A stretch of 64,000 nt of DNA, from the NCBI GenBank assembly GCA_041659685.1, contig JBAZXV010000004.1, positions 6,355-70,354 on the forward strand, in the 5' to 3' direction. The translations under genes and the position numbers were made by a program. This document shows, piece by piece, positions 1 through 64,000 of the stretch; position 1 is the stretch's first letter; each line of letters opens with the position of its first letter. The notes beneath the pieces are model-generated. The model had not been told where the DNA came from, did not search any database, and worked only from the letters and a program-made list of their open reading frames with translations. The stretch comes from Parcubacteria group bacterium (lineage in GTDB: Bacteria; Patescibacteriota; Minisyncoccia; Moranbacterales; UBA11712).

Positions 1-1
1 G

Positions 2-163
2 GCGCGAAAAGGAAGATTTTATGCGAAACCAAAAAGCCGCCGGCAAGTCCGGGAATCGGCCATGTATCGCTCCAAGATCAAAAAAGAAGTGGACAAGCTC
101 AAAAAAATGGGGAAGTTTGACGAGGAAGCGCTTCAAAGAATCAAGAAAAAACTGGGAGAATAG
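2..163 (+). CDS. rpsU: 30S ribosomal protein S21, C-terminal part (5' end outside window), with a ~35 aa C-terminal extension
   Basis: Frame-2 translation ARKGRFYAKPKSRRQV... matches the S21 C-terminal 'ARKREFYEKPS-KRK' motif; stop TAG at 161-163; yqeY directly downstream as in the B. subtilis rpsU-yqeY arrangement. The overlapping track ORF 21..260 is in another frame and is Arg-rich junk. Confidence 0.5.
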   Translation, partial: ARKGRFYAKPKSRRQVRESAMYRSKIKKEVDKLKKMGKFDEEALQRIKKKLGE

Positions 164-169
164 GGAACT

Positions 170-262
170 GCAGATTAAGCGCAGATTGTTTACAAATTTG
201 ACGCAGATTACGCAGATTTGTAAAAAATATCTGTGTAATTTGTGTGCAATCCGTTATTAATC
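170..262. repeat. ~90-nt element with words cgcagatt / acgcagat / atctgtgt / tttgtg; a second homologous copy is at 52506-52640
   Basis: Direct by-eye alignment of the two regions: cagattaaRcgcaga..ttacgcagat..aaatttg..atctgtgt..aatttgtg; same order and orientation in both. Confidence 0.5.
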
Positions 263-284
263 CGCGTAAAATCCGTCAAATCAT

Positions 285-737
285 ATGCTTCACGAGCAAA
301 TCAAAACCGATCTTATAGCGGCGCTTAAGTCCGGCGACAAAGAGAAGGCGGGTGTTTTGCGCTTCCTTATTTCGGCCGTAAAAAACTTTCAGATCGAGAA
401 GAAGGCCCAGGACAAAGAATATCTTTCCGACGAGGATGTCCTTTTGGTCATCACGCGTCAGGCGAAACAAAGGAAGGACTCAATCGAGGAGTATGCAAAA
501 GGAGGACGCGACGATCTGGCTCAAAAGGAAAGGGCGGAACTTGCAATCCTTGAAATTTATCTTCCTACCCGGATGAGCGAAGAAGAAGTGAAGAAAATTG
601 TTGATCAAAGGGCGGCGGAATTGGGGATTTCCGATAAATCAGGGTTTGGGAAATTGATGGGAGTGGCGATGAAGGATCTTCAAGGGAAAGCCGACGGCGC
701 GATCGTCAAAAAAATTGTTGAAGAAAAACTGTCATAA
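285..737 (+). CDS. yqeY: GatB/YqeY domain protein
   Basis: 150 aa; whole-length resemblance to the YqeY family (LKSGDKEK..LRFLISAVKN..EIYLP); sits after rpsU. Confidence 0.85.
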   Translation: MLHEQIKTDLIAALKSGDKEKAGVLRFLISAVKNFQIEKKAQDKEYLSDEDVLLVITRQAKQRKDSIEEYAKGGRDDLAQKERAELAILEIYLPTRMSEEEVKKIVDQRAAELGISDKSGFGKLMGVAMKDLQGKADGAIVKKIVEEKLS

Positions 738-875
738 AATAAATCGGCGGTAACTTTTTTATGCCGTCGCTAATTCAGAAATAATCCCGTTTCGCCGGGA
801 GCTTCATTCTGCCGCCTGCTTGTTTGCAGACATGCGACCGACAATAAAAAATTCTCTTTCGAGACAAAATCCGAG

Positions 876-1304
876 ATGGAAATAGAAGTTGCCAATAAAA
901 CAAGAAAAAGGATCAGCAAACTGCTTGTGCAGAAGGCGGTCCGAAAAACTCTCGATGTTTCAAAGAGCAATCGGGAGAATTTTTCTGTTTCCGTTGCTTT
1001 TGTGGAAAAAAGTGAAATTCGGCGGTTGAACCGGATTTATCGCAAAAAAAACAAGCCGACGGACACGCTTTCCTTCTCATACGATTCAGGTTATAATAAA
1101 AGAAAAAGAGTTTACTCGGGGGAACTTGTGCTCTGTCCGGAAATAATCTCAAAGCAGGCAAAGGAGAACAAGGTTGCTTTTCAAAAAGAACTGGTTTTCG
1201 TTTTGTCTCACGGGGTGTTGCATCTTCTCGGCATGAAACACGGGAAAAAAATGTATGAGGTGCAGGACAGGATTTCAAGTTTGAAATTTAAAGAATATAA
1301 TTGA
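876..1304 (+). CDS. ybeY: rRNA maturation endoribonuclease YbeY
   Basis: 142 aa; metal-binding H-x3-H-x5-H motif SHGVLHLLGMKH near the C-terminus; ybeY-dgkA adjacency. Confidence 0.85.
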   Translation: MEIEVANKTRKRISKLLVQKAVRKTLDVSKSNRENFSVSVAFVEKSEIRRLNRIYRKKNKPTDTLSFSYDSGYNKRKRVYSGELVLCPEIISKQAKENKVAFQKELVFVLSHGVLHLLGMKHGKKMYEVQDRISSLKFKEYN

Positions 1305-1307
1305 TCT

Positions 1308-1685
1308 GTGAATAATCTAAAAAAACTTTTTCGCAGTTTTGGTTGCGCTTTTCGCGGGCTGAAGTATATGCTCAGGAATGAGCAAAATTTTCAGTTGGAA
1401 ATTCTGCTGGCGATGCTGGTTGTGATATTTATGTTCATTTTTTCAATTCGCGGCTGGGAGAAAGTGGCTTTGTTTTTGGTTATTTTCTCGGTGCTTGTGA
1501 TGGAAATCATAAATACCATCCTTGAAAGGGTGGTTGACATACTGAAACCCCGGGTTCATCCCTATGCTCATCTCATAAAGGACGTGATGGCGGCGGCAGT
1601 GCTTCTGGCTTCGGTCGGGGCGGTCGTTGTCGGCGCAACCATATTTTATCCTTATTTTAAAGAATTATTATTGCAGGTCATCTGA
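1308..1685 (+). CDS. dgkA: diacylglycerol/undecaprenol kinase family membrane protein (GTG start)
   Basis: 125 aa, three TM helices, DgkA-like motifs (MEIINTILERVVD, HLIKDVMAAAVLLASVGA). Confidence 0.75.
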   Translation: MNNLKKLFRSFGCAFRGLKYMLRNEQNFQLEILLAMLVVIFMFIFSIRGWEKVALFLVIFSVLVMEIINTILERVVDILKPRVHPYAHLIKDVMAAAVLLASVGAVVVGATIFYPYFKELLLQVI

Positions 1686-1733
1686 TTTTTTTGTATAATT
1701 TTATCGGGACGCCTAATTTGTTGATTAAATACA

Positions 1734-2990
1734 ATGGGAAAGGGAGATATAATTGTCGGACTGGATGTGGGATCATCCAATATTAGAACGGTAATTCTTC
1801 AGAAATTCGAAGAAGAGGAAAAACCGCGCGTTATGGGTGTGGGAACGACTTCTTCTTTTGGCGTGCGCCGGGGAGTAGTGGCTGATATTGAAGAAACCAT
1901 TAAATCGATCGGAGAGGCTGTAAAAAATGCCGAGAGGACATCGGGAATCCCTGTTTCAAAGGCGGTGGTGAGTGTTGGCGGGAATCACATTAAATACCAG
2001 GAAAGTCAGGGCGTTGTAGCCATCGGAAAGGCGGACGGAGAAATTACAGGCGACGACGTCATGCGGTCGCTTACGGCGGCTGAGACAATATCTCTTCCTT
2101 CCAATGTGGAAATAATCCATGTCATTCCCAGAAGCTTTACGGTGGACGATCAAAAGAATATAAAAGATCCCGTCGGGATGAACGGGATAAGACTTGAAGT
2201 TAACGCCCTTTTGGTTCTGGGCTCTTCACCGGTTGTTAAAAACCTTTCCAAATGCGTATATCAATCCGGCGTTGAGATAGAGGACATGGCCTTTTCCGCT
2301 CTTGCCGCCGCCAAGGCCGCCCTTAACAAAAGGCAAAAGGAGCTGGGAGTGGTTCTGGTGGATATGGGCGGAGGAACTACGAATTTCGTCGTATACGAAG
2401 AAGGAGAACTTGTTCAGGTGGGAGTTATTCCCATCGGCGGAGGCCATATCACAAATGATGTGGCGATAGGCCTCAGGACTTCGATTGATGTGGCTGAAAA
2501 AGTGAAGGTGAATTACGGCTCGGCGCTTCCGGATGATATTAGCAAAAAAGATCAGATTAATTTGGCGGAAATAGACCAAAATGAAGAAGGCGAGGTTTCA
2601 CGGCATCACGTGGCTGAAATCATTGAGGCGCGGCTTGAAGAAATATTCACGATGATCGACAAGGAGCTCAGGAAAACAGGCCGGTCGGGAATGCTTCCGG
2701 CAGGAGCGTTGATCGTCGGCGGCGGAGCCAAACTTCCCGGAATTGTCGACCTTGCGAAGAAAATTTTGAGGCTCCCGGCTCAGACGGGTTTTCCGCTTGA
2801 ACTTGGGGGAATTGTTGACAAAGTTGACGAACCTGGGTTTATCACGGCTGTGGGGCTGGCTCTCTGGGGCATGGAAGAGCTTGCTGACGGGGGATCGGCA
2901 AAGGGAAGGATGCCGGGCATGAACAGTATCCCGAAAATGGGGCAGACAGTGGATAAGATGAAAGGATGGCTAAGGAAATTCTTACCCTAG
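1734..2990 (+). CDS. ftsA: cell division protein FtsA
   Basis: 418 aa; actin-fold motifs GLDVGSSNIRTV, VDMGGGTT, IVGGGAKLPGI; immediately upstream of ftsZ. Confidence 0.9.
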   Translation: MGKGDIIVGLDVGSSNIRTVILQKFEEEEKPRVMGVGTTSSFGVRRGVVADIEETIKSIGEAVKNAERTSGIPVSKAVVSVGGNHIKYQESQGVVAIGKADGEITGDDVMRSLTAAETISLPSNVEIIHVIPRSFTVDDQKNIKDPVGMNGIRLEVNALLVLGSSPVVKNLSKCVYQSGVEIEDMAFSALAAAKAALNKRQKELGVVLVDMGGGTTNFVVYEEGELVQVGVIPIGGGHITNDVAIGLRTSIDVAEKVKVNYGSALPDDISKKDQINLAEIDQNEEGEVSRHHVAEIIEARLEEIFTMIDKELRKTGRSGMLPAGALIVGGGAKLPGIVDLAKKILRLPAQTGFPLELGGIVDKVDEPGFITAVGLALWGMEELADGGSAKGRMPGMNSIPKMGQTVDKMKGWLRKFLP

Positions 2991-3000
2991 GCAAGAATTT

Positions 3001-3130
3001 CAAATCCTAAATCCTAAATCCGAAATCCGAACAATATCCAAATCCAAAAATAAAAATCAAAACATCTTGAATATTTGGGTATTTGAACTTTGGATTTGTT
3101 TAGGATTTGGCGCTTAGAATTTAGGATTTT
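3001..3130. repeat. long imperfect palindrome built from AAATCCTA-like tandem units (hairpin H1) between ftsA and ftsZ
   Basis: Left arm caaatcctaaatcctaaatccgaaatccgaa...atccaaatccaaa; right arm tttggatttgtttaggatttgg..aatttaggatttt is its reverse-complement counterpart. Confidence 0.6.
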
Positions 3131-3138
3131 TTAAGTTC

Positions 3139-3181
3139 TTGACACTTTTTAAGGCACTATGCTAGATTGACATACTGATAA
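3139..3181 (+). promoter_or_regulatory. possible ftsZ promoter region (two TTGACA hexamers, A/T-rich -10 candidates)
   Basis: ttgacac..tatgctagattgacatactgataat lies 25-65 nt upstream of the ftsZ ATG; the hexamer spacing is not ideal. Confidence 0.25.
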
Positions 3182-3204
3182 TTAAAAGGATTTTAGTAAA
3201 TTTT

Positions 3205-4443
3205 ATGGCGGAAATAAAACCAGATGTAGAAACGTTTGCCCGGATAAAGGTTGTCGGGGTTGGCGGATCGGGTGTCAACGCGATCAGCCGCATGATTGAG
3301 TGCAAACTCAAGGGTGTCGAATTTGTTGCGATAAACACTGACGCTCAGGCCCTTCATCATTCAAAAGCGCCGGAGAAAATACATATAGGAAAAAATTTGA
3401 CGAAGGGATTGGGGGCGGGGATGAATCCGGAAATAGGACGTCAGGCGGCGGAAGAAAACCGTGACGAAATTCACGAAGTCCTCAAGGGCGCGGACATGGT
3501 CTTTGTAACTTGCGGGCTGGGCGGAGGAACAGGCACTGGCGCTTCACCGGTTGTGGCTGAAGCCGCCAAGGAAGCCGGAGCCCTGACTATTGCTGTCGTC
3601 ACAAAGCCGTTCAGCTTTGAAGGCGCTCAGAGGAAGGCGATTGCTCATGAGGGTCTTGAAAATTTGAAAGACAGAGTGGACGCGCTCATCGTTGTTCCGA
3701 ATGACAGATTGCTTCAGATAATTGACCGGAAAACGACACTGGTAAACGCTTTCCGGGTTGTCGATGACATTCTCCGGCAAGGCGTTCAGGGAATATCCGA
3801 TCTCATAACCAAGCCCGGCATCGTTAATGTTGATTTTGCGGATGTGAGAGCGATTCTTCAGGATTCCGGATCAGCTCTTATGGGAATTGGAATCGCTTCG
3901 GGTGAAAACAGATCTTCTCAGGCTGCCAAGATGGCCATTAACAGCCCGCTTCTTGAGTTTTCTATTGACGGGGCCAAGGGCATTCTCTTTAATGTAAGCG
4001 GCGGCCCGGATGTCACCATGCTCGAAATTAATGAAGCGGCTAATATTATTACCGAAAGCATTGATCCCAACGCCAAGGTTATTTTCGGGGCCACTATTGA
4101 CGATTCAGCTAAGAAGGGAGAGATCAGCCTGACTGTTGTGGCGGCCGGATTTGATTCTGAAACCGTAAATGAATCTTCAATTATCACTGCCGCGAATCAT
4201 TCCCCGGCTTTTCAGGAGGCTAAAAAGAGCCTTTTTGATGAAGAAGAATCCTTGCCGGCTGTTCCGTCTCAGGTTTCTTCAGCATCCAAAATGGAAGAAA
4301 AGCCGAAATTCATCGTCGAGGAAAAAGTTTCCGATAAGCCCAAACGGAAAATTAATTTCGAATCGAAAGTAAGTTCAATTGGGGAAGACGAAGACGATGA
4401 ACTCGAAATCCCGGCGTTTATCAGAAGAAAAATGAAGAAATAG
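3205..4443 (+). CDS. ftsZ: cell division GTPase FtsZ
   Basis: 412 aa; tubulin signature GGGTGTG ([15 protein letters not shown]), [16 protein letters not shown]; acidic C-terminal tail ending IPAFIRRK. Confidence 0.95.
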
Positions 4444-4526
4444 ATTTACTCTGTTGAATCTGGCGGAAGAACGGCGGCTGACAACTATTTAACAGAGCGA
4501 ATTGTGGATAACTCAGAATTTTACGA

Positions 4527-4556
4527 TAAAAAAGCCTGTTTGACAGGCTTTTTGCA
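4527..4556 (+). terminator. rho-independent terminator after ftsZ
   Basis: aaaaaagcctgtttgacaggcttttt: 7-bp stem agcctgt/acaggct, 4-nt loop, T-run. Confidence 0.6.
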
Positions 4557-4642
4557 ATTGTGGTAAAATTCCTTTCAGGAACACAAGATGTAGTGTAAAA
4601 AGGGGTTCTTCGGATCTCCCTTCTTAATTCTCAAAAATTAGA

Positions 4643-4709
4643 ATTGAGATGTGAGAGTGAGATATGAGAAATTATTCAGACTCACTCCTCAAATCTCTAT
4701 CTCATCTCT
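4643..4709. repeat. imperfect palindrome H2 (gagatRtgag words) immediately upstream of nrdR
   Basis: Left arm gagatgtgagagtgagatatgag, right arm ctcactcctcaaatctctatctcatctc; shares words with H3 (cctcaaatctc, ctctatctca). Confidence 0.55.
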
Positions 4710-4715
4710 AAAATT

Positions 4716-5168
4716 ATGGTTTGTCCTTTCTGCAGTCATATAGAAACAAAAGTGATAGACTCCCGGGAATCCGGCGACGGAAAAGTTATTCGCCGGCGGC
4801 GGGAATGCCTGAAATGCAGGAAGCGCTTCAGTACGTATGAACAGTTAGAGCTTCTGAATTTTGTGGTCATGAAGAAAGACGGGCGAAAGGAGGATTACAA
4901 AAGAGAAAAACTTGAGATGGGAATTAAAAAGGCGCTTGAAAAAAGGCCGGTGGAAGACAGAAAAATAGAGGAAATGGTTGATGAGATTGAATATAAGCTT
5001 CATCAGAAAGGGGATTGCGGCATTTCTTCGAAAGAAATCGGCGGATTGGTTCTGGAAAGATTGAAGGCAATTGACGATGTGGCGTACCTGCGTTTCGTCT
5101 CGGTCTATAAATCTTTTGGCAGCGCAGAAAGCTTTAAGAAAGAAGCGGAGAAACTTTCACAAAGTTGA
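4716..5168 (+). CDS. nrdR: transcriptional repressor NrdR
   Basis: 150 aa; N-terminal zinc ribbon CPFC...CLKC followed by an ATP-cone; MVCPFCSHIETKVIDSR is near-canonical NrdR. Confidence 0.9.
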   Translation: MVCPFCSHIETKVIDSRESGDGKVIRRRRECLKCRKRFSTYEQLELLNFVVMKKDGRKEDYKREKLEMGIKKALEKRPVEDRKIEEMVDEIEYKLHQKGDCGISSKEIGGLVLERLKAIDDVAYLRFVSVYKSFGSAESFKKEAEKLSQS

Positions 5169-5235
5169 GAATCGAGATAGAGATATGAGATCAGAAAATA
5201 ATTTCTTTCAACTCTCTATCTCAAATCTCATGTCT
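5167..5235. repeat. imperfect palindrome H3 between nrdR and nrdD, related to H2
   Basis: gagaatcgagatagagatatgagatc ... caactctctatctcaaatctcatgtc. Confidence 0.55.
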
Positions 5236-5266
5236 AATTTCTAATTTCGGGGGTGAAAACAAAAAA

Positions 5267-7468
5267 ATGATTGCAGTTAAAAAGGGTCAAAAAATGGTCA
5301 GTAAAAAAGAAAGATCCGCCTCAGGCAGGGAGGGTTGCGTTGATCGGGTAGTGAAGCGCGACGGGCGCGTCGTTAAGTTTGAACAGGAAAAAATCACCAA
5401 AGCTGTGATGAAATCTTTCGCGGAAACGGGCGAGGGCAAAGAAGCGGATGCGAAAAAAGTTTCTTCGAAGGTAGTCCAGCTCCTTAATAAAAATTACAAA
5501 AAAGGAAACGTTCCTGAAATCGAGGAAATTCAGGATCTCGTGGAGCGCGTTCTCATGATCCTGGACTTCGAGGAAACCGCTAAAGCCTATATCCTTTATC
5601 GTGAACAGCATCGGAAAATTCGCGAATCGGAAGAAGCGCTTAAGGAAGCGGTGGATCTCGTCGACAAATATATAAAGGAAATCGATTGGCAGGTGAAAGA
5701 AAATGCCAACATGAGTTATTCCCTTCAGGGCCTTAATAACTACATTTCTTCAATTGTCAGCTCAAAATATTGGCTAAACCGCGTTTATTCAAAAGCCATT
5801 CGCGATGCGCACGACGAGGGAGATTTTCATATTCATGATCTCGACAAAATCGCCGCCTACTGCTGCGGCTGGGATCTTCAGGATCTGCTCCGCCGCGGTT
5901 TTACCGGAGTTCCCGGGAAAATCGCCTGCAAACCGCCTAAACACCTCCGAACAACTATCGGGCAGATGGTTAACTTTTTCTATACTCTCCAGGGAGAAGT
6001 GGCAGGTGCGGAAGCATTTTCTAATTTTGACACTCTTTTGGCTCCGTTTGTAAGATACGACGGACTTTCTTTCAAGGAGGTGAAGCAATGCATGCAGGAA
6101 TTCGTTTTTAATGTCAATGTTCCCACCCGGGTCGGATTCCAAACGCCTTTCACGAATATCACCCTGGACATCGTTCCTCCAAAAAATATGGCGGAAGAAT
6201 CGGTGATTATCGGCGGAGTGCCGCAAAAGGAAAAATACGGGGAATTTCAGGAAGAAATGAATATGATAAACAAAGCTTTCGCCGAAGTAATGGCGGAAGG
6301 CGATGCCAACGGGCGGGTTTTCACTTTTCCGATTCCGACCTATAACATCACCCGGGATTTCAATTGGGACGATGAGCACCTGAAGCCTATTTGGGAGATG
6401 ACTGCCAAATATGGCATTCCCTATTTTGCCAATTTCATCAATTCGGATATGGATCCCGACGACGCGCGTTCGATGTGCTGCCGGCTCAGGATAGACAATC
6501 GCGAACTTCATAAGCGAGGAGGCGGACTTTTTGGCGCCAACCCTTTGACCGGTTCGATCGGCGTTGTCACAATTAACCTGGCCCGCATTGGATATTTGGC
6601 GAAGAAAGAATCCAAGAGCAAAGCGGCCGGCAAGAAAGATTTCTACGCGCGGATTGACAAAATAATGGATCTTGCCAAGGAAAGCCTTGAGACAAAAAGA
6701 AAAATCATCGACAGCTTCATGAAGAAGGGACTTTACCCTTACGCGAGATTTTATCTGGACAGCATCTATAAGCGCCGGGGAAATTACTGGGCTAACCATT
6801 TTTCAACAATCGGAATTATCGGGATGAATGAGGCTCTTAAAAATTTCATGGGAGAAACTACGGCAACTGAAAAAGGGATAAAATTTGCCGAAGAAGTTCT
6901 GATTCATATGCGCGAAAGGCTCGTAAAATATCAGGAAGAAACAGGGAATCTTTATAATCTTGAAGCGACTCCGGGCGAAGGAACTTCTTACCGGCTTGCC
7001 ATAAAAGATCGCAAAAAATATCCCGATATGATATTTGCGAACGGTCAAATCGGAGAAAACGATAAGATCGAACCCTACTACACAAATTCCACCCAGCTTC
7101 CCGTCGGGCACACCGATGATTTCTTCGAGGCGCTGCAGCTCCAGGAACCGCTTCAGACGAAATACACCGGCGGAACGGTTTTGCATGGCTTTATGGGGGA
7201 AAGAATCGAAGACATCGAAACAACAAAAAAACTAGTGAGGACAGTTTCCGAAAAATACGCCCTTCCTTACTTTACTTTATCTCCGACCTTCAGCATCTGC
7301 CCGTCGCACGGGTATCTGGTTGGAGAACATGAATTTTGCCCCAAATGCGTTGTGGAGCAAAAGTGCGAAGTTTACTCCCGAATCGTCGGCTATATCCGTC
7401 CCGTTGAACAATGGAACAAAGGCAAGGCGACGGAATATGGAGACCGAAAAGAATTTGTGGTCGGATAA
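5267..7468 (+). CDS. nrdD: anaerobic ribonucleoside-triphosphate reductase, class III
   Basis: 733 aa; N-terminal ATP-cone; CCGWDL motif; C-terminal Zn ribbon CPSHGY..CPKC; glycyl-radical motif SRIVGYIRPV. Confidence 0.92.
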   Translation: MIAVKKGQKMVSKKERSASGREGCVDRVVKRDGRVVKFEQEKITKAVMKSFAETGEGKEADAKKVSSKVVQLLNKNYKKGNVPEIEEIQDLVERVLMILDFEETAKAYILYREQHRKIRESEEALKEAVDLVDKYIKEIDWQVKENANMSYSLQGLNNYISSIVSSKYWLNRVYSKAIRDAHDEGDFHIHDLDKIAAYCCGWDLQDLLRRGFTGVPGKIACKPPKHLRTTIGQMVNFFYTLQGEVAGAEAFSNFDTLLAPFVRYDGLSFKEVKQCMQEFVFNVNVPTRVGFQTPFTNITLDIVPPKNMAEESVIIGGVPQKEKYGEFQEEMNMINKAFAEVMAEGDANGRVFTFPIPTYNITRDFNWDDEHLKPIWEMTAKYGIPYFANFINSDMDPDDARSMCCRLRIDNRELHKRGGGLFGANPLTGSIGVVTINLARIGYLAKKESKSKAAGKKDFYARIDKIMDLAKESLETKRKIIDSFMKKGLYPYARFYLDSIYKRRGNYWANHFSTIGIIGMNEALKNFMGETTATEKGIKFAEEVLIHMRERLVKYQEETGNLYNLEATPGEGTSYRLAIKDRKKYPDMIFANGQIGENDKIEPYYTNSTQLPVGHTDDFFEALQLQEPLQTKYTGGTVLHGFMGERIEDIETTKKLVRTVSEKYALPYFTLSPTFSICPSHGYLVGEHEFCPKCVVEQKCEVYSRIVGYIRPVEQWNKGKATEYGDRKEFVVG

Positions 7469-7475
7469 TTTTCTC

Positions 7476-7565
7476 GAAACGCGCAACTCGTAACGCATAA
7501 CGATTTTTCTAAGATGATCTTCAATCGGGCGTTTCGGGTTGCGCGTTATGCGTTATGCGTTATGC
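7476..7565. repeat. imperfect palindrome H4 (cgttatg tandem units) between nrdD and nrdG
   Basis: cgaaacgcgcaactcgtaacgcataacg ... cgtttcgggttgcgcgttatgcgttatgcgttatgcg; the arms are reverse complements. Confidence 0.6.
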
Positions 7566-7572
7566 GTTATGC

Positions 7573-8275
7573 GAAAAATATGATTATCGGAGGACTCCAA
7601 AAACTGACCCTTATTGATTATCCCGGTCACATCGCGGCCACGGTTTTTACCGTGGGCTGTAATTTTCGCTGTCCGTTTTGCCATAATCCCGAACTCGTGG
7701 AACATGGAAAATGGAACATGGAACGCAAAATAGAAGAAGAGTTCTTCCAATTGTTGAGAGAAAGGCAGGGGAAGCTCGAAGGCGTGTGTATCACTGGCGG
7801 GGAACCGACGATTCAGCCTGATATCATTGATTTTATCCGAAAAATAAAGGAGCTGGGATTCAAAGTAAAATTGGATACAAACGGAACACGGCCAGACGTT
7901 TTGAGGCTTTTATATGCCCAAAATTTGCTCGATTATACGGCTATGGACATCAAAAATTCACTGGAAAATTACGCCAAAACAGCGAATAATAATCTGGACA
8001 TCGAGCGTATCAAACTAAGCGTGAATCTTATCAGAAATTCTGGCGTTGATTATGAATTTCGAACCACAGTTGTTCCGGGTTTGCATAAAGAAGGAGATTT
8101 TGAGAAAATAGGAAAATGGCTTGAAGGCGTGAAAAAATATGTATTGCAAGCCTACGAAGACAAGGGGAAAATTCTGGATCCGAATCTGAAGAAGAGAATA
8201 AAAGGGAAAAAGATGGATTTGGAGAAAATAGGAAAAAATATTGAAAAGTATTTTGGGAAAGTGGAGATTAGATGA
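7573..8275 (+). CDS. nrdG: anaerobic ribonucleotide reductase activating protein (radical SAM)
   Basis: CNFRCPFCHN CxxxCxxC cluster; typical NrdG N-terminus MIIGGLQKLTLIDYPG. The track ORF starts at 7514 inside hairpin H4; the ATG at 7573 is preferred. Confidence 0.85.
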
Positions 8276-8276
8276 A

Positions 8277-8378
8277 CTCAAAATTCAAAACGCAAAACTC
8301 AAAGCTACAGCGCAAAGCTAAAAACTTTTTTGAAATTTTGAATTTTGAACTGTAGCTTTGCACTTTGCGCTCAAATTC
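8277..8378. repeat. imperfect palindrome H5 after nrdG; homologous to H6 at 48422-48526
   Basis: ctcaaaattcaaaacgcaaaactcaaagctacagcgcaaagctaaaaac ... gaactgtagctttgcactttgcgctcaaattc; shares long words with H6 (ctcaaagcta, agcgcaaa, ctttgcgct). Confidence 0.6.
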
Positions 8379-8633
8379 ATGTTCAAAAAACTCTTCCTAA
8401 TTATCATAATTCTCGCAGTCGCCGTCGTCTGGCTTGGCGGTATTTTCTCAGTTTATTTTTCACCTTTTTCTTTTACGATTCAAAAACCGGAAAAGGATTT
8501 TATGAAAAAAGTTGTTCGAAAAATCGAAGGATTCGTTTACCGGGAAGCAACCGAGCATAATCCGGCAGGAGATATGCTTCCCGACCAGATAGACGATAAT
8601 ATTAAAAAAGAAATCAAGGACAGGGTGAATTGA
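8379..8633 (+). CDS. small membrane-anchored hypothetical protein
   Basis: ORF with an N-terminal TM helix (MFKKLFLIIIILAVAVVWLGGIF); no recognisable family. Confidence 0.4.
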   Translation: MFKKLFLIIIILAVAVVWLGGIFSVYFSPFSFTIQKPEKDFMKKVVRKIEGFVYREATEHNPAGDMLPDQIDDNIKKEIKDRVN

Positions 8634-8679
8634 GATATTCGCAAACGATTTCAATTTTGAAAGAAAATAATTTGAACAT

Positions 8680-9033
8680 ATGCTTGGAAGGATAAGGAAA
8701 CACAGTGTCAAGATAATTGTCTTTGCTATAAATATTTGTTTGGCCGCAGCTGCGGTTTTTATTATCCGCGAGAAGGATCAGCCCCGTCTTCTTGAGAAAT
8801 TCCAAAAGGATAGCAGCGGCTTAGAGGCTGAAAATTCCGCCAAAATTAATTCCAGCGTGGCAGATGATCCGGGCCAAAACAGTCAGACTGGCGCTGATTC
8901 CGGGGCCGCTGGCGCCGTTGAACCCTCTCCCGATTCAACCGTCGCTAATCCGATTCCTGTCCCTGTTTCCGCTCCGGTTGCGCCGCCGGTCCAAAAACCG
9001 AAACCGTCTAACGCCAAAACCAAAACCTCTTAA
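8680..9033 (+). CDS. membrane-anchored Pro/Ala-rich hypothetical protein
   Basis: 117 aa; N-terminal TM then low-complexity PVPVSAPVAPPVQKPKP tail. Confidence 0.4.
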   Translation: MLGRIRKHSVKIIVFAINICLAAAAVFIIREKDQPRLLEKFQKDSSGLEAENSAKINSSVADDPGQNSQTGADSGAAGAVEPSPDSTVANPIPVPVSAPVAPPVQKPKPSNAKTKTS

Positions 9034-9048
9034 ATTGCTTTTGAAATT

Positions 9049-9981
9049 ATGAATTTATATTCAGAAAAAATAAGCTTTAAAGCTCTGGGAACTGATATTC
9101 AGGCGGAAATAATTTTCGGCGATGCATCAAAAAAAGAAAAAGCGGAATCGGACCTTGAGTCGCTGAAAGATATTTATTTTACCAAACAAAAAATTTTTTG
9201 CCGTTTTTATGGAAAAAGCGAGCTCAACCGTTTGAATTCGAATTTGGGGTCATTTCAGAAGGCCTTGCCCGATATCGTGTATTTGGCCAAGCGGGCTCTT
9301 TTTTATAACAAATTGAGCGGCGGAATGTACGATCCGCGCGTTATTGAAATCCTTGAAAAAATCGGATACAAAAAAGATTTTAAAAAAACCGACTTTTCAA
9401 AAATGGAAATGCCGGAAAATTTTGATGAAATCGCAACACCCTTAAGCGGGGATCTCAAAATCAGGGAGGAAAAATTATTTTTTGCGCGGCGGATGGATTT
9501 CTCCGGCATCGCCAAAGGTTATATCACTGACTGCGCCGCAAAATTTTTGAAAAGCAGGGGCTGGCATGATTTCTTGATTAATTCGGGCGGAGATATGTCG
9601 ATTGCGGGAAAAAACGCCGAAGGGGAAAAATGGAGAATTGAAATTGAAGGCGTGCCGAAAGAAAAAATGATGCTTGAAATATCCGAAAGAGGAATTGCCA
9701 CCTCCGGAATCAGCCGGAAAAAATGGCAAATTAAAGGAAAAAAATTCCATCATCTCGTGAATCCGAAGGATCCGAACAGCTATTCCTATGAAATTCGGAC
9801 TGTTTCCGTAATCGCAAAAAATACGGAAAACGCCGACGGACGGGCAAAAACATTGGTTCTGATGGGGAAGGAAAGAGGAATGAATTTTGCGGAAAAAAAC
9901 GGAATTGCCGCCGTTTTTTTGGATTATAAAGGCGGCATCTTCATCACCCCCGAATCCAAAAAATATCTTGCCTCCACTTAG
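9049..9981 (+). CDS. apbE: FAD:protein FMN transferase (ApbE family)
   Basis: 310 aa; ApbE motifs GIAKGY..D, INSGGDMSIAG, HHLVNPKDP. Confidence 0.8.
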   Translation: MNLYSEKISFKALGTDIQAEIIFGDASKKEKAESDLESLKDIYFTKQKIFCRFYGKSELNRLNSNLGSFQKALPDIVYLAKRALFYNKLSGGMYDPRVIEILEKIGYKKDFKKTDFSKMEMPENFDEIATPLSGDLKIREEKLFFARRMDFSGIAKGYITDCAAKFLKSRGWHDFLINSGGDMSIAGKNAEGEKWRIEIEGVPKEKMMLEISERGIATSGISRKKWQIKGKKFHHLVNPKDPNSYSYEIRTVSVIAKNTENADGRAKTLVLMGKERGMNFAEKNGIAAVFLDYKGGIFITPESKKYLAST

Positions 9982-9996
9982 ACACCGAGTGTCTAA

Positions 9997-10581
9997 GTGA
10001 AAATATATATGGAAAATACACTTGTTATTCCCTGGGGTTGGTATATTATTCGGGCAAGCGCGCTTGTTGGATTTTTTCTGCTCTATATTTCCATTTTTGT
10101 CGGATCCGTTTCCTGTCTTCCTAGAATCCGAAAATATTTTTTACGCCTTCGCAGTCTCAATGTGCATTGCTGGATCTCTGTTCAGGCCCTTATTTTCGTC
10201 GTTATCCATGGCACCGCCCTTTTTTTTCATCAATATATTAATTTTAATCTCGCAGATATTTTAATTCCCTTTCATTCAGGCTTTGAACCCGTTCTTGTCG
10301 GATTGGGGACGGTGGGATTTTATCTCATGATTCTTTTGATCGCCACATCATACGCCCGAAGACATATTTCTGAGAAATTTTGGCGGACTATTCACTATTT
10401 GAATCTCGGATTGTATATTGCGGTAATAATCCATGCGTTGTATCTTGGAACAGACCTTGGGAGCGGAATTATTCGGGAAACATTTATTTGGGCAAACGGA
10501 TTTTTAATCTTGCTGCTGGCTTTTAACATGATTTATCGAATTTGGTCAAAAAATAAAAACATTCAATGCCAGGGCGGTTAG
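9997..10581 (+). CDS. polytopic membrane protein with conserved His pairs (possible ferric-reductase/MsrQ-like heme-binding domain)
   Basis: 194 aa, 5-6 TM helices, His in TM helices (VVIHGTALFFH, IIHALYLG); sits next to apbE. Family assignment is inferred only. Confidence 0.35.
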   Translation: MKIYMENTLVIPWGWYIIRASALVGFFLLYISIFVGSVSCLPRIRKYFLRLRSLNVHCWISVQALIFVVIHGTALFFHQYINFNLADILIPFHSGFEPVLVGLGTVGFYLMILLIATSYARRHISEKFWRTIHYLNLGLYIAVIIHALYLGTDLGSGIIRETFIWANGFLILLLAFNMIYRIWSKNKNIQCQGG

Positions 10582-10616
10582 GGCGGCCCCAACATTGAAT
10601 GTTGTGCGACAGATAT

Positions 10617-10835
10617 ATGAGAATCTACGCCAAGGTGACCCCCAGGGCGGGGAAAAACGAAGTCCTGAAAATTTCAGATGGTGAATATAAAGTGAAGGTC
10701 ACAGCTGTTCCGGAAAAGGGGAAAGCCAACGAGGCGGTGATTAAACTTCTGGCGGATTATTTTGATGTTCCAAAAAGTCTTATAAGCATCATCGGCGGAA
10801 AATCTACTCGAGTGAAACTTATTGAAATCGGATAA
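10617..10835 (+). CDS. yggU: DUF167/YggU family protein
   Basis: MRIYAKVTPRAGKNEV..GEYKVKVTAVPEKGKAN..GKSTRVKLIEI matches the UPF0235 pattern. Confidence 0.75.
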   Translation: MRIYAKVTPRAGKNEVLKISDGEYKVKVTAVPEKGKANEAVIKLLADYFDVPKSLISIIGGKSTRVKLIEIG

Positions 10836-10946
10836 GTAAGATTGAAAACCAACAAACACTAGAGGTGTTGTGAATTTGTGCGCTTGTGGATAACCTCCTC
10901 TTTTTTTGTGCTATACTAAAACCAGCGAAAACCTTCCAAAACCAAA

Positions 10947-11300
10947 ATGTTCTACGAACCTCTCAAGGCAAAAAGATACATTATCATCGGAACTTCGGCT
11001 GTAATTCTGGCTGTTTTGATCGTGGCGATAGTCCCGCTTTTCTTCAAGAATCAGTCTTCATTAAAAAATCCCGCTACTGATCTGTCTCCCGAGGCCAAGC
11101 GGGAGCAGGAAAAAATCCAAAAAGAATTCGATAAACTGGAGGCGATGCGGAGAAATCAGGACGTAAAAGAATCAACCCCTGAACAGATTCAGCAAGAATT
11201 CGACTCTCTCGAAAAGCAAAGAGCCGAATCCAGCGCTACCCAGCCGACTCCGGAACAAATCCAGACGGAATTTGAGAAGCTTGAACAAATGAGGAAGTAA
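10947..11300 (+). CDS. membrane-anchored hypothetical protein with three tandem ~20-aa repeats (PEQIQxEFDxLEKQR)
   Basis: N-terminal TM; internal repeats visible in the translation; an extended -10 (tgtgcTATACT) lies upstream. Confidence 0.45.
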   Translation: MFYEPLKAKRYIIIGTSAVILAVLIVAIVPLFFKNQSSLKNPATDLSPEAKREQEKIQKEFDKLEAMRRNQDVKESTPEQIQQEFDSLEKQRAESSATQPTPEQIQTEFEKLEQMRK

Positions 11301-11403
11301 AAAATTAATTTTCAATAATATGGAACACAAAATTTATCCCATTAGACATCTCGCTTAACTAATATAAATTCTTGATATATAATCTAATTCTTAAAATAAA
11401 AAT

Positions 11404-11913
11404 ATGTCTAACAGGATTAAAAAAGCTTTCGAAAACGCCGTCTGGTGGTCGGGCGTGGTCACAGTCGGACTGATTCTCGGTATATCCCTTCAATTTGTGA
11501 GAGCCTGGACCGAACCGACGGATGTTCCTCCCAACGGCAACGTCGGCGCGCCGCTGAATACCAGTGCGGTTTCTCAAATCAAAAACGGAATTTTGGGCGT
11601 TCTGGGAATATCGACTTCGTATATTAATGTTCCGGGTCTTACTCCGGTGGCTGGAAATGTTCTAATCGCCCAGAATGCCTCCGGCCAGGTGGCTTGGGCG
11701 GCGGGAGGAGGGTGTTACGTGTCATATTCTGGCGGTTGTCTCTCGGGGTTTGTCAATAAGGGTTCTGCCGGTAAGTGGGGACGTTGCGGTGGCTCTGACA
11801 ACTACGCTTCATATTACGATCGCGCCGCCTATTTTAATCCGCCGGGTGGCGCATGTCCCAGTGCGTGGGGTTTTAAGAATCTTGGCGAAGCTTATGTTTG
11901 CTGTCAGCAATAG
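11404..11913 (+). CDS. orphan member of the 'AW(T/V)EPS..PPxGN..APINT' signal-anchored Cys-rich protein family (family A)
   Basis: N-terminus ...VVTVGLILGISLQFVRAWTEPTDVPPNGNVGAPLNTS is the same module as the A genes at 50-58 kb; the C-terminus is Cys-rich (8 Cys). Confidence 0.6.
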   Translation: MSNRIKKAFENAVWWSGVVTVGLILGISLQFVRAWTEPTDVPPNGNVGAPLNTSAVSQIKNGILGVLGISTSYINVPGLTPVAGNVLIAQNASGQVAWAAGGGCYVSYSGGCLSGFVNKGSAGKWGRCGGSDNYASYYDRAAYFNPPGGACPSAWGFKNLGEAYVCCQQ

Positions 11914-11990
11914 GTTTTCCATGCGCGGTTTGTGCAAGATGATAATCGCTTCCAGACTAACCCAAAACTAAATGTCTGGTCGAAATAATA

Positions 11991-12018
11991 AAAAAGCGGG
12001 TTTCGGTCCGCTTTTTTT
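11991..12018 (+). terminator. rho-independent terminator, followed by an extended -10 TGgTATAAT (12018-12026) giving a near-leaderless comEC
   Basis: aaaaagcgggtttcggtccgcttttttt; then tggtataat, with the GTG of comEC 7 nt further on. Confidence 0.6.
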
Positions 12019-12032
12019 GGTATAATGATTGC

Positions 12033-13637
12033 GTGAGCAAACTTGCCCCGTTAGAAAATTCTTCAAAACAATCATATCAATTTCGCGAAGTCGAAAATTT
12101 TTCAGGCGAAAAAAAAGAACCGAAGGGAGGTTTTTTGACGGGGTCTAAGATATTTTTCATATTGTCTCTTTGCTTTTTAATCGGAATTTTTTTGGCGTCC
12201 TTTTTTAGAATTGAAAAATATTTTGTTTTGATTCTTGTTGTTGCGGGGATAACTCTGTTTGTCATAAATTATAAAAACAAGAGAATGATAGTCGCGAGTG
12301 CGGCAGTTTTGTTTTTGGCGCTCGGAATTTGGCGGACAAATATATCGCTCGATTTGGCGAGAAGTAACTTAAGCAATCAAAAACTGGGGCCGGTTGAATT
12401 TTCCGGAATAGTGTCAAAGGAGCCGGAAACGGATGAAAAATATCAAAAGATCATTGTCGAGGGCGAGGAAAGAAACAAAATACTCATAAATTCAGATATT
12501 TATCCGGAGTATCAATATGGAGATCAGCTGAAAATTCAATGCAACTTGGAGGAGCCGAAAAATTATGAAGATTCAAATTTTGACTATCAAATGTATTTGG
12601 CAAAAGATGGAATATACCGGATTTGCAAAAAAGCGCAGATAGCCGCAGTCGCCAAAAACAGGGGAAACAGATTCTACGCGGCAGTTTTGGCCGCCAAAAA
12701 CAAATTTGAGGAAAGAGTTTCCGCGATTTTTCCCGATCCGGAAGGGGCATATCTCAAGGGGCTCATTCTTGGCGGGAGCAAGCGGATGACAAAAGATCTC
12801 AGTGACGCTTTTTCGAAAACAGGGACAACACATACGGTTGCGGTTTCGGGATATAACGTTACAATTATCGCCGCGTTTCTCATGTGGCTGGGAATCGCTT
12901 TCGGACTTTGGCGCCAGCAGGTTTTTTCTTTTGCGGTGCTTGGCATCGTTTTGTTTGTTTTGATGACGGGTGCGCCATCGTCGGCGGTGAGAGCGGGGAT
13001 TATGGGAGCACTTGTCATCTGGGCGATGAAGGAGGGGAGGCTGGCCAACTCCCAAAATGCGATTCTCTTTGCGGCCGCGGCAATGCTTGCGATAAATCCA
13101 CTCCTGCTCCGCTATGATGCGGGATTTCAGCTTTCATTTCTTGCGACTCTGGGAATCGTTTATCTCTCTCCCCTTCTCGAAAATTTTTTTTGGCGGGGGA
13201 GGGCCCCGAAGTTCATTCAGGAAACCGTCATTCTCACAATGGCCGCAACAATTTTCGTTTTGCCCGTGATTATGAACTCCTTTGAAAAAATTTCTTTGGT
13301 CTCCCCTGCCGCCAATTTTGTGATTTTACCGGCGATTCCGTATATAATGGGGACAGGATTCGCGGCGGGGGTAATCGGATTTATGTTCGTTCCGCTTGGG
13401 AAGCTTATTGGCTTTGTTCCCTATGTCCTTCTCAAATTTGAAATAGCGGCGGTTCAATGGCTGGCAAATCTTTCCTGGGCTTCGGTTGAAATAAAAAATT
13501 TCGATTGGAAATGGATAACGGTCTATTATGTTCTGCTCTTTGCCCTGATTTTCTATTTCAGACTCAGGCAAAAAGAGCGCAATAATAATATTGAAAAAAA
13601 TATAACCGATCAGCACTCTCTGCTACCATTACAATGA
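12033..13637 (+). CDS. comEC: ComEC/Rec2 competence channel protein, N-terminal (DUF4131 + competence domain) part; GTG start
   Basis: 534 aa polytopic membrane protein; ComEC motifs HTVAVSGYNVTIIAAF, LSFLATLGIV; no MBL domain in this ORF. Confidence 0.8.
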   Translation: MSKLAPLENSSKQSYQFREVENFSGEKKEPKGGFLTGSKIFFILSLCFLIGIFLASFFRIEKYFVLILVVAGITLFVINYKNKRMIVASAAVLFLALGIWRTNISLDLARSNLSNQKLGPVEFSGIVSKEPETDEKYQKIIVEGEERNKILINSDIYPEYQYGDQLKIQCNLEEPKNYEDSNFDYQMYLAKDGIYRICKKAQIAAVAKNRGNRFYAAVLAAKNKFEERVSAIFPDPEGAYLKGLILGGSKRMTKDLSDAFSKTGTTHTVAVSGYNVTIIAAFLMWLGIAFGLWRQQVFSFAVLGIVLFVLMTGAPSSAVRAGIMGALVIWAMKEGRLANSQNAILFAAAAMLAINPLLLRYDAGFQLSFLATLGIVYLSPLLENFFWRGRAPKFIQETVILTMAATIFVLPVIMNSFEKISLVSPAANFVILPAIPYIMGTGFAAGVIGFMFVPLGKLIGFVPYVLLKFEIAAVQWLANLSWASVEIKNFDWKWITVYYVLLFALIFYFRLRQKERNNNIEKNITDQHSLLPLQ

Positions 13638-13659
13638 TGGAAGTAAATGCCCTATTTAT

Positions 13660-13743
13660 CCCCCTTTGCAGAAAACCAAGAGCGAAAGCTCGTCTTATGA
13701 ATGCTTCCTTTTCTGCTTCGGGGGATTCCGCCTCCCCGAAGGA
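13660..13743. repeat. small structured element, copy (a) of the 'CYTTTGCRGAAAAC' family, plus an adjacent 8-bp hairpin
   Basis: ccccctttgcagaaaa...gagc-gaaa-gctc...ttttctgcttcggggg (outer stem plus inner GNRA hairpin), then cttcgggg-gattccgcct-ccccgaag. Similar copies at 16136, 21986, 31288 and 45161. Confidence 0.45.
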
Positions 13744-14128
13744 ACAGATGGATACCCTGTGTGCAAATTCGGGGAACTTCATATTTTATAGAAAAAGAAA
13801 ACGCCGGCCGCGGTTGGCGGAAAATGAACCGGTTGGAAGGATAGTTATATGCCAGGGAAAAATTTAGGCGCCTGATCCCTGCTCTCTGTCCAGCAATGCA
13901 ACGCCCTCAGAGAAAAATTTTTCATGACCCTGAGGTGGGAAATAATGTCGGGATGCAGCCCTTCAAAACCGGACATCCATCCCGGCTTCTCGAGGAGTTG
14001 AAGAAGGCAAACCGCTATTGGAATTTTTCTGGTGACGTTGCGGGTGTTTGCGGCGCAGATATAGCTTACCTCCTTGGGATACGGTTATATGATTAAATTT
14101 CTTTTATCATTTATTAAAAAAATAGCCA
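13744..14128. other. ~390-nt non-coding spacer between the comEC halves; candidate structured RNA
   Basis: No credible ORF; hairpin cctcag..ctgagg; segments weakly resembling RNase P RNA (gaaggcaaaccgctattgg vs E. coli gagagcaaaccgccgatgg). Not confirmed. Confidence 0.15.
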
Positions 14129-15004
14129 ATGAAGCAGAGAAAAATTTATTATATGTTTTTGGCGGCGCTATTACTGACATTTCTTTATTTCTCTTACCAA
14201 ATAACCGCAGGGACTAAGCCCCTCCGAGTCATCTTTCTGGATGTTGGCCAGGGGGACTCGATTCTGATTCAAAAGGGAATAAAGCAAATTTTGATCGACG
14301 GCGGCCCGAGCGGAAAAAGGGAGCTTTCTGAAATCGGAAAATATATTCCTTTCTTTGACCGCGAAATTGAACTTGTTATCGCGACGCATCCGGACAAGGA
14401 TCATATTGCGGGACTAATTGATGTTGCGAGGAATTATAAGATTGATCAGGTGCTTCTCACCGGAGCCGAAAAAGATACGGATGTTTTCAAAGAATGGAAG
14501 GATGTGCTTTCATTCAATAAGGTGAACGAGCTGGAAGCCTGGCGCGGAACAGAAATAAAATTCGATGGAATTGATATGAAAATAATTTCCCCGCCCGGGA
14601 GAGTTGATTCGGATGCCGGTGATGCAAACAATTCTTCAATTGTCACCCGCCTTGATTGGGGAGAGAATTCATTTTTGTTTACCGGCGACATCGAATCGGG
14701 AGCGGAAAATGAGATTCTTGAGAGCCTGTCTGCCGGCGAGGCAGGCGGGAGCAGCATAGATGTTGATATTTTAAAAGTCGCTCATCACGGCTCGAAGCAT
14801 TCATCAAGCGAAGCGTTTCTCGACGCGGCCAGCCCTGAGGAAGCGGTTATTTCCGTCGGCGCGAATAATTCCTACGGCCATCCGACGAACGAAGTTTTAG
14901 AGGCGCTCCGAAAAAGAAATATCCGAACATTGAGGACAGACGAGAAGGGCGATATAATCTATAAATGCAAAAATGAAAACGAAAAATGCGAAGTCGCGGA
15001 TTAA
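14129..15004 (+). CDS. ComEC-related metallo-beta-lactamase-fold protein (separate ORF with its own signal anchor)
   Basis: MBL motifs VIFLDVGQGDSILIQ, HPDKDHIAGL, VAHHGSKHSSS; N-terminal TM helix. Confidence 0.8.
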   Translation: MKQRKIYYMFLAALLLTFLYFSYQITAGTKPLRVIFLDVGQGDSILIQKGIKQILIDGGPSGKRELSEIGKYIPFFDREIELVIATHPDKDHIAGLIDVARNYKIDQVLLTGAEKDTDVFKEWKDVLSFNKVNELEAWRGTEIKFDGIDMKIISPPGRVDSDAGDANNSSIVTRLDWGENSFLFTGDIESGAENEILESLSAGEAGGSSIDVDILKVAHHGSKHSSSEAFLDAASPEEAVISVGANNSYGHPTNEVLEALRKRNIRTLRTDEKGDIIYKCKNENEKCEVAD

Positions 15005-15052
15005 ATTTTTAATCTCCGCCAAAGGCGGGTCAGCTTCGGGCTGAAATTTTCA

Positions 15053-16084
15053 ATGATCAAATTTTCAATTCTCAAGAACAGGCTTTTGATTATATTTTTT
15101 GGCATGACGCTTGTCTTTCTCGCGGCGGCTTTACTGGTCTTTCTTAATCGTGAAAATGGAAAAGATTTTTCATCCGAAAAAATATTGCCGAATGATCCGG
15201 CCAAAAGCGGTGGCAGAAATATGGAAGAAAAAGTTTTTCCCAGGCATCCGATTAAACTCCTTTTCGCCGGAGATATGATGTTTGACCGCTATATTCGGGA
15301 AGCGGCGGGAAAATATGGGCGCGGCGACTACGCCTATGCATTGGAACCGCTCAAAAATGAATTGGCCCGGTATGACCTTGTTGTCGGAAATCTCGAAGGG
15401 CCCATTACGAAAAATGAATCAGTGAGTCAGGATTCGGCAATGGATGAAAAGAAAAATCTGATTTTCACTTTCGATCCGGCTGTGGCAAATGTTCTCTCTG
15501 AAAATAATATTAAGACGGTCAGTCTTGGAAATAACCATATCCTGAATCAGGGAGAGGCAGGCGTTGAGCAGACAAAAAAATATCTGGACGAAGCGGGGAT
15601 TAAATATTTCGGAGACACGGGGACTGAAGAAAATGAATCTATTTCCCAGACGGTCGGAGGAACAAAGATTGCATTGATAAACTATAACTATTCAATTCCC
15701 GGGTCTTCAGAAAAAGCTATCGGCGACATAAAAAAGGCCAGAGGACAATCGGACATCATTATCGTTTATCCTCATTGGGGCACGGAATATGAAATCGGCG
15801 ACCCGGGAGAATCGGTTCGCTTTCTTGCCCGGCGCTTCATCGATGCAGGCGCGGATGCCGTGATCGGCACCCATCCCCACGTCATTCAATCGAGCGAAAC
15901 ATACGAAGGCAAAAAAATTTATTATTCTCTTGGCAACTTTATTTTTGACCAATACTTCCAAAAAGAGACAATGGAGGGACTTGGAGTCGAAATTGCGGTT
16001 CAGCCTGATCTCAAGATGGAATATTTCGAAAAAAAATTTGTAATGAATAGGAAGGGGCAGACCGAATTAAGGTCTGAAAAATAA
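15053..16084 (+). CDS. capA: CapA/PgsA-family metallophosphoesterase (poly-gamma-glutamate capsule synthesis family)
   Basis: LLFAGDMMFDR, VVGNLEGPIT, SLGNNHILNQG, YPHWGTEYE, GTHPHVIQ motifs; N-terminal TM. Confidence 0.8.
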   Translation: MIKFSILKNRLLIIFFGMTLVFLAAALLVFLNRENGKDFSSEKILPNDPAKSGGRNMEEKVFPRHPIKLLFAGDMMFDRYIREAAGKYGRGDYAYALEPLKNELARYDLVVGNLEGPITKNESVSQDSAMDEKKNLIFTFDPAVANVLSENNIKTVSLGNNHILNQGEAGVEQTKKYLDEAGIKYFGDTGTEENESISQTVGGTKIALINYNYSIPGSSEKAIGDIKKARGQSDIIIVYPHWGTEYEIGDPGESVRFLARRFIDAGADAVIGTHPHVIQSSETYEGKKIYYSLGNFIFDQYFQKETMEGLGVEIAVQPDLKMEYFEKKFVMNRKGQTELRSEK

Positions 16085-16135
16085 AATGTAAAAGCGGCGG
16101 AAAAAATAAAAGCTTTTACTTTTTATCAAAAGCTT

Positions 16136-16180
16136 CGCCCCCCTTTGCAGAAAACCAAAAGCGTAAGATCAGGGAGCTCT
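16136..16180. repeat. partial copy (b) of the CYTTTGCRGAAAAC element
   Basis: cccctttgcagaaaaccaaaagcgtaagatcaggg; first ~32 nt match copy (a). Confidence 0.35.
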
Positions 16181-16184
16181 AATT

Positions 16185-16775
16185 TTGATTATGGCTTTCA
16201 GGCAAATAACAATGACTGCTAAACCTGTCTCTTCCTACATATTCATAATTTGGGTGATATTTTTCCTGTCACTTGGGAATGGATACTTGACGGCCTTAAA
16301 ATATCCCAACGAGAGCCGCCAGGCTGTCGAACAGCTTTTTTCCGGCCTTGATTTTGCAAGAAGCCTGAATACTTTCTATCTTTTTATTTTTATTTTCCTC
16401 AATAATTCCGTTAAGGCTTTTTTTGTAGTTCTCACCGGTTTCCTTTTTGGAATTGTGCCGATTTTTTTCGTGTTCTCAAACGCTAATTTAATCGGGCTTG
16501 TAGTGGCTGTTCTTGGAGCGCGGGAAGGCTTCCTTCGCGTAGCCCTAAGCCTTCTTCCTCACGGAATAATAGAGATTCCGGCGATATTGATTGCTTCCGG
16601 ATATGGTTTGTGGCTGGGAGTGAGATTTTACCGGACAATAAGATACGGGGAGCCGTTCAAAGAAGCCTTTGTTTATTCAATAAAAAGATACTTCAAAATT
16701 GTCGTCCCTTTGCTTTTTGTCGCCGCCTTTATTGAGGCTTATATAACGTCTTATTTGGTAAGCAAGGGATTATAG
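16185..16775 (+). CDS. SpoIIM/DUF95-family membrane protein (TTG start per track; ATG at 16191)
   Basis: Polytopic; LSLLPHGIIEIPAILIASGYGLWLG motif typical of stage II sporulation protein M-like proteins. Confidence 0.6.
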   Translation: MIMAFRQITMTAKPVSSYIFIIWVIFFLSLGNGYLTALKYPNESRQAVEQLFSGLDFARSLNTFYLFIFIFLNNSVKAFFVVLTGFLFGIVPIFFVFSNANLIGLVVAVLGAREGFLRVALSLLPHGIIEIPAILIASGYGLWLGVRFYRTIRYGEPFKEAFVYSIKRYFKIVVPLLFVAAFIEAYITSYLVSKGL

Positions 16776-16910
16776 ACAGAAATATTTCCGGGGTCTTATT
16801 GACACAGGTCTTTTTTTATGATAAAATAACATATTGCTCTGTCGCCATCGCGCGCGCAGGCAATTTTAGAAGAAAATAACTTAAAAAAAGAATAAGGAAG
16901 GGTGAAAAAG

Positions 16911-17504
16911 ATGAGGAATGGCTCAGGAAACAAGCGGCAATACGATGCCCTAAGGACGATTATTTTAGTTATCGGTGCCTTAGCATTATTTTTTACAATT
17001 GGTTTCCTGTATGGAGAGCGGGAAACGCTGAGATCCGTTAAGCTGGCGAACGAAGCCCGACGCCATTCCACCTTCGCGGTGGTGACCTGGCAAAAAACGG
17101 CTGTGGATTCGAGGGTTGAAGAGTGCGAGCGTATGATTGAAGACCTTCTTTTCGAGGAGGAAATCATAACGGCCGGCCTCCAGGATTTATTCCGTAATTT
17201 CAACTACCAGCCAAACCTCAAGATCTGGTGGAACAGGAAACGAGTCAGACCCGGGACTGCTGTCCTCATCTATAACGAAGCCGATCTCCCAAGTGACTTC
17301 ACGGAGAAAGGTAAGCCCGAATTTATCCTGCCTCACAACGCCAAGAAAGGTGATGTAGTAATGCTTCTTGGCGAAAAGGATGGCGTGGTGAGGGTTTATT
17401 TTCCGACCGGTGATTTTGCCGGCAAGATCGGAACCTTCGAGCCCTCGAGAAGATTTGATCGCCAAGGCGCGTTGGTCTACCGAGAAATCGGTTTCACGGC
17501 ATAG
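16911..17504 (+). CDS. membrane-anchored hypothetical protein
   Basis: RBS aaggaagg 9 nt upstream; N-terminal TM; no family recognised. Confidence 0.45.
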   Translation: MRNGSGNKRQYDALRTIILVIGALALFFTIGFLYGERETLRSVKLANEARRHSTFAVVTWQKTAVDSRVEECERMIEDLLFEEEIITAGLQDLFRNFNYQPNLKIWWNRKRVRPGTAVLIYNEADLPSDFTEKGKPEFILPHNAKKGDVVMLLGEKDGVVRVYFPTGDFAGKIGTFEPSRRFDRQGALVYREIGFTA

Positions 17505-17663
17505 GTGGGATTATCCGATAATATCAATCTTCGCCTTTGCTGCTGGTATAGCTATCGCCGCCTTCGATTAACTTGTGCTGAATATCAGCGCGGCGATCGC
17601 AAGTTGGCTGCGTCCTTTCTTCTAGATCTGCCCCCCCGCGCCGCGTCGCGCGGAGGGGACACA

Positions 17664-17698
17664 AAAACCGGCCACGTTGTGCTTCACAGGCCGGTTTT
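17664..17698. terminator. bidirectional rho-independent terminator
   Basis: aaaaccggcc-acgttgtgcttcaca-ggccggtttt; A-run before and T-run after. Confidence 0.7.
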
Positions 17699-17861
17699 CA
17701 ATTTGATAAATTTCAAAAACTTAGGCGGATTTGCCCAAAAAGTATTTCTTTGTTAATATATCAACAAGCTCAGGGGCTTTATTTTTTTATCAAGTGAAAT
17801 AATTAATCCAAATTGGTTTTTTTTATTACCTCGCATTAAGTGCGGGATGATAATGGGCTGA

Positions 17862-18956
17862 TTGTACAAACATCTTATGAAATACGAAGAAGAATTTCCG
17901 CTTTTCAAGACAAAAGTGGAAGGCGTAACGAAAAAGTATAATCTTTCGGATGTTGCCGAAAGGAAAGAATATTTTGGAGCCAAGATCGGCGAAGATATCA
18001 AAAAACTCCAGAAGTTTTTTGACGAAGGGAAAACTTTTATTGTTTATCTCCTCGGAAAAAAGAATGCCGGAAAAGGCACATATACCAAGCTCCTGATGGA
18101 AATTTTCGGCCGTGATAAGATTGCCCACCTTTCGGTCGGCGATATCGTCCGTGATCTCCATGCGGCAGTAGAAGACGAAGACTACAAAAAAGAACTTTTG
18201 GATTACCTCCACAAAAATTATCGCGGTTATATCACTCCCGAACAGGCTCTCGACGCTCTTTTGGGAAGAGATCAGAAGACTTTGCTTCCGGACGAATTCA
18301 TAATGGCGCTCGTAAAGCGGGAAATAGACAAAATCGGCAAAAAAACTATTTTTATAGACGGCTTTCCCAGAAACCTGGACCAGGTTTCTTATGCCATGTT
18401 CTTCAAGCAGCTCGTCGACTATCGCGAGGATCCGGATATTTTCATTGCGATTGATATTCCGGAGGCGGTTATCGACGAACGAATGAAATACAGGAGAGTC
18501 TGCCCGATCTGCCACACTCCCCGCAATCTGAAACTGTTTACGACTCAGGAAGTCGAATATGACGAAAAAGACGGAAAATTTTATCTTATTTGCGATAATT
18601 CGGACCATGAACGGTCGAGAATGTACGGAAAAGAAGGCGATGAGATGGGGATCGAATCAATCCGCGAAAGATTGGAAATGGACGACCAGCTCATTGACAA
18701 GATTTTTTCCCTGCACGGCATCAAAAAAGGGCTCATTAGAAACGCTGTTCCGGTCGATAAGTCAAAAGAATACGTTGATGACTATGAAATTACTCCGGAA
18801 TATGTCTATGAGTTGGATCCGGAAACAAAAAAAGTTAAAACCATTGAAAAACCTTTTGTCGTGAAGGACGATGAAGGCGTTGAAGTATACAGTCTCCTTG
18901 CCCCGCCGGTAGCGGTTTCGCTGATCAAACAATTAGTGGAACTATTAGGACTATAA
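17862..18956 (+). CDS. adk: adenylate kinase with zinc LID and ~60-aa N-terminal / ~110-aa C-terminal extensions
   Basis: LLGKKNAGKGTYTKLLMEIFGRDKIAHLSVGDIVRD vs Adk LLGAPGAGKGTQAQ..ISTGDMLR; FIDGFPRNLDQ vs LLDGFPRT; LID RRVCPICH...CDNSDH; 364 aa where Adk is usually ~215 aa. Confidence 0.75.
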   Translation: MYKHLMKYEEEFPLFKTKVEGVTKKYNLSDVAERKEYFGAKIGEDIKKLQKFFDEGKTFIVYLLGKKNAGKGTYTKLLMEIFGRDKIAHLSVGDIVRDLHAAVEDEDYKKELLDYLHKNYRGYITPEQALDALLGRDQKTLLPDEFIMALVKREIDKIGKKTIFIDGFPRNLDQVSYAMFFKQLVDYREDPDIFIAIDIPEAVIDERMKYRRVCPICHTPRNLKLFTTQEVEYDEKDGKFYLICDNSDHERSRMYGKEGDEMGIESIRERLEMDDQLIDKIFSLHGIKKGLIRNAVPVDKSKEYVDDYEITPEYVYELDPETKKVKTIEKPFVVKDDEGVEVYSLLAPPVAVSLIKQLVELLGL

Positions 18957-18973
18957 TCTCGGCTTTTGGGACT

Positions 18974-19015
18974 CCTAAGGTCGAACCTTAGGATGCTCCA
19001 AGGGTTCGACCTTAG
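18974..19015. promoter_or_regulatory. CCTAAGG-N5-CCTTAGG palindrome plus partial repeat upstream of thyA; a related palindrome is at 44367-44385
   Basis: cctaaggtcgaaccttagg..ggttcgaccttag. Confidence 0.35.
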
Positions 19016-19019
19016 AAAA

Positions 19020-20024
19020 ATGGAAAAAAATCAAAACCATCCCGAATACCAGTATTTGAATCTCATCCAGGATATTTTGGCAAATGGCGCGGATAAACCG
19101 CTTTTTCTGACTCCCGAGGTGCAGGATCAATACAAGAAGAAGGGCGAAGAGCTTCCCTTTATCCGCTCCGTTTTTGGGCGGGTGATCCGCTTTGATCTTG
19201 AGCAAGGATTTCCCCTGCTCACCACGAAAAAAGTTTTTTACCGCGGGGTTTTTGAGGAACTGCTTTGGTTTTTGACGGGCGACTCGAATATAAAATATCT
19301 GGTTGATCGCGATGTCCACATCTGGGACGAATGGGCCTGGAAAAAATATCATAAGCATTGCCTCAAAAATGAGCCGGAAAAAGATATGGAGCAGGGGGAG
19401 TTTATCGCAAAGCTCAAAGCCGAGGCGGCAGACAGCGATTTTGTGCGTAAATGGGGCGATCTGGTTACAATATATGGCCGAATGTGGCGCAAATGGCCGG
19501 CGGCGGACGGACATCTGATCGATCAGCTGGGATACTGCATAAACGGTCTCAAAGACAAGCCTTATCGAAAATCATACTGCGTTTCTGCCTGGAATCCGGA
19601 CTTCATCTATTCAATGGCCTCGCCGCAGAACAAAAACGAAGTTCCTCCTTTTTGCCATACGACATTTCAATTTGCGGTGGTAAACGGCAAACTGAATCTC
19701 GGCATGTATCAGCGGAGCGCGGACCTCTTTTTGGGCGTGCCGTTCAATATTGCAAGCTACGCCTTGCTTCTTCAGATGGTTTCGCAAGTCGTGGGAATTC
19801 CCGCCGGGGAATTCGTCCACTTTTTCGGAGATGTTCATATCTATTCCAATCATTTTGCCCAGGTGAAAGAACAGCTGGCACGCGAACCGCGCCCGTTTCC
19901 AAAATTAAAATTGAATCCCGAAGTGAAAGATATCGACGGCTTTAAATACGAAGATTTTACTCTGGAGAGCTATGATCCGCATCCGGCAATCAAGGCGGAA
20001 ATCGTGAATGTTGGCGGATCCTAA
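19020..20024 (+). CDS. thyA: thymidylate synthase (ThyA, with internal insertion)
   Basis: LWFLTGDSN, GDLVTIYGRMWR, SAWNPD, catalytic PPCHTTFQF, MYQRSADLFLGVPFNIASYALL. Confidence 0.9.
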   Translation: MEKNQNHPEYQYLNLIQDILANGADKPLFLTPEVQDQYKKKGEELPFIRSVFGRVIRFDLEQGFPLLTTKKVFYRGVFEELLWFLTGDSNIKYLVDRDVHIWDEWAWKKYHKHCLKNEPEKDMEQGEFIAKLKAEAADSDFVRKWGDLVTIYGRMWRKWPAADGHLIDQLGYCINGLKDKPYRKSYCVSAWNPDFIYSMASPQNKNEVPPFCHTTFQFAVVNGKLNLGMYQRSADLFLGVPFNIASYALLLQMVSQVVGIPAGEFVHFFGDVHIYSNHFAQVKEQLAREPRPFPKLKLNPEVKDIDGFKYEDFTLESYDPHPAIKAEIVNVGGS

Positions 20025-20051
20025 GCGGGATTTATGATTTAAGATTTAAGA

Positions 20052-20441
20052 ATGGAAAATAAATCCAAAATAAAATCTTTTACTGATTTAATTGTTTGGC
20101 AAGAAGGTCATAAATTAGCAATCCTGATTTATAAAGAAACAAAAAACTTTCCTAAGGAAGAAATTTATTCTTTGACAAATCAGATGAGAAGGGCCGCGAC
20201 GTCTATTACGAGTAATATTGCAGAGGGATTCGGGAGGCGTACATACAAGGAAAAAGTTCAATTTTACTATCAAGCGCAAGGATCTTTAACAGAATTAAAA
20301 AATCAAATTCTTCTAGCACACGATATTGGATATTTATCGAAGAATAGATTATTCGCTCTTGGTGAGCAAGCTAATATTGCTCACCGGCTTCTTCAGGGCT
20401 TCATAAAAAAGTCAAAAACATTCATAAATCATAAATCTTGA
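20052..20441 (+). CDS. four-helix-bundle protein of the 23S rRNA intervening-sequence (IVS) family
   Basis: IYKETKNFPKEEIYSLTNQMRRAATSITSNIAEGFGR..QGSLTELKNQILLA is a close match to the IVS-encoded four-helix-bundle family. Confidence 0.85.
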   Translation: MENKSKIKSFTDLIVWQEGHKLAILIYKETKNFPKEEIYSLTNQMRRAATSITSNIAEGFGRRTYKEKVQFYYQAQGSLTELKNQILLAHDIGYLSKNRLFALGEQANIAHRLLQGFIKKSKTFINHKS

Positions 20442-20455
20442 ATCATAAATCACAA

Positions 20456-20956
20456 ATGAAGATTATCCTTATGATGGCCGTAACGGCCGACGGTAAAATT
20501 GCCAAAAACAGCGATCATTTTCCGGATTGGACATCAAGGGAAGACAAAAAAATGTTTGCTTCCGTTTCAAGAGAACATGGCGTTGTCATTATGGGCGAAA
20601 AAACATTTAAGACTTTTCCGAAGCCGCTTCCGGAGCGGCTCAATGTTGTTTTTACGCTCGAAAAAGATCTTCCGGAAATGGAAAACGTGAAATGGGTGAC
20701 GGGAGAACCGGAAAAAGTGCTTGAACAGCTTGAAAAAGAAGGCCATAAATCCGCGATACTCGGCGGAGGAGCTTATCTTAACACCCAATTTCTCAAGAAT
20801 AAGCTCATTGACGAAATATGGCTTACGGTCGAGCCGAAAATATTCGGCGACGGCCTTGGCGTTTTTGGCGGAGATTTCGACATAGATTTGAAATTATTAA
20901 ACGTTGAAAAAATAAACGAGGACTCGGTTGTCTTGAAATATCAGGTTTTGAAATAG
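20456..20956 (+). CDS. folA: dihydrofolate reductase-family protein
   Basis: MKIILMMAVTADGKIAK...VVIMGEKTFKTF...LNVVFT; RibD-C/DHFR-type fold; next to thyA. Confidence 0.8.
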   Translation: MKIILMMAVTADGKIAKNSDHFPDWTSREDKKMFASVSREHGVVIMGEKTFKTFPKPLPERLNVVFTLEKDLPEMENVKWVTGEPEKVLEQLEKEGHKSAILGGGAYLNTQFLKNKLIDEIWLTVEPKIFGDGLGVFGGDFDIDLKLLNVEKINEDSVVLKYQVLK

Positions 20957-20960
20957 AATA

Positions 20961-21533
20961 ATGAAGCTTCAAAAAAGACTTGAAGAAAAACTCAAAAAGG
21001 AGGTTTTGGCTATTCTTGAAAATGGCAAGGAAAACTGGGATATTCCTCACACTCTGGATTCGGTGAAGTGGATGCGAAAACTGATTCTCGGCGAAGGAGG
21101 AAACGAAAAAATCCTTGTCCCTGCCATGTATTTCCATGACATTGGCTATCCCCACGCTTCTGACGGGTACGGTTTTCGAAAAGCGATGGCTATGAAAAAA
21201 AAACATGCCGAAAGGGGGGCGAAAATCGCAAAAAAAGTGCTTGAAAGGATCGGCGGTTTTTCCAAGGAAGAAATTGAAAAGATCGCTTATCTTGTCAGAA
21301 TGCATGACAAGCACGAAAATATTGAAAGCCACGAGCGCCAGTTGGTGTTTGAAGCTGACGGTTTGGCTCAAATTAACTGGCACGAAAGTCCGCCGAATTT
21401 TGGAAAAGAAGACTGTCTTAAATTTTTGGATAAATATTTCCGCAAAGAAAGACCGCCGGAGAGATGGCGGACAAAAACCGGGAAAAGACATGTGCGGGGG
21501 CTCATGAAAAAATCCCTAAAATATTGGGAGTGA
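20961..21533 (+). CDS. HD-domain phosphohydrolase
   Basis: H..HD motif (MYFHDIGY), later RMHDKHE. Confidence 0.75.
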   Translation: MKLQKRLEEKLKKEVLAILENGKENWDIPHTLDSVKWMRKLILGEGGNEKILVPAMYFHDIGYPHASDGYGFRKAMAMKKKHAERGAKIAKKVLERIGGFSKEEIEKIAYLVRMHDKHENIESHERQLVFEADGLAQINWHESPPNFGKEDCLKFLDKYFRKERPPERWRTKTGKRHVRGLMKKSLKYWE

Positions 21534-21564
21534 AATGCCGATCCTTTAAGCGCATTAAATATGG

Positions 21565-21942
21565 TTGAATATCGAATGTCCCGAGAGACATTTTTGTTTT
21601 TTTCTGAATTATTGTAAGATTATTGAAATAATTTTAGAAGAGGGAGGAGGTTCTTTGGCGGGAAAAATTGCTGAAGAAAAAAGCCGCCATTCGGGAGAGC
21701 CGCGGCCGCTAATCTCAGGAAAATGCGCCTGTTGCGGCGAGGCCTATGCCGGTTCTGACACTCTCAAGGGATACGGGACCAATGAGTCATTGTCGCTTCC
21801 CGTTTGCAGTCCATGCTTTTATGGCGCTCCTACTTCCACATTGCTGTATATTGCCTACGATTGTAATCCGGATGCCGACAAGAGAATTATCTGGGTAGCC
21901 ATCGGGCATATAAGAAAGTGGGCAGGCTATTGCGCATCCTGA
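21565..21942 (+). CDS. Cys-rich hypothetical protein
   Basis: ORF only; CACCGEAY, CSPCF. Confidence 0.25.
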   Translation: MNIECPERHFCFFLNYCKIIEIILEEGGGSLAGKIAEEKSRHSGEPRPLISGKCACCGEAYAGSDTLKGYGTNESLSLPVCSPCFYGAPTSTLLYIAYDCNPDADKRIIWVAIGHIRKWAGYCAS

Positions 21943-21985
21943 GCCGGAATTGGAGGATCCGGCTTTTACTTTGGGCGTTTTTTAT

Positions 21986-22028
21986 TCCCTTCCGCAGAAA
22001 ACTACGGTCATAAGATTGGGAAGCTTCA
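21986..22028. repeat. copy (e) of the CYTTTGCRGAAAAC element
   Basis: ccttccgcagaaaactacggtcataagattgggaagcttc resembles copy (c) ctctttgcggaaaactacgagataag. Confidence 0.35.
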
Positions 22029-22033
22029 TCTCA

Positions 22034-22750
22034 TCAAGAAGCAATTTGATTTCTCAAGCTTTCTTTGGGAAGGCTGAATTCATCCGTCAGTTTCAAAAAC
22101 TCCTCAAAATTTGCAACAGCGTGATCCGCTTTTCGAGCGACGCTTTCGCGGCAAACATTTTCGGTAAAAGCGAAAAATTTGCTCGCGAGTCCTGCCTCTC
22201 TGATTTGATAATCAGTGTGTCCGTCGCCAAGGACGAAAATATTTCCCTTTAACTTCAGCGAACGGATAATCTCCATTTTTCCTCCTTCTTTCGCAAGCTT
22301 GTTCCCTGTGTCGAAACCGGTGACATTTCCTTTTTCGTCGTAAATAAAATCGTTTGCGAAGATATTTTTTTCCGGAATACCGAAGGGTTTCACGATCGGA
22401 GCCGCGATTTCCCGAAAACCGCCCGTCAGAATGAATATCCGGCTGCCATGTTTTTCAAAGAAAAGCTTATTGCGCTTTATGGAAGGGGAGATTTTTTCCG
22501 TAAGTTGCTTGACGAGCTTCCTGATGTGATTTTTATGGGCGGTTAGAAGAGCAATCCTGCGCCGGAGAGATTCGTCGAAAGTAATTATTCCTTCCATTCC
22601 GAGCCTGGTTATGCCGGAAATATCTTCCACGATTTTTTTCCGGTTCGGGTTTCCCGACAGCGCAACGGAAGCAAGCTCATCCAGCGTTTCCACCCGGACG
22701 AAAGTGCTGTCAAAGTCGATGACGAAAGTAATATGGTCTTGGTTTTTCAT
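22034..22750 (-). CDS. HAD-IB hydrolase, phosphoserine phosphatase-like
   Basis: DFDSTF (DxDxT) motif, ILTGGF, VLGDGHTD; track ORF extends to 22774, first plausible start MKNQDHITFVIDFDST. Confidence 0.7.
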   Translation of the reverse strand: MKNQDHITFVIDFDSTFVRVETLDELASVALSGNPNRKKIVEDISGITRLGMEGIITFDESLRRRIALLTAHKNHIRKLVKQLTEKISPSIKRNKLFFEKHGSRIFILTGGFREIAAPIVKPFGIPEKNIFANDFIYDEKGNVTGFDTGNKLAKEGGKMEIIRSLKLKGNIFVLGDGHTDYQIREAGLASKFFAFTENVCRESVARKADHAVANFEEFLKLTDEFSLPKESLRNQIAS

Positions 22751-22795
22751 AGGGTAGTGGAGCCTAAAAACCATGTTTGGATCCGGAAATTCAGG

Positions 22796-23944
22796 TCAGG
22801 AAATTACCAGATTCTTCGGGTAATTTGTCAGATTCTTGCTGCCGTTTTTGGTGACTAAAACAATATCTTCAATTCTAATTCCTCCGATCCCCGGATAATA
22901 CAAGCCGGGTTCGACGGTTATTATGTTTCCCGCCTTCAAAATGTCTTCCGAGCGGGGTTTGAGGCTGGGTTTTTCATGGATGTCGAGTCCGACTCCGTGC
23001 CCTAAGCCATGCACAAAGCCGATTTCTCCGGTATCGTACCCTTGCTCTAAAATGACATTCGCCGCAACGTCGTAAATTCCTTCCGCCCGAGATCCAGCGC
23101 GGATTTTTTCCATGGCCGCCTTTTGGGCTTTTAAAACAGCGTTATACATCTTTTGGATCTCCGGGAGCGGTTTTCCTTTGGCATAAGTTCTGGTCATGTC
23201 GGCAAAGTACCCTGATTTTCGGTGACGGGGGAAAATATCGCAAACAATCGGCTGATGCGGAAGAATCGGACCGGTTCCGCTTTCGTGAGGAATGGCGGTT
23301 TGCTTTCCGGCGGAAATGATCATTCCGAGAAGGTCGAACATTCCTTTTTCAATAAGCGCTTTCTCCGCCTCTTGTTTCAAAAATTCGCTGGTGAGTATTT
23401 TATTTTTGAAATAAATTCTCTTTTCACCAATTTTGGACTTTCGGAGGATGCTTTCGATTATTCGAAAAGCCAGTTTGGTATGTGCCAGGCTCTCCCTGAT
23501 GAATCCGATTTCTTCTTCGGTTTTTACGGCTCTTTCGGGAAAAAAGGGAAAAGTGGGAGTGAGTTTTGTCCCATTCTTCCGCAAAAAATCAGCCATATCA
23601 AGCGGAAAGTGGATAGGCACTTCAATATTTTTATTAAGTAAGCCGTATTTTTTGAGGATATAATAAGCGAGTTTATTGCGATCGGAGGTTTTTAGTCTTA
23701 ATTTTTTTGCCTGCGCGGAAAGGGGATTAAGCAGTACGGATTTTATTTTTGTTTTTTTGGGAATAGTGCCAAAATCAACCCGGTCCAGCAGGGCATATTT
23801 CCCGCCCGAGGCGGGTCCGCCTTTGGAGGATTTTCCGACCTCAATATAGAAAAAAGAGCTGGTGATGGGCGTCTTCACCGCATAATGCATATCAGAGTCT
23901 TTTGTTGAAGCGAAAATTAATCTGTTCACGGATTGTATTGACAT
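22796..23944 (-). CDS. M24-family Xaa-Pro aminopeptidase
   Basis: HGLGHGVGLDIHE, GNIITVEPGLYYPGIGGIRIEDIVLVT; the N-terminal 37 aa of the track ORF are excluded. Confidence 0.8.
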   Translation of the reverse strand: MSIQSVNRLIFASTKDSDMHYAVKTPITSSFFYIEVGKSSKGGPASGGKYALLDRVDFGTIPKKTKIKSVLLNPLSAQAKKLRLKTSDRNKLAYYILKKYGLLNKNIEVPIHFPLDMADFLRKNGTKLTPTFPFFPERAVKTEEEIGFIRESLAHTKLAFRIIESILRKSKIGEKRIYFKNKILTSEFLKQEAEKALIEKGMFDLLGMIISAGKQTAIPHESGTGPILPHQPIVCDIFPRHRKSGYFADMTRTYAKGKPLPEIQKMYNAVLKAQKAAMEKIRAGSRAEGIYDVAANVILEQGYDTGEIGFVHGLGHGVGLDIHEKPSLKPRSEDILKAGNIITVEPGLYYPGIGGIRIEDIVLVTKNGSKNLTNYPKNLVIS

Positions 23945-24528
23945 TATAAAGGATATTGATAGAATAAATGCAAATGAACATATTTGCAATCCGTCCCACG
24001 CCGGTTCGCCGCGGGGTAAACAACCAAGGCATGAAGAAGGATACCAAGAAGACAAGCTTTTTGGTCGGTTTTGGTTTATCGAAAATTACCCCAGCATAAA
24101 AGACTTCGCATGAATTTTCTCTAAACCCGGGCCGATCAACGGACCCGGGATTTTGTTCTTTAACGCTATAGTCCTTAATCTTATTAAATTACGGCTTAAG
24201 GCCGCATTTTAGGGGGTATGATTATGGAAAATCAGCAAAAAGCAGTGGTGCTGGACGGAAAATATTTTCCGGAGGAAATGAGGAAAAATTGTCGGATACT
24301 TCTCAATTTTCTGGATCGCGGAGGAGCTCTGGAAAGCTTCTTAATTATGAACCTCGCGATAAATTACCCGAATCTCAGGAAATGTGCCTTTTTTTGCACT
24401 AGTCCCTGCAAACTGGGACAGGAGATGCAATGCCTCGGAAATCTTCAGGCAGAAGGGTGACTAATGGTTAATCTGGAAAATCAAAAACCTGATTGTTTAA
24501 GTCACGAAACAAAAAATGAAGTGAGGAG

Positions 24529-24846
24529 GTGCTCATGGTTCAAATTCATTCTTATCTAAAAAGATTCTTTTTGGGAGGGAGTGTCTTTTATCCTTATCCA
24601 GAAAAAAGGATTGATGATTGTCCCTTTGTCCTTTGTCCAGAGCCCTCGAAAGGAATGTCGGGCTCTCTCATTTCCATTGCGGGGTTCTCTCATCTTTCCT
24701 TAACACAGATTCTGGAGATAGAGGCAAATTATCTATCATCGAGCAACAATTCCCTCTTTAAATTTTGCTGGTTTAGCTGTCGGATTAAGTCATGTCTCTA
24801 TGTAGAAAGGTGGGGAAAAAAGAAAATTAAATACCCTACAGCATAA
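24529..24846 (+). CDS. hypothetical protein
   Basis: ORF that ends exactly at a strong terminator; no family recognised. Confidence 0.25.
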   Translation: MLMVQIHSYLKRFFLGGSVFYPYPEKRIDDCPFVLCPEPSKGMSGSLISIAGFSHLSLTQILEIEANYLSSSNNSLFKFCWFSCRIKSCLYVERWGKKKIKYPTA

Positions 24847-24847
24847 A

Positions 24848-24879
24848 GGGCTGGTCCGAATGGACTGGCCCAATTTTTT
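24848..24879 (+). terminator. rho-independent terminator
   Basis: gggctggtcc-gaat-ggactggccc (10-bp stem with 2 G-U pairs) + aattttttatttg. Confidence 0.65.
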
Positions 24880-24884
24880 ATTTG

Positions 24885-24913
24885 TTGACATAAATTTTTT
24901 AAATTGCTAGAAT
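24885..24913 (+). promoter_or_regulatory. near-consensus sigma70 promoter
   Basis: TTGACA-17 nt-TAGAAT (ttgaca taaattttttaaattgc tagaat). Confidence 0.55.
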
Positions 24914-24922
24914 ATTTCAGTA

Positions 24923-25024
24923 ATGAATATTAATCAAACCAAAACATTTTTCTTTAGCTATTATTTTTTCTGGTTTACACGCCAGGTCGGTTTTGGTTTG
25001 AGTAGAATTTTAGCAAAAAGATAA
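24923..25024 (+). CDS. aromatic-rich leader peptide (33 aa: MNINQTKTFFFSYYFFWFTRQVGFGLSRILAKR)
   Basis: Begins ~10 nt after the promoter's predicted start site; 8 Phe, 2 Tyr and 1 Trp clustered as TFFFSYYFFWFT; followed by a GC-rich stem + U7 and then PDT/TyrA genes. Confidence 0.5.
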   Translation: MNINQTKTFFFSYYFFWFTRQVGFGLSRILAKR

Positions 25025-25045
25025 ATTCTCTCAGAAATTATAAGC

Positions 25046-25082
25046 AAACCAAAGGCCGGCCTTCCAAGGCGCGGTTTTTTTG
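25046..25082 (+). terminator. candidate attenuator terminator (GC-rich segment + T7)
   Basis: caaaccaaaggccggccttccaaggcgcggttttttt; exact pairing not resolved by eye. Confidence 0.4.
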
Positions 25083-25447
25083 TTCTTTAAAATGCATGCC
25101 GTACGGCTATCCTAGCTCTCTTTTTGCTGATTACGAGAGTTGAGACAGCCGTATGGCTTGAGATTAATCAAAAAATATCGGAAGGGGGATAAATCACGAT
25201 GCTTGAGGCCATCAGGAGCGAATTGGGAGAGGCGGGATTGGCGAGACTGTCTGGATTGCAATTATTCTGGGTTGATCGCAACTGTGTATTAGGAGGCAAC
25301 ACTAATTTACGGAAGAAAGCTTCCAGTGCTCTTTGGGTGAAGCGGATGAGTGATTCCAGGATGCCCTTTGGGAAGTGCAATGGATGTTGCATTTGTTTAA
25401 ACGGGAATATAAGGTTATTAAGCAATCTATAAGGAGCGCAAAGCAAG

Positions 25448-26119
25448 ATGAAAATCAAAGGTTTTCTGGAAATAGCGAACTTGCCGCCTATAGACAGAAT
25501 TGGCGAGATCTTGCAGAGTTCTGCTATCAGGAAGGTTATTCACTTCTGTCTCGGACCAGACGGGACTAACATTCATCAGGCGGCCGAGGCGTGGTCTCTA
25601 GAAAGAGGTCTTTCGGAGAAAGCAGAAATTAAATTTTGTGAAACCCCGGAAGTCTGTTTAACCGAATGCAGACAGCTTAATGGAAAAAATATTTTGGGAT
25701 TTTTCTGGACCTGTGCGGTCTACTTTAAACTCCATGAGCTTTTTTTCACAAATCGCGACTGCTTGCCTTTTTTCGTTAACTTTACAATGGCCCTCGATAC
25801 TATGCAGTTGGCTACAAGAGTTGAAAAAGTTAAAGAAATTAACGGCTGTATTCCCGTGGGCTGGAAAATTGCATCACATCCTTCGCCGGCACCGCTCCTC
25901 AACGGACATAGGCGTATTATGCTTGTTGATAGTAACAGTGCTGCCGCGAAAGCTTGTTCGGAAGGGATGGCCGATGGTTGCATCACTACCGAGTCTGCAA
26001 GATTAATCCACGGTCTCGAGAAAATAGGCGAATATGGTTCGCCGCAAATGGTATTTTTCGCCGGTATCACTGAGGCCGGCGCCAGGCTAGTGGCAAATGC
26101 CTACCAGTTACTTCAGTAA
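25448..26119 (+). CDS. prephenate/arogenate dehydratase-like protein (PDT catalytic fold, no ACT domain)
   Basis: Strong RBS AAGGAG; HFCLGPDGTNIHQAAE vs PDT A-Y-LGP-GTFS--AA; AAAKACSEGMADGCITTESARLIHGL vs PDT AAIAS..AA..YGL. Confidence 0.6.
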   Translation: MKIKGFLEIANLPPIDRIGEILQSSAIRKVIHFCLGPDGTNIHQAAEAWSLERGLSEKAEIKFCETPEVCLTECRQLNGKNILGFFWTCAVYFKLHELFFTNRDCLPFFVNFTMALDTMQLATRVEKVKEINGCIPVGWKIASHPSPAPLLNGHRRIMLVDSNSAAAKACSEGMADGCITTESARLIHGLEKIGEYGSPQMVFFAGITEAGARLVANAYQLLQ

Positions 26120-26199
26120 AGCCGCGCCCGGGGCAATTCTCAAATTGCTTCGGGCGCTACCACTTTTCAAAAATCAATTCATTAACTAAATTAATATAT

Positions 26200-27714
26200 A
26201 TGATAAACGCGATAATCGGAGCCAATGGCGAGATGGGGAGATTTCTCATCAACTTTCTCAAGCCGCTGGGACCCGTGATAGAAATTGACAAACAAAGTAA
26301 AGCCAATGAATGGAAAAAAGCATGGAAAGCCGATGTAATCTGGTTTAGCGTCCCTCGGGATATCGTTGATGATATGGTGAGGGGAAAAAAATTAAGCAGT
26401 AAACAGCTCTTAGTCGACATTTGTTCCATAAAAAGAAATATTGCCGCAGTGCTGAAAAAAACCGGAGCTGCCCATCTATCATTGCATCCTTTGCATGGCC
26501 CGTATATACCAATAAGCGGTCAAAAATGGGCGCTTGTTCCAACGGATAAAAATAGTCAGAAGCATCCTATGACTTGCGACATAATCAAATATCTAGAATC
26601 AAAAGAAATAAAAATCGTGGAAGCCGAATCAGAGAATCAGCATGATTTCATGATGGCGTTAACATTGAGTGTTCCGGAGCTGCTCTCGATAATGATTGAC
26701 GAATTAGTCGAACAATACGTCAAAGATAACAAGGCAAAAAAACCATCTAAAGAAGAATTGCGCAAGTGGGCAATTCCGGCTTTTAACTCGATTCATAATA
26801 CTTACATTCATATCGTGGACAGTACATCGCCTTGGCTGCGGGCCGACTTGCTATGCAAAGCTCATGGAAATCTTCTGGAAAGCGCAAGGAAGACTTTTAA
26901 GAAACTCGGGGATGATTTGCTGGAGAAAAATATCAAAAAACATTTGAAAAAACAGCGAAAATACATTGCTGGCTTACCTCAGCGCGAAAAAGAAAATTGT
27001 CGCTCCTGGCTTGAGCGTTGGTTTGTAGAGTCGAATAAAAAAATGTTTCTTGAGGAAAAAGATTATAGTAAACCGGAGTTGAATATTCAGTGGAGTCTTT
27101 CCAGAGAAGAGATATTCAGCTTGAGGAAAAAGAGTTATACAGTGGGCATTCATGGCATTGCCGGATGTTTTACTCATGAGTCAATAATTAGATTTGCTGA
27201 GGAAAATAAGATCAATCCGGAAATATTTGATTTTAGATTCTTGATTACAGCGGAAAATGTTCTGAAAAATGTCCAGGAAAAAAAGATAGACGTGGGAGTT
27301 TTTGCAATGGCAAACTCTGGTTCGGGTGCATATGTTTCAAGCATGCACGCTATGGGAAGATATGACTTTGACGTTTTAGCGGTTTATGGCATGGAAATAG
27401 TCCAATGTTTGATGGGCGATCCCAGAACTGATTTTTCAAAAATCGAACAGGTTTTTGGGCATCCCCAAGCAGTCAGTCAATGCAAGCGTACCTTTGAAGA
27501 GAAATATCCTCAGTTTAAACTTGTATATGGCAATGACAATGATGATACGGCACTATGCGCGAGAATGGTTAAGGAAGGTAAGTTACCAAGGACAACTGCT
27601 ACACTAGCCTCTCAAGTAGCGGCAAAATTATATAAGTTAAAGATTTTTGCCTATGACATGCATCACGATCCTTATAACACTACAACTTTTTTGCTAATCA
27701 GAAAAAGAAAATGA
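26200..27714 (+). CDS. prephenate dehydrogenase (TyrA) N-domain fused to a C-terminal prephenate-dehydratase-like domain
   Basis: N: IIGANGEMGRFLINFLK (NAD fold), DV-W-SVP, SLHPLHGP. C: TVGIHGIAGCFTHESII, TLASQVAAKLYKLKIF, DPYNTTTFLLI (PDT N-TRF-L motif with R to T). Confidence 0.65.
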   Translation: MINAIIGANGEMGRFLINFLKPLGPVIEIDKQSKANEWKKAWKADVIWFSVPRDIVDDMVRGKKLSSKQLLVDICSIKRNIAAVLKKTGAAHLSLHPLHGPYIPISGQKWALVPTDKNSQKHPMTCDIIKYLESKEIKIVEAESENQHDFMMALTLSVPELLSIMIDELVEQYVKDNKAKKPSKEELRKWAIPAFNSIHNTYIHIVDSTSPWLRADLLCKAHGNLLESARKTFKKLGDDLLEKNIKKHLKKQRKYIAGLPQREKENCRSWLERWFVESNKKMFLEEKDYSKPELNIQWSLSREEIFSLRKKSYTVGIHGIAGCFTHESIIRFAEENKINPEIFDFRFLITAENVLKNVQEKKIDVGVFAMANSGSGAYVSSMHAMGRYDFDVLAVYGMEIVQCLMGDPRTDFSKIEQVFGHPQAVSQCKRTFEEKYPQFKLVYGNDNDDTALCARMVKEGKLPRTTATLASQVAAKLYKLKIFAYDMHHDPYNTTTFLLIRKRK

Positions 27715-27879
27715 ATTTCTATGCAAAATTTGAAGCAATGACAAATATTTCCTGGTGGAATTCATCCAAGGCTGATTTTGGTTTGGCTGGATTTCCGTGA
27801 TGCTTATTTCGCAAAAAATATATCTGAACCAAAGTCGGCCTCAATGCAGGTCGATTTATTTTATCTCAAGGAGGCGGGT

Positions 27880-28213
27880 TATGATATTTGAAAATAATCA
27901 AGACGAGAATTACAGAAAACTGATGGCGAAAATCGGTGGATATGTTGTGGCGGTTGCCGTTACATTTGGCGCGCATAAATCGCTTTTCCGGGAAAAAATC
28001 ATGGTTCAGGCCGGTGAAGCCATTTTGACGGCTTTTGCAACGAAAGTGTTGGGAAAACGCATACTCTGCCGCCAGGATTTAATTGATGCCCTTAACTCCG
28101 ACGCAGAATTTCAACAAGCCGTGTCACGGTCGGATGATTTTACTGAAATTTTCTCCAACCATCAATCCGTAAAACAGAAGGAAAAACAGACCAGTCGTCC
28201 TGCCGGCTGGTGA
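27880..28213 (+). CDS. hypothetical protein
   Basis: Strong RBS aaggagg; MIFENNQDENYRKLMAKIGGYVVAVAV... Confidence 0.4.
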
Positions 28214-28239
28214 AAAAGCGCCAACGCGCAAATAAATTC

Positions 28240-28287
28240 GGAAGTCCTCCCGGGGCGAAATCGTCTTGGGAGGACTTTTCTTTTTAT
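28240..28287 (+). terminator. rho-independent terminator
   Basis: gaagtcctccc-ggggcgaaatcgtctt-gggaggactt + ttctttttat. Confidence 0.65.
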
Positions 28288-28321
28288 GGTAGAATATCGG
28301 CAGGCAGTTAAACTTAAATAT

Positions 28322-29260
28322 ATGGCGAAAAAATCAAATAATTTGGCGATTGCAGTGGATATCGGCGGGACGAATTTGCGGACGGCGATTGTCGACGAAA
28401 AAGGGAAAATAATCGCTAAGACCGTCACAAAAACGATCCAAAAAGGAAAAAACGGACAAGTCGTGGCAGAGCAAGTGATTTTAGAAATAAAAAAGTTAAT
28501 TCTAAGAGCCGAGCTTTTGGAAAGGGTGAAAGGTATCGGAGTGAGTTTTGCTGGTCCGATTGATTATAAAAGAGGTAGCGGCGTGAATCCGCCGAATATG
28601 AATTTTTCTTATGTCCCCTTAGTCGGACCGCTAAAAAAATTATTCAAATTGCCGATTATGATGATCAACGATTGCAACGCGGGTGCGCTTGGAGAAAAAT
28701 ATTTCGGATCGGGAAAGAAATTTTCTAATCTGGTCTATGTCACAATTTCTTCCGGCATTGGCGGGGGAGCGATTATCAACGGAAATTTACTGCTGGGAAA
28801 AGGCGGAAACGCGTCGGAAGTCGGGCATATGACAGTTGAAACTCAATACAATCTGCTTTGCACTTGCAAAAAAGGACGCGGACACTGGGAAGCATATGCT
28901 TCAGGAAACAATATGCCGAAATTTTTCAAAATTTGGGCGAAAAAAAATAACTTAGAAGCGGAGCTTCTAAGCGAGGCAAAAGACATTTTTGAAGCGGCCG
29001 AAAGGAAAGATGGAATAGCTTTGAAATTTATGGATGAACTGGGAAAAATAAATGGCCGGGGATTTTCAAACGTCATTGCCGCTTATGATCCGGAATTAAT
29101 TGTTCTTAGTGGGGCGTTGGCGCTAAATAATGGTAATTTGATGCTTAAATATGCTAAAAATAATATTGATAATTTTTTGGGAACTCCCGAGATTAAGATT
29201 TCCTCTCTGGGCGAAAATGCGCCTTTTCTCGGAGCGGCCGCCTCAATTTTTTCGCTTTAA
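28322..29260 (+). CDS. ROK-family sugar kinase (glucokinase-like)
   Basis: AVDIGGTNLRTAIVD, NDCNAGALGE, GIGGGAIING, Zn motif EVGHMTV...CTCKKGRGHWEAYASG. Confidence 0.8.
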   Translation: MAKKSNNLAIAVDIGGTNLRTAIVDEKGKIIAKTVTKTIQKGKNGQVVAEQVILEIKKLILRAELLERVKGIGVSFAGPIDYKRGSGVNPPNMNFSYVPLVGPLKKLFKLPIMMINDCNAGALGEKYFGSGKKFSNLVYVTISSGIGGGAIINGNLLLGKGGNASEVGHMTVETQYNLLCTCKKGRGHWEAYASGNNMPKFFKIWAKKNNLEAELLSEAKDIFEAAERKDGIALKFMDELGKINGRGFSNVIAAYDPELIVLSGALALNNGNLMLKYAKNNIDNFLGTPEIKISSLGENAPFLGAAASIFSL

Positions 29261-29315
29261 TCAGGCATCCATCTCAAATGATTAAATACTATCGCCATTG
29301 TAGTGGTGGCAGTAT

Positions 29316-29516
29316 TTGACTAGTAAGGGAAAAATGTCGGCGGATATGGCTGTGGATAACCAATGCTTGACGAATGGGATATTATCTATTAACATCAATA
29401 CTGTTATGCAAACTGTCTTAGCGAAAAATTCCATCCAGACTCTGCTAGTCCTAGTGCTACTATTCGTCGTGGCGCGTTTTTCGCTGAGCAGAGTGTTTTA
29501 TAAGATCATCAATTAG
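29316..29516 (+). CDS. small membrane hypothetical protein
   Basis: 66 aa with a C-terminal TM; a clean terminator follows 30 nt downstream. Confidence 0.25.
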   Translation: MTSKGKMSADMAVDNQCLTNGILSININTVMQTVLAKNSIQTLLVLVLLFVVARFSLSRVFYKIIN

Positions 29517-29546
29517 AAGATTTATATAAACAAAGATTAGAACTCT

Positions 29547-29577
29547 CCGCCCGGCGCAAAACACGGCGGTTTTTTTA
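29547..29577 (+). terminator. rho-independent terminator
   Basis: ccgcc-cggcgcaaaacac-ggcgg-tttttttat. Confidence 0.6.
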
Positions 29578-29774
29578 TATATCGTCGAAAAAATATCAGG
29601 CCGAAAGGAGGGGAAAATGATAAATTTTTCCAAGACAGGGTGCTTCTGCATCTTATGCCGTCAAGAGATTTGGCGTGCCGCCGGGTGGTATCGATGCAAT
29701 TGTATCGAAGGAAAAAGCTGGAGGATTCCTTTTAGGTGGCTAAGTATGCTTTATTTACCTGGACCTAAACGGGT

Positions 29775-30260
29775 TTGGATGTGATCTTCGAAAAGGAGTT
29801 AGGGGAGACGAGTATGACGGAGATTGGACAACCGCGCTGCAACACAAAGGATACTGTTCCTTGCCAAGTGAAAATTTTGGAAATCTGCCGCAAGTGCGGC
29901 GGCTTCGAACTCAATCCCGGGATCGTCAAATTTTGCCCGCGATGCCTTCCGGCGTTCGGGAAGCAAGCTGAGTTGAGGCTTGAAACTGACGCTAAAACTC
30001 AAGCGGACGAGCTGTTTTGCGACACCTGCCGGTTTCGTTGCTGGAACCGGAATTACTATTTTTATCGGTCGGTAGTTCAGCGGTTTTTATGCTCAGGAGA
30101 TCATGAAGAGAAAATTACAGTAAAGGGGGAGCGGTGCAAGAGAAAAAAAGGAAGCCGTCGCTGCTCGAATTTGATAGCAGCGGGTAAGTGCCCTGTCGGG
30201 AAGCATAAAAATCCAAATGCCAGGTGCAATTCGAGATTTTCCAAACTAACCTCAGCTTAG
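29775..30260 (+). CDS. Cys-rich hypothetical ORF (multiple CxxC pairs)
   Basis: CRKCGG, CPRC, CDTCRFRC; coding status doubtful. Confidence 0.2.
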   Translation: MDVIFEKELGETSMTEIGQPRCNTKDTVPCQVKILEICRKCGGFELNPGIVKFCPRCLPAFGKQAELRLETDAKTQADELFCDTCRFRCWNRNYYFYRSVVQRFLCSGDHEEKITVKGERCKRKKGSRRCSNLIAAGKCPVGKHKNPNARCNSRFSKLTSA

Positions 30261-31287
30261 ACAGGCAGCGAAAAATCGTGCCCAAGTCGAAATTAACGGG
30301 GAGGCAGAAATGGCTACAGAAGTTTTATGTTCAGCCGCTGAAGGCTCGGAAAATTGCAGGGAGCGATGCAAAGAAGGGAAATGTCCTTATGGGTGTCCGG
30401 AGAGTAGCTGTCCTCCGATCAGGCAAAGACTGGGGCATGTTTCCGTGAGGCCGGCTGCGGTCAACGGACAAAGGTTTTCCGCTCGGGCCTAACGTGCGGC
30501 AATAAGCCACGTATTTAAAAGAACCAAAAAGATAAATCGCAGGTCCAAAATTTTCCGGGCATAGCTCATTGTTGCTATGCATCCGGGGGGAGGATCACAG
30601 CGCAACACGCTGTCTCCCTGGGAGTAACCAAACTCCCTTTTTTTGTTGACAAAATATCTTGAGTGTATATCACAAAGGGAGAAAATAAACAAATAGATCC
30701 GCGATATGCCGCAGGAAGGCAAGCTCTTCAATTCAGGAGAGCACAGTGCCAGAATGGGGTCGGGGTTCGAAAGAGCCCTGACCCCATCATCTTAAATCAG
30801 AGTTAAATTTATATGAACAACCAGTATTAACGTCGGTTTTTAGGATTATGAAAATTTATCCAATAACAAAATTATACATTCTGCTATTGCAAAAAAAGCT
30901 GGTTTTTTGCCAAACAAATTGTTTTGCATAGTTTATTTTTAGAACTAACAGAGAAATTTGCCCGGCAAAAAAGTCGGGCATCTTTAATTCAGAAGGGAGA
31001 AGCAATGCCGATTACAGTTAGAATTATCGCCGAACTTATGAGCGGACAGGAAAAAGGGATTGAGCGCCAGACGTGAGAAGTTTGCCGTCAAAAGAGACCG
31101 ATGTATTTCCAGCATTGTCTGGATGATCTGCAGTCGTTTCTGGAGGAGAAGCTTAGCGAATTTCTCCGCGGCGCGCCGGTAAAGGTGGAAATTCAAACGG
31201 ATTCCAATCTACCCGCATAAAAATTTTGCCGGCAGAGCGGGGCTGCAAAGCCAGCCTCACTCAATATCAATTAACTTTGGGAATTTA

Positions 31288-31356
31288 TCTCTCTTTGCGG
31301 AAAACTACGAGATAAGTTCGTCGGATAGATGCTTCTTTTTCTGTTTAGAGGAGCTT
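31288..31356. repeat. copy (c) of the CYTTTGCRGAAAAC element
   Basis: ctctctttgcggaaaactacgagataagttcgtcggatagatgcttctttttctgtttagagg aligns over ~60 nt with copy (a). Confidence 0.4.
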
Positions 31357-31540
31357 CATTCCAAAGAATGATTTCTTATAGAAAAATAATATTGACGAGA
31401 GTGCATTCGGGGATTATGATTTAGTAAGCATGAAACGAAGATCAACGGGAAAAAATTTTGTGAAGATTTGGATTAAGATGCTAGTCAATAGCAACTATAA
31501 TTTCTCGTTGAGTAAAGTATTCTAAATAACAGAAAATAAT

Positions 31541-32119
31541 TTGCCCATAGAATATTTCACCCCGCGAGGAATCAATTCCGGCGGGATTATTTTTGCCCAG
31601 CGAGGCGTCAAAAAAACAAGGAGGCAGCGAACAATGGCGTGTTCAGGTCCTGAAGAAAGCGGCAGTAAGGTGTCCGAGGTAGGAGTAGTTTTATCTCCGA
31701 AAGTATATGGGGAGTGCCACAAGCTTCCCAAAGGGGGAAAATGCAGAAGTGCGGTGAAGCAAACGGCAAGAGGGGTAAAATTTCTGTGTCCCAGCCTTAA
31801 TTGCGGTTATGAATTCTGCCTTTCCAAGCACCCGGGAGCTGTTGGAAAGAGGACCAATGTTCGGAGTATTGGACGGACTATTTTTGGACAAGATTATCAT
31901 AAATATAGTCTTATTTTCCTGACCGGAGCGAAAGAACTGATCGCCGCCGCTCCCAATGAGGAAGTAAAACCTTTGGAACCGAAAAGGACTCTGCGTAATG
32001 TGCACCAAGGTTCAATAGAACCGCCCTGGGGCCGCGCCGAAGTCGCACGGACCGAAGGTTTCCGGCTTATTAACGAAAAAACCGGACCCAACATCATCCA
32101 ACGCCATCCAGAGCGCTGA
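31541..32119 (+). CDS. hypothetical ORF
   Basis: 192-aa ORF followed by a 10-bp hairpin gagggctgga/tccagccctc; no family. Confidence 0.2.
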   Translation: MPIEYFTPRGINSGGIIFAQRGVKKTRRQRTMACSGPEESGSKVSEVGVVLSPKVYGECHKLPKGGKCRSAVKQTARGVKFLCPSLNCGYEFCLSKHPGAVGKRTNVRSIGRTIFGQDYHKYSLIFLTGAKELIAAAPNEEVKPLEPKRTLRNVHQGSIEPPWGRAEVARTEGFRLINEKTGPNIIQRHPER

Positions 32120-32299
32120 CCAAAGAGAGGGCTGGATAATTGCAAAGCGTCCAGCCCTCCCCATCAAAAAATATGCTGTTAAGCTTGTCTCGAGCGGAGA
32201 TTATAATAATCTGAAATTTTATCCTCCCAGAAGGAACGGACGGTTATCCCGTGCGTAGACTTGGGGAGCTTCATATAAAATGATTGAATGTCCGGAGGC

Positions 32300-32327
32300 T
32301 TGACCAATTTATAATAGCGTGTATAAT
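32300..32327 (+). promoter_or_regulatory. sigma70-like promoter
   Basis: TTGACC-16 nt-TATAAT (ttgacc aatttataatagcgtg tataat). Confidence 0.5.
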
Positions 32328-32335
32328 ATATTTCA

Positions 32336-32416
32336 ATGAACAGCAAAACCCGCTTCATAAACATTATCAGCATTATTATTATCCGACCTCAGTTGCCCGG
32401 CGAGTTTTGCGTTTAA
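32336..32416 (+). CDS. Ile-rich leader peptide (26 aa: MNSKTRFINIISIIIIRPQLPGEFCV)
   Basis: ATG ~9 nt after the -10; 7 Ile of 26 aa including a run of four (IIII); a terminator hairpin lies 23 nt after the stop; a LeuA/CimA-family gene lies downstream. Confidence 0.5.
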   Translation: MNSKTRFINIISIIIIRPQLPGEFCV

Positions 32417-32438
32417 GTCAAATTTCTTGAATTCAGAA

Positions 32439-32467
32439 CCGGCTCGGCAACAACGAGTCGGTTTTTT
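32439..32467 (+). terminator. attenuator / rho-independent terminator
   Basis: ccggctcg-gcaacaa-cgagtcgg + tttttt (8-bp stem with one G-U). Confidence 0.6.
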
Positions 32468-32523
32468 GTTCCTTGTCACATAGCACAAAAAAATAATCAT
32501 AAAATCATAGTGAGGAAATATTT

Positions 32524-32850
32524 ATGTCTAGAGGATTTGAGATTGGCGGAGTGGTGTTTTACCGAGGCTGCCAGCAAATTCAGGATTTTTTTCAAGAGTT
32601 GGCCGAAGTTTTCGGGGTGGGATGCTCAAAAAGCTTTGGGGAATGTATGGCGCAGAACGAAGATTTATTGCGCGCATTTCTCGAAAGTTTTGGGTTCAAA
32701 GGGAACCATGAGAGAACCACTTTCTGTGAAAAGTCCGGATGCTCTCTGAATGGCGATTGTCCCGCTACAAATTGGGATAAAGTCAAAGTATGGAAAATTC
32801 CTCCCGAAGCTCGGCTGAACGGCGGGCGTTCCGGGAGCCTCTTGTGCTAA
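32524..32850 (+). CDS. hypothetical protein
   Basis: 108-aa ORF between the attenuator and the synthase gene; no family. Confidence 0.25.
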   Translation: MSRGFEIGGVVFYRGCQQIQDFFQELAEVFGVGCSKSFGECMAQNEDLLRAFLESFGFKGNHERTTFCEKSGCSLNGDCPATNWDKVKVWKIPPEARLNGGRSGSLLC

Positions 32851-33126
32851 GAAAATTGGGGAGACGCCAATATGCGCCTCCCCCCAACCAAAAAATTATT
32901 AATTTCACATAACTAATCCATAAATAATTCAAATGAAAAGCCCGAGTCGTTCAAAAAATATTATTGGCATTATTCAACCGGCCGAGATTGTCGGGTTAGT
33001 TTTGTAATATATAAATTAAGATCCGCTTACAAAACCGACCTGATAATGGGTCGGTTTTTGCTTTAAAAAAGCAGCGGTTCTTTGAAAAACATGAAAGCGG
33101 AAAAAATCAAAAAAAAGGAGTCGGAA

Positions 33127-34674
33127 ATGTTCAAAAGAGAAAGAGTGGAAATAATGGACACGACGCTTCGGGACGGGGAGCAAATATCGCACGGCAGTTT
33201 TTCGCCGGAATGGAAGCCCCGGATCGTAAAAGCGCTTTTTGAAGCTGGTGTGGATCGGGTCGAGGTCTGTTCGGCGCGAGGCCATTCAAAAAAAGAGCAA
33301 AAAATGCTTGCCGAAGTCATGAAATGGGCAGCCGATAAGTGTCTCGATCGTCATGTCGAAGTCCTGACTTTCCTGGACGGGACAAAATCGGTTGATTGGG
33401 TCCGGCAAGCCGGCGGAAAGACAATAAACCTTCTTGCCAAAGGTTCTCAGCTCCACGCTCGGGAGCAACTGGGACATAATGTCAAAAGGCATCTCGAAAA
33501 AATTACCGAATCCGCGGGTTATGCCGCAGCTTGCGGAATTGAAGTCAATCTTTATCTTGAAGACTGGTCTCAGGGGATGATGGATTCTCCCGGTTTTATT
33601 GAGCAGCTATTGAACGGGATAGCAGATTTGCCTATCCGGCGCATAATGCTTTGCGACACGATGGGGGTTTTGAATCCGTGGAAGACGGAAAACATGGTTC
33701 TTAGGATGATGAAATGGCAGCTGCATTTCCACTATGATTTTCATGGGCATAATGACTATGGTTTGGCGGTTGCGAACAGTCTGGCGGCCGTGAAAGCGGG
33801 CGCGAAGGGAATACATGCGACTGTCAATGGACTCGGAGAACGGACAGGAAACGCTCCACTCGACGAAATCACTCTTGGAATCCGGGATCAACTTTCTGAC
33901 TATCGTACAGACATCAGAATTACTCATCTTCGCGGCCTCGGCCGCAATGTCGCCTTGATGTCGGGGCGGCGGATGCCTCCCAACAAACCCATGACCGGGA
34001 GCGAATGTTTCTCAAATACCGCCGGAGTTCACGCGGATGGAAATCGAAAAAAAAGCCTTTATGCGCATCGTTGGCTGAGGCCGGAAGATTTTGGATCCAG
34101 AATCCGTCATTCGATGGGAAAACTTTCCGGAAAATCCAATATCCTTTTTAATCTTGAAAGGCTTGAGTGGAAACTTTCCGATGAGCAAGTTAATGCCGTC
34201 CTTCTTCGTACGGTTCGACTTTCCGATGAGGGAAAAGCTATAACGCTTGGAGATCTTCCCTTTGTCGTGGCGTCGGTTCTTAATCAGCCGGAATTAATTG
34301 TATTTGAGGTTGTTTCAGCTGAAACTTGCTCGCGTACTGCCCGAAAAGCAACGACCAAAGCGAAAATCAAATATCGCGGCGAAGAGCATGAACTGGAAGC
34401 GGATGGTGACGGGGGATTTGACGCGTTTATGAACGCCCTTGCGCTGTGGGCGAAAAAATCTCAATCCCTAAAAATTCCCGATCTTCTGGACTACTCCGTC
34501 AATATTCCGCCCGGAGGAAAATCTTCGGCTCTGGTTCACGTGACAATTGAGTGGGAGGTTTCCGGAAAAATAGGAAAATTTGCTACTTCCGGAGTGCATT
34601 GTGATCAGGTGCTGGCGGCTATTGAGGCGGCATCGCTGGCGGTGAATTTGTGCAACTGCGGCAGAAAAAGGTGA
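33127..34674 (+). CDS. 2-isopropylmalate / (R)-citramalate synthase family protein (LeuA/CimA-like, with C-terminal regulatory domain)
   Basis: RBS aaggag 6 nt upstream; IMDTTLRDGEQ, HFHYDFHGHNDYGLAVANSLAAVKAGA, NGLGERTGNAPL; ~515 aa. Confidence 0.8.
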   Translation: MFKRERVEIMDTTLRDGEQISHGSFSPEWKPRIVKALFEAGVDRVEVCSARGHSKKEQKMLAEVMKWAADKCLDRHVEVLTFLDGTKSVDWVRQAGGKTINLLAKGSQLHAREQLGHNVKRHLEKITESAGYAAACGIEVNLYLEDWSQGMMDSPGFIEQLLNGIADLPIRRIMLCDTMGVLNPWKTENMVLRMMKWQLHFHYDFHGHNDYGLAVANSLAAVKAGAKGIHATVNGLGERTGNAPLDEITLGIRDQLSDYRTDIRITHLRGLGRNVALMSGRRMPPNKPMTGSECFSNTAGVHADGNRKKSLYAHRWLRPEDFGSRIRHSMGKLSGKSNILFNLERLEWKLSDEQVNAVLLRTVRLSDEGKAITLGDLPFVVASVLNQPELIVFEVVSAETCSRTARKATTKAKIKYRGEEHELEADGDGGFDAFMNALALWAKKSQSLKIPDLLDYSVNIPPGGKSSALVHVTIEWEVSGKIGKFATSGVHCDQVLAAIEAASLAVNLCNCGRKR

Positions 34675-34691
34675 AAAATTCAGCTAATCAA

Positions 34692-34725
34692 AGGGGAGGC
34701 GCCCGCGCGGCATCTTCCCTTTTTC
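34692..34725 (+). terminator. rho-independent terminator
   Basis: aggggaggcgcccgcgcggcatcttccct + ttttcatttt. Confidence 0.55.
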
Positions 34726-34775
34726 ATTTTAGTGTAGTAGATTTTTAAAAGACTATTTAAGGGAGGAATGGGCCT

Positions 34776-34964
34776 GTGGCAATAAAAGTGAAAAGATGTA
34801 CGCCATTTTTTCCAAAGAAATGCCCGATTTTTAGTGAAATAGTTATTCTGAATCCCGGCAAGGGCAGCTTGATTGCCGGCTATATCGAGAAATTGTTAAG
34901 AGTTCAGGTAGGCACGGAGGCCTGCTGTATCTGCGGAGAGGCTTCTCAGTGCAAGGCAATATAA
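34776..34964 (+). CDS. small Cys-rich hypothetical protein
   Basis: 62 aa; followed by a terminator at 34982-35023. Confidence 0.3.
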   Translation: MAIKVKRCTPFFPKKCPIFSEIVILNPGKGSLIAGYIEKLLRVQVGTEACCICGEASQCKAI

Positions 34965-34981
34965 AAGCCGCGCAGAGTCAG

Positions 34982-35023
34982 GGGCGGGAGAAGACTGGCG
35001 CGTCTTCCCCTCGAATTTTTTTT
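34982..35023 (+). terminator. rho-independent terminator
   Basis: gggcgggagaagac-tggcgc-gtcttcccc + tcgaatttttttt. Confidence 0.55.
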
Positions 35024-35066
35024 GTGATAGATTAAAAATAGAGTTAATAAAAATTAAAGTAAAAAT

Positions 35067-35246
35067 ATGGGACTAAAAAGCGAAATTAACGAACAAGTTG
35101 GTAAATTGTCCAGCAAACTCAGTGAAATTCATGCGATTGCATCTCAACTTGACGGAATTGCGTCGAAAATGAATAGTATTGAAACCGAACTTACGGAAAC
35201 TATCTCAAATATCAAAACAAAAGCCGATCATATTAAGGAAGATTAA
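35067..35246 (+). CDS. small coiled-coil hypothetical protein (59 aa, below the ORF-track cutoff)
   Basis: MGLKSEINEQVGKLSSKLSEIHAIASQLDGIASKMNSIETELTETISNIKTKADHIKED; heptad-like pattern. A perfect palindrome TTGAGATAgGATCtTATCTCAA follows at 35279-35300. Confidence 0.35.
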   Translation: MGLKSEINEQVGKLSSKLSEIHAIASQLDGIASKMNSIETELTETISNIKTKADHIKED

Positions 35247-35331
35247 TTTTATTTTTCTTGTTGGCATCTGATGTTTATTGAGATAGGATCTTATCTCAAT
35301 ATTTACGCAGGAAAATGTGGTTAAAACATAG

Positions 35332-35402
35332 CGGGCTGTAGTATAGTGGTAGTACGCGAGGCTGGGGGTCTTGTAGCCCGGGTTCGATTCCCGGCAGCCC
35401 GA
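35332..35402 (+). tRNA. tRNA-Pro (anticodon GGG)
   Basis: Cloverleaf folded by hand: acceptor CGGGCTG/CAGCCCG, D-stem GTAT/GTAC with AGTGGTA loop, anticodon stem CGAGG/TCTTG with loop CU-GGG-GG, T-arm CCGGG-TTCGATT-CCCGG, discriminator A; no encoded CCA. Confidence 0.8.
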
Positions 35403-35417
35403 ATTTTAATACAAAAA

Positions 35418-35981
35418 ATGGCTATATTTTATCTAATCATAGTTTTGTTTGTCGGCGCCTTTATCTTATTTTTTTCTTTTTCTTATCTTGTTTCTCTCCA
35501 CCGGCTTACGAGAGGAGGCGCTCCTTTTGTCCCGGTTCCGAATTCAGTGCTTCCGGAGATAACCAACGCGCTGGAAATCAAAGAAAGAAGCGTGGTGTAT
35601 GATCTCGGTTGCGGAGACGGGAAAGTCCTGGCCGCCTGCTATAATATTCAACCGCTCGCGAATTACGTGGGATATGAAATCAGCCTGGCCGTGTTTCTTC
35701 TTGCCTGGATAAGAAACCGCAAGTCCGGAAGGTCGCGAAAAACAAAAATATTCAGAAAAAATTTTTTTCGGGAGGATCTCTCGAAAGCAACTCACGTTTT
35801 CACTTATCTTCTTCCGCGTCAAATGAAGGAATTGGAAATAAAGTTTGAGAAAGAATTCGCTCCGGGAACGCGCCTTGTCTCCTGCACTTTTCCTCTTGAG
35901 AACAGAAAGCCGGAAAAAGTAATCCTTCTTAACAGGTCAAAATTTTCGATTGCCAGCAAGCTTTATGTGTATGATTTTTAG
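35418..35981 (+). CDS. class I SAM-dependent methyltransferase with N-terminal TM anchor
   Basis: Motif I VYDLGCGDGKVL; the track ORF (35346) overlaps the tRNA, so the internal ATG at 35418 is preferred. Confidence 0.65.
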   Translation: MAIFYLIIVLFVGAFILFFSFSYLVSLHRLTRGGAPFVPVPNSVLPEITNALEIKERSVVYDLGCGDGKVLAACYNIQPLANYVGYEISLAVFLLAWIRNRKSGRSRKTKIFRKNFFREDLSKATHVFTYLLPRQMKELEIKFEKEFAPGTRLVSCTFPLENRKPEKVILLNRSKFSIASKLYVYDF

Positions 35982-35995
35982 CGGTTACAATTCCT

Positions 35996-36553
35996 ATGCC
36001 GAATATATTCCTCATACATGGTGCATATGGCGATCCTGAAGAAAACTGGTTTCCATGGATAAAAAGCGAACTTGAAAAGAGAGGATTGGGGGTTTATGTT
36101 CCGAAATTTCCGACTCCTGAAAATCAGACGCTTGAAAATTGGTTGGCAGTTTTTGAGAGCTGCGAAAAATATGTCAATAAAGACTCGATTTTCATCGGAC
36201 ACAGCCTCGGTTTGGCTTTTATTCTGAATTTACTGGAAAAATCAGACAGATTGATAAAGGCGGCATTTCTCGTGGCCGGATTCGTTGGATATTTGGGTAA
36301 TCCGAAATTTGATGAGATAAACAAAACATTCGTCGACAAAAAATTTGATTGGGAAAAAATAAAGAAAAATTGCCAAAAGTTTTATATTTTTTATTCCGAT
36401 AACGATCCCTATGTTCCGGCAGAAAAATCCAGGGAGGCAGTGCGGAGACTGGAGGCGGAATCGATTTTCGTTAAAGGAGCCGGGCATTTCAATAAAGATT
36501 GCGGCTATGATAAATTTGAGTTGCTGCTCGATGTTTTGAAAAAAGAATTTTAA
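35996..36553 (+). CDS. alpha/beta hydrolase (YdeN/RBBP9-like serine hydrolase family)
   Basis: IFLIHGAYGDPEENWFPW, nucleophile elbow IGHSLG, YSDNDPYVP. Confidence 0.7.
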   Translation: MPNIFLIHGAYGDPEENWFPWIKSELEKRGLGVYVPKFPTPENQTLENWLAVFESCEKYVNKDSIFIGHSLGLAFILNLLEKSDRLIKAAFLVAGFVGYLGNPKFDEINKTFVDKKFDWEKIKKNCQKFYIFYSDNDPYVPAEKSREAVRRLEAESIFVKGAGHFNKDCGYDKFELLLDVLKKEF

Positions 36554-36585
36554 TTTAATAAAAATAATTTCTTAAAGATAAACTT

Positions 36586-37656
36586 ATGATCCGCGAACCA
36601 TTTTACGATCCGAAAAAAAACTACGAAGAAAATTATGAAAAAGGACCGTTTGGCGCCTTTCAAAACCCGGAAAAGTTTCAAAATCAGGGAGAGCCGCAAT
36701 CCGGCTTTCTTGGCAATAAAGCATATCTCCCTTTCGGCATTCCGGCCGGGCCGCTTCTCAACGGGCGCTTCGTGAAAGCAGCGCTTGATATGGGTTTTGA
36801 TATTGCCGTTTATAAGACCGTCCGCACCCAATCTTATCCCTGCAACGCTTTTCCGAATGTCGTGGCGGTTGATCTGGGTGGAAATTTATCCCTTGAACAA
36901 GCTAAAAAAGGTATAACATCAAAAGACAATTACGCGGATCCGCTTTCGATTACCAATTCTTTCGGAGTCCCTTCCTACGATGTCGAAACCTGGCAAAAGG
37001 ACCTTGCCGACGCGGTGGCTTATGCGGGAAAGGGACAAATCGTCGTCGGCAGTTTTCAGGGAACAAAAAAAGGAGACGGAAATATTGACGCGTTTGTTTC
37101 GGATTTCGTACTGGCGGCGCGGCTCGTGAAGGAAACCGGCGCAAAAGTTCTCGAAGTGAATTTTTCTTGTCCAAATGAAGGAACGGCGCACCTGATGTGT
37201 TTTGACGTGGCCATGGTTCAAAGAGTGAGCGAGGCGATAAAAAACGAAATCTGCAGCACGCCGCTTGTGATAAAAATCGCCTATTACGAAAATCAGGATG
37301 CTCTCAAAAAATTGATTCAGGACGTCGGAAATATCGTGGACGGAATTTCAGCCATCAACACGATCGGCGCGGCGGTCAGAAAGGAAAACGGTGAGCAGGC
37401 GCTTCCCGGAGAAGGGCGGCTTGTGAGCGGCGTTTGCGGCGAGGCGATCAAATGGGCAGGACTTGACCAAACAAAGCGGCTCAAGGATCTCCGCGACGAA
37501 CTTGGGATGAAATTCGCGATTATCGGAGTCGGGGGAGTTTCGAGCGCCGAAGATTATAAAAAATACAGGGATGCGGGAGCGGACGCGGTGATGTCGGCGA
37601 CAGGCGCGATGTGGAATCCGTTTCTTGCGCAGGAAATTAAAAAGAGCGCAGAATAA
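36586..37656 (+). CDS. dihydroorotate dehydrogenase-family TIM-barrel flavoprotein (PyrD-like)
   Basis: NFSCPNEGT, IIGVGGVSSAEDYKKYRDAGADAV; overall PyrD/DHPD-like pattern. Confidence 0.65.
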   Translation: MIREPFYDPKKNYEENYEKGPFGAFQNPEKFQNQGEPQSGFLGNKAYLPFGIPAGPLLNGRFVKAALDMGFDIAVYKTVRTQSYPCNAFPNVVAVDLGGNLSLEQAKKGITSKDNYADPLSITNSFGVPSYDVETWQKDLADAVAYAGKGQIVVGSFQGTKKGDGNIDAFVSDFVLAARLVKETGAKVLEVNFSCPNEGTAHLMCFDVAMVQRVSEAIKNEICSTPLVIKIAYYENQDALKKLIQDVGNIVDGISAINTIGAAVRKENGEQALPGEGRLVSGVCGEAIKWAGLDQTKRLKDLRDELGMKFAIIGVGGVSSAEDYKKYRDAGADAVMSATGAMWNPFLAQEIKKSAE

Positions 37657-37734
37657 TATTTTCAACATTTTTCCAAGCGGATGAAGAAAATCCAATTATT
37701 TACGTATTGATATGTATTACAAAAAAATCTTTCT

Positions 37735-38709
37735 ATGGATGTCATCGAAGTAAGAAAACTTCAAAAGAAATTTGATTCCGTCGTTGCGGTTGACGGGATT
37801 TCTTTTTCGGTAGAAAAGGGAGAGATTTTCGGTTTTCTCGGCCCGAACGGGGCAGGGAAGTCGACAACCATCAATATACTGTGCACTCTTCTTGATCCGA
37901 CCGGCGGCGATGCAATAATAAACGGTTTTAATATCCTCAATGACCGCGACAATGTCAGGAGATCAATCGGACTTGTTTTTCAGGATCCGTCCCTCGATGA
38001 CCGGCTTACGGCGGAAGAAAATTTGCGGTTTCATGCAAAACTGTACGGAGTTTCAAAGGCCGACTACAGAGAAAGAGTCGACGAGGTTTTGGATCTGGTT
38101 GAACTTAAGGACCGAAGGCATGATCTCGTCCGGACTTTTTCAGGAGGAATGAAAAGGCGCCTTGAGATCGGCCGGGGTCTGATCCATTATCCGGCTGTGC
38201 TTTTTTTGGACGAACCCACCATCGGCCTTGATCCCCAGACGAGGGCCCACCTCTGGCAATATATTCTGAAGCTTAAAAACGAGAAAGGCATGACAATTTT
38301 CATGACGACGCACTATATGAACGAGGCTGAATATTGCGACCGGATCGCAATCATAGATCGGGGAAAGACTGTTGCGCTCGACACGCCCGATAACCTTAAG
38401 AAAAAAATTGGCGGTGATATCATAATCATGCAGAGTCTGGAAAAAGAGAAACTTGAGAAAGAACTTAAGGAAAAATATGATCTCAAAGTAAAGAGGGAAG
38501 GGGATAATCTGCAAATCGAAGTCGCGGACGCCGATACTTTCATGCCCAAGCTTTTTAATGAATTGGAGTCGAAAATCCAGTCCATTGAAATGAGGCGGCC
38601 GACTTTGGATGATGTGTTTCTTGATCTCACCGGACGCCGGATTCGCGACGAACACGCTTCCGAAAGAGACATGATGAGATCGCAAGTGCAGTTGCGGAGA
38701 AGAGGCTGA
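37735..38709 (+). CDS. ABC transporter ATP-binding protein
   Basis: Walker A GPNGAGKST, signature LSGGMKRRLEIG, Walker B LFLDEPT. Confidence 0.9.
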   Translation: MDVIEVRKLQKKFDSVVAVDGISFSVEKGEIFGFLGPNGAGKSTTINILCTLLDPTGGDAIINGFNILNDRDNVRRSIGLVFQDPSLDDRLTAEENLRFHAKLYGVSKADYRERVDEVLDLVELKDRRHDLVRTFSGGMKRRLEIGRGLIHYPAVLFLDEPTIGLDPQTRAHLWQYILKLKNEKGMTIFMTTHYMNEAEYCDRIAIIDRGKTVALDTPDNLKKKIGGDIIIMQSLEKEKLEKELKEKYDLKVKREGDNLQIEVADADTFMPKLFNELESKIQSIEMRRPTLDDVFLDLTGRRIRDEHASERDMMRSQVQLRRRG

Positions 38710-38717
38710 CAAACAGA

Positions 38718-39557
38718 ATGGAGGAGGATAAAATTTTTGCCGGATCAAAACCGAATTTTACATATTCAAAATCGCATATGAATTTCACAGCTATCTACAC
38801 AATTTGGGAGAGAGAAATTATTCGCTACTGGCGCGACAAAGCCCGGATAATTTCGACTATTATCCAGCCGCTGACGTTTCTGGTTATTTTTGGCACGGGA
38901 CTGAGACAAACTTTGGCGACCGGGACATTGGGAATAGATTTTTTGAAATTCATGTACCCCGGGATTATCGCCATGAATGTCATGGGTGTCGCTTTTTTCT
39001 CAACAATTTCGACGGTCTGGGACCGGGAATTCGGATTTTTAAAGGAAATTTTGGTTGCTCCCGTTTCGAGAACTTCCATCGCGCTTGGAAAAGCGCTCGG
39101 CGCCACTACGGTGGCCTCCGGGCAAGCCTTGCTGCTTCTTATTCTTGCTCCTTTTCTTGGCATTACCCTGCACTTTATCTTAATCCCAAAACTGATATTT
39201 TTTATGATTCTTCTCGCCTTTTCCATTTCCGGCCTCGGACTTTTGATTTCTTCTCTTCTTAAATCTCTTGAAAGTTTCGGGCTTATAATGCAAATATTGA
39301 TTTTTCCGATGTTTTTTCTTTCCGGGGCATTTTTTCCCCTGACAGCTGTTCCGAATTGGATGAAGGCATTGGCTTCGATAAATCCGCTTACATATGGCGT
39401 GGATTCGCTGAGGGAAATAATTCTTAGCGATCAAATAACATCGGGCGAAGCGATGAAAATAATATTACACTCCCAGCCGGTGAATGCATTTTTTCTGCTG
39501 GCTTTTTCGGCGCTGATGATTCTGGCGGCCGTGGTCGCTTTCAATAAGAAAAATTGA
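38718..39557 (+). CDS. ABC-2 family transporter permease
   Basis: Six TM helices; adjacent to the ATPase. Confidence 0.75.
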   Translation: MEEDKIFAGSKPNFTYSKSHMNFTAIYTIWEREIIRYWRDKARIISTIIQPLTFLVIFGTGLRQTLATGTLGIDFLKFMYPGIIAMNVMGVAFFSTISTVWDREFGFLKEILVAPVSRTSIALGKALGATTVASGQALLLLILAPFLGITLHFILIPKLIFFMILLAFSISGLGLLISSLLKSLESFGLIMQILIFPMFFLSGAFFPLTAVPNWMKALASINPLTYGVDSLREIILSDQITSGEAMKIILHSQPVNAFFLLAFSALMILAAVVAFNKKN

Positions 39558-39735
39558 TTTTGAAAAAAACGAGCTATTTGTGCTTTAAAACAAGGCTTCA
39601 AAAGAGTCTTTTTTTATTTTAGCAAAGTTTCTGTCCTTGAATCGCGTATTATCTAAATCAGGAAGTCGGAACTTACTTAAAGGAGGCGCGTTTTTTCCGG
39701 GGTCAGAAAACAATATAAGGAAGGGTGATATATAA

Positions 39736-39972
39736 ATGAACGCAAGTGAAATCAGGTCAGTGTTTGGCGGCCAGGATACTCAGGCGATACGAAAACTGAT
39801 ACAATCCGTTGCGGAAAATGAAAATTGTTTCGATGTTTGTGTCAGCGGTAAAGGCTGCCTGAAATTCAAAGTCAGGATTCCGCTCACCGGAGTAACTGTT
39901 GCCCATACGATTTGCGGCCTCCCTTCAGACGTTGATATTAAAGGAGAATTCGGGTTGTTGGAGGCATGCTAG
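39736..39972 (+). CDS. small hypothetical protein
   Basis: 78-aa ORF with an RBS-like aaggaagggtg upstream. Confidence 0.3.
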   Translation: MNASEIRSVFGGQDTQAIRKLIQSVAENENCFDVCVSGKGCLKFKVRIPLTGVTVAHTICGLPSDVDIKGEFGLLEAC

Positions 39973-40137
39973 CGCGACGTTAATTCCGGCAAGGCCAATA
40001 GTTCAGAGCCTCAACCATAATTGGAAGAGGCTCTCATCTTTTTTTGGTATGTTTTTGAAGGTTGCTGTGTTAAAATAAAAATATCGCAAATGCAGACAAT
40101 GGATGTATCTTTTCGGATATTTTTTAATCTTAGAAGA

Positions 40138-40830
40138 ATGGATAAAAAAATAATTATTTTAGCCTCGATTGTTTCTTTTTCCGCCGTGATACTGATCTAT
40201 AATCTTTACAGCATAGTCACCGTTAAGCAGACAGTTGTGGAAAATGCTCTTCCGGAAAAGGTTAAAAATATAGTGGAAAGCCAGGTGCTGCCGCAGGAAG
40301 AATTGCCTGATCCTCCGCCTCCCGCTTTCCAGCCGCCTTTGGACAGGGCCGGCGAGAGGATTACCAAAAAGAAATTTGGCCAATATATTACTCCTCAAAA
40401 TTCGCCTGTGAAACCGGAAAAATTCAGGGGATACCATACGGGGACGGATTTTGAAATTTTCCCGGAAGAGCTGAGCCTTGATGTTTCGGTAAAAGCGGTT
40501 TGCGACGGAAAAATAGCACTCAAAAAAACAGCCGCTGGATATGGCGGAGTTTTGGTTCAAACTTGCGAGCTGGACGGCGGGCCAGCTACCGTTGTTTATG
40601 GACATTTGAAACTTGCGAGCATTGAAAAAAAAGCCGGAGACGATTTATTAAAAGGCGAAGAGATCGGAATTCTCGGAAAAGCGTATAGCGCGGAAACGAA
40701 CGGCGAACGGAAACATTTGCATCTCAGCATTCATAGGGGCGCTTCAATTGACATTCGGGGTTATGTGCAAAAAGAATCCGAACTTTCAGGTTGGGTCGAT
40801 CTTTGCAGTCTTGAGTCAGTTTGCAATTAG
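40138..40830 (+). CDS. M23-family metallopeptidase (LytM domain) with N-terminal TM
   Basis: YHTGTDFE, GYGGVLVQ, HLHLSIH motifs. Confidence 0.75.
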   Translation: MDKKIIILASIVSFSAVILIYNLYSIVTVKQTVVENALPEKVKNIVESQVLPQEELPDPPPPAFQPPLDRAGERITKKKFGQYITPQNSPVKPEKFRGYHTGTDFEIFPEELSLDVSVKAVCDGKIALKKTAAGYGGVLVQTCELDGGPATVVYGHLKLASIEKKAGDDLLKGEEIGILGKAYSAETNGERKHLHLSIHRGASIDIRGYVQKESELSGWVDLCSLESVCN

Positions 40831-40854
40831 CATCCCAAAGAGAAATACGTTGGA

Positions 40855-40883
40855 AAAAAAGCGGCGTTTCGCCGCGTTTTTTA
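40855..40883 (+). terminator. rho-independent terminator
   Basis: aaaaaagcggcg-ttt-cgccgc-gttttttatt. Confidence 0.7.
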
Positions 40884-41158
40884 TTTATGCTATAATAAAA
40901 ACACATATAATCAAGAAATATATATGGCGAAAAATGCAACCCGAACCGGTTCGGTGAAAAAGCGCAACCAGGTTTGGAATCCAAAAAACAAGCGCTGGAC
41001 GAAGCGGTCTTCCGATTCGGGCCGCTTTATGGATCAAAAAGCAGATAAGAAACCGTTCAAAGGGGTAAGAAAAAAATGATTCTCTTTAATTTGCGGTTGG
41101 TGATAATCGATTGGAACAAAAAAATCGGAATAAGATTAACCGTTTTGAACAATAAATT

Positions 41159-41446
41159 ATGTCTGAAAATAAGGTTTTTACAAGCGAACAGGCAAGGGCT
41201 ATCGGAGAGCAATTGGGCGTAAAATGGGATAAATTCGACATTGAACAATTTCGGATGGGGATGGACGTTGAGCTTGAGCACGGGACAATAAACTCAAACA
41301 CAAATGTTTCAAATGACGACTCCATGACAACCGGAAAAATAGCTCTTGCCCATCTCGACGAATTTCCCGACTATTACACGCGTCTTCGCGAAATGGAGCA
41401 GGACGCGGAGAAATACTGGGAAGCAAAGACCGGCGGCGTTGAATAG
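41159..41446 (+). CDS. small conserved hypothetical protein
   Basis: 95 aa; IALAHLDEFPDYYTRL. Confidence 0.45.
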   Translation: MSENKVFTSEQARAIGEQLGVKWDKFDIEQFRMGMDVELEHGTINSNTNVSNDDSMTTGKIALAHLDEFPDYYTRLREMEQDAEKYWEAKTGGVE

Positions 41447-41540
41447 CGCCTGAGAGATCGTTTCCGGAGTTTTCCGCCTTGTTATTCCCCGATTTTTGCA
41501 AAGAACGGCGAACAAAACCAATAAAAAATAATTTAAATAA

Positions 41541-43592
41541 ATGGAGGAAAAAATAAATCAAAAAAATAATCCCAAGTTCATTTTTGCGGTTTTGGCGTCG
41601 CTCGCTGTTATAGGGATACTCATTTTGGCTTTTCTCTGGACGCAAAGAATAACTCGAAGAGCGCCGGTTTCGGAAATCGAGCCGGTAAACAATCAAAAAG
41701 AGAAATTGACCGAAGTTAAAAAGTTCGCTTCGGAACAGGAATTTAAGGACTATCTTGAAAAAGCAAAAAATGTCTCGGTGTTTTCCAACGGAAGAGGCGG
41801 AGGATTAATGGAAATGAGCGCAAAAAGCACCGATAGCATCAACGTGCCCCAGGCAACCGGACTTGGTGCGGCGCCAAGCCGCGTTTCGGAAACGAACGTT
41901 CAGGTGGAAGGCATAGACGAACCGGACACAGTGAAAACAAACGGAAAGGAAATTTTTTTCTCGGTCGACAGGCCGGAAATAATGCCTCTTGACGACACCG
42001 CGGGGAGAACTGATGAATCAAGGGAACTATTTCCGCTGAGCCAGACCGGCGGGACGAAATCAATTGCAGCTTTCCCGCCAGAAAACTTAAAGGTGGACAG
42101 TAAAATAAACAGATCGGGAGATCTGCTCTTATCCGATAAGTATCTGATTGTCATTCCTTCCCAGCGATATTTTTGGTCTCAGGATTCCAGCCGGATATAC
42201 GGATACGACGCCTCGAATCCTGAAAATCCGAGAGAAATTTGGAATATGGAAATCAAGAAATCAAGTTCGATTGCCGGAGCGAGGTTTTACAAGGGGAAAA
42301 TATATTTGGCGATGAAAACTGATTTTTCCGAAAACGAATCCTGCCTTTTGGAGCCTCTAGCTCTGCAAGGCGTTCCGTTTTCCATAAAATGCACGGATAT
42401 TTACCGGCCTGCAACCGTAATTCCGGCTGAAGCAACTTATTCGACAGTGATCATAGATCCGGCTTCGGGAAAAATTGAAAAAAGCGTTTCCTTCGTAGGA
42501 TCAAGCGATTACACCGCTTCAACGGTTTATATGTCGCCTGAAGCTCTTTATGTCACTTATTATTTTCCCGGAGATTCAGTGAAAATTTTAGCTTCGTTTT
42601 TCTCGGAAAATGGAGACCTTGTGCCGGATTGGCTGGCTCAAAAACTGAAAAAGCTTGAAGGATACGACATTTCAAGCTCGGCCAAGATGACTGAAGTTTG
42701 GGAACTGATCGGACGGTTCCAGAATTCTCTTTCTGACGATGACCGAATGAGAATGCAAAACGAGATCTCAAACCGAATGGGAGATTTTCTCAAAAATCAT
42801 CGCCGCGATCTTGACAGTACGGGAATCGTAAAAATTGGCGCCGGCAGTCTGAATATCGAGGCGACTGGAAATGTTCCGGGAAAACTCCTTAATCAATTTT
42901 CTCTTGACGAATATCAGGGAGACCTCAGAGTCGCCACAACAGTCGGAGAGAATTTCCTTGGCTGGGGCCTGGGCGGAGCGCGCTCGAGCGAAACGGTGAA
43001 TGATGTCTATGTTCTCGGCGACAATATGAAAACGGAAGGTTCGGTTATAGATCTTGGGAAAGGCGAGCGGATATATTCCGTTCGGTTTATCGAAGACAAA
43101 GGTTATGTCGTGACCTTTAAGCAAGTCGATCCATTCTATGTTATTGATCTTTCCGATCCGATGAATCCGGAAAAAAAGGGCGAGCTCAAAATTCCGGGAT
43201 ATTCTTCCTATCTTCATCCGATCAGCAAAGAAAGGATCTTAGGAATCGGCGAAGAAGACAATCGGGTGAAGATATCTCTTTTCGACGTAAGTGTTCCGGC
43301 AAACCCGATCGAGATCGCAAAATATAATCTTAATGAATATTACTCCGAAATTTCCCAGACTCACCACGCTTTTCTTTTGGACGCAAAACATAAAATATTC
43401 TTTCTTCCAGGCGCAAAAGGAGGCTATGTTTTCTCCTATGCCGGCGATAAAATAAACCTGGCCAAAACAGTCTCAGAAAATCAAATCAAACGGGCGGTTT
43501 ATATAGACGACTATCTATATATGCTGGGGGATAACAAGCTTATTGTCTTGGATGAAAAGAATTGGGAAAAAACCGGCGATCTTGATTTATAA
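41541..43592 (+). CDS. large secreted/membrane-anchored protein, probably beta-propeller-domain family
   Basis: 683 aa; N-terminal TM; beta-rich; YVIDLSDPMNPEKKGELKIPGYSSYLHPI resembles the secreted beta-propeller domain family. Inferred. Confidence 0.4.
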   Translation: MEEKINQKNNPKFIFAVLASLAVIGILILAFLWTQRITRRAPVSEIEPVNNQKEKLTEVKKFASEQEFKDYLEKAKNVSVFSNGRGGGLMEMSAKSTDSINVPQATGLGAAPSRVSETNVQVEGIDEPDTVKTNGKEIFFSVDRPEIMPLDDTAGRTDESRELFPLSQTGGTKSIAAFPPENLKVDSKINRSGDLLLSDKYLIVIPSQRYFWSQDSSRIYGYDASNPENPREIWNMEIKKSSSIAGARFYKGKIYLAMKTDFSENESCLLEPLALQGVPFSIKCTDIYRPATVIPAEATYSTVIIDPASGKIEKSVSFVGSSDYTASTVYMSPEALYVTYYFPGDSVKILASFFSENGDLVPDWLAQKLKKLEGYDISSSAKMTEVWELIGRFQNSLSDDDRMRMQNEISNRMGDFLKNHRRDLDSTGIVKIGAGSLNIEATGNVPGKLLNQFSLDEYQGDLRVATTVGENFLGWGLGGARSSETVNDVYVLGDNMKTEGSVIDLGKGERIYSVRFIEDKGYVVTFKQVDPFYVIDLSDPMNPEKKGELKIPGYSSYLHPISKERILGIGEEDNRVKISLFDVSVPANPIEIAKYNLNEYYSEISQTHHAFLLDAKHKIFFLPGAKGGYVFSYAGDKINLAKTVSENQIKRAVYIDDYLYMLGDNKLIVLDEKNWEKTGDLDL

Positions 43593-43744
43593 GAAAAATG
43601 CCTTTATAATGAATCGGTTTATCCCGCAATAGCATCGGGGAAGTAAATTTAGCGATGAACGTGGCATTTTGGAGGACTATTCTCCCTAAAAATAAAAATG
43701 CCAAACCCATGGGATATATCTGCACCTTCCTCTAGTTAAGATTT

Positions 43745-44335
43745 TTGCAAATGATAGATAATAATAGTTGCGAAAAAAAAACAGATGAAGAACTGGTTGT
43801 CCTGGCGCTCAAGGATCAGGATTATTTTTCATGTCTCGTGGAGAGATACGAACCAAAGCTAAAGCGTTATATTCTGCGAATTTCAGCGTCGACCCAGGAA
43901 GACGCCGAAGATCTTCTTCAGGAGATATTCGTGAAAGTTTACCGCAACCTCAACGACTTCGATCCCGGCCTAAAATTTTCTTCCTGGATATACCGTATCG
44001 CCCATAACCAGGTGATCAGTCAATGGCGAAAGACAAGAGTTCGCCCGCAAGTACTAAAATTTGAAGCTGATGAAGATTTTTTGAAGTTTATCGCGACGGA
44101 TGAGGATTTGGCCCGCGATACGGAGAGAAAATTCACGGGAGAACAAGTGAGAGCCACAATTTCCGAATTAGATCCAAAATACCGGGAAGTTTTGGTTCTG
44201 AAATTTTTGGAGGGGAAAGACTATAAGGAAATTTCAGACATCCTTGAAAAACCTCTTGGAACGGTGGCAACTCTGATAAACAGAGCCAAGAAGCAGTTCC
44301 AGAAAATCAGTAATAAAAGGGGGATTAAGTTTTGA
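43745..44335 (+). CDS. ECF-type RNA polymerase sigma factor
   Basis: Region 2 (LLQEIFVKVYRNLNDFD...FSSWIYRIAHNQ) and region 4 HTH (YKEISDILEKPLGTVATLINRAKKQF). Confidence 0.8.
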   Translation: MQMIDNNSCEKKTDEELVVLALKDQDYFSCLVERYEPKLKRYILRISASTQEDAEDLLQEIFVKVYRNLNDFDPGLKFSSWIYRIAHNQVISQWRKTRVRPQVLKFEADEDFLKFIATDEDLARDTERKFTGEQVRATISELDPKYREVLVLKFLEGKDYKEISDILEKPLGTVATLINRAKKQFQKISNKRGIKF

Positions 44336-44366
44336 TATGCATCCCGGGGCTGATCCTTGGGGTTTT

Positions 44367-44385
44367 CCTAAGGCTTAGCCTTAGG
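44367..44385. promoter_or_regulatory. CCTAAGG-N5-CCTTAGG palindrome (second copy, cf. 18974)
   Basis: cctaaggcttagccttagg between the sigma factor and the downstream membrane protein. Confidence 0.3.
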
Positions 44386-44393
44386 CAAAAACT

Positions 44394-45134
44394 ATGAAAA
44401 AGTTATGCGACAGAGTGCTTGATAAGATCAAGGAAGAAAAAATTTCTCCCAGGCCCCGATGGATTTTTTTGCTCCGCGACTGCTCGGTCTGGTCGGCTTT
44501 TATCTTTTCGGTCATCGTGGGAAGCCTGGCTTTTTGCATTATTTTGACCGTTGCTATGAACAGCGACTGGGATATTTATCAATATCTGGGACGAACCCCG
44601 TTTCAGCACATTATTTTTTCTCTTCCCTATCTTTGGATAATTATTCTGATTTTATTTTTTGGGCTGGCTTATTTCAATTACAAACACACAAAGAAGGGTT
44701 ATCAGTACCATGCCTTCACGATTTTCGGTCTGAGCATATTGAGCAGTGTCGTTTTTGGATCAATTTTTTCGGCCTCAGGGATCGGGATAAGGATAGACCG
44801 GTATCTCGACCGAAATATTCCGTCTTTTCAGGCAATGAACTGCTGCCAGATAAACGAAGGCTTTTGGGTTCAGCCGGAAAAGGGGCTTCTCGGAGGAACG
44901 GTGAAAAATGTTACTGATGAAAGAGATTTTAATCTGGAGGATTTTAACGGTTTTGTCTGGCTTGTTCATGAAGACGAGAACACACTCGAATTCGATCCGG
45001 TTCAAATCAGGGACGGTGAAGAAGTGAAAATTATCGGTGAAAAAGAGCGGGAAAACGTTTTTCTGGCGAAGGAAATCAGGCCTTGGCAGGGAAGGGGGCA
45101 GGCGCGCCCGATGCGATTTCGTTTGGACGACTAA
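44394..45134 (+). CDS. membrane protein downstream of the ECF sigma factor (possible anti-sigma factor)
   Basis: Position plus a cytoplasmic N-terminal segment followed by TM helices; no motif-level support. Confidence 0.4.
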   Translation: MKKLCDRVLDKIKEEKISPRPRWIFLLRDCSVWSAFIFSVIVGSLAFCIILTVAMNSDWDIYQYLGRTPFQHIIFSLPYLWIIILILFFGLAYFNYKHTKKGYQYHAFTIFGLSILSSVVFGSIFSASGIGIRIDRYLDRNIPSFQAMNCCQINEGFWVQPEKGLLGGTVKNVTDERDFNLEDFNGFVWLVHEDENTLEFDPVQIRDGEEVKIIGEKERENVFLAKEIRPWQGRGQARPMRFRLDD

Positions 45135-45160
45135 GTGTGAAAATAATAAGCTACGCGGTT

Positions 45161-45195
45161 TACTCCTTTTGCAGAAAATCGCGAGCGGCCGGACG
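45161..45195. repeat. partial copy (d) of the CYTTTGCRGAAAAC element
   Basis: ctccttttgcagaaaatcgcgagcggccgg. Confidence 0.3.
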
Positions 45196-45528
45196 ATTAG
45201 CTGAATTCGATTAAACCCGCTTTTCGATAACGTAATATATTTCTGATTCGCTATTACAATAAACATAAGCATCCGTCAAATTAGATTGGCGGATTTTTTG
45301 CATCTTCCATTAATTTCATCCGGAAGGCAGCCTTCTTGTGCAATTTTCTAATTTCGCTCCGGAAGAAATTCCGGGGCAGATTCCTGGGGACGGCCAGTAT
45401 TATTGCGATTGAAAAATCTTTGAAAGCTGGAACGGCGGGATGCGTAAAATATAGACGGAGCTGGCTGTTGCTTCGCGAGGCATAAACCGATAATAAATAA
45501 GTTATTTATTAAAAATTCATAAAAAAAT

Positions 45529-45927
45529 ATGCGAAAAAATTTTTTCTTTCCGGTCGGGGTTATTGCGCTGATTACCGCTTCGGGAGTTGCCTATTCAGCT
45601 TATGCCTATCAGGGCGATTCTGAACAGCGAGGTCCTAATTTTTCCGGTGTAAGGTATGAAGCGATGCAAAAAGCCTTTGAAAACAATGACTATAATTCCT
45701 GGAAAAATCTTATGAACGGCCGGGGAGTATCGGATGTAATAAATGAAGGAAATTTTAGCCGTTTTTCGGAAATGCACCGCCTGATGCTGGCAGGAAAATA
45801 TGACGAAGCCAATAAAATCCGCGAAGAACTCGGGCTTCAGCAAAGAGACAATGGAAACGGAAGGGCAGATAAAAGCCGGCGCGCAGGAAACAGGAATTGC
45901 AATTGCCCGCAAGTGAATAATTCATAA
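45529..45927 (+). CDS. secreted hypothetical protein
   Basis: Signal-peptide-like N-terminus; no family. Confidence 0.4.
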   Translation: MRKNFFFPVGVIALITASGVAYSAYAYQGDSEQRGPNFSGVRYEAMQKAFENNDYNSWKNLMNGRGVSDVINEGNFSRFSEMHRLMLAGKYDEANKIREELGLQQRDNGNGRADKSRRAGNRNCNCPQVNNS

Positions 45928-45952
45928 ATTTTTACTAAATGACTTTTAAACA

Positions 45953-45985
45953 AGCACTCTGGATATTCCGGAGTGCTCTTTTGTT
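45953..45985 (+). terminator. rho-independent terminator
   Basis: agcactc-tggatattccg-gagtgct + cttttgtttg. Confidence 0.65.
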
Positions 45986-46293
45986 TGACAAGCAACATTA
46001 TTTTATTAATACTTTCATTAAGTAAATAAAAGAAAAATAAAGGAAAGAGGGCTTATTATTATGGCTGCAGAACGAATATCGCCAGGATGTCGGAAAATGG
46101 CAAGTCCTTGGAGGGGCTTTTCGGTGCCGGCTAGAGAATTTCTGTATCCTTCAATCCCTGAACCAATGAAATCAATTGACGGTGAGCAAGCGATCAGGAA
46201 TGAGCGTTGCGACGGAAAAGGGAACATCGGTCAGCAGATTTCCCGCGGCGCGCCTGTTTTTGGCTGTTAACCTGTTTCTTTAAGGAGGAAGTC

Positions 46294-46641
46294 ATGACTA
46301 CAGATGGGATTGGCTGTTTGCTAGATAAGCTCAATCATTTCTTATCTCCGCAAATGCTTGAGGTGGTCAGAAACTTATCTAGCGATATGGCGGCGCTGCG
46401 CCGGCTTGAAAGACCCTTGGAGGGCGATGAAGCCGAACGGGCCAAATTGTTTCTTCGGGGAAACTTGAAAGACCTTGTCGGCTTGCTGAGGGACATTGAG
46501 GCCTCCCTCATCACGGGACTTCCCTCGGACAGGTGGGCGGGTGTCGGTTCCGGATCCTGCGAATCGGATTTGGAAGAAAAACCGCCATCCCTGATCGTTT
46601 TTGACGAGACCAAGGTTCCGAAGGACCTTGGCACAGCGTAG
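46294..46641 (+). CDS. hypothetical protein
   Basis: Strong RBS aaggagg 5 nt upstream; no family. Confidence 0.4.
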   Translation: MTTDGIGCLLDKLNHFLSPQMLEVVRNLSSDMAALRRLERPLEGDEAERAKLFLRGNLKDLVGLLRDIEASLITGLPSDRWAGVGSGSCESDLEEKPPSLIVFDETKVPKDLGTA

Positions 46642-46727
46642 ACGTAGAAAAAAAAGGGGAAAAATGAATAAATCAAAGGGCAGGCCGAAACAAAGTAAGC
46701 CTGCCCTTCTCCATTTCTGGCTGAAAA

Positions 46728-46988
46728 TTACTCCTGCAAATTCTTCTTTTTTTCTTCAAACTCTTGTTTATTGATCTCGCCTTTCGCATATCTTTCCTTT
46801 AGGATTGCCATTGAATTGTCGCGGTTCTCCCTTTTTTCGGGAACATGTCTGACACCGCTCGAAGAGGATCTTACCAGGAAAATTATTCCGATAATGACCA
46901 AAATCCAAAATATCACCATAATCAGGCCGCCGAGCCCGAATAATCCAAGTCCGTAATGTCCGTTGAATCCGTTCATGTAATAATGCAT
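46728..46988 (-). CDS. SHOCT-domain membrane protein
   Basis: TM helix followed by ILKERYAKGEINKQEFEEKKKNL (SHOCT motif). Confidence 0.7.
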   Translation of the reverse strand: MHYYMNGFNGHYGLGLFGLGGLIMVIFWILVIIGIIFLVRSSSSGVRHVPEKRENRDNSMAILKERYAKGEINKQEFEEKKKNLQE

Positions 46989-47239
46989 TTTTTTAGGTTA
47001 ATTGATTAATTCGCTTATTAATATTCATACGAAATTTAAGAGTCATATTTTTCAGCTGACTCCTTCATCGATTGGAATCGGGCGTTGAATAATGTGCGGA
47101 ATTGCCGCCGTAATTTTTGAAAGGCATCCATTTTTGCATCCGCCCGAGATGAAAAAATCAGGGCGGGGGCATAAAAAAATTCCCAAAGTTTCAATTTTTG
47201 GGAATCTTAGAAACTATACAAAATATTTTTATAATTTTT

Positions 47240-47851
47240 TTATTCCAAACAGCAGTCCACCGCTTTTCGGACGAGTTCGCCGAGCTTTCCCATAAAACCT
47301 TTGTTTGAGTTTTTCGAATCGATATTTTCGGATTTTTTGTCGGATCCGGAAGCGCTTTGGGGAGATATTTTTTCCTGGTCGTGAATATTGACGGCTCCCT
47401 GGTCTATTTTCTTTATGTCATCCGTATTGATCAGTTTCATGTTGAGGCCCCAAAAGAGGGAATAGAGGTCGTAGGCTTTCTCAAAAAGCTCTTGAGCCTC
47501 TTTTTTGTTTCCCATCCCCTGCTGTTTCGTGCCGACTTCCATGAGCCGCATTGAGGCGGCGAGAAGATGTTTCGATATGCACCAGACTTCGCCTTCATAT
47601 TCCTTGATAATTTTCCGCAGAAGATCTCCGCGCATTTTTCGAACTTCCTGAAGGAGGTCATAATATTCCGGTTTTCCGGTCTTGGCGCCTGTAAAAAAGA
47701 AATGTTCCTCAATGCTCACCAGATTCATTATCGCGATAGACAAATCCTGGTCGGATGAAAGATCCATCTTGTCTTGTTTTTTCATTTCATCGACTTTTTC
47801 AATCAGTTCGTTGATTCTTTTGAGTTTGTCGTCGTTTTTTTCTTCAGACAT
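47240..47851 (-). CDS. hypothetical cytoplasmic protein
   Basis: ~200 aa; small hairpins (acattcgatgt, tgttggga/tcctaaca) in its 5' region. Confidence 0.4.
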   Translation of the reverse strand: MSEEKNDDKLKRINELIEKVDEMKKQDKMDLSSDQDLSIAIMNLVSIEEHFFFTGAKTGKPEYYDLLQEVRKMRGDLLRKIIKEYEGEVWCISKHLLAASMRLMEVGTKQQGMGNKKEAQELFEKAYDLYSLFWGLNMKLINTDDIKKIDQGAVNIHDQEKISPQSASGSDKKSENIDSKNSNKGFMGKLGELVRKAVDCCLE

Positions 47852-47907
47852 TTGCAAATTTCTTAACATCAAATGTTGGGAGCGTCCTAACATTCGATGT
47901 CAGGTTT

Positions 47908-48429
47908 TTAACAGGTAAAATAAAGAATAAGGCTGGCAAATATGAGGAGGGAAATCGGGAAGGCCATCTTTTGGCCTTTGAAATACGAGATATTTCCGTT
48001 TCTTTTTTTGAGATAAATGTGAAGAAATGCTCCGCCGGAGAATAAGACGCTTCCCAAAATTATCCCAAAAAGAAGCTTGTCAAAGCCGCAAAACGTATTC
48101 AGCGGGTGGCCTATTTTCCCCTTGAGCCATAAGGGGAGGAGAATGATGGTATAATAGCCGGTAAAAACCAAAATCTTGCGTCCTTTGAATCGGATATTCT
48201 TCCCGCCGAGCCAGTTGATTGTCCAAACCGACATTGAAACAATCAGCGCGCCGATCCAAAGCCCGGAAATTGAATCGTCAATGCCGAAATATTCCGCCAA
48301 ACCGAGCCCTGCTCCGACTGCCACAGTGCAGACGGGGCAGACGGCGAACGCTGATTTGGCGATTAGCGCTGATAGCACAATACAGCTGGAAATTATGTAT
48401 TTTTTGTTTGGCATATTATATAAGCTCAA
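47908..48429 (-). CDS. polytopic membrane protein with a CPVC motif after TM1
   Basis: 173 aa; ~5 TM helices; CPVC directly after the first TM; divergent from the Cys-rich secreted-protein array. Confidence 0.45.
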   Translation of the reverse strand: MSLYNMPNKKYIISSCIVLSALIAKSAFAVCPVCTVAVGAGLGLAEYFGIDDSISGLWIGALIVSMSVWTINWLGGKNIRFKGRKILVFTGYYTIILLPLWLKGKIGHPLNTFCGFDKLLFGIILGSVLFSGGAFLHIYLKKRNGNISYFKGQKMAFPISLLIFASLILYFTC

Positions 48430-48526
48430 AACTCAAAGCTAAAAGCGCAAAACCAAAATTTAAAGTTAAAAGTTTTTAGTTTTTCGTTGTAGTTTTGCGT
48501 TTTTCATTTTACACTTTGCGCTTATT
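48422..48526. repeat. imperfect palindrome H6, homologous to H5 at 8277-8378
   Basis: aagctcaaaactcaaagctaaaagcgcaaaacc...cgttgtagttttgcg..acactttgcgcttatttc. Confidence 0.6.
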
Positions 48527-48707
48527 TCATTCTATCTCATTTCTCCAATTTTTAAAAGTACGGGTGCCGGGATTTTCAATCGGTCTCTTTTTCGGTTTTC
48601 TGGGCCTGTGGATAAGTCCGGCTCGGATTATTGTTTACGGACAGCAAATGTGTTACTATATTACTAGACTATTGGTCGTAATCGCTATAACAAACAAAAA
48701 TAAAAAA

Positions 48708-50000
48708 ATGATTAATTTAAAAAGAAAGAGGTTTTTTGCGTCAGGGCGAAAGTGGATTTTCACTTTGGCTCTTTTTGTTTTGGTCTTTGCGGCGGCGAGC
48801 ATTGTGAAAGTCAAAGCCGGAACGGAAAATAACGCTTCAGGATGGCTTTGGGGAGGGGGGACAGAATCGGATGGTTCTGCTCCGTATGACGGAACCAATT
48901 CTAATGTCCGCTGGATTAGCATGAACAGCGTAAACACTTCTTCGCCGGTTGATTATGGAGTCAATATTCCAGGCTCCGATGGTCCTGTTACCGGTTACGC
49001 TTGGAGCGGCGGAGATGATTCAGGCCCGGGGCTTGGCTGGATCGATTTCAATCCTCAGGATCATTGCACGACGGGCGCGCCGGGAGCCGGACAATACAAA
49101 GCCCTGAGTTGCGCATTGCCCGCTGGCAGCAGCGGCAGTCCTGGAGTATCCCGCTCCGGCGATAAATTGGTTGGATGGGCGAGAATCGTTGGGATTGCCC
49201 AAGAAAGCGCGAATAACAACAGCGGGGGTTGGTCAGGTTGGGTTCACATGAACGGCAATTATGGGGTTGATTTAGCGAAAATGGTCGGAGATACCGGACC
49301 CAAACCCTTGGCGGAAATGACTTTTGCCACGGCGGGAGGCGATGAACTAGGATGGATTGATTTTTCCGGGGCGAAATACACCCCTGTGTGTTCTGTTGCG
49401 TCAGTCACTCCCACGCCGCCGGTCTATCTCAAGGAACCTGCAAACAAATGTCAGCCTGTTACCGTCACACTGAAAGATGTTTCAGAGAGCAAAACGATCA
49501 ATTTTGCCGTCGATCCCGCCGGAGTAGTGAAGCTTTCCAAAAACTCTGACTGTTCGAGTCCGTCAGATGGATTTTCATTGGCCATACCGGATAACAATCC
49601 TCACAAAGTATATGTTTCTGCCAACAATTTTTCTTCCGATGCTACTGCTGATGTGGAGATAAGCGGTGACTGCGGAAGCTCAACAGAGGAAGTTCGGGTG
49701 ATAAAAACGCCTGCCTGCACGCTGAACTGTCCGAGTGAAATAACGCTTTCTACCAGCGAAACTAAATCCGTCAAATCAGAAATTTCCGCATCGGGTGATT
49801 CGGAATGCGCATCTCTTGTGACCTGTTCTGAATCAGGCACTGACTCCGAGGGAAATATCGATGTCAGCAGTAGTTGCGATGTGTCGGAAACAGGAAATCT
49901 CAGGTATGGATCTTCTGAGCTGAAAGCAACTGCCGGGTCCGGATCGTGCACTTCGCCAATAAGCATCAAGGGTCTGGGTTGGATCGAAACGAACCCGTAA
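48708..50000 (+). CDS. large secreted GW-repeat, Cys-rich protein ending in GLGWIETNP
   Basis: N-terminal TM (MINLKRKRFFASGRKWIFTLALFVLVFAAA); repeated motifs SGWLWGGG, GYAWSGGDDSGPGLGWIDFN, ELGWIDFSG; C-terminal GWIETNP shared with 55100-56173. The track start 48495 lies inside H6, so the ATG at 48708 is preferred. Confidence 0.6.
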   Translation: MINLKRKRFFASGRKWIFTLALFVLVFAAASIVKVKAGTENNASGWLWGGGTESDGSAPYDGTNSNVRWISMNSVNTSSPVDYGVNIPGSDGPVTGYAWSGGDDSGPGLGWIDFNPQDHCTTGAPGAGQYKALSCALPAGSSGSPGVSRSGDKLVGWARIVGIAQESANNNSGGWSGWVHMNGNYGVDLAKMVGDTGPKPLAEMTFATAGGDELGWIDFSGAKYTPVCSVASVTPTPPVYLKEPANKCQPVTVTLKDVSESKTINFAVDPAGVVKLSKNSDCSSPSDGFSLAIPDNNPHKVYVSANNFSSDATADVEISGDCGSSTEEVRVIKTPACTLNCPSEITLSTSETKSVKSEISASGDSECASLVTCSESGTDSEGNIDVSSSCDVSETGNLRYGSSELKATAGSGSCTSPISIKGLGWIETNP

Positions 50001-50056
50001 TTCGGTATTTTGTATCTAGCACGTAGTGTTTCATATAAATTTTGATTTTTCACTAA

Positions 50057-50542
50057 ATGAATCAAAAAACCAAAAAAAACCTCACCCACTGGCTTTCCGT
50101 GATTGTCATTGGAATTGCCTTGGGTTTCGCAATCCAGTTCGTGAAGGCCTGGACCGAACCGAGCGCGACGCCCCCCAACGGAAATCTCGGCGCGCCGATC
50201 AATACGGGAGCACAAAATCAGACCAAATCCGGTGGGATTACAGCTTCTACTCTATCTGCGACGACCGTGACAGGAACAACCCAGCTTTGCATAGGGACGG
50301 ATTGTCGCACTTCCTGGCCAAGCGGATCATCAACCACAACTACGGCAACTACAACCACACCTCCGGCTCCGACAATATACCAATGTCCGGATGACTTTTG
50401 CGCCAGAAGTTGTGGTGGCTCGTGTCTGGGACAAGTTAGTTCTTCATCGACGTGTGGAAGCTATTGGTGCTCGTATGATGGTGTTTGCGGCGGCGGCGGC
50501 GTTGGTGAGGCTCCCCCCACGAGGTCTTGTACGCCGATATAA
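50057..50542 (+). CDS. family A protein A1 (signal anchor + AWTEPSATPPNGNLGAPINTG module + Thr-rich linker + Cys-rich C-terminus)
   Basis: MNQKTKKNLTHWLSVIVIGIALGFAIQFVKAWTEPSATPPNGNLGAPINTG; 10 Cys in the C-terminal 70 aa. Confidence 0.6.
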   Translation: MNQKTKKNLTHWLSVIVIGIALGFAIQFVKAWTEPSATPPNGNLGAPINTGAQNQTKSGGITASTLSATTVTGTTQLCIGTDCRTSWPSGSSTTTTATTTTPPAPTIYQCPDDFCARSCGGSCLGQVSSSSTCGSYWCSYDGVCGGGGVGEAPPTRSCTPI

Positions 50543-50588
50543 TCTGCCTTTCAATTGATTAATAATACAAATTAACTCATAGACAAAT

Positions 50589-51059
50589 ATGAACAATTTT
50601 GAAAAATTCACCCTCGGCGCCATCAGTGTTTTGTTTGTGATCGTGATCTTTTTCGGCATCGTTCTCTTCCGCCAGCAAGAATACATCAGCGCTATCTCGC
50701 CCAATGCAGTAAGCAACACTTTACTTTCATCGAAGAAAAAAAATCCTCCAAAAGTGCTTCAGATTTTTCCCGCAACAATTGAAAGTATCTCCGGAAATAA
50801 AATTACGGTTGATATAAAGTTGCCTGACTACTCAAAACCTCAAAATCCGGGCGGGGGAAGTGTTAGCTTTATTGACAAAAAGATAACGGTGAATACAAAC
50901 AGCAAGACTGTTTTTAATAAGAGAGCGCTCGCCGATTTGAAAGAAGGGGATGCGATCTCTGTCTCTTCCTATGATCCATGGCAGACAGCGGACGCTGTCG
51001 CGGCGGAAAATGTTGCCTATGTGGCGCAATTTTCTTCTTCGCAAAACGCTCCCAAATAA
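50589..51059 (+). CDS. family B protein B1 (bitopic, DUF5666-like 'DLKxGD' beta domain)
   Basis: N-terminal TM; ADLKEGDAISVSS resembles the B-family motif NDLKVGDDVNVYS. Confidence 0.5.
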   Translation: MNNFEKFTLGAISVLFVIVIFFGIVLFRQQEYISAISPNAVSNTLLSSKKKNPPKVLQIFPATIESISGNKITVDIKLPDYSKPQNPGGGSVSFIDKKITVNTNSKTVFNKRALADLKEGDAISVSSYDPWQTADAVAAENVAYVAQFSSSQNAPK

Positions 51060-51113
51060 TATTTTTTAAGGTTGAATCTTGGCGAGAAAAATAAAATCTT
51101 AAAGTTGATGTTT

Positions 51114-51656
51114 ATGACCAAAAAAAACCTCATCCACTGGCTCTCCGTGATTGTCATCGGAATCGCTCTGGGCTTTGCCATCCAGTTCGTGAAAGCTTGG
51201 ACTGAACCGAGCGCGACGCCCCCCAACGGAAATCTCGGCGCGCCGATCAATACAAGTATCAATGATCAAGTCAAGGGAAACGCAACACAGGGAAAAATTT
51301 CGGCAAAGGATTTTTGTCTCAACAGCGATCCGACGAAATGCTTGAGTACTGTGGGCGGTGGCTTTGGGGGCACTCCGAGCGGAACGATTGATGGAAGAAT
51401 CAGCACCTTAATATGGAGCGGTGGGGCGACAGCAGGTTTATCTAACAGCTGCACAGATGAACCCCCGGGATTCTGTCGGGGACTAACTCCGATGTGTGAA
51501 GGCGGTTGGACGGTGAAGCAAATAGGATGGGATAGTAGTGGTGGAGATAATCTGCCCTATTGTGATCATATTCCGGGTCTTGGTGTTTGCGATTGGGGCG
51601 GCCCTTCAGGCTGGGTTGGCTATACCGCTTATACCTATACCTGCGTCAAAGACTAA
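51114..51656 (+). CDS. family A protein A2
   Basis: MTKKNLIHWLSVIVIGIALGFAIQFVKAWTEPSATPPNGNLGAPINTS; the N-module is nearly identical to A1 at nucleotide level; a different Cys/Gly-rich C-terminus. Confidence 0.6.
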   Translation: MTKKNLIHWLSVIVIGIALGFAIQFVKAWTEPSATPPNGNLGAPINTSINDQVKGNATQGKISAKDFCLNSDPTKCLSTVGGGFGGTPSGTIDGRISTLIWSGGATAGLSNSCTDEPPGFCRGLTPMCEGGWTVKQIGWDSSGGDNLPYCDHIPGLGVCDWGGPSGWVGYTAYTYTCVKD

Positions 51657-51672
51657 ACACTAAAACAAAATT

Positions 51673-52176
51673 ATGAATCTTCCGGAAAATCAAGGATTCT
51701 TCTCGAAATCAAATGTAATCGCGGTTGTCGTTGCTCTTTTCGTGGGGTTGATTATCGGAAGTCTTGTTTTGGGGGTATATTTCAACCGCAAATTTGACCA
51801 ACTCAAAATCCAGCTGGTTGAACAAAAAAATGGGACTCAAAAAAGCGGATCAGCGGCGAATCCTTCAAGCGCAACGAAAGAACAATTTATAGGAGGAACC
51901 ATTGAAAAAATCGATGGGAGCACTCTTACTCTCAATTCCATTAGCGAGAAAAAGATTTATACAATCAAAGTCACGAATAATACCAAGGTAACCAAAAGAG
52001 AATTTTCGAAAGATACTTCTCCAAAAGATACCGGCGCCAGTCTTTTGGATCTCAAAGTGAAGGGCAGCGTGGCTATCGGCACATTTGAAAATTTGAGAGA
52101 TAAAACTGAATTCACGGCTGATGATATTTTCATCCAACTGTTTGATAATCCGACTTCCCAGGTTACGCCGAAATAA
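51673..52176 (+). CDS. family B protein B2
   Basis: N-terminal TM; LLDLKVKGSVAIGTF and TEFTADDIFIQ motifs. Confidence 0.5.
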   Translation: MNLPENQGFFSKSNVIAVVVALFVGLIIGSLVLGVYFNRKFDQLKIQLVEQKNGTQKSGSAANPSSATKEQFIGGTIEKIDGSTLTLNSISEKKIYTIKVTNNTKVTKREFSKDTSPKDTGASLLDLKVKGSVAIGTFENLRDKTEFTADDIFIQLFDNPTSQVTPK

Positions 52177-52316
52177 TTGATATCCTAAAGTATTTTAAAT
52201 AGATTTGCAAAAAAATAGCCTCAAAAGGGCTATTTTTTCTTGGATTTTGGTTTTGAGGTGGTTTTGAGGCATTTGGTGCCCCCGCACTAAATTTTCACAA
52301 GATGCGGGCAGATAGA

Positions 52317-52502
52317 TTATTTTTTCTTAGACTTTGACTTGGATTTGGTTTTGAGGCATTTGGTGCAGATTTTCAGATTTTTCCCGTCGATTTTTTTGGA
52401 TTGAAGGTTAATCGCCATAACTCTTTTTGTGGCGATATTGGAATGGGAGCGTTTTTGCGCGGACTTAGGACCGCGACCGCAGACTTGGCAAACTCTGGAC
52501 AT
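52317..52502 (-). CDS. rpmB: 50S ribosomal protein L28
   Basis: MSRVCQVCGRGPKSAQKRSHSNIATKRVMAINLQ is a classic L28; the track ORF is 18 codons longer, so the ATG at 52502 is preferred. Confidence 0.85.
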   Translation of the reverse strand: MSRVCQVCGRGPKSAQKRSHSNIATKRVMAINLQSKKIDGKNLKICTKCLKTKSKSKSKKK

Positions 52503-52505
52503 ATT

Positions 52506-52640
52506 TATTGACAGATTAAACGCAGAATTTGGACAGATTTTACGCAGATGACGCAAATTTGAATAAATCTGTGTTATCTGTGTTTAATCTTTGGCAAAAA
52601 TCTGTGTAAAATTTGTGCGTTCAGTTGCTTAATTAACCTA
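52506..52640. repeat. second copy of the cgcagatt/acgcagat/atctgtgt element (cf. 170-262)
   Basis: cagattaaacgcagaatttggacagattttacgcagatgacgcaaatttgaataaatctgtgttatctgtgtttaat...aaaatctgtgtaaaatttgtgcg. Confidence 0.5.
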
Positions 52641-52749
52641 TTCAGGGTAACATAAGAAAAGATTTTTTACAAGATTAGAGTATTAATTATCTAGGGCGAA
52701 GATAATAATTTCAGCAGTTGGTGCATGTTGAAGCTTGTGAAATAAAAAT

Positions 52750-53379
52750 ATGTTGACGTTTATCATAATAGTAATTGTATTCATATATTCCGTGATAATT
52801 CATGAGGTTTCTCACGGACTTGCAGCTCTTTGGCTTGGTGATCCGACCGCCAAATATATGGGTCGGCTGACGCTCAATCCAATCAGCCATGTCGATCCAA
52901 TCGGCTCGATTCTGGTTCCTCTTATCACTTTTTTTGCCGGCGGATTCATCTTCGGCTGGGCGAAACCTGTCCCGTATAATCCCTATAACCTGCGCGACCA
53001 AAAATACGGGCCGGCTCTTGTCGGTGCGGCAGGGCCGGTTTCAAACATACTTATTGCGTTGGTGTTCGGTTTTGTCCTCCGGGTTTTTCTTGTGACAGGC
53101 CAGGTTTCGGTTTCCGAAAGCGGGGTTATTTTTTCCGTTTTTTCCTATGCAATTTTAATCAATGTGCTTCTCGCTTTTTTCAATCTCATTCCTTTTCCGC
53201 CTCTTGACGGTTCAAAACTTCTTTTTGCCATTCTTCCAATCCGCGAGGAAACAAAGATGCAACTTGAACAATTCGGTCTGATTTTTCTTTTTATCCTCAT
53301 CTACGCCCTTTCGGGGCCAATCAGTATATTTCTTCATTTTATTCAGAGCTTTTTTTTCCGAGTCGTGGTCGGGATATAG
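52750..53379 (+). CDS. M50-family site-2 protease-like membrane metalloprotease
   Basis: HExxH in TM (VIIHEVSHGLAALWLGD); multi-TM; ~209 aa. Confidence 0.8.
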   Translation: MLTFIIIVIVFIYSVIIHEVSHGLAALWLGDPTAKYMGRLTLNPISHVDPIGSILVPLITFFAGGFIFGWAKPVPYNPYNLRDQKYGPALVGAAGPVSNILIALVFGFVLRVFLVTGQVSVSESGVIFSVFSYAILINVLLAFFNLIPFPPLDGSKLLFAILPIREETKMQLEQFGLIFLFILIYALSGPISIFLHFIQSFFFRVVVGI

Positions 53380-53545
53380 AACAGCGGGTCAGTTTCGGGA
53401 TATTGGCATCTATTTTTTAGTTATGGTATAATCATTGCAGATTGAAATCTTGAAATGGGGAAAAAAACAAAAAAATTGAAAAAGGGGTGTTTCCTGGTTT
53501 TTAATATCGGCGGTGTTTAACGCGCCGCTTTTTAATTGCAAAAAA

Positions 53546-54220
53546 ATGAAGAAAAAAACAAAGAATAACAGAGTGAGTCTTCGCCCAATTTTTTGGCTGG
53601 GAGTCTTGACGTTGGGATTATTGATTGGTATCTCCATTCAATTCACTCGCGCCTGGGTTGAGCCTTCTGCAACCGCGCCGGACGGGAATGTCGCCGCGCC
53701 AATAAATACGGGAGCGAACGAACAAGTGAAAACAGGAACGGCTTCTCAAAAAGCGGATATTTGCGTTGACGCTCACGGCACCGGAGACAAGAAATGTCTC
53801 AGCGACCTGGTGAGTTTCCCGGCCTGCACCCTTGCGGGAGGAATCCCGTCAACCGTCGGTTCCGCAACCATCTGTAAATTTGCCGGCGCGTCCTGTCCTT
53901 CGGGATGGAGCCAATATTTGAATTATACCGAAACAACCGCCAATACCTGCACGGGAGCGGGAAATTGCGCAACGAGTGTTACTACCGGACATCACGCGTT
54001 TGCGAATATAGATCCGGCAACCGAAGCGGGAACTTATCAAGACTGCACCTCTTCTTGGAATTCTTGTTGCTATACGACCTACAGTTGTCCTCCGGGAGTA
54101 TGGCACCCAATCGGAAGCTGGTGCGGGGCGTCGCCGGAATGCCATGGGTGCGGAGGCACTTCCTCCACACTAAAAACCTGCATGCCGAACATAAATTTTG
54201 TCGGGTGCACATCCAATTAA
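53546..54220 (+). CDS. family A protein A3
   Basis: ISIQFTRAWVEPSATAPDGNVAAPINTGANEQVKTG + conserved core DLVSFPACTLAGGIPSTVGSATICKFAGASCPSGWSQYLNYTETT..NIDPATEA shared with A4 and A5. Confidence 0.6.
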   Translation: MKKKTKNNRVSLRPIFWLGVLTLGLLIGISIQFTRAWVEPSATAPDGNVAAPINTGANEQVKTGTASQKADICVDAHGTGDKKCLSDLVSFPACTLAGGIPSTVGSATICKFAGASCPSGWSQYLNYTETTANTCTGAGNCATSVTTGHHAFANIDPATEAGTYQDCTSSWNSCCYTTYSCPPGVWHPIGSWCGASPECHGCGGTSSTLKTCMPNINFVGCTSN

Positions 54221-54237
54221 TTTTCAAAATTAAGATT

Positions 54238-55068
54238 ATGGAAAACAAAACAAAAAATATACTGATTGTGGCTTTGACCGTATTAATTATTGGTTTTTTA
54301 TTATACCAGCAAATAGCAATAGGAAAATTAAGCAAGGCGATAAAAGAAATCAGCAAATCGTCTAATAGTGCAAACCAGGATGACAATTCCAAAGGGAATC
54401 AGTTCATGGAGAAGGCTGTTAAAAGCACCATAGAGAACGGAACAAAAGACTTTACCGGGACAATTGTTTCGAAGGGGGAGAATTCGTTGAATATTGAGGG
54501 AAGTGTAGTTGACCTTTCAAAAATTTCGAATCTCTCGAAAGACGAACTTGAGCAAAGCGATAAATTGCCTAAAAACAAAAAACAATTCATCGTGAATGTG
54601 AATGAGAAAACCGAAATGCCAGTGGGACTGGGAACTCTGAAAATTGGCGATAATGTTCATGTTTTTTCAGAGGAATCTGTTTATGGTTCTGGCGCTGTTG
54701 TCGCTTCGAAAGTCTGGCTTCTGCCTGACTCAAAAGCCCTTAGCTCCAATACCGGAAATTATTTTGATACAGTTGAAAATATCGGCGGCGCGATAAAAGA
54801 AATCGGAAATAATTATTATGTAATCGAAGTTCAGTGGATCGACTATCCCAAAGATGGCAGCGCGGGAAATGTTGATCTGGCATCCGCGCCAAAAATAGTA
54901 AAAACATATAAAGTGTTAATAAACGACAAAACCGTTTTTTCAAAAAAAGGCAGGAATGACCTCAAAGTTGGTGACGATGTTAATGTTTATTCAGACAAAC
55001 CAGTCTTCTCTCTGGCTGAATTCACGGCGACAAAAATTGAAGAGTCGGTCCAGCCGCCCAAAGAATAA
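54238..55068 (+). CDS. family B protein B3 (two DUF5666-like repeats)
   Basis: MENKTKNILIVALTVLIIGFLLYQQ TM; LKIGDNVHVFSEE and NDLKVGDDVNVYS..FSLAEFTATKIEE. Confidence 0.55.
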   Translation: MENKTKNILIVALTVLIIGFLLYQQIAIGKLSKAIKEISKSSNSANQDDNSKGNQFMEKAVKSTIENGTKDFTGTIVSKGENSLNIEGSVVDLSKISNLSKDELEQSDKLPKNKKQFIVNVNEKTEMPVGLGTLKIGDNVHVFSEESVYGSGAVVASKVWLLPDSKALSSNTGNYFDTVENIGGAIKEIGNNYYVIEVQWIDYPKDGSAGNVDLASAPKIVKTYKVLINDKTVFSKKGRNDLKVGDDVNVYSDKPVFSLAEFTATKIEESVQPPKE

Positions 55069-55099
55069 AACCGGGTTATAGATTTTTTAAACATACTCT

Positions 55100-56173
55100 A
55101 TGAAAAACAAAAAAAACAAAGAAAATAATGTCAAAAAAATATTTCTTGTTGTTTTGCTGGCCATCGCAATTGGCTTAATTTCTCTGTTCACGGATTCGAA
55201 GACAAGAGCGGCTTTGGACGGGTGGGGAGCGGGAATTTGGAATAATTATATTGCGGGGCACGCGGAAAATGATTCCAGTATACCTCCGACAATCGGATGG
55301 CTGAAATCAAGTTCGAGCGTCAATGGCCCTTGTCTTAAGACTGCCGATAGCGCCGAATATGAAGTTTATTTTGAAAATACCGATTTGGGCGAAAATGTCC
55401 GTTACGTGAGCGGGAAGGCCTGGTTTGGTATCGGATCTCAATCTGATTCCGGAGCGGACTGCCAGGAAGATCTTCCTTCCTTAGGCTGGCTTAATTTTGG
55501 AGGCGATCCGGGATCATTTTGCAGCGGACAGGGTGATTGCCATGCTGCCAGATGGCATAAAACGGGAGGTGATGATTATACGGGATATCTTGACGGCTAT
55601 GCGAAAATAGAATCAATGGGAGACAGCGGCTGGATCAGGTTAAGAGGTGATAATAATGGCGAAAAATACAAGGTGATGATGGATAGCTCCGGTGTTCTTT
55701 CAGGATATGCGTGGAGTTCAGGGGAAGAGAATACTATTTCGGGAAATTCAGGGCTTGGATGGATAAAAATGGATGGGCTTCAAATTGCCGAATGTGATCT
55801 GACTTGCGTGCCTAAAAAACTTTGCCAGGGAAGTTCTTTTTCCGGAACAAGTTGCAGCGATTTTTGCAGTTACGGTTCCACTTGCGCTCCCGACCTCGAC
55901 GGAGAGACAAGTTTTACGAATTGGACTTGTACTCGTGGCTGCGGTTCGAAATCCTGCGAACCTGAAATAATTGTTCCTGAAAACGGAGTGTGCGGACCAG
56001 TTGACTATATATGCGATAGAAACGTTGATGAGAGCAAGCTCTGTGCCAGCGGCACAGCCTCGGTGCCGACATATTATGAAAAAACCGCTTCGTGGACTTG
56101 CGGCAATGACTGCGGCGAAAAAGTGACATGCAGCGCGGCAACTCAATGCGGATGGATCGAAACAAATCCCTAA
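55100..56173 (+). CDS. second large GW-repeat Cys-rich protein ending in CGWIETNP
   Basis: N-terminal TM; SLGWLNFGGDPG, SGWIRLRGDNNG, GYAWSSGEEN..GLGWIKMDG; C-terminal GWIETNP. Confidence 0.6.
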   Translation: MKNKKNKENNVKKIFLVVLLAIAIGLISLFTDSKTRAALDGWGAGIWNNYIAGHAENDSSIPPTIGWLKSSSSVNGPCLKTADSAEYEVYFENTDLGENVRYVSGKAWFGIGSQSDSGADCQEDLPSLGWLNFGGDPGSFCSGQGDCHAARWHKTGGDDYTGYLDGYAKIESMGDSGWIRLRGDNNGEKYKVMMDSSGVLSGYAWSSGEENTISGNSGLGWIKMDGLQIAECDLTCVPKKLCQGSSFSGTSCSDFCSYGSTCAPDLDGETSFTNWTCTRGCGSKSCEPEIIVPENGVCGPVDYICDRNVDESKLCASGTASVPTYYEKTASWTCGNDCGEKVTCSAATQCGWIETNP

Positions 56174-56236
56174 TGAGCCATATGGCGCATAACGCGAATA
56201 CATAATCCGGAGGAAGTTAGTTGTAATCAACAAGTT

Positions 56237-56968
56237 ATGAAAAAAAAGAAACGAGCGACAGCAAAAATTTATAATCGCCTATCTTTCTGGCTCGGGGTTA
56301 TGGTTCTTGGAATACTAGTCGGCGTTTCCATTCAATTTGGCCGCGCCTGGGTTGAGCCTTCTTCGATGAATCCGCCCGAAGGCAACATCGCCGCGCCGAT
56401 CAACACGGGGGCGGGCAAGCAGTTGAAAACGGGAACTGCGTCCAATCCGGCAGACATCTGCGTGGATAAGTTCGGAAATGGCGATGAAAAATGTCTGGGT
56501 GATCTGGTCACTTTTCCGGCCTGCACTATGGCAGGTGGCATGCCGATTACGGTTGGCTCAACCACTATTTGCAAATTCCCGGGAGCCAGCTGTCACGATA
56601 CAGAAGTTAATGGCGCCGTAGTTCACTGGATCCAATATTTGAATTATACCGAAACGACGGCACAAACTTGCACGGGAGCGGGCGGTTGCGGAACCAGTGC
56701 CACCAGTGGTTCTCACTTTTTCGACAATATTGACCCGGCAACGGAAGCGAAGCCGTATTATAGCGGCGAGATAAGAAATGTGACATGCGGTTGCGACAGT
56801 GACAGCGTCTGTTCGTATTATGTTTATCAAAATTGGGGGTCCGGTTGGCATTGGGGATGCGCGGGCTATAATCCTCCAGTATGTTGGAACTGTGATACCT
56901 GCGTGAAAAGCGACATTCCCAGTACCTGTAATTCGAATGTTACGCAAGTTGGATGCGTTCCAAATTAA
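56237..56968 (+). CDS. family A protein A4
   Basis: VSIQFGRAWVEPSSMNPPEGNIAAPINTGAGKQLKTG + the shared core DLVTFPACTMAGGMPITVGSTTICKFPGASC. Confidence 0.6.
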   Translation: MKKKKRATAKIYNRLSFWLGVMVLGILVGVSIQFGRAWVEPSSMNPPEGNIAAPINTGAGKQLKTGTASNPADICVDKFGNGDEKCLGDLVTFPACTMAGGMPITVGSTTICKFPGASCHDTEVNGAVVHWIQYLNYTETTAQTCTGAGGCGTSATSGSHFFDNIDPATEAKPYYSGEIRNVTCGCDSDSVCSYYVYQNWGSGWHWGCAGYNPPVCWNCDTCVKSDIPSTCNSNVTQVGCVPN

Positions 56969-56982
56969 TTTATATTTATTTT

Positions 56983-57819
56983 ATGGAAAATCACAAAAAA
57001 TACATTTATATAGCAATCGCCATTTTCTTTTTTTTGCTTACCGGATTGGTTTTGTTTCAGCAAAAGATGATTTCCAATTTAAATAGTAAAGTCGGGAAGA
57101 TTGGACAAGCTGGATCAGGCAATCAGGTCAACATGGATACGAGTAAGAAAACTATTGTAGCGGCCGTCAAAAAGACCATAACGGAAAACGCAAACTCGGT
57201 AGAGGGGATTATTCGGTCAAAAACGGAAAATTCATTTGTGATTGATGCGGAGGTTGCCGATATCTCAAAGCTAGAAGGCCAAAAAGAAGAAAATTTAATT
57301 AAAGGAGATTCTTTGCCAAAAATAAAAAAAAGCTTCACCGTGGTCGTAAACGATCAAACCCATTTTCCTGACATAGGAAAGATCGGTTTCAAGCAAATTC
57401 CAGTCGGAGTGAAAGTTAGAGTGATGTGCGGTCAATCAGTCTATATTTCTGACAATCTGACAGCGTCCGAGATATATATTCTCACAAAGCTGAATATCCC
57501 TCCCTCAGAATATATCAAGCAGGAAAAAGATATTGCCGGCAAAATAACTGAAATTAATGAAAAATATCTCAAAATTGAAGTTAATTGGCTGGTTTATTCA
57601 AAAGATGTTGAGCCAAATAGGGAAAAATTTTGGGAGAATCCGACAGTGACTAAGGAATATAAGGTTAATATCGATGATAAAACCATCTTCCAAGGTGACC
57701 GGAACAGCCTCAAGGTTAATGACGTGGTTAAAGCTTTTTCAGCAACGCCGACCTTTTCTTTGACTGAGTTTACTGCGACGAAGATTGAGTGGCCGGTTCA
57801 AATGACGACGGCTGAATAG
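56983..57819 (+). CDS. family B protein B4
   Basis: MENHKKYIYIAIAIFFFLLTGLVLFQQ; NSLKVNDVVKAFS..FSLTEFTATKIEWPVQ. Confidence 0.55.
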   Translation: MENHKKYIYIAIAIFFFLLTGLVLFQQKMISNLNSKVGKIGQAGSGNQVNMDTSKKTIVAAVKKTITENANSVEGIIRSKTENSFVIDAEVADISKLEGQKEENLIKGDSLPKIKKSFTVVVNDQTHFPDIGKIGFKQIPVGVKVRVMCGQSVYISDNLTASEIYILTKLNIPPSEYIKQEKDIAGKITEINEKYLKIEVNWLVYSKDVEPNREKFWENPTVTKEYKVNIDDKTIFQGDRNSLKVNDVVKAFSATPTFSLTEFTATKIEWPVQMTTAE

Positions 57820-57868
57820 AGAGAAAATTCCATGTTTTTAGAAATAATTACTCCTAACATTAAGTATT

Positions 57869-58525
57869 ATGAAAAGAAAAATAAAAAATATAAAATTCCA
57901 CCAAAAGATTACTTTTTGGGTCAGCGTCCTGTTTCTTGGAATACTGGTCGGCGTTTCCATTCAATTCGGCCGCGCTTGGGTTGAGCCTTCCGGAACTCCT
58001 CCGGACGGAAATATCGCCGCGCCAATCAACACGGGGGCGGGCAAGCAAGTCAAAGAAGGAGATATTTGCACCACTGTAACTGGAACGGAGATATGCCTTA
58101 GCGGAGTCGTGAGTTTTCCAACTTGCACTCTCGCGGGCGGCGTTCCGACAACAGTTGGAACAGCGACAATTTGCAAATTCCCCGGCGCCTCATGCCCCTC
58201 AGGATGGAGACAATATTTGAATTATACCGAAACTGCGCCTCGCACTTGCACCGGTGGGGGCAGTTGCGGAACCAGCGTCACGAGCGGATCTCATTCTTTC
58301 GCCAATATTGATCCGGCAACGGAAGCCAGAAGCTATAGTGACGGATCAACCGAATCATTCTCATGCGGATGTTCTTCTTGTTGCACGGGTATGTGCAGCG
58401 GACCGAATGGCTGGATTGTTTGCTGTGGATATGACACTTGCGGCTGCAGTACTTGTTCCCGTTGCGTGGCTACTCCTCGGACTTGTTTGCCGAGTGTCAG
58501 TTTTGCCGGATGCGTCACTAATTAA
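57869..58525 (+). CDS. family A protein A5
   Basis: VSIQFGRAWVEPSGTPPDGNIAAPINTGAGKQVKEGD + the shared core; its Cys-rich tail differs from A3 and A4. Confidence 0.6.
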   Translation: MKRKIKNIKFHQKITFWVSVLFLGILVGVSIQFGRAWVEPSGTPPDGNIAAPINTGAGKQVKEGDICTTVTGTEICLSGVVSFPTCTLAGGVPTTVGTATICKFPGASCPSGWRQYLNYTETAPRTCTGGGSCGTSVTSGSHSFANIDPATEARSYSDGSTESFSCGCSSCCTGMCSGPNGWIVCCGYDTCGCSTCSRCVATPRTCLPSVSFAGCVTN

Positions 58526-58539
58526 ATATTTTTATACAT

Positions 58540-59361
58540 ATGGAAAATCGAACGAAATTCATTATTGTAATTGCCCTTGGAATAACTTTAGTCTTAATCG
58601 GCATCTTATTCGCTTATCAGCAAAAAACGATAACGAATCTGAAAAACGAAGTGAGTGGAATAAAAAAAGACACTTTAAACGATCAGAAAGCGGCCTTAAG
58701 CAGTCCATTTTCAGTAAAAGCTGTTCAAAATACGATAACTGACAATACGAGAAAAATAAAGGGGGTGATAACGGCCAAGAATGAAAATTTGCTTGATGTT
58801 GAAGCAGAAATAGTTGATTTCTCGAAGCTTCCGATGTTAAAAGAGGAAAGCCTGCTGGGGAGTGAAAATTCCCTTCCAAAGATAAAGAAAGACTACAAGG
58901 TGGCAGTCAATGACAAAACCCAATATCCATCAATGGAATATGAAAATTTGTCCGTCGGCATGAAAGTCTCCGTGACTTCGGATGAGCTGGTTTACAAAAG
59001 TGATGATCTGACCGCATCTGAAATTATTATTCCAGTTGCTGTGAAGGCTCCTCTGGGGGATTTCTTGAAGGCAGAAAAAAAAATAAACGGGCAAGTTAAG
59101 GAAATGAATAATAAATACTTGATTGTCGAGGTGCATTGGATGGACTACTCAAAGGTGACTGATCCCAAGAATATAGATTTCGCTGCGGCACCGACAATAA
59201 TTAAAGAATATAAAATATTTATCAACAGCGACACGGTTTTCCCTAATGGAAAAAATGATTTGAAGACCGGGGATAATGTCACTGCCCATTCGGATAATCC
59301 GACATTCTCCGTTACGGAGTTCACGGCGACAAAAATTGAAGGGCCGATTCAGCCGCAATAA
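58540..59361 (+). CDS. family B protein B5
   Basis: MENRTKFIIVIALGITLVLIGILFAYQQ; NDLKTGDNVTAHS..FSVTEFTATKIEGPIQ. Confidence 0.55.
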   Translation: MENRTKFIIVIALGITLVLIGILFAYQQKTITNLKNEVSGIKKDTLNDQKAALSSPFSVKAVQNTITDNTRKIKGVITAKNENLLDVEAEIVDFSKLPMLKEESLLGSENSLPKIKKDYKVAVNDKTQYPSMEYENLSVGMKVSVTSDELVYKSDDLTASEIIIPVAVKAPLGDFLKAEKKINGQVKEMNNKYLIVEVHWMDYSKVTDPKNIDFAAAPTIIKEYKIFINSDTVFPNGKNDLKTGDNVTAHSDNPTFSVTEFTATKIEGPIQPQ

Positions 59362-59427
59362 TCGGGCGAAAATAGCGGCATAAATCTGAAATTGATATGC
59401 CGGCTGATAAATTGCCAGGAAATAGTG

Positions 59428-59456
59428 TTGACAATTTATGTTCAATTCTATATTAT
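59428..59456 (+). promoter_or_regulatory. sigma70-like promoter upstream of rpsL
   Basis: TTGACA-17 nt-TATTAT. Confidence 0.5.
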
Positions 59457-59594
59457 AAGTCTTGCTAGCTGACTGGCAGTTTTATTTATGAATAAAAATA
59501 AAATCTGGCGGGCTAAGTAAATATAAAATTTTACATTTTTGAATTTAGATCGCCTGCAACGTTTTATGCCGTGATGCGGTCAGACGAAATACAC

Positions 59595-60008
59595 ATGCCA
59601 ACAATAAATCAACTGAAAAAAAGACCCAGAAAGGTCCAGAAGAATAAAACGAAATCGCCTGCAATGACGAGGATTTTTAATACGCTCAAAAATCGGCCGG
59701 TTGAAACAAACAGCCCTTTTAAGCGCGGCGTTTGCGTCAAAGTGTCGACCACAACTCCAAAAAAACCGAATTCCGCCCTGCGAAAGATTGCCAGGGTGCG
59801 GCTTACGAACGGAATGGAAGTGACGGCTTATATTCCCGGAATCGGACACAATCTTCAGGAACACTCGATTGTTATGATTCGCGGAGGAAGAGTGCCGGAT
59901 CTTCCGGGAGTTCGCTATCACGTTGTGCGCGGAGTATTGGACAGCGCCGGGGTTACGGACCGAAAAAGAGGAAGATCGAAATACGGAGCGAAACGGCCAA
60001 AAGCCTAA
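59595..60008 (+). CDS. rpsL: 30S ribosomal protein S12 (with a ~12-aa insertion after the N-terminal basic segment)
   Basis: [13 protein letters not shown]...[49 protein letters not shown]. Confidence 0.9.
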
Positions 60009-60145
60009 AATGCAAAATGCAAATCTCAAAATTGAAAATGACAGTGTAAAATGTTAAAATGCGTTGAATTATAAAATCATTTTAGCATCGAATAATTTTG
60101 AACTTTGCATTGTCATTTTTCATTTTGATTTTTGAATTTTTAATT
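60009..60145. repeat. imperfect palindrome H7 (aaatgcaaa/gaaaatgacag words) between rpsL and rpsG
   Basis: aaatgcaaaatgcaaatctcaaaattgaaaatgacagtg...ctttgcattgtcatttttcattttgatttttgaattttt. Confidence 0.6.
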
Positions 60146-60158
60146 TAGCGAAGCGATT

Positions 60159-60626
60159 ATGCCACGAAGAAAAAGAGTTTATCGAAAAAATTGGAAACCT
60201 GATTCAAAATACGGAAGTCTTATTGTCGGAAGATTTGTCGGTCATTTGATGGAGAGGGGTAAAAGGAGTATCGCGGAAAAAATAATCCATGACTCTTTTG
60301 AGGCGATTCATGAAAGGACAAAAAAGGGAGGTCTTAACGTTTTTGAACAAGCGATCAAGAATGTTTCTCCGTTGGTTGAGCTTAAGTCGCGCCGGATCGG
60401 GGGCGCTAACTATCAGGTTCCGGTTCAAGTTTTGGGCGACCGAAGATCGACTTTGGCCATCAGGTGGATTATCAGCGCCGCAAGGAATAAAAAAGGAAAA
60501 AAAATATCGGAGAAGCTAGCCGACGAACTGATTGACGCTTCTCAAAAACAAGGCTCCGCAATGAAGAAGAGGGAAGATACCCATCGAATGGCGGAGGCAA
60601 ACAAGGCATTTGCCCATTTCGCGTAA
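60159..60626 (+). CDS. rpsG: 30S ribosomal protein S7
   Basis: MPRRKRV..KYGS..V.RF...M..GKRS.AEKI...A...; canonical S7. Confidence 0.9.
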   Translation: MPRRKRVYRKNWKPDSKYGSLIVGRFVGHLMERGKRSIAEKIIHDSFEAIHERTKKGGLNVFEQAIKNVSPLVELKSRRIGGANYQVPVQVLGDRRSTLAIRWIISAARNKKGKKISEKLADELIDASQKQGSAMKKREDTHRMAEANKAFAHFA

Positions 60627-60785
60627 TTTCGTTGCGCAAAATGGAATTTCCAATAACCAAATCCCAATCTCCAGATAAATCCCAATGACAAATGACTAAA
60701 TAACCAAAAGTTTGGTGATTGAAAAATTGGTTATTGAATATTATTTGATTACTGGTGCTTGATTATTGGAATTTTAGACAATTTT

Positions 60786-62873
60786 ATGGCACGAAAATAC
60801 CCAATCGAAAAATACCGAAATATCGGGATTATAGCTCATATTGACGCCGGTAAAACTACTACCACCGAGCGTGTTTTATTTTATACCGGAATTTCCCATA
60901 AGATTGGCGAGGTTCACGAAGGGGAGGCGACGATGGACTGGATGGAGCAAGAGAAAGAAAGAGGGATTACCATAACAAGCGCCGCCACCACTTGTTTTTG
61001 GCGGGATTGCCAGATTAATATTATCGATACCCCGGGGCACGTTGATTTTACGGTTGAGGTGGAAAGAAGTCTTCGGGTCCTTGACGGAGGCGTTGTGGTT
61101 TTTGACGGTAAGGAAGGAGTAGAGCCGCAATCGGAAACTGTCTGGAGGCAGGCCGACAAGTATAACGTTCCAAGACTTTGTTTTATAAATAAAATTGACA
61201 AGGAAGGGGCGGATTTTTTCTTTTCCCTGAATTCGATTTGGAATCGGCTTAGTCCCAAGGCGGTGGCTATTCAGCTGCCCATCGGCCAAAGGAACGAGTT
61301 CAAGGGGGTTGTGGATCTTATGAAGATGAAAGCCCTCTATTTTGAGGGCGATAAAGGCGAAATCGTAAGGGAAGATGAAATTCCTGCGGATCTTGCGGAT
61401 CTGGCGAAAGAATGGCGGGAAAAAATGTCGGAAAGAGTTGCTGAAACAGACGATGCTCTCACGGAAAAATTCCTGAGCGGAGAAGAAATATCGACGGATG
61501 AACTTAAATCGGCCCTAAGAAAAGCAACGGTGTCGGGAAAACTATATCCTGTTTACACCGGAACGGCCCTTCGAAATAAAGGCGTTCAGCCTGTTCTTGA
61601 CGGGGTTGTCGAATATTTGCCTTCTCCCGCTGATATTCCTCCGGCAAAGGGGATTAATGAGAAAACAGGCGAGGAGATCGAAGTAAAAATTGGTGATGAA
61701 GAGCCTTTTTCCGCTTTGGCGTTTAAGGTGGCGACTGATCCTTTTGTGGGGCAGCTTACGTTCTTCCGTGTTTATTCCGGTATGGTCAAAGCAGGATCCT
61801 ATGTCTTGAATTCGACCAAGGGGGAGAGAGAAAGAATTGGAAGGATCCTTCAAATGCATGCCAATCACAGAGAGGAAGTGCAGGAACTATATTCGGGAGG
61901 AATTGGAGCTTTGGTGGGAATGAAATATACAAAAACCGGCGATACTCTTTGCGATCCGGATAAGCCGATAGTGCTTGAATCCATAACTTTTCCGGAACCG
62001 GTTATTAATATTGCAATCGAACCGAAGACAAAAGCCGATCAGGAAAAAATGGGCGTAGCCCTCAGAAAACTTTCCGAAGAAGATCCGACTTTCCGTGTTC
62101 ACACGGATGAGGAAACCGGACAGACGATTATTGAAGGGATGGGAGAACTCCATCTGGATATTATCGTTGACCGGATGAAGCGGGAATTCAAAGTTGAGGC
62201 GAATGTCGGCCGTCCGCAGGTGGCTTACCGCGAGACAATCAAAAAAACGGCTGAAGCGGAAGGAAAATACATCCGCCAATCAGGCGGTCGCGGCCAATAC
62301 GGACATTGCTGGCTTCGCATAGAACCGAATGAACAGGGCAAGGGATTTGAGTTTATAAATGAAATTAAGGGAGGCGTCATTCCTCAGGAATTCATTCCGG
62401 CTATTGAAAAAGGATCGAAAGAAGCGCTTGGGAACGGTATTGTCGCCGGCTATCCGATGGTTGACGTTAAAGTTGCGGTATATGACGGTTCTTTTCACGA
62501 TGTTGATTCTTCGGAAGCCGCCTTTAAGATTGCCGGGTCATTTGCGGTCCAGGAAGCGGCGAAGAGGGCGAATCCTGTTATTCTCGAACCGATTATGAAA
62601 GTAAGCGTGACAACCCCGGAGCAGTTTATGGGGGATGTCGTTGGCGATATTAATTCCAAGCGCGGCCAAATTATGGATATTGAAGACAGAGGAGAAGGCA
62701 ACGCCCGGGTAAAAGTGATCAATTGTCTTGTTCCGCTTGCCTCAATGTTCGGATATGCCACGCAACTCCGTTCAATGTCTCAGGGGCGAGCCAGTTACAG
62801 CATGGAATTTGAACATTACGAAGAAGTCCCTAAGAATGTGGCGGAAGAAATCAAAACCGGAGGAAAAAAGTAA
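60786..62873 (+). CDS. fusA: elongation factor G
   Basis: [32 protein letters not shown]; 696 aa from the ATG at 60786. Confidence 0.95.
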
Positions 62874-62980
62874 GTTTCTGCAAACTGCAAATCATGCCCG
62901 GATAAAATTTATGTTATTCGGATTTATCGCAAGATATCGATTCATGTGTTCGCATAAAGTGGTAATTTGAAAAGAAATCC

Positions 62981-63247
62981 ATGCTTTCTGAAAATCTGAA
63001 AAATATAATAAAAAAAACCGGAGGAAAGTTCATTATCATTGAAAATGAAAGACCCGAATTCGTCGTGATGGGCTGGGACGAATATGAAAAGAGCTGTTTA
63101 TCCTCGAAAGCGATCCAATTATTGACAGAAGAAGAGCTTATTGATAAGATTAATTCCGATATTGCAATGTGGCGGGAAAACAAAGAGGATGCGAAAGAAG
63201 ATCTCATAAGTGAAATTGAAAAGCTGGAAGATATTGAATATATTTGA
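62981..63247 (+). CDS. Phd/YefM-like antitoxin-fold small protein
   Basis: 88 aa; FIIIENERPEFVVMGWDEYEKS resembles the YefM pattern (P..I....G...AVLLS.EEYE.L); acidic C-terminus. No cognate toxin gene seen. Confidence 0.35.
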   Translation: MLSENLKNIIKKTGGKFIIIENERPEFVVMGWDEYEKSCLSSKAIQLLTEEELIDKINSDIAMWRENKEDAKEDLISEIEKLEDIEYI

Positions 63248-63441
63248 ACGCGAACAGCAGAAGCGAACAAATACGAATATTTCTGAGAAATTTGCGCATA
63301 TTTGGTTTAAGTTTAAGGGGACTTGCCAAATTTTAATAAGTAGTTTAAAATGTTTTCGTAGGTATTCTAATACCAAAATCTAATAAATAAGTAAATTTAA
63401 CGAATTGGCATGAATTCGAATTGGTTCTATGTCACTTCGGA

Positions 63442-64000
63442 AAGAAAAAATATGGCGGCAGTATTCGAAAGAACAAAACCTCATGTAAACGTCGGAACAA
63501 TCGGTCACGTCGACCACGGCAAGACAACTCTTACCGCGGCGATTTTGCACGTTCTCAGTTTTCTTGGGCAGGCTCAGGAAAAAGGCGTCGATGAAATCGA
63601 CAAGGCTCCTGAAGAAAGAGAACGCGGAATAACAATCGCTACGGCTCACTGCGAATATGAATCCGAAAAGAGGCATTACGCCCACGTAGATTGTCCGGGA
63701 CATGCCGATTACATCAAAAACATGATTACTGGCGCCGCTCAGATGGATGGAGCCATATTGGTTGTGAGTGCGACTGATGGTCCGATGCCGCAAACCAGAG
63801 AGCATATTTTGCTCGCAAAACAGGTCGGTGTTCCGGCAATTGTGGTATTTCTGAATAAAGTCGATATGGTGGATGATCCGGAATTGGTTGACCTGGTTGA
63901 AGCGGAAGTACGCGAACTGCTTACGAAATATGAATTTGACGGAGATAACGCTTCCATTATCCGCGGTTCTGCCTTGAAAGCTCTCGAAACCAAGAGTAAA
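63442..64000 (+). CDS. tuf: elongation factor Tu (5' part; continues beyond window)
   Basis: [31 protein letters not shown]; the frame is open to the window end, and it is absent from the ORF track only because no stop lies inside the window. Confidence 0.9.

Follow-up and report, generated by a model that had tools for sequence, protein, structure and literature searches.

Heptad palindromes at the ftsA-ftsZ-nrdR-nrdD-nrdG junctions of a Parcubacteria genome look like dispensable repeat DNA, not operon control signals

The heptad palindromes that occupy successive junctions of the ftsA-ftsZ-nrdR-nrdD-nrdG block look like dispensable repeat DNA and not like operon control signals. Judged from sequence, and held with moderate confidence, our reading is that the five palindromes of this block (H1 to H5) would be part of a class, found across the lineage, of AT-rich and non-coding palindromic repeats that are dispersed, mostly dispensable and grow in heptanucleotide units. 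Recurrent inserts of 70–150 nt in operon junctions are unexpected because CPR genomes are tiny and tightly packed. The block lies in a stretch of 64,000 nucleotides (64 kb) of a Candidatus Moranbacteria (CPR/Patescibacteria) genome, referred to throughout as the window, which was analysed whole and compared with loci from other genomes (designated L001 and so on).

Results

Long palindromes with a seven-nucleotide period

An earlier note had described five long hairpins in consecutive gene junctions of the block, and all of them were recovered by RNA folding and by an inverted-repeat search (Table 1); the gene names it gave were borne out by Pfam (FtsA, FtsZ, NrdR, NrdD and a radical-SAM activase). 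Compared with shuffled controls, the check that the note had proposed, H1 to H5 fold better than the shuffles (z from -3.0 to -4.6), only 0–1 of 200 dinucleotide shuffles folding as well as each. In the output of a gapless inverted-repeat finder, H1, H3, H4 and H5 rank with the longest repeats that the window contains. By predicted fold, the stems of H1 to H5 are long enough for RNase III (at least about 20 bp of double-stranded RNA). Local folding in 170-nt windows gave no discrimination, every one reaching about -45 kcal/mol, and an Rfam-type RNA-family search at permissive thresholds returned only chance matches to eukaryotic miRNA hairpins.

All ten arms of H1 to H5 have their best self-identity at lag 7 (0.46–0.81), with a shuffle p of at most 0.026 in nine arms and of 0.057 in the tenth, and TRF called period 7 at H1, H2, H4 and H5. 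There are 9 exact lag-7 tandem runs in the window against 0.5 expected in shuffles; besides lag 7, only lag 14 is enriched to a similar degree. The idea that each site has a different word holds in part. The words are AAATCCT, GAGATNN, GCGTTAT/AACGCNN and AACTCAA/CGCAAAN, but their length is 7 throughout rather than that of an 8-mer and a 10-mer, and H2 and H3 are copies of one element.

H1 is made of the words AAATCCT and AAATCCG and fits the profile of the AATNNNN family described below. A T-run follows it (3127–3132), so that the statement that only some of the hairpins precede T-runs can be sharpened to H1 alone of the five; with this T-run, and lying ahead of the ftsZ promoter, H1 is probably the ftsA terminator as well. 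H2 lies in the 5' untranslated region of nrdR, whose ATG (4716) follows about 5 nt past its end. H3 starts at the nrdR stop codon (TGA, 5166–5168) and stops 36 nt short of the nrdD ATG, so that the ribosome-binding region of nrdD, GGGGGTGA, stays free. H4 occupies the nrdD-nrdG spacer, with AACGCNN in one arm and GCGTTAT (x4.4) in the other; in the basal helix of H4, ATAATTTTC, with the nrdD stop codon inside it, is paired to GAAAAATAT, just 5' of the nrdG ATG at 7580. H4 had been said to overlap the 5' end of nrdG, and it does so for the longest ORF, the ATG of which (7514) lies in the loop, but not for the likely start, since the alignment of homologues begins at the in-frame ATG 7580, directly 3' of the hairpin. 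H5 occupies the spacer between nrdG and the next ORF with the words AACTCAA, CGCAAAA and GCTAAAA, and at its base TGAAC, containing the nrdG stop codon, pairs with GTTCA, which spans the next ATG (8379).

The set of five is real but incomplete, and the window holds further elements of similar type (Table 1, positions 170, 48424, 52496, 60005 and 60642). A heptamer array also lies in frame inside nrdG, where it encodes a hypervariable loop (EHGKWNMER) 3' of the CxxxCxxC-HNPELV motif; each lineage has a new heptamer word in this loop. Such in-frame arrays fit a mutational process filtered by tolerance.

Table 1. Palindromes, arrays and putative regulatory sequences in the 64-kb window
Feature	Position	Strand	Basis and remarks
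Palindrome, words ACGCAGATT of 9–11 nt	170..281	.	Same family as 52496–52631; alignment score 46
H1, heptad palindrome	3002..3129	.	-36.3 kcal/mol, z -4.6; between ftsA stop codon (2990) and ftsZ promoter
Putative ftsZ promoter, sigma-70-type (TTGACA, 18 nt, TAGATT)	3139..3168	+	Predicted from sequence
Short GC-rich terminator after ftsZ (agcctg-tttga-caggct-tttt)	4533..4553	+	Sequence and folding; conserved in relatives
Putative nrdR-operon promoter (TTGACA, 18 nt, TAAAAT, TG just before)	4540..4569	+	Best match of the region; conserved in relatives
NrdR box ACACAAGATGTAGTGT	4581..4596	+	Sole match in 64 kb, 0 expected; conserved in relatives
H2, heptad palindrome, GAGATNN words	4638..4711	.	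-24.6 kcal/mol, z -3.7
H3, heptad palindrome, GAGATNN words	5166..5230	.	-24.2 kcal/mol, z -3.5
H4, heptad palindrome	7465..7583	.	Core 7478–7547, 7465–7583 being an alternative register; -39.5 kcal/mol, z -3.9
In-frame heptamer array in nrdG, TGGAACA x4	7696..7725	+	TRF; other words at the same site in relatives
H5, heptad palindrome	8273..8385	.	Core 8291–8369; -29.3 kcal/mol, z -3.0
Inverted repeat	24926–25009		Listed by the inverted-repeat finder
Second copy of the H5 family	48424..48528	.	Divergent intergenic region; lag-7 test, inverted repeat; alignment score 42 against H5
Second copy of the CAGATTTTACG-word palindrome family	52496..52631	.	TRF; alignment to 170–281
Heptad palindrome, AAAATGC and AAAATTG words	60005..60148	.	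Divergent intergenic region; ends 10 nt 5' of ATG 60159; lag-7 test
AATNNNN-type family, second member in the window beside H1	60642..60776	.	nhmmer E = 2e-8; inverted repeat

Distribution of the class

Heptad palindromes are frequent in Moranbacteria and in other loci of Parcubacteria type, and there are hardly any elsewhere. The window has 7.8 of them per 100 kb, Moran-like loci have 4.7 and other CPR loci 5.1, against 0.4 for loci outside the CPR. In 1.02 Mb there were 103 long hairpins between genes, and the best arm lag is 7 in 44 of them, 8 in 16 and 14 in 7. The catalogue was scored on Watson-Crick pairs only, because a palindrome score that tolerated G-U pairs reached only about twice its shuffled background (23 matches against 9–15 in shuffles); 151 of the 176 catalogued hairpins are intergenic. 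Members of the heptad class (n = 53) average 109 nt and 20% GC. Of exact tandem runs, 54 loci of relatives contain 79 at lag 7, 67 at lag 14 and 1–31 at other lags, and among the remaining loci lag-7 runs are confined to those labelled CPR, with none in non-CPR loci.

A profile made from 24 AATNNNN-type elements had 61 matches, spread over 43 CPR loci, and no match outside the CPR. Members of this family at many non-orthologous sites, in many genomes, share one internal arrangement (…AAWCAAW…CAATGA…), and the AAT/ATT triplet of each heptad is better conserved across genomes than the other positions, a conservation that neutral decay does not predict and that counts against our reading. The heptad class often abuts start codons (median distance 10 nt) and does not occur in convergent spacers (0/51, against 4.3 expected from spacer length); this shunning, with the proximity to starts, hints at a link with gene 5' ends and is likewise awkward for dispensable repeats.

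Related copies at different sites

Related copies lie at different junctions, both within this genome and between genomes. H2 and H3 are 78% identical (Smith-Waterman score 24, against a background with a median of 9.5 and a maximum of 22), and higher scores were obtained for H5 with the element at 48424 (42) and for those at 170 and 52496 (46). The highest of these scores, 57, belongs to H1 and the element in the nrdR-nrdD junction (junction 3) of locus L002, which are 77% identical over their full length, and their homology starts and stops exactly at the element ends. Within the window similar copies occur as pairs only (H2/H3, H5/48424 and 170/52496), at 77–80% identity; no second copy of H1 or H4 was found in the 64 kb. 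The intra-window families were missed by blastn-short and recovered by Smith-Waterman scoring. A search for target-site duplications gave a distribution of flank-match lengths equal to that of shuffled partners, and no target motif; nor was a high-copy identical consensus seen, the families standing at 77–80% identity and not forming near-identical bursts.

The earlier note had offered three candidate roles, and of these MITE-like palindromic repeats fit best in behaviour, because related copies lie at different sites, vary in presence between relatives and have sharp borders. That label is nevertheless only partly apt, given the lack of a target-site duplication and of a high-copy consensus.

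Gain, loss and exchange among close relatives

Orthologous junctions gain, lose and swap heptad elements among close relatives. The proposed check for presence/absence polymorphism was positive: other words, half elements or nothing stand at the same junctions where NrdD is 82–92% identical. By the strict score, long hairpins are present at junctions 1 to 5 in 8/34, 4/17, 8/60, 11/32 and 2/9 loci respectively, and spacer lengths range from 13 to 493 nt at junction 1, from 10 to 321 nt at junction 3 and from 2 to 836 nt at junction 4. Three different words occur in different lineages at junction 1, each followed by a T-run and then by the conserved promoter. At the position of H2, relatives have single-arm heptamer arrays or nothing, single-arm arrays preceding nrdR in L001 and L002. 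The H3 site is empty in L001, L084, L086 and L087 and holds unrelated elements in L002, L083 and L085. Homologues of H4 with changed words are found in L002, L085 and L086, and the nrdD-nrdG spacer is only 2–8 nt long in L042 and L083. At the H5 site there is a palindrome of GGTCATT in L002 and L085 (a word that we take to be a cyclic permutation of STRR2, TTGGTCA), one of AATTTCC in L099 and none in L086.

Both arms of the H4 homologues have changed in concert, from AACGC/GCGTT in the window to AACAC/GTGTT in L002, so that inter-arm conversion or selection for pairing is needed; this too weighs against our reading. In some elements the repeated word takes in the upstream stop codon (TAGGAAT CAGGAAT at junction 3 of L085, TAG ATCAGTG ACCAGTA at junction 1 of L084). 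The gene nrdG has no Shine-Dalgarno sequence whether the hairpin is present or absent. Next to hairpins Shine-Dalgarno sequences number 0/19 against a 15% baseline, a comparison made unreliable by crude start calls.

Operon signals outside the hairpins

The operon promoters, the NrdR box and the terminator are conserved sequences separate from the hairpins (Table 1). The TTGACA and -10 hexamers of ftsZ are kept in L001, L002 and L084, each of which has a different, unrelated hairpin upstream of them. A second role suggested earlier, that of transcription attenuators or pausing sites, finds no support, on several grounds: the promoter, the NrdR box and the terminator of the nrd operon all lie outside the hairpins; H2, H3, H4 or H5 is missing in close relatives; and there is no conserved alternative-pairing or leader logic, relatives carrying single arrays or nothing in place of H2, with no Rfam match.

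The architecture had also been called too regular for ordinary terminators, rightly so, and ordinary short GC-rich terminators coexist with the palindromes in the window. Like intrinsic terminators, H1 and the hairpins at junction 1 of L001 and L084 end in a T-run right after a stop codon. As a class, however, heptad palindromes are not terminators: their stems are AT-rich, imperfect and 30–60 bp long, a T-run is present in only 8/44 (18%), and convergent spacers contain none.

Discussion

Origin of the palindromes and competing explanations

If H1 to H5 are dispersed repeats, their arrays would arise and grow through heptanucleotide replication slippage, as has been proposed for the heptamer repeats of other bacteria, and palindromy would be gained or kept through inverted duplication or template switching between the arms. 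Finished palindromes may occasionally reach new intergenic positions through a copying route without target-site duplication. The elements would survive where harm is small: each would fold back on itself in the mRNA, so that an insert of 70–130 nt keeps the upstream stop codon close to the downstream start codon or to the conserved ribosome-binding site. H3, H4 and H5 have this geometry. Indels of 7 nt were sought between three close orthologous pairs of elements (86–92% identical, a small sample), which differ by point substitutions only; the absence of a slippage event in these pairs counts against the scheme, as does the failure to find a mobilising enzyme, a target motif or a target-site duplication.

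It is possible, though unlikely, that the hairpins are instead selected RNA elements of the operon transcripts, of which the shape is kept while the sequence drifts. Their predicted roles would be those of stabilisers against 3' exonucleases, RNase III sites, terminators independent of a U-tract or translational-coupling bridges. Several junctions do hold hairpins of unrelated sequence in many lineages, junction 1 with its three words and T-runs among them, and the junction-4 homologues keep their complementarity through concerted changes. The avoidance of convergent spacers, the abutting of start codons, the basal helices of H4 and H5 that join stop and start codons, and an nrdG that lacks a Shine-Dalgarno sequence and in L042 and L083 starts 2–8 nt from the nrdD stop point the same way. 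Set against this, for each junction a large proportion of close relatives have either nothing there or no long hairpin, T-runs are confined to the fraction given above, copies lie in divergent spacers too, and single-arm arrays lie in coding sequence. Complementarity between the arms is only about 80%, and the spectrum of mismatches is close to random. Selection at the RNA level was sought on the sense strand as an excess of G:U-type over A:C-type mismatches, and none appeared (123 and 144, beside 421 of transversion type); because the terminator-like control was weak (47 vs 37), this outcome is absence of evidence.

An origin in place, never followed by dispersal, strikes us as quite unlikely. 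A local 7-nt seed would grow by slippage and a fold-back template switch would then make the second arm. This would account for words that vary between sites and between lineages at one site, for stop codons within the repeated word (L085, L084), for the new word of each lineage in the nrdG coding loop and for the absence of target-site duplications; single-arm arrays also exist, strict heptamer arrays having a clear inverted partner in 10/39 cases. Two results speak for dispersal instead: four clearly homologous pairs at different sites share non-periodic stretches and termini, and the layout of the AATNNNN family is common to many non-orthologous sites in many genomes.

Distinctly improbable, when taken jointly, are a CPR-specific cis-acting device and a new mobile palindrome that some enzyme moves without target-site duplication. 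Were the device real, an AU-rich hairpin reaching from a stop codon to the next start codon would hold both together, a terminating ribosome would re-initiate across the insert in a bacterial counterpart of hairpin-bypass shunting, and the conserved AAT/ATT anchors of the heptads would be read by a protein.

Classical MITEs or elements of the REP/REPIN type, mobilised by a transposase from another genomic locus, would also be palindromic and intergenic, 65–150 nt long, in small families and variably present, but this explanation is very improbable: target-site duplications do not exceed chance and there is no target motif, H1 and H4 have no second copy in 64 kb, the families diverge without near-identical bursts, and neither class is known for an internal periodicity of 7 nt. 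That each heptad is a binding site for a protein controlling translation starts, for example a cold-shock-type OB-fold protein covering about 7 nt, is barely credible, despite the conserved AAT/ATT triplet, the nearness to start codons and the one CspB per heptamer discussed for the TAACTGA repeats of Beggiatoaceae (PMC4679880), for the words vary widely (GC-rich GCGTTAT, GGTCATT, AT-rich AATTTCT), no candidate protein was identified and the elements are dispensable in close relatives.

Relation to known repeats

On our reading, heptad palindromes are a new form of the heptamer repeats known from cyanobacteria, Xanthomonas and Beggiatoaceae; the searchable literature gave us no account of such repeats in Patescibacteria. 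The GGGAATC heptamer arrays of Xanthomonas are intergenic and often form two convergent arrays on opposite strands, capable of folding into a stem-loop, with 70–75 such cases per genome (Rehm et al. 2015, PMC4692102). They share with the present elements tandem 7-nt intergenic units and sites that persist as length and sequence change from one close species to the next (PMC4692102). Xanthomonas, however, has one G-rich, quadruplex-prone word genome-wide, whereas here there are many, mostly AT-rich words in small diverging families, in a CPR host, and the elements often take up the whole operon junction between stop and start codon.

Cyanobacterial short tandemly repeated repetitive (STRR) heptanucleotides and a general excess of heptanucleotide simple repeats in bacteria have been described (Mazel 1990, Mrazek 2007, as summarised in PMC4692102 and PMC4679880). 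In those summaries the STRRs share a period of 7, an intergenic bias, lineage specificity and a proposed polymerase slippage on about 7 nt, and differ in having few fixed words, mostly in direct arrays, where ours are usually palindromic and diverse. Our elements resemble them in 7-nt head-to-tail units above chance that are lineage-wide and mainly intergenic. They depart from them in at least six unrelated words within the 64-kb window, and copy-number variation in 7-nt steps between close strains was not seen in three pairs and one same-species contig, which is 100% identical to the window.

TAACTGA repeats occur in marine Beggiatoaceae, some cyanobacteria and Bacteroidetes, with 169 direct sets against one inverted (MacGregor 2015, PMC4679880). 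They too form heptamer arrays directly upstream of start codons, with shorter spacers lacking arrays in relatives, and differ in being a single word almost always in direct orientation (PMC4679880). TIGR arrays, in which two repeats of 8–12 nt alternate with 9-nt spacers (units of about 36 nt) beside a Nop-domain Tas gene (PMC12045711), were ruled out by the period of 7, the lack of a 36-nt unit and the neighbouring genes, ftsA, ftsZ, nrdR, nrdD and nrdG. The single-arm arrays before nrdR in L001 and L002 are the elements that resemble TAACTGA arrays.

With REP, BIME, REPIN and MITE elements, ours share intergenic palindromes, small families and presence/absence variation between relatives; they differ in having no target-site duplication or high-copy consensus, in being AT-rich and far longer than REPs, and in their 7-nt internal period. 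REP and REPIN sequences are GC-rich palindromes of about 20–40 nt in high copy, with a RAYT transposase in the genome, and heptad elements are 65–150 nt long, about 20% GC and low-copy. Rickettsia palindromic elements, which Ogata et al. reportedly described in 2000, are said to be dispersed sequences of about 100–150 nt in a reduced genome that are also translated in frame within genes. We know of no transposase for them, and to our knowledge they are not heptad-periodic; the in-frame pieces found here, unlike theirs, are single arrays of about 28 nt and not whole palindromes.

The elements offer a handle on mutation in CPR bacteria (7-nt slippage, palindrome formation) and on their tolerance of long palindromes, and likewise on translation start at genes without a Shine-Dalgarno sequence. 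They also have practical consequences, in that heptad palindromes make the intergenic DNA of close relatives useless for alignment, can pass for terminators, small RNAs or miRNA-like hairpins, and mislead start-codon calling, as in the nrdG ORF that was extended into H4.

Five hairpins with a common period

A long imperfect hairpin, as the earlier note had described, is present in each of the five consecutive spacers from ftsA-ftsZ to the 3' side of nrdG (5/5; H1 to H5, see table). As RNA these fold at -24 to -39.5 kcal/mol (z -3.0 to -4.6), with an equally good fold in only 0–1 of 200 dinucleotide shuffles, and, taking all 64 kb of the window, four of the five rank among its longest inverted repeats; hence the observation is real. 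The repeated words do differ between sites as claimed, but their length is uniform, since all ten arms match themselves best when shifted by exactly 7 nt (self-identity 0.46–0.81; shuffle p ≤0.026 in nine arms and 0.057 in one). Period 7 is also what Tandem Repeats Finder gives for H1, H2, H4 and H5, and the whole window holds nine exact lag-7 runs against 0.5 expected, no other lag standing out besides lag 14. H2 and H3, which flank nrdR, are 78% identical and are copies of one element. The supposed overlap of H4 with the 5' end of nrdG is only apparent, because the longest ORF takes an ATG in the H4 loop (7514); alignments with homologues begin at 7580, an in-frame ATG immediately past the hairpin. 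T-runs had been noted after some hairpins only; among the five, H1 alone has one, and H1 probably also acts as the ftsA terminator.

Coordinates of the junction hairpins, genes, signals and arrays (L-numbers are loci from related genomes, each with its own coordinates)
Feature	Locus	Position	Strand	Remark
ftsA	window	1734-2990	+	identity by Pfam
H1	window	3002-3129		ftsA-ftsZ junction
ftsZ promoter	window	3139-3168		TTGACA-18-TAGATT; conserved in relatives
ftsZ	window	3205-4443	+	identity by Pfam
Short GC-rich terminator 3' of ftsZ	window	4533-4553		conserved in relatives
nrdR promoter	window	4540-4569		TTGACA-18-TAAAAT; conserved in relatives
NrdR box	window	4581-4596		sole match in 64 kb; conserved in relatives
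Small GC hairpin	window	4602-4618		GGGGTTCTTCGGATCTC, preceded by AAAA
H2	window	4638-4711		nrdR 5' UTR
nrdR	window	4716-5168	+	identity by Pfam
H3	window	5166-5230		nrdR-nrdD junction
nrdD	window	5267-7468	+	identity by Pfam
H4	window	7465-7583		nrdD-nrdG junction
nrdG	window	7580-8275	+	identity by Pfam
nrdG array	window	7696-7725		(TGGAACA)x4
H5	window	8273-8385		after nrdG
Small ORF downstream of nrdG	window	8379-8633	+	
nrdG array	L001	9487-9514		(AATTTCC)x3-4
nrdG array	L083	4383-4410		(AATTTCC)x3-4
nrdG array	L099	2619-2639		(AATTTCC)x3-4
nrdG array	L002	4679-4706		(CACAACT)
nrdG array	L085	3637-3673		(CACGCAA)x4
nrdG array	L012	9348-9384		(AGTTCAC)x4
Non-heptad nrdD-nrdG hairpin	L001	9183-9362		~180 nt
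Non-heptad nrdD-nrdG hairpin	L084	6677-6872		~180 nt

The true regulatory signals of the block are separate: its promoters, terminator and NrdR box are all distinct from H1–H5, and compact ordinary terminators occur elsewhere in the window, so that the long hairpins form a class apart.

A lineage-wide class of heptad palindromes

The best-supported reading is that H1–H5 belong to a class of palindromic repeat DNA that is heptad-periodic and lineage-wide. NrdD relatives come from Candidatus Moranbacteria/Moraniibacteriota and other Parcubacteria-group or Patescibacteria genomes, and a Watson-Crick-only catalogue of hairpins over the window and 90 related loci (1.02 Mb in total) recovers a period-7 class. 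It lists 176 hairpins, 151 of them intergenic; the best arm period among 103 long intergenic hairpins is 7 in 44, 8 in 16 and 14 in 7, and random segments have no such period-7 peak. Members of the heptad class (n = 53) average 109 nt and 20% GC; complementarity between their arms is about 80%. Heptad palindromes number 7.8 per 100 kb in the window; the figure is 4.7 for Moran-like loci and 5.1 for other CPR-labelled loci, against 0.4 for non-CPR bacteria and archaea, and exact lag-7 runs were found in none of the non-CPR loci examined. Elements of this kind are not all heptad-based, since a second palindrome family with words of 9–11 nt (ACGCAGATT, CAGATTTTACG) occurs at 170-281 and 52496-52631.

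Related copies occupy different sites. In pairwise local alignment four pairs stand out from the background (median 9.5, maximum 22): H1 scores 57 against the nrdR-nrdD element of L002, the two 9–11-nt-word palindromes score 46, H5 and an element at 48424-48528 score 42, and H2 and H3 score 24. H1 and the L002 element are 77% identical over the full 128 nt, non-periodic stretches included, and their homology ends exactly at the element ends, between unrelated flanks; H5 and 48424-48528 have the terminus CACTTTGCGCTYAWWTTCAT in common. Many elements from different genomes have the layout (AATTTNN)n, AAWCAAW, NNNCAATGA, loop and mirror image, and a profile derived from 24 such elements detects 61 sites, spread over 43 loci (H1 and 60642-60776 among those in the window) and none in non-CPR loci. 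The flanks, with neither target-site duplication above chance nor a target motif, speak against classical transposition. One palindrome (L010 12100-12250, L013 9750-9900) stands in front of a gene start that is the same in the two loci, the upstream flank being unrelated, and appears to travel with that gene's 5' end.

Turnover at orthologous junctions

Gain, loss and replacement are fast. Across seven to nine close relatives (NrdD 82–92% identical), presence varies at the same junctions, words are replaced and some spacers are empty. The ftsA-ftsZ word is AAATCCT in the window, TACGAAT in L001 and GATCAGT/GACCAGT in L084, each followed by a T-run and then the conserved promoter. The nrdR 5' untranslated region carries a palindrome in the window, single-arm arrays in L001 (TTTTACT) and L002 (AATTCTN), and nothing in L083. 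Between nrdR and nrdD the spacer is empty (30–53 nt) in L001, L084, L086 and L087; it is occupied by GAGATAG in the window, an H1-like AAATCCT element in L002/L082, GGAATCA in L085 and a half element in L083. Homologous AACRYNN/GTTAYRC palindromes of varying length separate nrdD from nrdG in the window, L002, L085 and L086; elsewhere there is an unrelated palindrome (L099), a 180-nt non-heptad hairpin (L001, L084) or a 2–8-nt spacer (L042, L083). After nrdG stand AACTCAA/CGCAAA (window), GGTCATT (L002, L085), AATTTCC (L099), GC-rich hairpins (L001, L084) or none (L086). Over all loci, spacers span 13–493 nt at ftsA-ftsZ, 10–321 nt at nrdR-nrdD and 2–836 nt at nrdD-nrdG, and substitutions alone, without any 7-nt indel, separate the members of three close orthologous element pairs. 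Judged from these comparisons, the junction hairpin is an element whose architecture recurs, whose sequence is not conserved and which is dispensable. The non-heptad hairpins of L001 and L084 are ~93% identical, with one compensatory pair, a conservation that by eye exceeds that of the other spacers compared.

Within NrdG, a translated heptamer array makes up the hypervariable loop just past the CxxxCxxC-HNPELV motif, its word differing per lineage (AATTTCC being read as ISNFQFPISN); tolerance is therefore enough for heptamer arrays to arise or persist, and they are not confined to places where an RNA hairpin might help. In L002 the array is a duplicate of one arm, the left, of the locus's own nrdD-nrdG hairpin. 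Strict period-7 arrays number 39, and 10 of these are accompanied by a clear inverted partner; a reversed-sequence control gives 2.

Function and origin

That the heptad palindromes are functional is unlikely, though several features favour it: the AAT/ATT heptad anchor is conserved, the nrdD-nrdG arms have changed in concert, and the elements lie close to start codons (median 10 nt from the 3' arm end) and avoid convergent (3'-to-3') spacers, with 0 of 51 there against 4.3 expected from spacer length (91 sources). Divergent spacers hold 7 of the 51, and a T-run follows 8 of 44 co-directional members. Single heptamer arrays, unlike the palindromes, do occur in convergent spacers (5). The hairpins match no Rfam family, and their non-Watson-Crick appositions give no strand-specific wobble signature (G:U-type 123, A:C-type 144, transversion-type 421), a test of limited weight because control terminator-like hairpins are themselves only weakly biased (47 versus 37).

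The basal helix of H3, H4 and H5 takes in the upstream stop codon, and that of H4 and H5 also reaches the next start codon. Tight coupling is probably the ancestral state of nrdD-nrdG, since none of the relatives has a Shine-Dalgarno sequence at nrdG, not even those in which the gene starts 2–8 nt past nrdD; a self-folding insert would disturb such coupling least. The interpretation in the earlier note is supported in part: the elements behave as MITE-like repeat DNA, and the attenuator role is not supported.

To explain why heptamers are in excess in other bacteria, heptanucleotide slippage has been proposed (Mrazek 2007, cited in PMC4679880 and PMC4692102). Under the repeat-DNA reading, arrays would grow by such slippage, palindromes would arise by inverted duplication or template switching from arm to arm, and elements would now and then be copied to other sites without target duplication, and would persist because neighbouring signals stay close together once the element folds back. 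Among known systems, the Xanthomonas GGGAATC heptamer arrays in convergent pairs (PMC4692102) come closest, followed by cyanobacterial STRR heptamers and by the TAACTGA repeats that lie upstream of start codons in Beggiatoaceae (PMC4679880). The elements described here differ in using many, mostly AT-rich words instead of one, in forming small diverging families, in filling operon junctions from stop to start codon, and in their CPR host. TIGR arrays, likewise present in CPR bacteria, are ruled out by their 36-nt unit and Tas genes. A literature search for heptamer tandem repeats in Patescibacteria found no description.

Other features

NrdR boxes are usually paired; the window has a single one. 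The ftsZ terminator and the nrdR promoter share sequence, the promoter's -35 hexamer (4540-4545) overlapping both the hairpin's loop and its right arm. The small GC hairpin between the NrdR box and H2 is kept in L001, L002, L084, L085 and L087 and missing from L083. Two long GC-rich intergenic regions (30583-30983 and 53638-53904), without Rfam match even at permissive thresholds, are predicted to fold very stably (-130 and -98 kcal/mol) and may encode structured RNAs that lack annotation. In many relatives (L004, L006, L008-L011, L014, L096, L150 and others) the nrdD match spans 2.4–2.57 kb, against 2.2 kb in the window, which suggests an insertion (intein or intron) in nrdD.

Follow-up and report, generated by a model that had tools for sequence, protein, structure and literature searches.

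A probable ribosome-mediated attenuator upstream of a phenylalanine and tyrosine biosynthesis operon in a Parcubacteria genome

CPR/Patescibacteria are usually described as metabolically minimal and host-dependent, and to our knowledge very little is known about the regulation of their genes. The window analysed here, a stretch of 64,000 nucleotides from a Parcubacteria (CPR) MAG, raises the question of whether a 33-codon, aromatic-rich open reading frame located between a promoter and a terminator senses the supply of aromatic amino acids for the biosynthetic genes that follow. The first-pass annotation, made from the sequence alone, had proposed ribosome-mediated attenuation in a reduced, symbiont-type organism. 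This impression of the host holds: the 223-aa protein encoded downstream shows 100% identity to 'hypothetical protein WC831_03315 [Parcubacteria group bacterium]', and CPR/Patescibacteria account for all named homologues of the neighbouring fusion protein. The unit is assigned, with a probability of about 0.8, to the trp/pheA class of ribosome-mediated transcription attenuators, controlling a terminal Phe/Tyr biosynthesis operon; the proposed mechanism is well supported by mutually exclusive folds, conservation, covariation, frame specificity and the match between codons and pathway.

The leader, its promoter and the downstream operon

A sigma-70-type promoter (24885–24913, + strand) was found where the near-consensus sequence TTGACA-17-TAGAAT had been reported. 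It consists of the -35 box TTGACA (24885–24890), a 17-nt spacer and the -10 box TAGAAT (24908–24913), matches the consensus at 11 of 12 positions and is TG-extended, with a TG preceding the -10 box. It is shielded from transcription arriving upstream by the intrinsic terminator of the preceding unit (24848–24877, + strand; GGGCTGGTCC-GAAT-GGACTGGCCC plus a T-run), for which the terminator scan gave 10 pairs, 7 of them GC. Transcription from the leader promoter would start at about 24919–24921, 2–4 nt 5' of the ATG. The -10 box and the ATG are separated by 9 nt, with no Shine-Dalgarno (SD) sequence within 15 nt of the ATG, and among the 23 family members with strong promoters this spacing is 8–11 nt in 21, an SD sequence being present in none. 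Because the ATG lies 8–11 nt past the -10 box and an SD is absent, the leader in the window is probably leaderless.

The leader ORF (24923–25024, + strand) extends over 33 codons from the ATG at 24923 to the TAA stop codon at 25022–25024 and encodes the peptide MNINQTKTFFFSYYFFWFTRQVGFGLSRILAKR. Its codons 9–18 (24947–24976, + strand), TTT TTC TTT AGC TAT TAT TTT TTC TGG TTT, read FFFSYYFFWF as claimed (6 F, 2 Y, 1 W) and are where the ribosome is proposed to stall during a shortage of Phe-, Tyr- or Trp-tRNA. Nine aromatics per ten residues is the highest value among all ATG-initiated ORFs of 10–50 aa in the window, the runner-up reaching 7, and it lies above the best counts in 60 dinucleotide shuffles (5–7 in 59 of them, 8 in the remaining one).

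The gene order after the leader is likewise as described, with a gap of 366 nt (given as ~360 nt) followed by the gene for the 223-aa protein and then that for a TyrA-PDT fusion. The gap, which runs from the terminator to the first conserved gene, is shorter in most relatives. In the window it contains an ORF of 77 aa (25199–25432, + strand), which is preceded by a good SD sequence, GGAAGGGGG, and was called as a gene on an identical Logan contig; it has no Pfam hit and no homologue in the relatives, so that its reality is uncertain and it would, if real, be the first regulated cistron. Translated searches of 24160–24850, 25082–25450 and 27715–28290 against the relatives found nothing.

The 223-aa protein (25448–26119, + strand) is encoded next to TyrA-PDT in all relatives. 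Its designation as prephenate-dehydratase-like stands at the level of the fold only: the AF2 model (pLDDT 96.1) has a type-II periplasmic-binding fold without an ACT domain, and its top Foldseek matches, 3luy and 6vh5 (E ~3e-8), are PDT-family structures. The same designation found no backing in Pfam, a PDB sequence-profile search or an hhalign comparison with the TyrA-PDT family, all of which returned nothing; NCBIfam gave a faint PDT match (E 0.007), and about 15 of the 119 homologues bear PF00800. The 504-aa fusion (26200–27714, + strand; Pfam PDT 1.4e-30 and PDH_N 7.7e-6, also recognised by NCBIfam) joins the N-domain of a prephenate/arogenate dehydrogenase to a prephenate dehydratase domain. 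These two activities are the committed steps to Tyr and Phe. Its 116 homologues are essentially all from CPR; the database copy of the protein begins at M12, and an exact full-length look-up was thus unmatched.

Alternative folds of the leader RNA

The first-pass annotation had proposed folding the leader for alternative pairings, and when this was done mutually exclusive structures could be drawn, 2:3 competing with 1:2 and with the terminator 3:4. Segment 1 (ATCAAACCAAAACA, codons 4–8; 24933–24946, + strand), identified by inverted-repeat search and minimum free energy (MFE) folding, pairs with segment 2 as a pause/protector hairpin. Segment 2 (CAGGTCGGTTTTGGTTTGA, encoding QVGFGL; 24983–25001, + strand), identified by inverted-repeat search and duplex energies, is the 5' strand of the antiterminator. 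Segment 3 (GCAAACCAAAGGCCGGCCT; 25044–25062, + strand) provides its 3' strand and holds the whole core 5' arm of the intrinsic terminator 3:4 (25051–25081, + strand), which has the stem AAGGCCGGCCUU/AGGC-G-CGGUUUU and the loop UCCA. The GC-rich segment plus U7 noted earlier was recovered as this hairpin, which spans 25051/25056 to 25074 (-14.1 kcal/mol with its A/U extension, -8.8 kcal/mol for the core stem) and is followed by T7 at 25075–25081.

The leader RNA folds more stably than its shuffles (z = -2.8). In the window, the 1:2 duplex has an energy of -16.4 to -20.8 kcal/mol (z -3.5 to -4.4; p 0.002–0.0075), and the 2:3 duplex, which covers 7 of the 7 nucleotides of the core terminator 5' arm, one of -24.7 kcal/mol (z -6.0, p 0.0025). 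As isolated hairpins, 1:2, 2:3 and 3:4 reach -19.5, -26.3 and -14.1 kcal/mol, respectively. The MFE structure of the free full-length RNA combines 1:2 with the terminator (-36.7 kcal/mol). Under constraint folding with the ribosomal A-site at 24959 or 24965 (aromatic codons 5–7), 2:3 forms and the terminator is gone (-34.2 and -32.8 kcal/mol); a ribosome placed at the stop codon restores 1:2 plus terminator as the MFE structure, and for earlier stalls, with the A-site at 24947 or 24953, the full transcript at equilibrium still has the terminator.

We infer translation, stalling, termination efficiency and the physiological response from the sequence, and the attenuator is proposed to work as follows. 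The transcript would start about 2–4 nt before the ATG and a ribosome would load straight onto its 5' end; given a transcription start beside the ATG, the leader would then be translated just behind RNA polymerase. With charged Phe-, Tyr- and Trp-tRNAs plentiful, the ribosome would cross FFFSYYFFWF and reach the stop codon at 25022, where it would sit between segments 2 and 3, and behind it the 1:2 helix would form again. Segment 3 would be free for segment 4, the terminator would form and transcription would end at about 25075–81. Upon scarcity of an aromatic aminoacyl-tRNA, the ribosome would stall within 24947–24976 and cover segment 1, the free segment 2 would pair with segment 3 as it emerges, and the resulting 18-bp antiterminator would sequester the terminator 5' arm, allowing the polymerase to read into the operon (the PDT-fold protein followed by the TyrA-PDT fusion, possibly with the 77-aa ORF in front). 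An untranslated leader would form the 1:2 and 3:4 hairpins and terminate. A change of GGTTTTGG to CCAAAACC in segment 2 would, according to the model, disrupt 2:3.

The energies and the position of the stop codon set two demands on this scheme. One is kinetic, co-transcriptional control, since at equilibrium 2:3 is stabler than 1:2 (-26.3 versus -19.5 kcal/mol). The other stems from a gap of 21 nt between segment 2 and the stop codon (the corresponding distances in the relatives range from -23 to +25 nt). With this gap, a terminating ribosome would not itself mask segment 2, unlike in most relatives, and with such indirect masking the replete state would rest on the re-formation of 1:2 plus steric exclusion.

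Conservation among CPR relatives and alternative explanations

Relatives were obtained from GTDB genomes with an alignment-based scan; a scan with a single protein had given none. Conservation of the leader ORF, which had been named as a check, was seen as regards its type and location: of 44 non-redundant CPR loci, 33 have an aromatic mini-ORF plus terminator ahead of the orthologous operon, mostly 850–1100 nt 5' of TyrA-PDT, and the two closest relatives (L102 and L103; 65% and 61% identity) both have one. Across 813 kb of related loci, an aromatic mini-ORF plus terminator occurs 45 times on the operon strand versus 13 times in antisense. The first gene after the leader encodes a chorismate mutase (L039), an aminotransferase (L002, L018) or a PDT-like protein, and a second copy of the leader in L008 precedes a gene for DAHP synthase. 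The leader thus follows the 5' end of the operon, not one particular gene. At least 40 examples of the family were collected; the covariance model R1 finds the leader of the window at 24923–25084 as a weak match (24 bits, E ~0.2).

Two MAFFT alignments (A3, A4) were unfit for covariation analysis, the core subfamily being too conserved and the window leader and the terminator 3' arms being misaligned; two other approaches took their place, namely an alignment-free test of duplex energies against shuffles and an alignment built with a covariance model. In the duplex test, 27 of the 29 leaders have a 2:3 pairing more stable than in 400 dinucleotide shuffles (p < 0.05; median z -4.3), with segment 3 covering the terminator 5' arm in nearly all of these; the terminators of L015 and L013 were mis-picked in this test, and an earlier run had found their 2:3 pairing significant. 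In the model-made alignment of 23 leaders, 96% of the cells of the 2:3 helix are paired and 6 of its 11 pairs show double compensatory changes, whereas slid registers reach at most 58% pairing and 0 of 500 shuffles equal the observed values, the combined p-values being overstated by the fitting of the alignment to the structure under test and by the phylogenetic relatedness of the sequences. The 1:2 helix reaches p < 0.05 in 12 of 29 leaders and is register-specific across the family (77% paired versus at most 50% when slid), with no significant covariation (77% paired versus 75% in shuffles).

The alternative that survives best, which we consider very unlikely, is an independent small gene, encoding an aromatic-rich hydrophobic small protein or an sRNA, followed by an operon that has its own promoter and is unregulated by the unit. 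The strong promoter and the efficient-looking terminator would indeed yield a self-contained transcript of 160 nt, a gap of 366 nt lies between the unit and the first conserved gene, and trans-acting sRNAs and peptides derived from attenuators are known (rnTrpL/peTrpL of Sinorhizobium; PMC6614838, PMC7298713). However, the scan of 25082–25447, between the terminator and the operon, found no further promoter-like site, and the leader is always located at the 5' end of aromatic-pathway operons even though their first gene varies. A motif shared by four units of the window, F[GS]LS[KR][IV], hints at a function of the peptide, yet the only stretches of the peptide conserved between relatives are the aromatic run and the residues that the pairing segments encode, and in a stand-alone gene a conserved antiterminator overlapping the terminator would have no purpose.

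Marginally less probable still is an action mainly on translation or mRNA stability, in which the leader would unmask a ribosome-binding site (RBS) as in the mycobacterial polycysteine sORFs and termination would not be the main effect. Leaderless sensory sORFs with RBS unmasking are documented (10.1101/834739), and the probable leaderless start is a common trait. Against this speaks the canonical hairpin plus U-tract found directly 3' of the leader in every family member tested; moreover, the next SD sequences in the window lie more than 100 nt (77-aa ORF) and more than 360 nt (223-aa gene) past the switch and outside its pairings.

Least probable among the three is that the same switch works independently of translation and responds to a ligand, a tRNA or an RNA-binding protein that acts on the U-rich tract (a riboswitch, a T-box or TRAP/PyrR-like attenuation), with the ORF being incidental. 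Alternative structures alone do not name the operator, and a U-rich tract could be a protein-binding site, but no Rfam family, T-boxes and riboswitches included, reaches its threshold in 23900–25500, even in permissive mode. The tract is also frame-specific: in 33 leaders, the runs consist of F/Y/W to 83% in frame 0 versus 29% and 38% in the other frames, frame 0 contains 154 F, 46 Y and 12 W without a single stop, as opposed to 29 stops in frame +2, and Y and W codons are almost confined to it. Given this excess of F/Y/W without stops in frame 0, the aromatic tract appears to be read as codons. Its sequence varies freely among the relatives as long as F/Y/W are kept, the ATG is held at a fixed distance from the -10 box, and codon runs for other amino acids (Ile, Leu, Val) match other pathways, all of which argues against an operation without translation. 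A RiPP precursor or a type-I toxin was ruled out, as conservation is limited to the codon run, there is no hydrophobic span of 20 residues, and the leader is constantly linked to amino-acid operons and has an antiterminator overlapping its terminator.

Known attenuators and further leaders in the window

Read as a ribosome-mediated transcription attenuator, the unit can be set beside four known systems. In trpL of E. coli, the regulatory codons are located inside segment 1, and the stop codon is placed so that the terminating ribosome masks segment 2. The unit in the window would follow the same 1:2, 2:3 and 3:4 logic, including termination without leader translation; its 1:2 helix is strong, and its stop codon falls between segments 2 and 3. 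It differs in having the codon run between segments 1 and 2 and the stop codon 21 nt beyond segment 2.

The pheL-pheA attenuator of Escherichia coli and other Gammaproteobacteria (Rfam RF01859, Phe_leader; Gurvich et al. 2011, PMC3082878) likewise has a short leader ORF that contains a run of Phe codons and lies 5' of a prephenate dehydratase gene, as well as 1:2 pause, 2:3 antiterminator and 3:4 terminator structures with a U-run; it is controlled by the supply of charged tRNA, as is proposed for the unit. The designation 'pheL/pheA type' used in the first-pass annotation is therefore apt for the mechanism and fails for the family: there is no detectable homology in sequence or structure to Phe_leader, which scored 19.6 bits (E = 2.9) against 24931–25080, below its gathering threshold of 55, and whereas pheL is SD-led and contains Phe codons only, the leader in the window has no SD and mixes F, Y and W. 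The regulated genes differ as well, pheA encoding a CM-PDT protein and the operon in this CPR host a TyrA-PDT fusion plus a stand-alone PDT-fold protein.

As far as the account of Neshat et al. 2014 given in PMC11802643 goes, the aroR leader 5' of aroF (DAHP synthase) in Corynebacterium glutamicum, with its F-Y-F motif, resembles the unit in its mixed Phe/Tyr leader and its aromatic-pathway operon and combines ribosome stalling with transcription attenuation, as is proposed for the unit, and the aromatic leader before the DAHP synthase gene of the CPR relative L008 parallels the aroR-aroF arrangement. The aroR leader differs in phylum, is unrelated in sequence, and has a motif of three residues and a target in the common pathway, as opposed to runs of 8–10 residues and the terminal Phe/Tyr branch here.

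The leaderless polycysteine sORFs of mycobacteria, which form a 'Cys ribulon' (Canestrari et al., bioRxiv 10.1101/834739; Shell et al. 2015, PMC4633059), share with the unit a sensory sORF at or beside the mRNA 5' end without an SD sequence, a leaderless start being predicted here from the promoter geometry. There, several operons of one pathway each carry an sORF and are coordinated by pausing on one amino acid; the CPR counterpart is the occurrence of aromatic leaders before PDT/TyrA, CM, DAHP synthase and aminotransferase operons. Unlike the ribulon, which relies on RBS unmasking and translation attenuation, the CPR units have an intrinsic terminator plus an overlapping antiterminator, and at the unit in the window the switch ends in a hairpin plus U7.

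The mechanism is classical, and this is apparently the first such case in CPR. No report of the leader family was found in the searchable literature, and the family is absent from Rfam; it could thus be curated as a new cis-regulatory family and used in CPR annotation. The attenuator reading would mean that at least some Parcubacteria keep the terminal Phe/Tyr branch under classical ribosome-sensed control, and the design implies that this lineage, whose ribosomes are unusual, couples transcription and translation tightly and probably initiates on leaderless mRNAs. The same design in front of other pathways would provide a sequence-only readout of the amino acids that uncultured CPR make and monitor. 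One such case is found in the window, where an Ile-rich leader (MKSPSRSKNIIGIIQPAEIVGLVL, 32933–33007) with its own 2:3/terminator switch directly precedes a gene for a CimA-like citramalate synthase. Citramalate synthase catalyses the first step of the pyruvate route to Ile, and this leader is an internal control for the match between codons and pathway. In relatives, Leu-rich leaders precede leuA-type genes, and leaders with runs of Ile, Leu or Val have the same promoter-to-ATG geometry as the aromatic leader.

A paralogous unit (unit A; 23938–24163, + strand) is located upstream of the aromatic leader (unit B). It has the promoter TTGACA-16-TAGAAT, a leaderless ORF at 23974–24099 encoding MNIFAIRPTPVRRGVNNQGMKKDTKKTSFLVGFGLSKITPA, a terminator at 24126–24150 and the tail TTTTGTTCTTTAA, which is identical in unit B; both units also share the exact 15-mer GGTCGGTTTTGGTTT. 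Unit A contains no aromatic run, and its 2:3 pairing is not significant against shuffles (p 0.26); that of units C and E is borderline (p 0.05 and 0.07). The motif VGFGL/GFGLS is absent from the first 21 relatives, so that the tail is not universal and is limited to one subfamily plus the paralogues in this genome.

It is conceivable, though we consider it unlikely, that the attenuators of this genome are modular, combining a common chassis with exchangeable sensor-codon tracts, and that the shared C-terminal peptide is perhaps selected at the peptide level. The chassis would comprise the leaderless start MN(I/S)…, the C-terminal peptide/RNA module, the terminator and the tail TTTTGTTC, into which aromatic (unit B), Leu/Val (unit C) or Lys/Thr-like (unit A) tracts would be inserted. 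F[GS]LS[KR][IV] might then be a nascent-chain element slowing elongation or termination, which would time the switch by keeping the ribosome on segment 2 or immediately beyond it. Against a role of the peptide, the third positions of GGT TTG AGY hardly vary in the wider family, a pattern expected under a constraint on RNA pairing and not on the peptide, all differences between units C and D are transitions and compatible with wobble pairing, and other subfamilies lack the motif. On the other side, translating the window in six frames yields exactly 4 copies of the motif, versus 0.03 expected, each copy lying 1–6 residues from the stop of a leaderless mini-ORF. Between units C and D, 5 of 7 motif codons differ synonymously, in addition to one K/R change; the motif Ser codon is TCG in unit A and AGT in unit B, and the segment-3 partners differ among the four units.

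The aromatic leader unit and its operon

Unit B, the promoter, aromatic leader ORF and terminator in front of the TyrA-PDT operon, lies on the plus strand. Its promoter, which matches the consensus at 11 of 12 positions, combines TTGACA (-35 box, 24885-90) with a TG-extended TAGAAT (-10 box, 24908-13) across a spacer of 17 nt. The leader ORF starts 9 nt after the -10 box and comprises 33 codons (ATG 24923, stop codon 25022-24; MNINQTKTFFFSYYFFWFTRQVGFGLSRILAKR); downstream of it lies a GC-rich hairpin with a T7 tract (25075-81). The promoter, the aromatic-rich ORF and the GC-rich segment with U7 reported in the first-pass annotation were thus all recovered. With 9 aromatic residues out of 10, the run in this ORF is the highest of all ATG-initiated ORFs of 10-50 aa in the window, and its aromatic density was reached in none of 60 dinucleotide shuffles. 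A further plus-strand terminator (24848-71) would insulate the unit from transcription coming from upstream.

The distance between the end of the -10 hexamer and the ATG is 8-11 nt, and an SD is absent, in 21 of the 23 members of the leader family with a strong promoter; the structural genes of the window do possess SDs. Judged from this geometry and the lack of an SD, leader transcripts probably start leaderless, with a 5' UTR of 1-4 nt if the transcriptional start site is located ~7 nt after the -10 box.

The operon starts 366 nt after the terminator (previously given as ~360 nt) with a gene for a 223-aa protein (25448-26119, plus strand), followed by the gene for the 504-aa TyrA-PDT fusion (26200-27714, plus strand), whose PDH_N and PDT domains agree with its earlier assignment. 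The description of the first gene as prephenate-dehydratase-like held at the level of the fold but found no counterpart in Pfam, PDB-sequence or hhalign comparisons, none of which related the 223-aa protein to PDT. Its AF2 model (pLDDT 96, very confident) best matched the prephenate dehydratase structures 3luy and 6vh5 (E ~3e-8), and about 15 of 119 homologues carry PF00800, which together identify it as a predicted PDT-fold protein that is highly diverged and lacks an ACT domain. The protein is identical to one from a 'Parcubacteria group bacterium' MAG. For the fusion, 116 homologues were obtained from the CPR lineages Buchananbacteria, Pacebacteria, Liptonbacteria and Nomurabacteria, and the pair formed by a ~245-aa protein and TyrA-PDT was syntenic in every relative examined. 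Between the terminator of unit B and the operon, the near-palindrome GCCGTAYGGC occurs twice (25098-25107 and 25148-25157, 50 nt apart) and nowhere else in the window; the two copies may represent an operator for a second control layer or stem-forming sequences.

Predicted RNA switch and its conservation in relatives

Segment 2 of unit B (24983-25001) has two alternative partners on the plus strand, namely segment 1 (24933-46, within codons 4-8) and segment 3 (25044-62), which includes the core of the terminator's 5' arm in its entirety. The isolated helices have energies of -19.5 (1:2, pause/protector hairpin), -26.3 (2:3, antiterminator) and -14.1 kcal/mol (3:4, terminator). In constraint folding, the full-length leader without a ribosome adopted the 1:2 hairpin and the terminator. 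When a ribosome footprint was set on aromatic codons in the middle of the run, the minimum free energy structure became the antiterminator and the terminator was lost; with a ribosome at the stop codon, the initial state returned. The leader therefore has mutually exclusive structures of the kind sought in the first-pass annotation. Since 2:3 is thermodynamically stronger than 1:2, the decision between termination and antitermination must be kinetic. The stop codon lies 21 nt beyond segment 2, so that in unit B a terminating ribosome would mask this segment only indirectly. Across the family, the start of segment 2 follows the last aromatic codon at a distance of 1-13 nt, and the stop codon is positioned -23 to +25 nt relative to the segment 2 end; a ribosome stalled early in the run would thus not cover segment 2, and in most members one that terminates would mask it.

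Related loci were fetched by alignment of the fusion protein (21 GTDB and 79 metagenome loci), together with three contigs of the closest relatives and one identical contig of the same organism. A controlled scan for aromatic mini-ORFs with terminators gave 45 on the operon strand versus 13 on the antisense strand. Of the non-redundant loci, 44 offered 1.3 kb or more of upstream sequence, and 33 of these had such an ORF in front of the operon, typically 850-1100 nt before TyrA-PDT; threshold failures explain several of the loci scored without a leader (L006, L015, L069). Among the closest relatives, the leaders read MNKSIHKNNLYFFFSFYFCSSRRATFCGAKLD (L102, 65% identity) and MNYNNSNWFYFYFSRHLR (L103, 61% identity). 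Outside the F/Y/W run and the stretches that pairing segments encode, the peptides vary freely. The leader tracks the 5' end of the operon rather than any particular gene: in L039 it is followed by chorismate mutase, in L002 and L018 by aminotransferases, and in L005 by a decayed DAHP synthase. In this last locus, a DAHP synthase-like frame between the leader and the PDT-like gene (3100-4130; …GGAFKPRTSP…IEVHSDPKSALSDG…) is broken by stops and frameshifts and appears to be a decaying pseudogene.

In some relatives, a second aromatic leader heads the next operon (e.g. DAHP synthase in L008), which suggests separate leaders for several aromatic-pathway operons. Second leaders immediately 3' of TyrA-PDT were located at L043 6583, L044 6532, L045 6520, L047 3826 and L008 6524, some of them without a recognisable promoter of their own. 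On the minus strand of L002 (415-596), a leader (MQQTSPRGYFYFYFFYPSRERGWFELF…; 65 bits with the family model) points away from the main leader at 779; its presumed target is an operon in the divergent orientation.

Tests of the proposed attenuation mechanism

An aromatic run could also reflect a U-rich RNA site. Across the leaders, 83% of the run codons in frame 0 specify F/Y/W (154 F, 46 Y, 12 W) without any stop, as against 29% and 38% in the other two frames, a contrast inflated by the selection of the runs in frame 0. Even so, Y/W are nearly absent off-frame and frame +2 contains 29 stops, which speaks for runs read as codons. In 27 of 29 leaders (median z -4.3), the best 2:3 duplex was stronger than those obtained when 400 dinucleotide shuffles went through an identical search, and in nearly all of these leaders segment 3 covered the full terminator 5' arm; the two exceptions stem from wrongly called terminators. 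The covariance model R1, which describes the 2:3 state, recovered 23 confident members, in whose alignment 96% of the 2:3 cells were paired, with double changes in 6 of 11 pairs (15 cells), values reached by none of 500 shuffles, and slid registers gave at most 58% pairing; this alignment was fitted to the structure under test and is therefore supportive, the alignment-free duplex test being the independent one. The 1:2 helix is register-specific across the family but has no covariation support there.

The exclusive folds, the recurrence of the leader, the 2:3 pairing and the frame-specific codons all favour the pheL/pheA-type reading proposed initially, and we consider it probable (about 0.8) that unit B mediates ribosome-dependent transcription attenuation in response to aromatic aminoacyl-tRNA supply. 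Mechanistically, it falls into the trp/pheA class; unlike pheL (PMC3082878), it lacks an SD, has mixed F/Y/W codons and controls a TyrA-PDT fusion, and its score with Rfam Phe_leader (19.6 bits versus 55 required) does not make it a member. Mixed codons have a precedent in the F-Y-F leader of C. glutamicum aroR (PMC11802643), and leaderless sensing in mycobacterial sORFs (10.1101/834739), whose target is translation and not termination. Full-text literature searches returned no report of leader-peptide attenuation in CPR/Patescibacteria; the leaders constitute a new, sizeable family of probable attenuators in a phylum for which no such family had been described. The mechanism itself is textbook, and the interest lies in its presence, probable leaderless form and multiplicity in a CPR genome and in a shared C-terminal module.

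Further leader units

When the window is translated in all six frames, this module, F[GS]LS[KR][IV], appears exactly four times (0.03 expected by shuffling), at plus-strand positions 24070, 24992, 29478 and 31502, 1-6 residues from the stop codons of the mini-ORFs of units A-D. Its codons differ synonymously (5 of 7 between C and D; Ser is encoded by TCG in A but by AGT in B). In the wider family, the equivalent codons GGT TTG AGY show hardly any variation, as would follow from a constraint imposed by pairing with segments 1 and 3; the tail may in addition have a role as a peptide.

The design of unit B recurs in five other units of the window. Unit A (23938-24163, plus strand; ORF start 23974 by the spacing rule) has the terminator tail and an identical 15-mer (GGTCGGTTTTGGTTT) in common with unit B, and its 2:3 pairing was not significant. 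Unit C (29367-29580) has a predicted leaderless, Leu/Val-rich ORF (29406-29516; …TLLVLVLLFVV…; …TLLVLVLLFVVARFSLSRVFYKIIN) with four CTA Leu codons, a terminator (29547-29569) and borderline 2:3 pairing. The predicted leaderless ORF of unit D (31393-31600; ORF 31430-31525, MKRRSTGKNFVKIWIKMLVNSNYNFSLSKVF) has no obvious single-amino-acid run; its antiterminator/terminator pair is strongly supported (z -5.1), with significant 2:3 pairing. In unit E (32301-32470), TTGACC-16-TATAAT-8-ATG precedes a predicted leaderless, Ile-rich ORF (32336-32416; MNSKTRFINIISIIIIRPQLPGEFCV, …FINIISIIII…) and a terminator (32439-32461), and 2:3 pairing is borderline (p 0.07).

Unit F (32880-33062) combines an Ile-rich ORF (32933-33007, MKSPSRSKNIIGIIQPAEIVGLVL) with a 2:3/terminator switch whose 2:3 pairing is significant (terminator 33035-33054 plus T-run). 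Directly 3' lies a gene for a CimA-like (R)-citramalate synthase (33082-34674; NCBIfam CimA, 5e-141; HMGL-like and LeuA_dimer domains), so that the unit looks like an isoleucine attenuator before an Ile-pathway gene. Leu-, Val- and Ile-rich leaders with the promoter-to-ATG geometry of the aromatic ones are also found in relatives, and in L004 and L007 the Leu leaders are followed by genes of the leuA type. This match between codon type and downstream pathway in Ile and Leu leaders provides an internal control for the attenuation reading. Non-aromatic leader sites are L004 1659 and 768, L007 1722 and 355, L008 460, L027 1428 and 187, L019 9969 and 10460, and L062 7786; examples from relatives are MKSFTKINLLLGLLLLKPLGGRFICV (Leu-rich) and MKSIQTLVVTVVVLV (Val-rich).

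Two ORFs 3' of unit A (24165-24850), 24218-24460 (80 aa, good SD) and 24529-24846 (105 aa), had no family match and no homologue in the fetched relatives. A 108-aa Cys-containing ORF after unit E (32524-32850) had no family match. Small Cys-rich ORFs follow unit C (29617-29784 and 29775-30260), and the sole Rfam match at gathering thresholds across the 64-kb window is a tRNA gene (35332-35402).

Follow-up and report, generated by a model that had tools for sequence, protein, structure and literature searches.

The enterobacterial leaders ilvL (of the ilvGMEDA operon), trpL, hisL, leuL, pheL and thrL each have a promoter-proximal ORF, a cluster of codons for the end product and an intrinsic terminator, and in E. 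coli and Salmonella a mutually exclusive antiterminator is selected by the position of the ribosome. Proline follows the regulatory run in ilvL, hisL and pheL, and the 1:2 protector hairpin is a feature of the trp paradigm that is not obligatory for leader-peptide attenuators as a class. In mycobacteria, leaderless poly-Cys short ORFs attenuate downstream cysteine genes, the codon run sensing one amino acid and gating the genes that follow. The isoleucine T-box of Firmicutes (ileS, ilv-leu) chooses between terminator and antiterminator according to the charging of tRNA-Ile, but binds the tRNA directly and has no ORF. Branched-chain leader-peptide attenuation outside the enterobacteria is represented by the uORF/attenuator of Corynebacterium ilvBNC (PMC11857589, PMC10272879), the Leu-rich attenuator peptide of S. 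aureus (PMC5794164) and Rli60 of Listeria (PMC5864092). At the level of the enzyme, the citramalate synthase of Leptospira interrogans (LiCMS) is pyruvate-specific and inhibited by isoleucine (PMC7826400).

The window analysed here, a 64-kb stretch of the genome of a Parcubacteria group bacterium, contains two leader copies, W1 (32300-32467) and W2 (32933-33059), ahead of a citramalate-synthase-type gene. Judging from sequence and predicted RNA folds, they are probably tandem isoleucine-sensing, ribosome-mediated transcription attenuators of the leader-peptide type (probability about 0.8). The promoter-proximal ORF, codon cluster, intrinsic terminator and competing antiterminator resemble those of the enterobacterial leaders, as does the proline after the run. 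Whereas ilvL has a mixed Ile/Val/Leu run and controls ilv genes, the run here is pure Ile and the apparent target is citramalate synthase. Further differences from the enterobacterial leaders are the lack of a predicted 1:2 protector hairpin, which would make read-through the untranslated default, and the lack of a Shine-Dalgarno sequence, initiation being probably leaderless. The leaders of Corynebacterium, S. aureus and Listeria control ilv-leu operons through mixed or Leu-rich peptides, and phylum, target and RNA scaffold all differ here; the mycobacterial ORFs differ in amino acid and lineage, and the present locus has a canonical terminator/antiterminator pair. No Rfam leader, T-box or riboswitch family reached its gathering score in the whole window or at 12 related loci, and a permissive scan of 32250-33130 gave chance-level matches only, the one weak match being Phe_leader (17 bits, threshold 55). 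Nothing relevant was found in the literature on a cimA leader peptide or attenuator, on attenuation in CPR bacteria or on isopropylmalate in Parcubacteria. The mechanism is a textbook one, and the finding is therefore useful rather than surprising: a new example in an unusual bacterial group, for which no matching Rfam family or paper was found.

Structure and predicted folding of the leader region

The order in the window is copy 1, ORF108, copy 2 and the synthase gene, with copy 2 directly preceding the synthase:

32300..32329, + strand: promoter of leader 1, -35 TTGACC (32300-05) and -10 TATAAT (32322-27), spacer 16 nt; alternative -10 TAATAT (32324-29), spacer 18 nt
32336..32416, + strand: leader ORF 1, 26 codons, MNSKTRFINIISIIIIRPQLPGEFCV followed by the stop codon, seven Ile including IIII
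32392..32451, + strand: predicted antiterminator 1, 5' arm 32392-32417 (last leader codons and stop) pairing with 3' arm 32426-32451
32437..32467, + strand: intrinsic terminator 1, stem 32437-46 / 32454-63, loop 7 nt, U6 at 32462-67, dG -16.6 kcal/mol
32524..32850, + strand: ORF108, Cys-rich hypothetical protein of 108 aa with Shine-Dalgarno GAGGA, first ORF 3' of attenuator 1
32933..33007, + strand: leader ORF 2, 24 codons, MKSPSRSKNIIGIIQPAEIVGLVL followed by the stop codon, five Ile, Ile run at 32960-65 and 32969-74
32987..33047, + strand: predicted antiterminator 2, 5' arm 32987-33007 (ending at the leader stop codon) pairing with 3' arm 33027-33047
33033..33059, + strand: intrinsic terminator 2, stem 33033-41 / 33048-56, U5 at 33055-59, dG -13.6
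33127..34674, + strand: citramalate-synthase-type gene, HMGL-like, HCS_D2 and LeuA_dimer domains (Pfam)
34690..34727, + strand: hairpin and U-run after the synthase stop codon, dG about -20 kcal/mol

The promoter of copy 1 matches the consensus at 11 of 12 positions and is the top promoter-like site across 29-36 kb. Its -10 element ends only 6-8 nt 5' of the ATG of leader ORF 1 and a Shine-Dalgarno sequence is absent, so the leader 1 mRNA is probably leaderless or nearly so. The Ile codons (32357-59, 32363-68 and 32372-83) make leader ORF 1 the sole short ATG ORF with at least six Ile in eight residues on either strand of the window; simulated with a first-order Markov model, the window yields 0.03 such ORFs per 64 kb, and a chance origin is unlikely. 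The arms of terminator 1, AACCGGCUCG and CGAGUCGGUU, form 10 bp, one of them G.U, and its 8-bp core, CCGGCUCG, begins 23 nt past the leader stop codon. The 146-nt region of copy 1 as a whole folds far more stably than its shuffles (z -4.8; 0/200). The original prediction had described this promoter, this ORF with its seven Ile codons, and a strong terminator of 8-bp stem and U6; all are present, the full stem being longer. It had also placed the element upstream of the synthase gene, which does lie 3' of it, but the next ORF is ORF108, and the intervening second leader and terminator had been missed.

Leader ORF 2 is a paralog of leader ORF 1 (alignment column identity 75%) in which the clustered Ile codons number only four. 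A promoter scan found no consensus promoter before it, the interval between ORF108 and leader 2 included, and a hairpin 3' of ORF108 (32858-32883) is not followed by a U-run on the + strand, so transcripts of leader 2 would arise most simply by read-through from upstream. With no consensus promoter of its own in copy 2, the synthase gene would be reached most simply after two isoleucine checkpoints in series. Because neither leader ORF has a Shine-Dalgarno sequence, translation would need leaderless or Shine-Dalgarno-independent initiation, most conspicuously in the case of leader 2, before which no promoter is recognisable.

ORF108 is an orphan without a link to isoleucine, though it lies immediately 3' of attenuator 1. 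It matched no Pfam or NCBIfam family, a word-indexed search of 5.8 billion proteins retrieved only ORF108 itself, and the one match from exhaustive HMMER searching was weak (E 1e-5) and lay in a repeat module of a 2956-aa protein. It does not resemble the small ORFs that follow the other leaders, and its weak coding score (0.073, against 0.364 +/- 0.105 for real genes) makes its status as a real gene uncertain. At the other end of the locus, the hairpin and U-run after its stop codon suggest that the synthase is the last gene of the unit. Neither ilv nor leuBCD genes were found within the 64-kb window, as had been remarked originally for ilv, and a complete pyruvate-to-isoleucine route in the organism is therefore unproven.

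For the alternative folds, minimum-free-energy structures were predicted for RNA ending at the terminator loop, with the nucleotides that a ribosome was assumed to cover masked. The 3' arm of antiterminator 1 overlaps the 5' arm and loop of terminator 1. Both antiterminators of the window are much more stable than their shuffles (dG -27.2 against -15.1 +/- 2.9 for copy 1 and -20.3 against -10.9 +/- 2.4 for copy 2), none of 300 shuffles being equally stable in either case (z -3.9 to -4.2). Including those of related loci, antiterminators surpass dinucleotide shuffles in six of six leaders (z -2.0 to -5.0; 0/300 also in L088). In W1, W2 and the leaders of L088, L089 and L001, the antiterminator is predicted to hold the 5' arm of the terminator when no ribosome is present or when one occupies the clustered Ile codons; with the ribosome at the stop codon this pairing is lost, and the arm is free or makes scattered pairs elsewhere. 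L090 is an exception, in which a ribosome at the stop codon leaves part of the pairing in place. The consensus fold of W1, L088, L089 and W2 contains 30 pairs, six of them with compensatory double changes, a count based on four sequences only, in a region that also encodes peptide. Terminators were folded one by one, as in the MAFFT alignment the 3' arms of the copies are out of step by one column, which precludes register-consistent pair counts. In all copies the terminator is canonical, a GC-rich hairpin with a U-run behind it, and is positioned to compete with the antiterminator, although that of L089 is weak (-9.4 kcal/mol).

These structures suggest the following mechanism. Transcription would begin essentially at the leader ATG, and a ribosome would translate the short ORF. 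When charged tRNA-Ile is scarce, the ribosome would stall in the Ile run, leaving the 3' part of the ORF free to form the antiterminator and sequester the 5' arm of the terminator, and RNA polymerase would read on. When isoleucine is plentiful, the ribosome would reach the stop codon, which lies within the 5' arm of the antiterminator, and would melt it; the terminator hairpin and U-run would then form and transcription would end. If the leader is not translated, the antiterminator should prevail: a trp-type 1:2 protector or pause hairpin was not predicted, and the folds without a ribosome retain the antiterminator. Such a default implies a two-hairpin design in which the ribosome acts as an anti-antiterminator, rather than the four-segment design of trp.

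Conservation of the leader and related leaders for other amino acids

An Ile leader with a terminator precedes the orthologous synthase gene at all four related Patescibacteria loci that have complete upstream DNA (L001, L088, L089 and L090), at a distance of 134-158 nt in the first three and 88 nt in L090. At a fifth locus, L091, the sequence is cut inside the element, and a terminator of the W2 type is kept just 5' of a 72%-identical synthase. Gene tables of the closest relatives besides L091 (P0002, P0006 and P0007) show the order ROK, small ORFs, synthase. The orthologous leaders of L088 (MSQKTFFIIISIIISRLKLSSKFCI) and L089 (MNKRFSSIIIISIISRLQLSREFCV) are of the W1 type, and each stands singly and directly before the synthase gene, which indicates that the tandem arrangement of the window is derived. 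The promoter-proximal position 5' of the cimA-like gene is kept across synthases of 51-72% identity; the peptide varies beyond the Ile run, and the stop codon always lies within the antiterminator. A covariance model from which the Ile codons were left out also finds the leader of L082, a locus outside the training set (38 bits, E 9e-7).

The distribution of the leader has limits. It is absent from P0011 and P0013, high-GC relatives with synthases of 49% and 48% identity, which places the end of the leader-bearing CPR clade at about 51% identity; the non-CPR homologs L092 and L093, closer than the other leader-bearing loci, have no leader. The outgroup survey was a metagenome scan with the CPR-clade alignment and, among the matches listed, covered relatives of at most 46% identity; among these matches, at least eight further cimA-like loci of other, higher-GC organisms have Ile-rich leaders with terminators. 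Among the matches listed, 83 cimA-like loci had upstream DNA of sufficient length; 11 of them, from several lineages, pair the gene with an Ile leader.

The same design recurs with other codons. In L001, the Ile leader precedes a CimA-like gene (NF042433, 548 bits), and the leader of the neighbouring true leuA (NF002086, 545 bits, above the cutoff of 532) is a paralog with a Leu run (LLLGLLLL), in which the SQPQGG-coding segment recurs and the terminator is near-identical. A Val leader (VVVVV) in L001 precedes a small conserved ORF, and a conserved protein of 90-97 aa is found under a Val leader in both L001 and L090. In the window itself, a leader built alike but with aromatic codons (FFFSYYFFWF) lies 5' of a prephenate dehydratase/dehydrogenase gene. 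The window also contains a Leu/Val-rich short ORF (29406-29516), for which the fold model gave inconsistent results as an attenuator.

The synthase and competing readings of the locus

The start of the synthase gene is placed by NCBI at 33091 (527 aa); a start at 33127 (515 aa) has a Shine-Dalgarno sequence. The NCBI name cites only an 'alpha-isopropylmalate synthase regulatory domain'. Its top NCBIfam match is the Leptospira CimA model NF042433 (470.8 bits); this falls short of the equivalog cutoff of 950, so the protein is filed as CimA-like and not as an equivalog. All LeuA models are far below cutoff, the best scoring 254 bits (cutoff 517). Among solved structures the best match is LiCMS (3BLE, 288 bits), with isopropylmalate and homocitrate synthases (IPMS and HCS) at 132-136 bits. 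The window protein shares with LiCMS the three-domain architecture, the catalytic and pocket residues, and roughly 45% identity across the catalytic domain. The residues that we take to line the small-substrate pocket of LiCMS (L81, L104 and Y144) are L, L and Y in the proteins of the window, L001 and L088, and L, I and S in the LeuA paralog, the Tyr of the YLEDWS motif corresponding to Y144. By HMM score, best structural match and pocket residue, identification of the synthase as CimA-like rather than LeuA is supported. The original prediction had read the locus as an isoleucine attenuator ahead of a citramalate synthase, naming antiterminator folding and leader conservation as checks; with stable antiterminators predicted for both copies, the Ile leader present at the orthologous loci and the synthase siding with CimA, both parts of that reading hold up at the level of homology and modelled structure.

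The least probable of the competing readings, and one that can scarcely be credited, is that the synthase is a LeuA and the Ile-rich ORF a coincidence: the NCBI name and the significant scores of LeuA models point that way, but no LeuA model exceeds 254 bits where the CimA model reaches 471, the best match of known structure is LiCMS, Tyr stands where the LeuA paralog has Ser, and L001 has, apart from its CimA-like gene, a bona fide leuA behind a Leu leader. It is also very improbable that the short ORF is a gene with a terminator of its own, coding for a small hydrophobic peptide (such as a toxin or membrane peptide) that plays no part in regulating the synthase. Its Ile-rich core is hydrophobic, and the Leu/Val-rich ORF at 29406-29516, of unclear role, is likewise present; however, a conserved position, a peptide variable outside the Ile run, a stop codon kept within the antiterminator and the use in L001 of the same RNA scaffold with Leu codons before leuA all argue against this reading.

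Other readings accept the leaders as regulatory and differ in what they control, or how. Stalling in the Ile run might sense isoleucine with an output other than termination, such as Rho-dependent polarity, mRNA decay or control of downstream translation; the choice among outputs rests on predicted structures, and the leaders lack a trp-like 1:2 hairpin, but the hairpin and U-run that compete with the antiterminator in all copies, and the position of the downstream Shine-Dalgarno sequences well outside these structures, make this unlikely. A more serious, though still doubtful, possibility is that copy 2 alone regulates the synthase, fed by a weak internal promoter, while copy 1 controls ORF108 or is a relic of the insertion of ORF108 and a duplicated leader. 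The single leaders that adjoin the synthase in L088 and L089 are consistent with this, as are the promoter-like site just past terminator 1 (32473-32500, 9/12) and the Shine-Dalgarno sequence of ORF108. The interval between ORF108 and leader 2 has no consensus promoter, however, and W1 still has its promoter, Ile run, antiterminator and terminator intact, both of which speak against this possibility.

Implications for amino acid regulation in Patescibacteria

If the tandem attenuators function as proposed, the codon content of a leader offers an independent, regulation-based discriminator between citramalate synthase and 2-isopropylmalate synthase, which are often confused in annotation; in L001 the contrast is direct, the CimA-like gene having an Ile leader and leuA a Leu leader. 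More speculatively, a single scaffold, duplicating and codon-swappable (Ile, Leu, Val, aromatic), without Shine-Dalgarno sequences and probably leaderless, might be the main amino-acid-sensing system of these Patescibacteria, with two copies in series steepening the response of cimA and with ORF108 and the 90-97-aa protein of the Val leaders also under its control. This is a tentative proposal; were it true, ORF108 and the 90-97-aa protein would be unrecognised players in branched-chain metabolism or host exchange, and transcription-translation coupling and regulated Ile/Leu synthesis would persist in a lineage that is generally portrayed as devoid of amino acid biosynthesis. The leaders themselves are evidence that at least some Parcubacteria/Patescibacteria keep regulated genes of branched-chain and aromatic amino acid metabolism, and they suggest that ribosome-coupled attenuation, which needs coupling of transcription and translation, may operate there.

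Two isoleucine leaders before a CimA-like gene

The sequence points, with a probability of about 0.8, to a conserved leader-peptide attenuator based on isoleucine codons and arranged in tandem before a gene of the citramalate synthase type. Its parts are as follows.

32300-32327, promoter of copy 1 (TTGACC-16-TATAAT), 11/12 to consensus
32336-32416, leader ORF 1, 26 codons, MNSKTRFINIISIIIIRPQLPGEFCV then stop, seven Ile
32392-32417 with 32426-32451, predicted antiterminator 1
32437-32467, terminator 1, hairpin AACCGGCUCG/CGAGUCGGUU, loop of 7 nt, U6, dG -16.6 kcal/mol
32524-32850, ORF108, 108 amino acids
32933-33007, leader ORF 2 (copy 2), MKSPSRSKNIIGIIQPAEIVGLVL then stop
32987-33007 with 33027-33047, predicted antiterminator 2
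33033-33059, terminator 2, AACCGACCU/GGGUCGGUU plus U5, dG -13.6
33127-34674, synthase gene, followed by a hairpin and U-run

The promoter (the top promoter-like site between 29 and 36 kb), the leader ORF and the terminator of copy 1 all agree with the original prediction, which had also placed this unit upstream of the synthase; it is upstream but not directly adjoining, as ORF108 and copy 2 intervene. Leader ORF 1 is the sole short ATG ORF on either strand of the window with at least six Ile in any eight residues, and Markov-1 simulations of the window yield 0.03 such ORFs per 64 kb. Another short ORF just 5' of the promoter (32140-32214) ends in AEIIII, has no terminator after it, and is probably a chance product of AT-rich sequence.

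The two leader regions have 75% column identity when aligned and so are paralogs. ORF108, the first ORF 3' of copy 1, has a good Shine-Dalgarno sequence and a weak coding score; it has no family matches, matched only itself among 5.8 billion proteins, and gave one marginal match, to a repeat module in a surface-type protein of 2956 residues (E 1e-5), so that on sequence grounds it is a putative orphan gene. Copy 2 and the synthase may be expressed partly independently of copy 1, with which a weak promoter-like site (9/12) at 32473-32500 is consistent; no consensus promoter was found before copy 2 itself, and the hairpin 3' of ORF108 has no U-run on the synthase strand. The simplest reading is that transcription would reach the synthase only past two serial isoleucine checkpoints.

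The synthase is 100% identical to an NCBI protein of a Parcubacteria group bacterium encoded on a 135-kb contig, and the nearest genome match is a metagenome-assembled genome of the Patescibacteria. It has HMGL-like, HCS_D2 and LeuA_dimer domains (Pfam). Its top NCBIfam model is the Leptospira (R)-citramalate synthase (NF042433; 471 bits, below the equivalog cutoff of 950); the LeuA models reach at most 254 bits and the Geobacter-type citramalate synthase 143. The top relative of solved structure is the Leptospira interrogans enzyme LiCMS (3BLE; 288 bits, versus 132-136 for isopropylmalate and homocitrate synthases), the pyruvate pocket of which we take to be L81, L104 and Y144. The corresponding residues are L, L and Y (motif YLEDWS) in the proteins of the window and of the related loci L001 and L088, and L, I and S (FSAEDAS) in the LeuA paralog of L001. 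Together with the model scores and the best relative, the pocket residues lead us to call the gene CimA-like by homology, which favours the earlier proposal that an isoleucine leader marks a citramalate-type synthase rather than LeuA. LiCMS is described as pyruvate-specific and isoleucine-regulated where PMC7826400 cites other work on it.

Alternative folds and initiation

At minimum free energy, each leader is predicted to form a long, imperfect helix in which the leader 3' end (the last codons and the stop codon) pairs with a segment containing the terminator 5' arm. These predicted antiterminators are stabler than the terminators in both copies, with dG of -27.2 for copy 1 (-15.1 +/- 2.9 in dinucleotide shuffles) and -20.3 for copy 2 (-10.9 +/- 2.4), and in neither case was any of 300 shuffles equally stable. 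Cotranscriptional folding was modelled with RNA extending to just before the terminator 3' arm and with the ribosome footprint masked. Without a ribosome, or with the A site in the Ile cluster, 7 of 10 nt of the terminator 5' arm are sequestered in copy 1 and 8 of 9 in copy 2; once the footprint covers the stop codon, both copies lose the antiterminator, which no longer holds the arm. A ribosome on the Ile codons would thus leave the antiterminator intact and the terminator 5' arm held, and a translating ribosome that reaches the stop codon would itself permit termination by melting the antiterminator. The leaders have no predicted 1:2 protector hairpin of the trp kind, so an untranslated leader would read through by default. 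The mechanism would be the same as in textbook leader-peptide attenuation, with two hairpins instead of four segments, a serial duplication and, probably, leaderless initiation.

All leader ORFs lack a Shine-Dalgarno sequence; GGAG or GAGGA precedes the downstream genes. The distance from the -10 hexamer to the ATG is 6-8 nt in copy 1 (depending on the hexamer chosen), 8 nt in L088 and 9 nt in a separate aromatic leader, and the predicted 5' untranslated regions of the L001 and L090 leaders are about 7 nt. We infer that translation of the leaders starts leaderless or nearly so; the same may apply to copy 2, which has no visible promoter.

Conservation and codon exchange in related loci

Relatives of the synthase form a small clade (P0002-P0009, 51-72% identity), and an Ile leader with a terminator precedes the gene in all four clade loci with complete upstream DNA.

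Ile leaders of related loci and their distance to the gene
L088, MSQKTFFIIISIIISRLKLSSKFCI, 134 nt
L089, MNKRFSSIIIISIISRLQLSREFCV, 139 nt
L001, MLSTRKNIIISIIIISQPQGGSFLMR, 158 nt
L090, MSSTLRNIIIGIIIISQPMGGRLSLR, 88 nt

In L091 (synthase 72% identical), the DNA starts within the element and the copy-2 terminator is kept. The leaders of copy 1, L088 and L089 are orthologs, with a common EFCV/KFCI ending and the same helices, and ORF108 and copy 2 are hence a lineage-specific elaboration. L001, L088 and L089 follow the masked-ribosome logic too, and L090 does so for the most part. Four copies share a consensus structure of 30 pairs, six of them with compensatory double changes. A covariance model built on the scaffold with the Ile run left out also picks up the leader of L082, a locus absent from its construction (38 bits, E 9e-7).

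The strongest single argument for real amino-acid-specific attenuators, with Ile and not Leu signalling the CimA-like gene, is the codon swap in L001. This locus has three successive leaders: Ile before the CimA-like gene (NF042433, 548 bits), Val (VVVVV, MKSIACQILSVVVVVTSHKTRWFGI) before a 90-residue ORF, and Leu (LLLGLLLL, MKYNLPQSNLLLGLLLLSQPQGGRFTSV) in front of a genuine leuA (NF002086, 545 bits versus a cutoff of 532), with proB next. Its Ile and Leu leaders both fit the fold model, share an SQPQGG-coding segment and have almost identical terminators; only the codon run differs. Codon-swapped Leu and Val paralogs of the Ile leader lie at L001 5639-5806 and 6208-6388 and at L090 2714-2866. 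The Val leader of L090 (VVLNVVV), like that of L001, precedes a conserved protein of 90-97 residues (32% identity between the two, E 5e-13) with no Pfam match and no homolog in the window.

Among the matches listed, 83 cimA-like loci had over 250 nt of DNA before the gene, and 11 of these carry there a short, Ile-rich ORF with a terminator after it: three of the Patescibacteria (CPR) clade (L001, L088, L089) and eight of higher G+C content (such as GVIIIIRDPTGW and NIIGGIIIIIIGASPP). Another CPR case, L090, comes from outside this survey. Two nearer non-CPR homologs lack a leader. A distinct higher-GC family, IIII(R/P)(D/E)PTG, precedes cimA-like genes in L016, L020, L024, L029, L032 and L059; a common CCCACGG segment pairs with the terminator 5' arm AGCCGUGGG, and the synthases are 66-68% identical to one protein cluster, P0089. 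No family of Rfam 15 matched any of these leaders, and a full-text literature search found no cimA leader peptide and no attenuation in CPR bacteria, though an older report under the name leuA is possible.

Other putative attenuators and genomic context

An independent aromatic leader-peptide attenuator is predicted at 24887-25082 (promoter TTGACA-17-TAGAAT), with a leader ORF at 24923-25024 (MNINQTKTFFFSYYFFWFTRQVGFGLSRILAKR, run FFFSYYFFWF) and a terminator hairpin at about 25054-25076 with a U-run after it; a small ORF (25199-25432), a 223-residue ORF and a prephenate dehydratase/dehydrogenase fusion (26200-27714) follow. Its antiterminator logic is the same, but the pairing persists with a ribosome at the stop codon. 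A weak scaffold-model match (23940-24160; 20 bits, E 0.038) has a promoter-like TTGACA, a short ORF ending in KKDTKKTSFLVGFGLSKITPA that has no clear codon run and resembles the aromatic leader in its 3' part (VGFGLS), and a hairpin with U-run (about 24125-24160); a small ORF follows (24226-24460). A conserved Leu/Val-alternating short ORF (29367-29580, MQTVLAKNSIQTLLVLVLLFVVARFSLSRVFYKIIN; L089 1640-1850, MMETSLAKIALVQMLLVLVLVLFSMSFSLSRAFYKILN) has its own promoter, a terminator 3' and small Cys-rich ORFs beyond; with a weak match to the Ile scaffold (22 bits, E 0.012) and inconsistent masked folds, it may act as a Leu/Val leader or encode a small membrane peptide.

As originally noted for ilv genes, neither these nor leuBCD are present in the 64-kb window, and the synthase stands alone in the relatives' loci, except in L001 with leuA and proB. 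Relatives keep the gene order ROK kinase, small ORFs and synthase. About 2.5 kb (29600-32120) lacks family-assignable genes and contains several small ORFs rich in Cys (29617-29784, 29815-30260, 30310-30492 and 31541-32119 among them), most of which score poorly or atypically for coding; an L088 ORF shares the motif GKCP.GKH..P.ARC with this region. An element some 100 nt long is conserved (30545-30648; L088 368-472; L089 2270-2376) and has three hairpins, the first with compensatory changes and the last followed by a U-run, and no Rfam match; it adjoins the 5' side of the Ile-leader promoter in L088 and L089, lies 1.7 kb upstream in the window, and may represent a small RNA or a 3' element. 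On the 3' side of the synthase are a small coiled-coil ORF (MGLKSEINEQ..., 35067-35246), kept in L088, L089 and L091, and tRNA-Pro(GGG) (35332-35402), in the same position in L088. The tandem isoleucine attenuator would be of value for function annotation and for insight into regulation in CPR bacteria.
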